Assembly: GCA_045106415.1 (NCBI GenBank)
Contig: JBGCEP010000040.1
Coordinates: 1 to 14,852, forward strand
Source: Oligoflexales bacterium
Lineage (GTDB): Bacteria > Bdellovibrionota_B > Oligoflexia > Oligoflexales > Bog-1112
Reading direction: 5' to 3'
Length of the DNA stretch: 14,852 bases
Position 1 is the first letter of the stretch; each line of letters starts with the position of its first letter. Position numbers and translations under genes: made by a program. The notes beneath the pieces are model-generated. The model did no database searches. It was given only the letters and a program-made list of their open reading frames with translations, and was not told the origin of the DNA. Positions 1 through 14,852 of this stretch are shown piece after piece.

Positions 1-13
1 TCTACTTAAATAA

Positions 14-41
14 TTAAGTTTTACTCTCCCAACACCGACAC
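14..41 (+). promoter_or_regulatory. Possible sigma-28 (FliA)-type promoter upstream of the lipoprotein operon
   Basis: TTAAGTTT (14-21), a 12-nt spacer and ACCGACAC (34-41), compared with the consensus TAAAGTTT-N11-GCCGATAA. It lies 40 nt upstream of ATG 81. Motif match by eye only. Confidence 0.3.
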
Positions 42-80
42 GGTGTTCGCAATACCTTGTAGATAGGTCGGAGAGAAAGT

Positions 81-809
81 ATGGATTTTAGAGCCGTTAT
101 TTTGAGTAGATGGATGGTCCCTTTTATTACCATCGGACTAGGAGGAGCTGCGTGTGCTCCTTCAGCTGAGGATCAAACATCAGGTGCAAGTCGAACTCCG
201 ATCGAGCAAAGAGACTCTACCTACGACTCATCGAAATCTGATGAAAGCCTAGAAGTTGGAGGATCTTCTACAGATCACGAAAGCGATGATATTTTAATAC
301 CACAACCAATATCAGGCTCATGGCTTTCTTGTGCGAGCCTCGGAGAAGGTGAAGCTCAGTGTGAAGTTGAAGATGAAGATATAGAGCGTATAAAAGATAT
401 TGAAGGCGATATTCAATGGGTTGCAATGTGGGACGATGGTCGTGAGCTATCAAAAGATGTTGCTGAACATATTGAGTTTAATGTCTCTGAAGATGGGCTT
501 ATGGTCTCTTTCTCATTTGGAGATTTGGATAAAGATATTCAAGAGAAAATTGTTATTGAATTGATGAAGGGCTCTGTTCTTGCTGGAAGAAGCCCAGCTT
601 TTTCTGAGCTTCCTAAAGTGGTTTTAGGTGATGATGAACCCAGCGTTTCATCATCATCTTCATATATTGAAGATGATGTTGTTTGTGAGAATGGATCAAA
701 CCCAGACTTAAGAGGCCGCTGGCTTGTGTGTTTGAGTGGGTGGGATTCTGGTCTATGTCCAGGAGGACAGAAAGCTCAGAGTAATCAGTACTGTCCTGTA
801 ACGAAGTGA
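81..809 (+). CDS. Hypothetical acidic lipoprotein with a C-terminal 4-Cys mini-domain
   Basis: 242-aa ORF with SD GGAG at 70-73. The N-terminal hydrophobic stretch ends in lipobox-like GAAC. It has Ser/Asp/Glu-rich linkers, a Cys pair (WLSC...AQC) and four Cys in the last 41 aa. No recognisable family. Confidence 0.8.
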   Translation: MDFRAVILSRWMVPFITIGLGGAACAPSAEDQTSGASRTPIEQRDSTYDSSKSDESLEVGGSSTDHESDDILIPQPISGSWLSCASLGEGEAQCEVEDEDIERIKDIEGDIQWVAMWDDGRELSKDVAEHIEFNVSEDGLMVSFSFGDLDKDIQEKIVIELMKGSVLAGRSPAFSELPKVVLGDDEPSVSSSSSYIEDDVVCENGSNPDLRGRWLVCLSGWDSGLCPGGQKAQSNQYCPVTK

Positions 810-822
810 TCGGAGTTCTTCT

Positions 823-1869
823 GTGAGAATAGTTTGGATCTATTTTTTATTTTTAAGTGCTTCGTGTGATAGCAACTCTGATCAACGATCTCGGGTTTCA
901 GCGTCAGATGTGAGTGAGCTTATTGATAAAGACGATGACGATAGCCAGTTTCAGGAGATTGTTGGCTCTAATAGTGCAAAAGACTTGAGTGATAGCGGTA
1001 AAAGGCTTGTAAGATCTATGGCCGTTTTAGGCGATTCTTTTACGATGGGTTTCTTTCTTGATACATCTATGGGGAAAGAACTCCCAAAAAAAGGCGCTAG
1101 TGAAAGGTTTGTTCGAGAAATTTGGCTTGAAGGTCAAAGAAATTTTGAAGCGTTAGCAGACGACTTGAGTGTTGATTTTTCGAAAATGAAAGGAAACCCA
1201 TATAGTGCAACGGGAAAATGCAATTCACATGCTTGCGAGTTAGGGTTGTCAAAGGCAAATATCACGGTAGAAGCTAAGGCAAGAGTGAGTGCTGATGATT
1301 TATCAAGACAAGCACAGGGTGTGCCTGAAGGGGTCGACTATGTTGTGCTTCAAGTTCCTGCTGCTGATTTTTGTGAAATGAGTGCTTCAAACTATGAAGA
1401 GCAGATGATCGAGAGCATTGAAGGTCTTGAAAATGCTTTTGAATCTTTATCTGGTTTTGATGTCAATCCGGTTGTGTTGGTTGTTCCTCCATATAATCTG
1501 GTTGATGTTTTTTCTAAAACAAAAGGTTCAGATCAAGCTATCTCTTCTCCGAGAAAAACTTTATGTTCAGAAGCTAGGGATGGAGATAGCGGTGGGAACG
1601 CAAATGTTGTTCAGTTATGTCCGTCGATGCTTGATGGTGATTTTAAGAAGGTTGCGAAAAAGGTGCAGAAATCTTGGTATCGCGCCATAGAAGAATCTGT
1701 CAAGAATTTTAAAATTCAGAGTCAATCAAATTTTTTATATGCAAAAGATGTTGAAAAAATAACATTCAAAACATCAGAACTTGCTCTTGATTGTTTGCAT
1801 CCGAATGCAGATGGTTTAGAGAAGATTGCGGAGAGCACATGGTCTACTGTCGCACCATACATACGTTAA
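823..1869 (+). CDS. SGNH/GDSL-family hydrolase lipoprotein (lipase/esterase/phospholipase B-like)
   Basis: GTG start with GGAG at 812-815 and lipobox LSASC. Block I is MAVLGDSFTMG (Ser codon 1036-1038) and block V is LDCLHPNADG (D-x-x-H). The protein has several Cys. Confidence 0.85.
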   Translation: MRIVWIYFLFLSASCDSNSDQRSRVSASDVSELIDKDDDDSQFQEIVGSNSAKDLSDSGKRLVRSMAVLGDSFTMGFFLDTSMGKELPKKGASERFVREIWLEGQRNFEALADDLSVDFSKMKGNPYSATGKCNSHACELGLSKANITVEAKARVSADDLSRQAQGVPEGVDYVVLQVPAADFCEMSASNYEEQMIESIEGLENAFESLSGFDVNPVVLVVPPYNLVDVFSKTKGSDQAISSPRKTLCSEARDGDSGGNANVVQLCPSMLDGDFKKVAKKVQKSWYRAIEESVKNFKIQSQSNFLYAKDVEKITFKTSELALDCLHPNADGLEKIAESTWSTVAPYIR

Positions 1870-4262
1870 TATTTGCGTCATTGCTCGTGATGAGTTGTGA
1901 CCATCAAATGACAAATCTGGGGAGGACCGCTCCATCTCGGGCTTCTGATGAAATATCCAAGAAACCAGTGATTGGCGCTGATCAAAATGTTGGGGTTTTA
2001 GAAGGTGTTTTGGATACGATTGTTACAAAAGCCCCTTCAAAAGAATCCACAGAGAAAAAATCTATTTTTCACTTTTCTTGTAACCATACAGCTCAATGTT
2101 TGTATGAAGTGAGACTTGACCAGCAAGAATGGCATCTCATTCTTTCATCTGTGTATGAAGTTGATGTTGAAGTCGGTGAACATCAGCTTGAAGTGAGAGC
2201 TGTTGACCATTTTGAAAATAAAGATCCAAGTCCGATCGTTGTTTTTTGGAACGTGAGGGAAGGCCTTCTCGTTGATGATTTTGTTTTTCTTGGAAAAGAA
2301 AAAAATGTAACAGGATCTTGGTCTGTTGCCACCAAGAGTGAGTGTGCTGTTCTAAAGCATGTGGAAGATCTTGATGACATAAAATTGGAAGGAGACTTGA
2401 AAAAAGGCGACTTGATTGCAGGTGCCATGGTGGTTGATGTTGGTGTTTTGACGAATTACTCCGAGAGTGTTTCTCTTTCGAGTGTTTATTATTCTGTTGC
2501 GTGTCGTCGCCTTGGAGGAGGGCTGTGGTCTTCTGTTAAAACAAGAAAAGTTCATCCTTTAAGGAAACCCGAGGTTGTCTCGCATCTTGGGGGTGGAGTC
2601 CGTAAACTTGTACAAAGCCCCCAATCAGCAGCTTTATATGGAGTTTCAGACGGTGGTATCATGATCTTCGCGCAAACAGAATCCACGATTCAAGCGACTC
2701 AAACTCTGACGATTCCTGGTTTAAAAGATATTGTTATTCGAGATAATGTTTTATTAGCGCTAAATCATGACGGTGTGATCTCTCAGTGGGATCTTTTGAA
2801 AAATCCTTTGCTTCCTGAGAAGATTAATGATTTCAAATTACCTTCGCCTGCGCAAACTTTAGGTTTTCAATCAAGTGAGAAAGTATGGGCTTTTTCTGAG
2901 AAGTTACAAAAATCATATGTTCTTAATTGGAGTGCAGAGGGTTTTTCTTTAGATAGAGAAGAAAGCCTAGAAAAAAAATCTACAAAGCTTATGTCGATTG
3001 GTGGTAAATTGTGGGCGTTAGGCGAAAACATCGTGTTTGATGACTCGACACCCGAGATTTCTATTCAGAATGCTGTTGATATGGCAGATGTAGGACAAAC
3101 TGGATGGGTTTTGACATCTGTGGATGGCACATGTTCTCTTTCTCTTCTGATCGATGGACTTGTACAACCACAAAATGTGGCAGGATTAGATTGTGATCAT
3201 ACTCAAGTTCATGCCCTCCAATCAGGGGTTGTTCTCATGGGAGGAGGTCTTCCTCAGAAAATTTCTGGAACTCCAGGGGCTCTTGTACTTGAAACTATAG
3301 GGGCTGAAGCTTGGACATCTGTAGTTGAAGTTGGAAATGGTTATCTCGGAGTGAAATCAGATTATCAATTGGAATGGGCTCGAGTGGGGGAAGCGATCCA
3401 AGAGGTGCCGTTAGTCACGGGTCTTTTCGGTGTACTGCAACATGGAGAAAATCTCTATAGTTGGGGTGGTCCAAGTCTTTTAGTCGCAAATATTATTGAT
3501 CAAAAGATTCGACCGCTGAACCTGACACGATTTGGGACATCTGTTTTGGATGTCGCTCATCACAAGACAAAACCTCTTATCGCTGTGGCTTTAGATCCTG
3601 GGGGAGTACAAGTTTTTGATGTTCAAAACCCTCAGCAGCCACTTTTATTATCGACATGGCATGCAGAAAAAAGATTTTGGAGAGTGGTGTGGAATGAAAA
3701 CGCTGTGATTGCAACAGGCCCTGAGGCTTTGGTGCACTGGAATTCACAAGGAGAAGTCTTATCAGAGAGACCTCTGCTTGGGGAAGATGAAGGAGAGCAT
3801 ATTGTCCTAACACCGGATTATCTTTTTCACCTTGGAACCAACCAGGAACTTCGCGTCTGGGGTCAGCCGTTTCAAGTGGATACAGACCCATACTGGCATA
3901 AAAATTATCGAGGAAGCCCGCGCTACGGTGTTTGGGTGAATGACTCGCTCTATATGGCAGATTTGTTTCAAGGGTTTTTGCGTTGGGAAATTCAAGAGGA
4001 TGATCTTATTATGGTGGAATCAAAGAAGGTGGTGGGGCTTCCTCGAAAGGTTCATGTTTTTGGTGATCGTTCTGCTTTTGTCGTGGAGCCCTATGGAGTG
4101 CATGTCTTCGAGCGGAGCACTTCTGGTGAAACATGGCTTCTTGACACATGGTCTTTGCCTGGAGGTGTTCCTTCACAGGTGGTTGCTGTGTCGCCTGAAT
4201 ATGCTGTTGTTTCTGATACAGAACTTGGTCTTCTTTTGGTGAAAGGGCTTATTGAAGATTAG
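1839..4262 (+). CDS. Large lipoprotein with an N-terminal Ig-like domain and beta-propeller (LVIVD-like) repeats
   Basis: Start moved from TTG 1791 to ATG 1839, which has GGAG at 1830-1833 and gives the signal peptide MVYCRTIHTLIFASLLVMS-C. Positions 2010-2255 match the bacterial Ig-like pattern DT.I...P......F.F......LD...W......GEH.LEVRAVD...N.DPSP....W.V. Later repeats such as GGVQVFDVQNPQQPLLLSTW, LYMADLFQGF and AVVSDTELGLLLV are LVIVD/propeller-like. Confidence 0.75.
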   Translation: MVYCRTIHTLIFASLLVMSCDHQMTNLGRTAPSRASDEISKKPVIGADQNVGVLEGVLDTIVTKAPSKESTEKKSIFHFSCNHTAQCLYEVRLDQQEWHLILSSVYEVDVEVGEHQLEVRAVDHFENKDPSPIVVFWNVREGLLVDDFVFLGKEKNVTGSWSVATKSECAVLKHVEDLDDIKLEGDLKKGDLIAGAMVVDVGVLTNYSESVSLSSVYYSVACRRLGGGLWSSVKTRKVHPLRKPEVVSHLGGGVRKLVQSPQSAALYGVSDGGIMIFAQTESTIQATQTLTIPGLKDIVIRDNVLLALNHDGVISQWDLLKNPLLPEKINDFKLPSPAQTLGFQSSEKVWAFSEKLQKSYVLNWSAEGFSLDREESLEKKSTKLMSIGGKLWALGENIVFDDSTPEISIQNAVDMADVGQTGWVLTSVDGTCSLSLLIDGLVQPQNVAGLDCDHTQVHALQSGVVLMGGGLPQKISGTPGALVLETIGAEAWTSVVEVGNGYLGVKSDYQLEWARVGEAIQEVPLVTGLFGVLQHGENLYSWGGPSLLVANIIDQKIRPLNLTRFGTSVLDVAHHKTKPLIAVALDPGGVQVFDVQNPQQPLLLSTWHAEKRFWRVVWNENAVIATGPEALVHWNSQGEVLSERPLLGEDEGEHIVLTPDYLFHLGTNQELRVWGQPFQVDTDPYWHKNYRGSPRYGVWVNDSLYMADLFQGFLRWEIQEDDLIMVESKKVVGLPRKVHVFGDRSAFVVEPYGVHVFERSTSGETWLLDTWSLPGGVPSQVVAVSPEYAVVSDTELGLLLVKGLIED

Positions 4263-4284
4263 CTCTTTATAAATAAAATCTTTG

Positions 4285-4321
4285 AAAAAAAGGTAGGCCT
4301 CAGAACAACTGAAACCTACCT
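4285..4321 (-). terminator. Rho-independent terminator of the AAA+ ATPase gene
   Basis: On the minus strand: AGGTAGGTTTCAG-ttgtt-CTGAGGCCTACCT-TTTTTT. This is a 13-bp stem (two G-U pairs that form only on the minus transcript) followed by a U-tract, starting 8 nt after the stop codon. Confidence 0.85.
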
Positions 4322-4329
4322 GGAAATTA

Positions 4330-5643
4330 TTACATGTAAAGGTGAGAGATATTTGATGGAAGCTCATCTTTTTTCTTAAATTTATCCACAATCATATTCA
4401 AAGCTTTTTCGAAGTGTCTAATTTCGACGTAGTCAGCACGTTCGAAGCCAGCAAAGAGTGCAGCTTGGTTGCACAGAGCTTTAAAGTCTGCGCTAGAGAG
4501 CCCAGCTGTGTCTTTCAGCATTTTGCTTTCAAAGTGATTTTCAAGAGCATCGAAGTCTTGGACTTTTAGGCGACGGGCATAAAAGCTAAATAGCTCTTGT
4601 CTTGTCGCATCTGTTGGAAGTGTGAAAGGAACTGTTTGAAAACGACCTGAGCGAAGCAGTGCGCTGTCAATGGATGAAATGTGGTTTGTCGCTGCAAATA
4701 AAAGAATTTTAGATGCGTGGAAGCCATCGACTTCAGCAAGGAGTTGATTGATGAGTTCACGTGTTGACATTTTGTTACCACTGTCCTCATCACGAGAGCC
4801 CACAGCATCGATTTCATCGATAAAGATCATAGCTCTTTTATGACGTGTGGCTCTTTGTCTAGCTTCTGCAAATACTTTTTTCACATTATCTTTTGAACCA
4901 CCAACCCATTTTGATTTTAAGCTAGGGCCTGTAATGTATGTTAATGGATAATCAAGTTCACTTGATAGAATTTTTGCTAAGTAAGTTTTTCCAACCCCAG
5001 GAGGTCCAGCAAACATAAATGCTTTTGGCATTTCTGCGCCAAGCTCTAGAAAACGTTCTTCATCTTGGTAGTAAGCAAGAAGATGTTGGATCATGACAGG
5101 TATTTCACCGATCCAATCGTTTTCAAGAGATAAGCCTTCGTGATTGTCGCCGCCCACGTACGACTTTTTTGGAGCCTTTGCCGGAGAAAGAATAATTTCG
5201 AAGCTTTCTGGAGGAGCAGTTCTTTTTCTTGGAGTTAAAGGGGGTGTTGCCTTTCCTTCTTCTTTTTCATCATCACTGCTTTCATCTGAGTCGACAGTGC
5301 GAATGTCGTCGTCAGTATCTGTGTTGATCGTAGGTGTGGTGGGTGTGTAGTCCTCGTCAGAGTCACTCTCGTTACTGTCCACGTCACTTTCAGAGTCGTT
5401 ATCGTCTTCAGTGTTGCCATCTTGAAAAGTAACATTGAGTGCTGCGGGTTCTAGTCCAGTGCGAATCACTTCTTTTAAGATTTTTAAAAGTTTCGCTTCA
5501 GCTTCTTCTCGAAGTTTTTGCTCTTCGATTTCTTGCTGAGAGTGTGAAGGGTTTTCACCCCTGCTCGCTTCAGAGGTTTGTGCAAAAGCAACTGGAACCA
5601 TAAAAAACGAAAAAAGGGACAAAGCCAGATCATGCCTTTTCAT
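4330..5643 (-). CDS. Classic-clade AAA+ ATPase (FtsH/Cdc48/PAN-like single module) with signal peptide, acidic linker and C-terminal HbYX motif
   Basis: Start moved to ATG 5643, which is preceded by AAAGGAG, giving 437 aa. It has Walker A GPPGVGKT (4984-5007), pore loop KWVG, Walker B IFIDEID, NQLLAEVDGF, SRH ATNHISSIDSALLRSGRF and lid GLSSADFKALCNQAA. There is no HExxH protease domain. The protein ends SHLYM followed by two stop codons. Confidence 0.92.
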   Translation of the reverse strand: MKRHDLALSLFSFFMVPVAFAQTSEASRGENPSHSQQEIEEQKLREEAEAKLLKILKEVIRTGLEPAALNVTFQDGNTEDDNDSESDVDSNESDSDEDYTPTTPTINTDTDDDIRTVDSDESSDDEKEEGKATPPLTPRKRTAPPESFEIILSPAKAPKKSYVGGDNHEGLSLENDWIGEIPVMIQHLLAYYQDEERFLELGAEMPKAFMFAGPPGVGKTYLAKILSSELDYPLTYITGPSLKSKWVGGSKDNVKKVFAEARQRATRHKRAMIFIDEIDAVGSRDEDSGNKMSTRELINQLLAEVDGFHASKILLFAATNHISSIDSALLRSGRFQTVPFTLPTDATRQELFSFYARRLKVQDFDALENHFESKMLKDTAGLSSADFKALCNQAALFAGFERADYVEIRHFEKALNMIVDKFKKKDELPSNISHLYM

Positions 5644-5750
5644 AAACGCTCCTTTAAAAGAAAAATGTCCAAAACTTTCTAAGAGACGATTCCACAGCGG
5701 CGTTTGAGATGCAAGCAAGTATTTCAAAATCTAAATAAAAAATTAAACTC

Positions 5751-5779
5751 TTGTGAATATTTTGTAAAACGTTTATTTT
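5751..5779 (+). promoter_or_regulatory. Possible sigma-70 promoter for the YqeY-like gene
   Basis: TTGTGA, a 17-nt spacer and TATTTT in the AT-rich divergent intergenic region, upstream of SD GAGGT (5793-5797). Confidence 0.3.
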
Positions 5780-5801
5780 CCATGTTTTAATTGAGGTTGT
5801 T

Positions 5802-6215
5802 ATGATTGAGAGAGTTAGCGAAGATATTAAAGAAGCCATGAAGCAAAAAAATCGATCCAAGCTTGAGGTTTTGAGAATGTTAAAATCTCGCTTACTTGAG
5901 AATCAAACTTCGTCAAAGCCTCAAGACCCTCAAAATGTTATCATTCAATATTCGAAACAGTTGCAAGGTTCTTTAGAATCTTACCCGCAAGATTCAGATG
6001 CATATCAAAAAATAGTGAATGAATTGAAAATGGTTGAAGAATATATGCCGCAAAAACTTAGTGAGGGCGAAGTTCGCTCTCTTATTGTGACGTTTTGTGA
6101 GCAAGCCGATAATTTTGGAGCTGTAATGAAAATGCTTGCTCCAGAAATTAAAGGTCGTTTTGACGGTAAGAAAGCTTCTGAAATTGTTAAGGAAGTTTTT
6201 GCTGAGAAGTCCTAA
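5802..6215 (+). CDS. yqeY: GatB/YqeY domain protein
   Basis: 137 aa with the typical pattern ERVSEDIKEAMKQK...LRMLKS, EL..VEEYMPQKLSE.EV and FGAVMK.L.PEIKGRFDGK. SD GAGG is present. Confidence 0.9.
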   Translation: MIERVSEDIKEAMKQKNRSKLEVLRMLKSRLLENQTSSKPQDPQNVIIQYSKQLQGSLESYPQDSDAYQKIVNELKMVEEYMPQKLSEGEVRSLIVTFCEQADNFGAVMKMLAPEIKGRFDGKKASEIVKEVFAEKS

Positions 6216-6255
6216 AAAGTGCTAGCGACCTTAGGTTTTGATCTTTAGTTGTGCT

Positions 6256-7986
6256 CTAGATTTCCAGGTATGGGTAAAAAAGTTTACCCATAGCGATAAC
6301 AAGGCATAGAAAAGTTAAAGCACGAATTCTGAACAGTGCTTCTGGAATCGTGACCAATGTTCTTGTGCTGATAAAAATAGCAAGACCTGAACTGCAAATA
6401 AGAGCTAAGTCAGGTGCGGCCATTACGCTAAGAGCGAGGGTTGTTAAAAAAATGAGAAAAACTAGTAAATCCGTTGGAGTGAGAGCTTTTAAGCATCTGG
6501 TAATAGAGCTGCTGACAGTAATACAAGTTGTGATGCTCATAAAAATTAAAGTTGCTTTATAAACAGAAAGCCACTTAAAAGATAAAGCCGAAATTGTCAC
6601 ATTTGTATCTGCAAAGCTCGATGCAAGTAAAGTCATCCCTGCAAGCGCGATCAAAAAACACGATAAAAAATCTGTTTTACGTTGCTCTCGTATCAAAGCA
6701 GCTCCAATAAGTAGGGTAACCATTGGGATGAGTGCAATCATTGAGGTGATTTGAGGATTTTGTGGCGCTGTAGCAGAAAGTATAAAAAGTGTATACAGGG
6801 CATAGAGAGTGAGTGACTCTGTAGTATATAGAAATTTTAAATAATTGCGTGAGGGTTCTTTCTCTACGAATTGGAAATTTTGTGCATACTTTCTTTTAAG
6901 AGGTGCAGAAGCCACCATTGCTATTGTGAATGAGAAAAGAACCCAAGGGACCCAATCCAGTCCACTGTTAGGGAAAAGAGCTGGTAGAACACCTCCTATG
7001 GCAAGAAGGACACTAATGAGGTAAATGACGGTGACGCTTTGTCTTGTGTTAAACCCAAGACCTAAAAGCGTGTGGTGAAAGTGTCTGTTGTCAGCATTAA
7101 AAGGGCTTTTCCCACTTCGAATTCTTAGGAAGATCACGGCTGCTGTATCGATAATAGGCACCCCAATACAGCATAGAGCTGATATCATTGAAATTTTTGT
7201 GTAGGGAGTGCCATCGGTTGGTATTCCACTCTGGGCAAAAAGCATAAGAAGAAGAACTCCGAGCATAAAGCCAAGCCAATTGCTTCCGCTATCGCCCATG
7301 AAAATTGAGGCAGGATAGGTATTATAGCTTAAAAATCCTAATATAGATCCTGTAAAAGGTAGAGCTAAGAGGAGTAATGAGTCAGAAGAACCTGAAACGA
7401 TCGAGTGCAAAAGGCTCAAAGAGATAAAGCCTATAAGGCTGATTCCCCCAGCCAAACCATCCATACCGTCGATCATATTAATAGAGTTGATTCCACCGAC
7501 AATAACCAAGATGGCAAGTGTTTGGCCAACGGGAGGTGGAATCGGAAGAATCAGATTTGGTGTGATGATGATCTCGTTTAAATTGAGTTGAAGTGTGTGC
7601 GAAACCGCCCAAGCCAAAAGGCACTGGAGAAGAAGGCGAAATCTGGCAGGAAGGGGGTGAATGTCGTCGGTGACTCCAAGGAGAAAGACGGCTAAGGAGC
7701 ACAGAAAAACTCCAGCGTAGGCTTGTGGAGAAAGCCATAAAAAAGTTGAAATAAAAAATGCGAATACAACTCCAATTCCACCATAGTGAGGAGTTGGAAG
7801 TGAGGACAGACCGTCCTGTCGCACAAGATTCCCATAGCGTTGATTGTGGATTGTTGTGTCGTTGTATAAGTGATAGGTGAGAGCAAATTTGCGGATGAGT
7901 GGAATTGTTAATGTCGAAATCAGTAGAGATGTTCCGAAGGGTATTAAATTGAACAACGCGCTTTGCTGGACAAGGGTGATCGACAT
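6256..7986 (-). CDS. wecA: Undecaprenyl-phosphate alpha-GlcNAc-1-phosphate transferase (WecA/TagO, MraY-like glycosyltransferase family 4) with a C-terminal membrane extension
   Basis: Motifs P..GGIG, LGVTDD, INSINMIDGMDGLAGG, YNTYPASIFMGDSGS and PFNADNRHFHH, with many transmembrane segments. Start placed at ATG 7986 (AAGGA upstream) rather than GTG 8028. Confidence 0.88.
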   Translation of the reverse strand: MSITLVQQSALFNLIPFGTSLLISTLTIPLIRKFALTYHLYNDTTIHNQRYGNLVRQDGLSSLPTPHYGGIGVVFAFFISTFLWLSPQAYAGVFLCSLAVFLLGVTDDIHPLPARFRLLLQCLLAWAVSHTLQLNLNEIIITPNLILPIPPPVGQTLAILVIVGGINSINMIDGMDGLAGGISLIGFISLSLLHSIVSGSSDSLLLLALPFTGSILGFLSYNTYPASIFMGDSGSNWLGFMLGVLLLMLFAQSGIPTDGTPYTKISMISALCCIGVPIIDTAAVIFLRIRSGKSPFNADNRHFHHTLLGLGFNTRQSVTVIYLISVLLAIGGVLPALFPNSGLDWVPWVLFSFTIAMVASAPLKRKYAQNFQFVEKEPSRNYLKFLYTTESLTLYALYTLFILSATAPQNPQITSMIALIPMVTLLIGAALIREQRKTDFLSCFLIALAGMTLLASSFADTNVTISALSFKWLSVYKATLIFMSITTCITVSSSITRCLKALTPTDLLVFLIFLTTLALSVMAAPDLALICSSGLAIFISTRTLVTIPEALFRIRALTFLCLVIAMGKLFYPYLEI

Positions 7987-8076
7987 CCCATTCCTTTCAT
8001 CGTGCGTAAATGAAATTCGAAGTGTCACGATGGTGTGGACGTCGAATTTTGAGTTGGTTGCTGTTGCTATCTCTCA

Positions 8077-8105
8077 ATTATGATGGAGTGATCAGAATAG
8101 AGCAA
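8077..8105 (-). promoter_or_regulatory. Sigma-70-type promoter for the wecA-like gene
   Basis: Minus strand TTGCTC (8105-8100), exactly 17 nt of spacer, then CATAAT (8082-8077), in the hrpB-wecA intergenic gap. Confidence 0.5.
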
Positions 8106-8119
8106 GAAGTGGGTTTTGC

Positions 8120-10660
8120 TCACAAGGGAGGAAGCTGAGATTTATGGCGGATAGGCAATGCTGTTTGAGGAATCTCAGCCCAGTGGTGACGTGGATAACG
8201 TCTCTGAAATTCAGATTTTAATTTTGGGTAGTGCTCTGCCCAAAAAAGCTGTAGATCCTCAGTAATCTGACATACTCTTTGATTAGGAGCTAGAATTTCG
8301 AGTGCAAGAGCGACTTTGTTGCCAATAATACGAGGAGCGGCATTGAGTCCATAGAAGTCCTGAATTCGGCCTCTGATAAATGTGCGCTGCTCGGTGTAGG
8401 ATATCTCAAAAGAAACCTTGTTTTTTGCTTTAATTTTATCGGGTGTTTCTAGGATAAGGAGTTGCCTTTCCTCCCAGGTGAGGCATTCTAGTATTTTTTC
8501 TTTTAAAAGAGAGGTTTGGAGTTGGCTCGGTGCTGCGGTGTCTTCAACGAGTAAAGAACATAGAATCTCCAACCATTCCCCTTTAAACTCAGGAAGGTCT
8601 TTTTGGAAATGCTCTCGGATGTAAGTTCGTTTGACATGATAACTGGCCAATATTTGATAATCATAAGCCGCTGGCCAATGTTCTAAAAGCCACTCGGTCA
8701 TAGCCTCTGAACTCCAATTGGAATTTTCAGTGTTACGTTTTTCAATAACACAGTTTCCGTAATAGAGATGAGTCGTCGATAGGACTTCCCCCGTTTTAGA
8801 GTCGATCTCCTCAGATGCTTTGGAGGTAAGCATTGCTGAAACATCTTTAAGTTGTTCAACACTGATAGAGCAAGCTAATGTGATGAGAGTTGATTTTGCT
8901 GCATCTTTTTTTTCTTCTTCAGTTGCGTGGATTGCAACAATAAATTCAGGGTGCTTTAGAGATGACCGAGCATGAAGAATGCCTCCGCGACCTAGGCAAA
9001 AATGATAACGGTATTGCTCGTTAGACTTTTGATTTTTTTGGCTATTTTTCTGTTTCTGCCTTTTTGCAACTCGATCCGGATATCCTGCTAAGATACTTTT
9101 TGCAATAGCTGAACGATTTGTAGGCTGGGTGGGCCAAGAAATTTTTTGCGGCATCTTATTACTAAATTGATTGAAAATCTTTTTGATTGAATCGATTTTT
9201 TTAGCATCAAGATGCCAATGGTCGTCACGATCTAAAATTTTTTTGATCGAATCCATTTGATAGGAGACGTCGCATTCAGTTTGCACCCGAGGAAGTTGCC
9301 TTGAAACTCCACCTTCTTGAATCACACAGGCTGCTAATAGAGCATCGCTTGCTTCAGGCGTACCTTCTTGTGAAGCAGCAATAGCTGCGATGCGTGGGTG
9401 AAAAGGATAGTGTGCACATTTTTTGCCAAAAGCTGTGAGTTTGTGATCAGGTGTAAGCATATCAAGACGGACGAGAAGTTGATAAGCATTTTCTAATCGT
9501 TTTGGGTGAGGGGGCTCGAGCCATGGTAGGGCTTGAGCAATGTGTGTTCTTTCATATTGATTAAGAGAGCCTAAACTATGGATGAGCAAAAGGCAGGATG
9601 TGAGGTCTTGTATTTGAATGTCTATAGGTGTGTGTGGGGGGCGGCGAAGAAACTCATCTTTAGTACACATTCGGTAAACGAGGCCAGTTTGAGTCCGTCC
9701 GGCTCTCCCCGCTCTTTGTTCCATGGAAGCTTGCGATGTTTTTTGTATCGCCAGTGTGGGCATTCCACTCCAGTGGGCATAACCTGATATTTTTGCAAGG
9801 CCAGGGTCAATGACACCTGTGATACCAGGTATGGTAAGTGAGGTTTCAGCAATGTTCGTTGCTAAGATTACTTTTCTAAGGGGGCCCTCTTGAAAAGCTT
9901 GATTTTGCTCGTTCTTTGGGAGATCTGCGTAGAGTTTACAGATGCTGATATTGAGATTTTTTTTTGAGAGAACTTGAGCAACATCATGAATAGATTGAGC
10001 ACCAGGTAGAAAAATTAGAATATGACCTGAACACTCAGGATCCTGCAGCATTTTTTGGCATAATTTAGCTATTTTTTCACAGTCGATCTGCAAAGATTGG
10101 TTGCAAACATAATGGGTATGAACAGGGAAAGTGCGACCCGGGATAGAAATAAGAGGAGCTTTTAAGCGTTCTGTTAACAGTTGTGAATCAAGAGTTGCAG
10201 ACATAATGATGATCTTTAGATTTTTATTCTTTGTTTGAGCTTTGCGTAAAAGCATAAGAGAGAGATCTGAACTCAAGCTTCTTTCGTGAAACTCATCTAA
10301 AAGAATACAACTGGTATCGTCGAAATGAGGATTTGATTGTAATTTTTTCAGTAAAACACCTTCTGTGACATAGACAAGGCGTGTGTTTGTAGATGTGTTT
10401 TGGTCAAATCGAACTTGATAACCAACAGTTTGCCCACAAGGTTCACCAAGTTCTTCTGCTGAGCGTGCTGCGCTTAATTTTGCCGCTAAACGACGAGGCT
10501 CAACGACAATGATCTTTTTTGAGAAAATTGGTAAAAGTGAAGAAGGCACTCTTGTTGTCTTACCTGTTCCAGGTGCAGCTTCGATGATGAGGCATTTTTC
10601 TTTTTTAATGAGTTGAGATATCGCTTGAAGATGTTCATCAATGGGGAGTTTTTTCTTCAA
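8120..10660 (-). CDS. hrpB: ATP-dependent DEAH-box RNA helicase HrpB
   Basis: 846 aa with AAPGTGKTT, EPRRLAA, DEFHER, MSAT, ATNIAETSLTI and QRAGRAGR, plus the HrpB C-terminal signature LAPNQR..QITEDL..FW...Y......RRYPRHHW. TTG start. Confidence 0.95.
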   Translation of the reverse strand: MKKKLPIDEHLQAISQLIKKEKCLIIEAAPGTGKTTRVPSSLLPIFSKKIIVVEPRRLAAKLSAARSAEELGEPCGQTVGYQVRFDQNTSTNTRLVYVTEGVLLKKLQSNPHFDDTSCILLDEFHERSLSSDLSLMLLRKAQTKNKNLKIIIMSATLDSQLLTERLKAPLISIPGRTFPVHTHYVCNQSLQIDCEKIAKLCQKMLQDPECSGHILIFLPGAQSIHDVAQVLSKKNLNISICKLYADLPKNEQNQAFQEGPLRKVILATNIAETSLTIPGITGVIDPGLAKISGYAHWSGMPTLAIQKTSQASMEQRAGRAGRTQTGLVYRMCTKDEFLRRPPHTPIDIQIQDLTSCLLLIHSLGSLNQYERTHIAQALPWLEPPHPKRLENAYQLLVRLDMLTPDHKLTAFGKKCAHYPFHPRIAAIAASQEGTPEASDALLAACVIQEGGVSRQLPRVQTECDVSYQMDSIKKILDRDDHWHLDAKKIDSIKKIFNQFSNKMPQKISWPTQPTNRSAIAKSILAGYPDRVAKRQKQKNSQKNQKSNEQYRYHFCLGRGGILHARSSLKHPEFIVAIHATEEEKKDAAKSTLITLACSISVEQLKDVSAMLTSKASEEIDSKTGEVLSTTHLYYGNCVIEKRNTENSNWSSEAMTEWLLEHWPAAYDYQILASYHVKRTYIREHFQKDLPEFKGEWLEILCSLLVEDTAAPSQLQTSLLKEKILECLTWEERQLLILETPDKIKAKNKVSFEISYTEQRTFIRGRIQDFYGLNAAPRIIGNKVALALEILAPNQRVCQITEDLQLFWAEHYPKLKSEFQRRYPRHHWAEIPQTALPIRHKSQLPPL

Positions 10661-10858
10661 GGTTATTTGCCTTTTATCTTGGTGTCATAAATGAAAAATT
10701 GGTTGAGCTCCAAGTCTATCGAGAATTCACTTGGTTGAGACTGCCGTAAAACAGCTCTTCTCATATTATAATAAAGGATGCAAGCAAGAGGTCATAACTG
10801 CTGTACGAGAGAGCCAGAGCTCGGTCGTTATATTCATTGTTATTTTTGAGTCTCACTT

Positions 10859-12127
10859 CTAATCATAGGCGATCATGAGTTGAATATTGCCTCCACCCCA
10901 AGGTTTAATAGGGTTGTTATGTCGATAATCATGGTTTAGCTGGTCCAAATCCCATGTGGTGTTGAGTCTGAGCTGCGCTCCTTTCGTAATAATAAAATCC
11001 CATGCAATACCAAGTTTGACTTCTGTTGTCTGAAAAGAAGCCTCTTCATCTCTTTGCTTATGACGAATAAGAGGTTTGTGTACCCACAGGTCACTTGAAA
11101 ACCAGTGGTGGTTTTGTATAAGCCATTCATAAGTAGTGAAAAAAGCACTTTCGATTCTAGTAACTTGAGGGCTTTCTGATTCTATATTGAAGTCGATAGC
11201 TTCGTTATCATTATCTAAGATGGGAAGAGCTATTTGTTGGTATTGATGGCTTTCTTTTCTTATATTGACACCGACTCTCCAATGATCTTTGTGCGCATGG
11301 GTGCAGGATTTTTCTATTTCAATAAATTGTTTATGTGAAGATAATTGTTTGGAAGCTAAATTGTCATAAAATTTACTTTCTAATTTTTTTGTATCTTTTA
11401 TAGTCATATTCCACAGTGATTTTTTATTGAAATTTGAAAGGTTTAAGGTTGATATCTTTTGTTCATATGCGTAGAGGTGACTTTCACTGAATTTTTGTAG
11501 TGTGAGAGGATGGTCCCAGCTATGATGTATGGCGATTTTGATATATTGAGGTTTGAGATATTCTATTTTGAAAATAGTTGATTTTGGCCTTTTGAGGTAG
11601 ATATCATGGGGGTTTTCTGAGTTCTTTGTATTGTAGAAATGATCTACAGACCAGAAATCGATACTTGCCGTGATTGTGTCTAAAAATTTTAAGCTGAATC
11701 CTGTGCCAATATCACCCCATTTTTTGAAAAACCCACCTTCACCAGCAATTCTCCAAGCGAGGTTAGGGAAAACTTTTTTTGACCAATGAAATTCATTTTG
11801 ATCGTCTTGCGTGATGTAATCTTCTTTTACTTGACGTTGGACAAAGAGGTGGGAGTCTTCGGGTAGATCTGAGATGATTTTCCACTGTTCATGATAAAGG
11901 AATTTTGTTTGGTTTAAGCTTCCTGCGCTGCTTCGGAAAATAAAATGTGAGCGTTCATAGCTACGGTTCCATCTGATAGGGTAACGGTAGCTATCTATAT
12001 CGTTGTAGTATTCAACCCCAGGTTTTTCTTGTTGGTCAACATGTGATTGATCACTATGATGAAAGCGAGCTGTAGCGAAATTTGATTTAGATAAGAAGAG
12101 CGCAATAAGAGCGTACTTTTGAAGCAT
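10859..12127 (-). CDS. Exported hypothetical protein, possible outer-membrane beta-barrel
   Basis: 422 aa with a strong SD (GGAGGA, 12136-12131) and an N-terminal signal-like segment ending ATA. It is aromatic-rich with amphipathic beta-like segments (GDIGTGFSLKF, EVKLGIAWDF, QLRLNTTWD) and ends GGGNIQLMIAYD. Confidence 0.7.
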   Translation of the reverse strand: MLQKYALIALFLSKSNFATARFHHSDQSHVDQQEKPGVEYYNDIDSYRYPIRWNRSYERSHFIFRSSAGSLNQTKFLYHEQWKIISDLPEDSHLFVQRQVKEDYITQDDQNEFHWSKKVFPNLAWRIAGEGGFFKKWGDIGTGFSLKFLDTITASIDFWSVDHFYNTKNSENPHDIYLKRPKSTIFKIEYLKPQYIKIAIHHSWDHPLTLQKFSESHLYAYEQKISTLNLSNFNKKSLWNMTIKDTKKLESKFYDNLASKQLSSHKQFIEIEKSCTHAHKDHWRVGVNIRKESHQYQQIALPILDNDNEAIDFNIESESPQVTRIESAFFTTYEWLIQNHHWFSSDLWVHKPLIRHKQRDEEASFQTTEVKLGIAWDFIITKGAQLRLNTTWDLDQLNHDYRHNNPIKPWGGGNIQLMIAYD

Positions 12128-12143
12128 AAATCCTCCTTATAGG

Positions 12144-12170
12144 TCTTCGGCATAAAAGTGAGCAACCTCA
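12144..12170 (-). promoter_or_regulatory. Possible sigma-28-type promoter for the 422-aa exported protein
   Basis: Minus strand TGAGGTTG, exactly 11 nt of spacer, then GCCGAAGA, ending 7 nt before the SD. The consensus is TAAAGTTT-N11-GCCGATAA. Confidence 0.3.
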
Positions 12171-12234
12171 ACTTTTCGGCCGCTTTTTCAGCGTAGTTGC
12201 TGACGTGGAAAAAAAGTCTCAATAGGGGGGCGCA

Positions 12235-12426
12235 ATGTAATCAGATCAACGAAAAAGAGGAGAATATGCCCCTCAACAATTTAAGAAGGTTGCATACCTC
12301 TTTGTTGGTAGAGGGCAGGTGATCACGGGAATAGCTGAAAAACTTGGCGTTGGGGTAGGTCTTTAGGGCTGTGGGTAAAAGCTGAAAAACAAGCACAAAC
12401 GAACCCAACCAAGCATAGTGAGACTA
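12235..12426 (+). pseudogene. Degenerate IS3-family OrfA (HTH_Tnp_1-like) remnant truncated at the IS4 boundary
   Basis: After a G-rich SD, manual translation gives M*SDQRKRGEYAPQQFKKVAYLFVGRGQVITGIAEKLGVGVG and, after a frameshift near 12361, LGLWVKAEKQAQTNPTKHSET. This matches the OrfA pattern RKR..Y..EFK..A......G......A..LGV....L..WVK. It is absent from the ORF track. Confidence 0.55.
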
Positions 12427-12445
12427 CATAGGTGACCGGGGTTTA
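12427..12445. repeat. IS4 terminal inverted repeat (downstream end)
   Basis: CATAGGTGACCGGGGTTTA compared with the reverse complement of 13799-13817, CATCTATGACCGGGATTCA. Confidence 0.7.
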
Positions 12446-12448
12446 TTT

Positions 12449-13760
12449 TCATGTGGTCACACCTAACTCTCCAAACACCTCTGAAAATGAATCTTTTCCA
12501 GCTTTAAAATTTGGATCAAAAACTCTTGAGATTGTCGATTTGATAACAGTTCTGAGCTCTTCGCGCCGAGTTGCTGTCTTGTAGTGCCTCAATCGAAGAA
12601 ATGACATGAATTGAGGAGAGGCTATTTTATAGGCTTTAACAGCCCTTTGTAGAGTCGTCTTCTTTGGCTTTTCCGAGATCTCATCTGCTTTTATCCTTAA
12701 AGCCACAGCTAAAGTGTCATTGATGATGGATACAAGAGCTAAAGACATCACGGTATTCGGGCTCAAAGAGGGCATATTCGAGAAGTTCAGTGTCGACTTC
12801 AGAACTTTGAAGGTCAATTCAATCTGCTAGCGCAGTGTGTAAAGCCTTTTGAGCTTTACAGCCTCTACTTTTAGGTTTGTGATGTATCAATGATATTGTT
12901 TATGCCGTTTGTTCCATATGCCAATGGCGCGGTATTGCGCACCGGATTTAGGGTCTTTAATCAAGATTTCAACGACACTGGATCGCAGGCTCAAGTTATT
13001 CTTCAGATCTCCCAAATTTTTGCCTACATGAGATTTGCTAATCCTGCCTTGCACAATCTCAGTGATCGTAAATTTGATGCCATTCTTGAGGCGAGTCATG
13101 AAAAATGCACCATGTTTGTCCATGCTGTGGAAGTGATCAGATGACCAATAACCCAAGTCAAAGAGGTAGAGAGCGCCAGCACGATGTTCTGGAAAATGTT
13201 GGTTATCGTGAGCTGACCCTTCTGTGAAATTGAGCCAAGACACACTTTCTGTTAAGAGGTCTATAGCCAGGTGTAGCTTGATTGCGGAGGGAACAAACGT
13301 TCCTGGCCAGTGATCAGCTACACCCATCCCATAAACTCACCAAGGAACCATCAATGCCAATGATCTTTGAAACTTCTAGCGTCTCAAGAAGGCCATCATA
13401 GGCCGAGAGATTTTTATTGACAGTAGAGTCCACAGCAATTTTCAAAGCCTCCCTAAGGTGCCTCACCAGGCTACCAGTGGCCATCCGCTCGTTGAAGGTA
13501 CTTTGTACGATCTCACATCCCGTAAACTGACAGACAGACTGCCGCAAATCCGCTAGTGAAGAGCTGTTGCCCGCTGTAGCCCTTGCCTGCAATAGCCCAC
13601 AGATAAAGTCGTAGTCTTGAATTTTTGCTCTTCGGTCATGTGAATTGAGGGGTGGTTGTAATTTTTGATTGAGTGCGGCGATAGTTTCTGCAATTATGAT
13701 CGTGCTTCTTGTGGTTTTTTGTAGTGAATTAATCTTAGGAAGCACCTTCATTATGTTCAA
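12449..13760 (-). pseudogene. IS4-family DDE transposase pseudogene (one frameshift, two nonsense codons)
   Basis: The three ORF pieces join into one protein of about 435 aa with IIGIDGS (D1), LYLFDLGY (D2) and YTLR*QIELTFKVLK (YREK motif, E). There is an extra G in the GGG run at 13323-13325, a TGA at 12887-12889 and a TAG at 12827-12829, both where Trp is expected. Confidence 0.9.
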
Positions 13761-13798
13761 TAATAATTATGTCTTACATTTGAAATATTCGCCTATCT

Positions 13799-13817
13799 TG
13801 AATCCCGGTCATAGATG
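13799..13817. repeat. IS4 terminal inverted repeat (upstream end)
   Basis: TGAATCCCGGTCATAGATG, the inverted partner of 12427-12445. Confidence 0.7.
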
Positions 13818-14062
13818 ATATGGCATTGACCATATTTATTTACTCAACATCTTCATAGCTGCACAAACAGCATCATAAATAGAGTCACATCCATCTCTTT
13901 ATTCTTCAGTTCTAATGAGTATAACTTAGGCATGTTAATTCCAAATATTTGATAAAACTAGGAACAACATACTAAATTTATAAGATAAAATAACATCTCT
14001 CGAATTCAAGTTTATAAGGGGCATAGACTCAGTCTGGGTGAGTAAATAAAACCAGTCAATGC

Positions 14063-14852
14063 TATATTCGACCAGTTTACAGCTATAAATACTGTGAGAG
14101 CATGAAAGTTGAAAATCTGCCTCCACACCCCGCGCCAAAAGCTGGGGTGACGACAGCAACACTCTCGCTTATTGCAAATATGAAATATATGGATGGTATG
14201 CCTTTATACCGAATTTCAAATTTTTTTGAGCGCAGAGGATTTGGAATTTCTAGAGATAAATTAGCTCAATGGATGGCTTTTGTTGGCAAAGCACTGAACC
14301 CTGTTATCATGCGAATTGATCAACTTCAACGCGATGGATCTATTCTTCAATTAGACGAAACGAGATTTTAAGTTTTAGCTGAAGAAGAACGAGCTGATGA
14401 AAAGCAAAGCTGGATGATTGTTGGCGTGTCAGAAACAATTGATAGGCAAAAAGTCGTAAGATTTCTGTATTCATGTTCCGTAGATCGTAAAACGATTGAA
14501 ACAATTTTAGATGGCTATCAAGGAGCCTTTGTCTCAGACGGCTTGGAGGTTTACAATAGCGTGGCAAGATCTTTATCGCTCGACCATGCAGGGCGTTGGG
14601 CACATGCTAGACGGAAGTTTTTTGAAGCATCCAAGTCGTCGGTAAAAGGTGGTTTGCGGAGCATGACCGCTCAAAATTTTCTCAAAAAAATCAATGAACT
14701 GTTTGCAATAGAAAGAGGCTGTAAAGAAAGACAACCTAAAGATATCTTGCAGGCAAGGGTGGAAAAAGCCTTCCTGTGCTTCAAGAGTGCCATGAACTGC
14801 TTCTGCACTATCATGACACGATTTCGAAGGAGTCGTTGACAGGAAAAGCACT
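14063..14852 (+). pseudogene. tnpC: IS66-family transposase (TnpC) pseudogene, 5'-truncated and running off the window
   Basis: Motifs YIRPVYSYKYCE, KYMDGMPLYR, LQLDETRF*VL, GAFVSDGLEVY, WAHARRKFFEA and LFAIER. There is an in-frame TAA at 14369-14371. A frameshift occurs in the A5 run at 14763-14767, after which the alternative frame continues SLPVLQECHELL...KESLTGKA. Confidence 0.92.

Follow-up and report, generated by a model that had tools for sequence, protein, structure and literature searches.

An AAA ATPase with a signal-peptide-like N-terminus in an Oligoflexales bacterium: a candidate exported unfoldase

We examined a gene of an uncultured Oligoflexales bacterium that lies within a 14,852-nucleotide stretch of DNA referred to here as the window (contig JBGCEP010000040.1), and which encodes a catalytically complete AAA ATPase behind what appears to be a Sec-type signal peptide. 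The bacterium appears to import ATP, the protein begins with a standard export signal, and it ends in a tail of the proteasome-docking type; together these features suggest that the motor probably works outside the cytoplasm, and we favor, with moderate confidence, the reading that it is an unfoldase that is exported and draws its ATP from a host or prey cell. An earlier note on this DNA, made from the sequence alone, had placed the enzyme outside the producing cytoplasm, in host or prey; this main inference is supported, all of the checks that were run having been passed. In the textbook view of bacteria, protein machines driven by ATP are not found past the inner membrane, since no ATP is available there, and to our knowledge the export of ATP-hydrolysing AAA proteins has not been established for Gram-negative species.

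Results

The gene and its flanks

The open reading frame (4330..5643, minus strand) runs from ATG at 5643 to TAA at 4332-4330 and encodes 437 amino acids, with the frame and translation given in the earlier note, whose observation stands confirmed. A Shine-Dalgarno sequence, AAAGGAG (5649..5655, minus strand), is found five bases before the ATG; no purine-rich motif occurs upstream of TTG 5727 or TTG 5718, or before the in-frame starts at codons 8, 15, 59, 88, 163, 184, 205 and 210. ATG 5643 is thus the best candidate start, as had been proposed, the TTG at 5727 and the downstream codons being without a Shine-Dalgarno sequence. A weak sigma-70-like promoter (TTCACA, 18 nt, TAGATT; 5728..5757, minus strand; 9 of 12 positions matched, of low weight) precedes the gene; its -10 box ends at 5728, so that RNA made from it, if it is used, would start at or after TTG 5727. 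The promoter-like sites around the gene number 5, compared with 2.8 +/- 1.6 in shuffles, and carry little weight.

The sequence scan detected an intrinsic terminator (4291..4321, minus strand) made of a 13-pair stem with a 5-nt loop and followed by a T-run. The neighboring genes are divergent (YqeY, 5802-6215, plus strand) and convergent (1791-4262, plus strand), and the gene is therefore monocistronic; both its isolation and its own terminator had been claimed earlier, and both are borne out. In codon usage the gene is native, standing at the 62nd percentile of 1108 genes, with a GC3 of 0.336 compared with 0.318 +/- 0.047. Within the gene, GC content is 0.44 over the N-terminal stretch and 0.40 over the AAA-coding portion. 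The contig terminates in fragments of IS4 and IS66 transposases. No RNA dataset containing the gene was found among the sequencing runs listed, and the DNA datasets that contain it belong to a single study, which may be that of the source sample.

The predicted signal peptide and topology

Residues 1-21 (5581..5643, minus strand) have the features of a Sec/SPase I-type signal peptide: an n-region with K2 and R3, an uncharged h-region of 16 residues (L6-A21) with Pro17 inside, and A19-F20-A21 followed by Gln and an acidic mature end. Signal calls were made with our own strict and looser rule sets, which are not a trained predictor and which look for a positive n-region, an uncharged h-region of 10-18 residues, small residues at -3 and -1, and no Pro at +1; by these rules the protein has a Sec/SPase I signal. 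It passes the strict test, which is passed by 65 of 1975 real N-termini of the genome, by 18/10268 internal-Met control segments (0.18%), and by 1/6391 of such segments when only soluble proteins are counted; the canonical signal peptide described earlier is thus of a kind that rarely arises by chance. Among the Walker-A proteins of the genome it is the only soluble protein to pass the strict test (the other that passes is a multi-span transporter), and 9/106 pass the looser one. The housekeeping AAA+ proteins of the genome (Lon, ClpX, ClpA/B-type, RuvB, DnaX-type) have no such signal-like N-termini, FtsH being the only one that does, through its TM1.

The signal segment is the only 19-residue window above a Kyte-Doolittle value of 1.2 in the whole protein. 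The hydrophobic stretch is confined to residues 6-24 and the AlphaFold2 model has none further on, in line with the earlier reading that a second transmembrane helix is absent. Charges before the h-region are +2/-1 and the net charge after it is negative. The positive flank of a membrane segment stays on the inner side (the positive-inside rule), and the C-terminal part is thereby predicted to lie outside.

Domain architecture and relatives of the AAA module

Removal of the signal would leave a predicted mature form of 416 aa (46.6 kDa, pI 4.8). It begins with a single long, charged helix, a possible coiled coil, at residues 33-62 (5458..5547, minus strand; AlphaFold2, pLDDT 55-69), which leads into an acidic disordered linker rich in Ser, Thr, Asp and Glu at residues 63-171 (5131..5457, minus strand; pLDDT < 50). 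The 109 linker residues include 30 D+E, 9 K+R and 23 S+T, for a pI of 4.05, with a patch rich in Pro, Lys and Arg near residues 136-160. Reading the basic patch (residues ~138-160) as a nuclear localization signal was rejected, since the patch does not match the monopartite consensus in its strict form, and the spacer of a bipartite reading would be 14 residues long. A classical-clade AAA module with its lid follows at residues 172-426 (4366..5130, minus strand; profiles, AlphaFold2 and Foldseek), modelled by AlphaFold2 as a confident AAA fold, and the last eleven residues, 427-437 (4333..4365, minus strand; pLDDT < 50), form a disordered tail ending in Leu-Tyr-Met (4333-4341).

The module has the features of a classical AAA ATPase, namely Walker A (residues 213-220; 4984..5007), Walker B (272-277; 4813..4830), and a second region of homology with sensor-1 T319/N320, R331 and R334 (4639..4689), each on the minus strand and assigned from motif and alignment, together with a lid. 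Pore loop 1, K-W-V-G (residues 245-248; 4900..4911, minus strand), has the aromatic-hydrophobic-Gly pattern in W246-V247-G248, and G248 is invariant in the alignment. In an alignment of 39 AAA modules, the columns that hold these motifs are all invariant, so that the Walker motifs, KWVG loop and arginine finger are indeed intact, as first described. Pfam AAA (PF00004) was matched at 114.9 bits against a cut-off of 21.2; AAA_lid_3 reached 18.9 bits, under its cut-off of 27.2, and the lid helices are nonetheless modelled by AlphaFold2. Profile searches gave no match in the protein to Peptidase_M41 (PF01434) or to an OB domain (Prot_ATP_ID_OB), and no OB fold is seen in the AlphaFold2 model. The mismatch with FtsH that had been pointed out earlier, that both the two TM helices and the M41 domain are absent, therefore holds by profile, hydropathy and AlphaFold2, and so does the remark that no OB fold is evident.

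Judged by profile and structure comparison, the AAA module is closest to FtsH/i-AAA/PAN. NCBIfam FtsH_fam matched residues 186-428 at 162.8 bits (the FtsH cut-off is 600); two PAN subfamily models scored 145 and 137.5 bits and aligned to the profile end; PDB single-domain matches were AFG3L2 (132 bits), paraplegin (128 bits) and i-AAA (126 bits). The best Foldseek hits were i-AAA 5ubv, the Ycf2-FtsHi structure 8xku and AFG3L2 6nyy, with PAN 3h4m at rank 7.

No orthologue of the whole protein was found in 5.8 bn clusters, 1.84 bn representatives, 185,579 species genomes, metagenome contigs, 40 relatives, or all 16 genomes of the family. These searches yielded AAA-module matches only, at 32-40% identity and mostly to FtsH or multi-domain Cdc48-type proteins, and the ESM Atlas feature matches include virus-rich clusters of 294-383 aa. 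Two candidate orthologues (L012 and L098) were rejected as FtsH-type proteins with an HEXXH protease. The bacterium's own genome contains no paralogue of the N-terminal ~170 residues. No synteny around YqeY was found with the nearest relatives; its flanks differ in them, and consequently no insertion site can be defined for the gene.

Other AAA proteins of the family with signal-like N-termini

Extra AAA proteins of the same bacterial family, non-orthologous to the 437-aa protein, were compared with it. Signal-like N-termini were present in 14/14 of those examined and in 0/7 from other families; the comparison set was collected by similarity to signal-bearing queries and includes paralogues, so that the 14/14 are not 14 independent events. 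Twelve of the 14 have no later hydrophobic 19-mer, and two carry ankyrin repeats between signal and AAA module (Ank_2, 59 and 49 bits). In two sister-family proteins, G012:C351 and G012:C66, the hydrophobic N-terminus is accompanied by a second membrane segment; from sequence, the first segment is the predicted TM1 of an FtsH-like hairpin with the AAA module in the cytoplasm. A hydrophobic N-terminus on the AAA proteins of this family hence does not always mean export.

Predicted ATP import, proposed host dependence and secretion genes

The genome has three full-length ATP/ADP-translocase (TLC) genes (638, 493 and 480 bits). TLC genes occur in 15/15 sister genomes of the family (16/16 with its own), in 0/25 genomes of 15 other families of the order, and in 0/14 control genomes. 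PMC1951785 describes ATP/ADP transport proteins as common among intracellular bacteria. The presence of these genes suggests that ATP probably reaches the space outside the inner membrane. The earlier note had asked for the lifestyle of the genomes concerned, and on this point the outcome is favorable (three TLC genes, 15/15 sisters and 0/25 in other families). Its premise that the periplasm lacks a usable ATP pool probably does not apply here, since this organism appears to import external ATP.

The TLC genes are the main ground on which host dependence is proposed, and the data point to the family as a group of energy parasites (16/16 genomes). A full-text literature search found no published account of this Oligoflexales family as energy parasites, and PMC10701089 says nothing about lifestyle for Oligoflexales genomes. 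A search for PurC found none in this genome (93.8% complete); it was present in 10/15 sister genomes compared with 22/25 genomes of other families, which indicates that the family is not uniformly reduced, and as a marker of reduced metabolism PurC was set aside because it gave no clean separation. Flagella and chemotaxis genes are kept.

A route across the outer membrane may be provided by a type II secretion cluster encoding GspD (N0 domain plus secretin), GspE, GspF, T2SSJ and T2SSK, along with a PilM-like protein and a PDZ protein. Neither GspL (PF05134) nor VirB4 (PF03135) was found in the genome at 93.8% completeness; with GspL not found, the type II call rests on the other components.

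The C-terminal tail

The Leu-Tyr-Met ending is an HbYX-type motif, and hydrophobic-Tyr-X endings occur in 18/2337 ORFs of the genome (0.77%). A second, unrelated AAA subfamily with signal-like N-termini in this bacterial family carries the same type of ending, and ankyrin repeats occur in some of its members. The likeness to PAN and other proteasomal ATPases, an HbYX motif on a flexible tail, is here a sequence match. According to PMC8907193 and PMC11142061, activators of the 20S proteasome dock on it through a hydrophobic-Tyr-X motif, and PMC8907193 reports that human 20S prefers a 'Y-F/Y' tail; this preference is not present in the tail, which is canonical HbYX only. The 20S/HslV profile PF00227 was found in 0/41 genomes of the order, including this one, and in 10/14 genomes of a control search. 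A complex prediction of residues 396-437 with two copies of an archaeal 20S alpha subunit, used as a stand-in, scored 0.36, compared with 0.27 for the control, a difference that speaks neither for nor against docking. The short coiled coil that had earlier been said to recall PAN N-termini may correspond to the helix at 33-62, and the OB domain of PAN is absent, as then noted; the C-terminal motif makes the PAN likeness stronger than it had been described.

Discussion

In the reading that we favor, an exported unfoldase, Sec would export the pre-protein and signal peptidase I would cut after Ala21. In the mature protein so released, the helix and the long, disordered acidic linker would precede an AAA module that is catalytically complete and has an aromatic pore loop; the protein would most likely be a hexameric unfoldase or remodeller of other proteins. 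It could act in the periplasm, or in the host or prey cell after type II secretion. ATP would be available outside the cytoplasm because the bacterium presumably lives on external nucleotides imported through the three TLC-type transporters.

Alternatively, in line with a second option of the earlier note, the N-terminus could be an uncleaved N-out/C-in anchor, as in Msp1/ATAD1, which have a single N-terminal hydrophobic segment and then one AAA module; the AAA module would then remain in the cytoplasm and use ordinary ATP to remodel or extract inner-membrane proteins. AAA motors normally work in the cytoplasm, the module is most closely related to FtsH-type motors bound to membranes, and G012:C351 and G012:C66 have their AAA modules predicted inside, behind a second membrane segment. 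We nevertheless consider an anchor unlikely, since the charges are reversed (K2/R3 before the segment and a net acidic flank after it), the uncharged run is just 16 residues, includes Pro17, and ends in A-F-A, a classic signal peptidase I site, and no second hydrophobic segment returns the chain to the inside. Compared with Msp1/ATAD1, the protein is predicted, from its flanking charges and A-x-A site, to be oriented the other way and to be cleaved, and its AAA module is of FtsH/PAN type (meiotic-clade CdvC scored 101 bits compared with 162.8 for FtsH).

The protein might also be exported but not act as an ATPase outside, or the gene might be a chimera of recent, lineage-specific origin that does little or nothing, made by the fusion of a duplicated AAA module of FtsH type to a new piece encoding signal and linker, near insertion sequences. 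The gene is an orphan in all collections searched, its N-terminal 170 residues are without a relative even in its own genome, no synteny around YqeY is shared with the nearest relatives, and both the transposase fragments at the contig ends and the GC step between its two parts (0.44 and 0.40) would suit such an origin. Against it, every catalytic residue is intact at just 32-39% identity to any FtsH, including that of the same cell, which speaks for maintenance over a long time; the codon usage is native, a dedicated Shine-Dalgarno sequence and terminator are present, and the C-terminal motif is common to another signal-bearing AAA subfamily. This alternative seems to us quite improbable. A true start downstream (e.g., at Met184, Met205 or Met210), giving a soluble cytoplasmic AAA protein of phage or defence type, IetA-like or phrog_3757-like, is less credible still and strikes us as very improbable. 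Stand-alone FtsH-like AAA proteins do occur in phages and defence systems, phrog_3757 was matched at 136.9 bits, and virus-rich clusters of 294-383 aa are found among the ESM Atlas matches. IetA of the IetAS anti-phage system is likewise a stand-alone AAA (PADLOC IetA, 107.7 bits; NCBIfam IteA, 90.7 bits), but it scores below FtsH and PAN, its profile match starts at profile position 100, and its models have no signal peptide as far as the profiles show. Codons 184, 205 and 210 lack a Shine-Dalgarno sequence, initiation at 205 or 210 would remove the beginning of the AAA fold (from about residue 172), and the 212 codons open upstream of Met184 are very unlikely to be non-coding when about 6% stops per codon are expected (an estimate). 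A profile search of the window found no gene for the IetS serine protease.

Among known systems, FtsH, i-AAA YME1, m-AAA AFG3L2/paraplegin and the FtsHi of the Ycf2 motor share with the protein all of the ATPase motifs and the aromatic pore loop. Compared with FtsH, it has one N-terminal hydrophobic segment rather than two around a periplasmic domain, has no M41 domain and ends 11 residues past the lid, is 35% identical to the cell's own FtsH, and has the opposite predicted topology. Torsins, in the ER lumen, and Plasmodium HSP101 of PTEX are AAA+ proteins with signal peptides in an ATP-containing, non-cytosolic compartment; these eukaryotic proteins come from other AAA+ clades and have ancestry in common with it only at the superfamily level. 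With PAN, Rpt and Mpa it shares the classical AAA module, an N-terminal helix, and a flexible tail ending hydrophobic-Tyr-X, but it has no OB domain, ~110 disordered residues separate the helix from the AAA module, a signal peptide is present, and no 20S gene is found in the same cell (0/41 genomes of the order). A likeness is also seen with phytoplasmas, whose membrane AAA+ ATPases/FtsH paralogues, according to a passage in PMC6981957 citing Seemuller 2013, are predicted to have their catalytic part outside, touching host contents, some of them without a protease domain; there too FtsH-type motors with a predicted outward catalytic part are found in a host-dependent intracellular bacterium. 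Phytoplasmas are wall-less Mollicutes, for which outside means host cytoplasm, their proteins are membrane-anchored, and prediction programs conflict on the topology; here the cell is presumably diderm, the signal looks cleavable, and a type II system is present.

If a bacterium living on imported host or prey ATP exports working AAA motors, the rule that such machines stop at the inner membrane would have a class of exceptions tied to lifestyle, and within that class effectors would include a new kind that unfolds proteins instead of acting as an enzyme or a binder. The energy-parasite signal in this Oligoflexales family stands independently of the AAA gene.

The HbYX-type tail, in a lineage without a proteasome of its own, leads to a concrete and testable prediction, hijacking of the host 20S. 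The protein would then be a secreted mimic of PAN that leaves by Sec and type II export, forms a ring, docks its Leu-Tyr-Met tail into the pockets of the host 20S alpha-ring, and feeds host proteins in without ubiquitin; we regard this as a rather unlikely but specific proposal. No bacterial HbYX effector is described in the literature found. Such a mimic might serve, for example, to release amino acids or to remove defence factors in the host; as context, the tail type recurs in the second signal-bearing AAA subfamily, and the order offers no proteasome or HslV gene as an internal partner. The tail also fits a class II PDZ ligand (hydrophobic-x-hydrophobic) that could be read by the PDZ protein of the type II cluster, an alternative whose pattern fits only some of the endings in the other signal-bearing subfamily. 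In a weaker form of the mimic idea, the ATP-driven unfoldase would work in the periplasm and draw on host ATP that is passing through to the TLC transporters.

Gene, start codon and flanks

The ORF on the minus strand at 4330..5643 translates to the 437 residues of the AAA protein P0001, and the Shine-Dalgarno sequence AAAGGAG lies five bases 5' of its ATG at 5643. No ribosome-binding motif precedes the in-frame TTG codons at 5727 and 5718, both upstream of this ATG, or the nine in-frame start codons downstream of it as far as codon 210. A weak promoter-like site has the end of its -10 box at 5728, adjoining TTG 5727, and carries little weight (5 promoter consensus matches in the region vs 2.8 +/- 1.6 in shuffles); we regard a wrongly annotated start as very improbable. 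A terminator on the same strand (13-pair hairpin plus T-run) follows the stop codon, and the gene stands alone because one neighbor, YqeY, is divergent and the other, encoding an 823-aa lipoprotein-like protein, is convergent. The earlier note's description of a monocistronic gene with an SD-supported start and its own terminator is thus borne out. Codon usage and GC3 are typical for the genome (G000), so the gene is not a recent import; synteny with the nearest relatives was not found for the region. The contig ends in transposase fragments of the IS4 and IS66 families (12887-13760, minus strand, and 14414-14839, plus strand; GC3 0.41-0.47 vs about 0.32 elsewhere), which probably explain the assembly break.

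Protein anatomy and signal peptide

Residues 1-21 form the signal segment (K2/R3, an uncharged run L6-A21 with Pro17, then A-F-A followed by Gln) and are the sole hydrophobic stretch of P0001. In the AlphaFold2 model, run on an alignment input of 38 AAA modules, there follow a helix at 33-62 (pLDDT 55-69), a disordered linker at 63-171 (109 residues: 30 acidic, 9 basic, 23 Ser/Thr), a confident AAA fold with lid at 172-426, and a disordered tail of the last 11 residues. Invariant alignment columns hold its Walker A and Walker B, W-V-G pore loop, sensor-1 and both arginines; neither an M41 peptidase nor an OB domain was found by domain search or in the model. The signal peptide was assessed by purpose-written rules calibrated on the ORFs of G000. 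P0001 passes the strict rules with a cleavage site after residue 21, as do 65/1975 real N-termini vs 18/10268 control segments beginning at internal methionines (1/6391 when restricted to proteins lacking any hydrophobic helix), and it is the only soluble Walker-A protein of G000 to do so. The features read earlier, i.e., a signal peptide, no second transmembrane helix, intact ATPase motifs, and no M41 or OB fold, were all recovered.

Relatives of the AAA module

No orthologue of P0001 was found in any collection searched (5.8 billion clusters, 1.84 billion representatives, 185,579 species genomes, metagenome contigs and the relatives' genomes). The best matches cover residues ~180-430 only, at 32-40% identity (35% for the FtsH of G000 itself), and the N-terminal 169 residues have no other match within G000. 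An exported but idle protein, or a young chimera, might be read from such isolation, and is set beside ATPase motifs that are complete and a codon usage native to the genome; we consider it improbable. The FtsH profile gave the AAA module its highest score (162.8 bits), ahead of PAN (145) and a single Cdc48 domain (130), each falling far under the family cut-offs, and its best single-domain matches in solved structures were AFG3L2, paraplegin, i-AAA and PAN. P0001 is not FtsH, which has a second helix and a protease, and it is not PAN, which has an OB domain and a 20S partner in the same cell, the latter being absent from G000; judged from sequence, it may work in parts like each of them. Also seen, on a metagenome contig (L098, 263-1987, plus strand), was an FtsH-like protein of 574 aa that has one N-terminal region together with the protease motif; the contig is very AT-rich with Asn-rich neighbors and may be of giant-virus or eukaryotic-organelle origin.

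Other signal-bearing AAA proteins

The housekeeping AAA+ genes of G000 lack signal-like N-termini, except FtsH with its TM1. Two further AAA genes with such N-termini, one degenerate, lie in tandem at C10:104404-107399 (L178, 4405-7400), adjoining a chemotaxis cluster (CheB/CheR fusion, MCP): P0272 (502 aa) combines a meiotic-clade-like Arg-Arg-Phe motif with a C-terminal helix rich in Lys/Glu, and P0273 (439 aa) has the degenerate Walker A. At E <= 1e-8, 3/15 sister genomes have homologues, vs 0/25 others. Extra AAA proteins were gathered by tracing weaker similarity matches into relatives. A signal-like start was present in 14/14 from the family of G000, a count that overstates independence since the members were recruited through similarity to queries that bear a signal, and some are paralogues, vs 0/7 from other families (two loci, G021:C387 and G039:C289, were left out for want of a scorable ORF). 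In 12 of the 14 no hydrophobic 19-mer occurs beyond this start, and the remaining two carry a second helix of FtsH-like type. In the G010 and G013 genes GGAGG stands directly 5' of the ATG opening the signal. Because the signal-bearing proteins belong to several unrelated AAA lineages, the signal arose or was retained on more than one occasion.

One such lineage, at 17-22% identity to P0001, is an ankyrin/AAA subfamily (G008:C466, L208 77-2122, minus strand; G008:C316, L209; G010:C17, L231 991-2412; G013:C28, L232 1024-2430; and P0274-P0276), ordered as signal peptide, ankyrin repeats (between signal and AAA module in the two G008 proteins) and AAA module, with a conserved C-terminus Glu-Trp-x-x-x-Tyr-x. 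A search of the 5.8 billion clusters gave it only four matches at E <= 1e-15, of which three are full-length members.

Nucleotide import and the periplasm

The lifestyle of the organism came out in favor of the earlier note: three full-length TLC/NTT nucleotide-transporter genes were found in G000 (C83:9695-11140, C10:71538-73013 and C10:35617-37059), and a search of 40 relatives placed TLC in 15/15 sister genomes, which share the GTDB family of G000, vs 0/25 from 15 other families of the order (0/14 control genomes). According to PMC1951785, ATP/ADP transport proteins are a feature common among intracellular bacteria. The family thus appears to draw on the nucleotides of a host or prey cell, in which case ATP on its way to the transporters has to pass the outer membrane and the periplasm, so the earlier premise of a periplasm without usable ATP probably fails here. 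Several findings limit this view of the lifestyle. PurC was not found in G000, yet is present in 10/15 sister genomes. G000 retains chemotaxis and flagellar genes, genome sizes across the family run from 1.8 to 6.3 Mb, and G000 is not a highly reduced endosymbiont. The TLC distribution marks an apparently undescribed clade of nucleotide-importing Oligoflexales; full-text searches returned nothing relevant on nucleotide transporters in Bdellovibrionota or Oligoflexia.

Site of action

We lean, by a modest margin over even odds, to P0001 being an exported and cleaved ATP-hydrolysing unfoldase. The mature protein would stay in the periplasm or leave by type II secretion into host or prey, and would unfold proteins using ATP supplied by that cell. 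The central claim of the earlier note, action outside the producing cytoplasm, is supported in this qualified sense, the genomic context making it more coherent; the observation is real, and the case is that of a single genome and purely computational. An inward-facing, Msp1-like anchor, which would suit a lone N-terminal hydrophobic segment, is unlikely, though the leading rival. The charge is positive before the segment and acidic after it, which predicts a translocated C-terminal part, and the short h-region, Pro and A-x-A predict cleavage; both predictions apply established signal-peptide rules.

For the exported unfoldase, a candidate route is a type II secretion-like cluster (C21:3000-16300, L221) in which two secretins lie side by side (739 and 490 aa; one of the two is a GspD with N0 domain and secretin), together with GspE, GspF, pseudopilin-type genes (three pseudopilin-like genes and T2SSK, with T2SSJ among the pseudopilin families identified), a small PDZ protein and a PilM-like protein. 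Family searches of G000 for GspL and VirB4 were negative. C26 holds another cluster, pilMNOPQ-like and including a secretin, judged from the ORF list only.

Docking on a host 20S, a sub-case of export, seems doubtful, somewhat more so than the anchor. P0001 ends in Leu-Tyr-Met on its disordered tail, matching the hydrophobic-Tyr-X (HbYX) pattern that PMC8907193 and PMC11142061 give for 20S docking of proteasome activators. Such endings occur in 18/2337 ORFs of G000 (0.77%), and the motif was noticed post hoc, so this is no test. The tail carries weight because it is conserved in a second AAA lineage: full-length ankyrin/AAA members end in Leu-Tyr-Met, Met-Tyr-Asn, Ala-Tyr-Ile and Met-Phe-His (Phe for Tyr), and three metagenome members, with signal-like starts in 3/3, in Lys-Tyr-Ile, Ala-Tyr-Asn and Thr-Tyr-Leu, i.e., Tyr is penultimate in 6/7, Phe in 1/7, and the -3 residue is hydrophobic in 5/7. 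Two proteins of the underlying alignment are truncated within the lid and were excluded from this count: G008:C316a belongs to the subfamily, and G012:C452 is a signal-bearing classical AAA protein outside it. Endings of this kind occur in 0/7 extra AAA proteins from other families. PF00227 (20S alpha/beta or HslV) was found in 0/41 genomes of the order, the control search being positive in 10/14 well-known genomes. A complex prediction that used an archaeal stand-in pointed neither way on tail docking and was given no weight.

Torsins and PTEX HSP101 are analogies to P0001. Neither secreted AAA effectors with signal peptides nor bacterial HbYX effectors yielded anything relevant in full-text searches. 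The nearest published parallel in the literature consulted is PMC6981957, where some phytoplasma FtsH and AAA+ proteins are predicted to face the host.

Other genes in the window

The 823-aa neighbor (1791-4262, plus strand; signal/lipoprotein-like start) drew no hit in Pfam, NCBIfam, PHROG or PADLOC, and a 242-aa protein (81-809, plus strand) is likewise unmatched. The latter and a GDSL-type lipase (823-1869, plus strand) have signal- or lipoprotein-like starts. A WecA/MraY-family glycosyl-phosphate transferase (6256-8028, minus strand; 590 aa) runs ~230 residues beyond the WecA profile length, with 13 hydrophobic segments counted.
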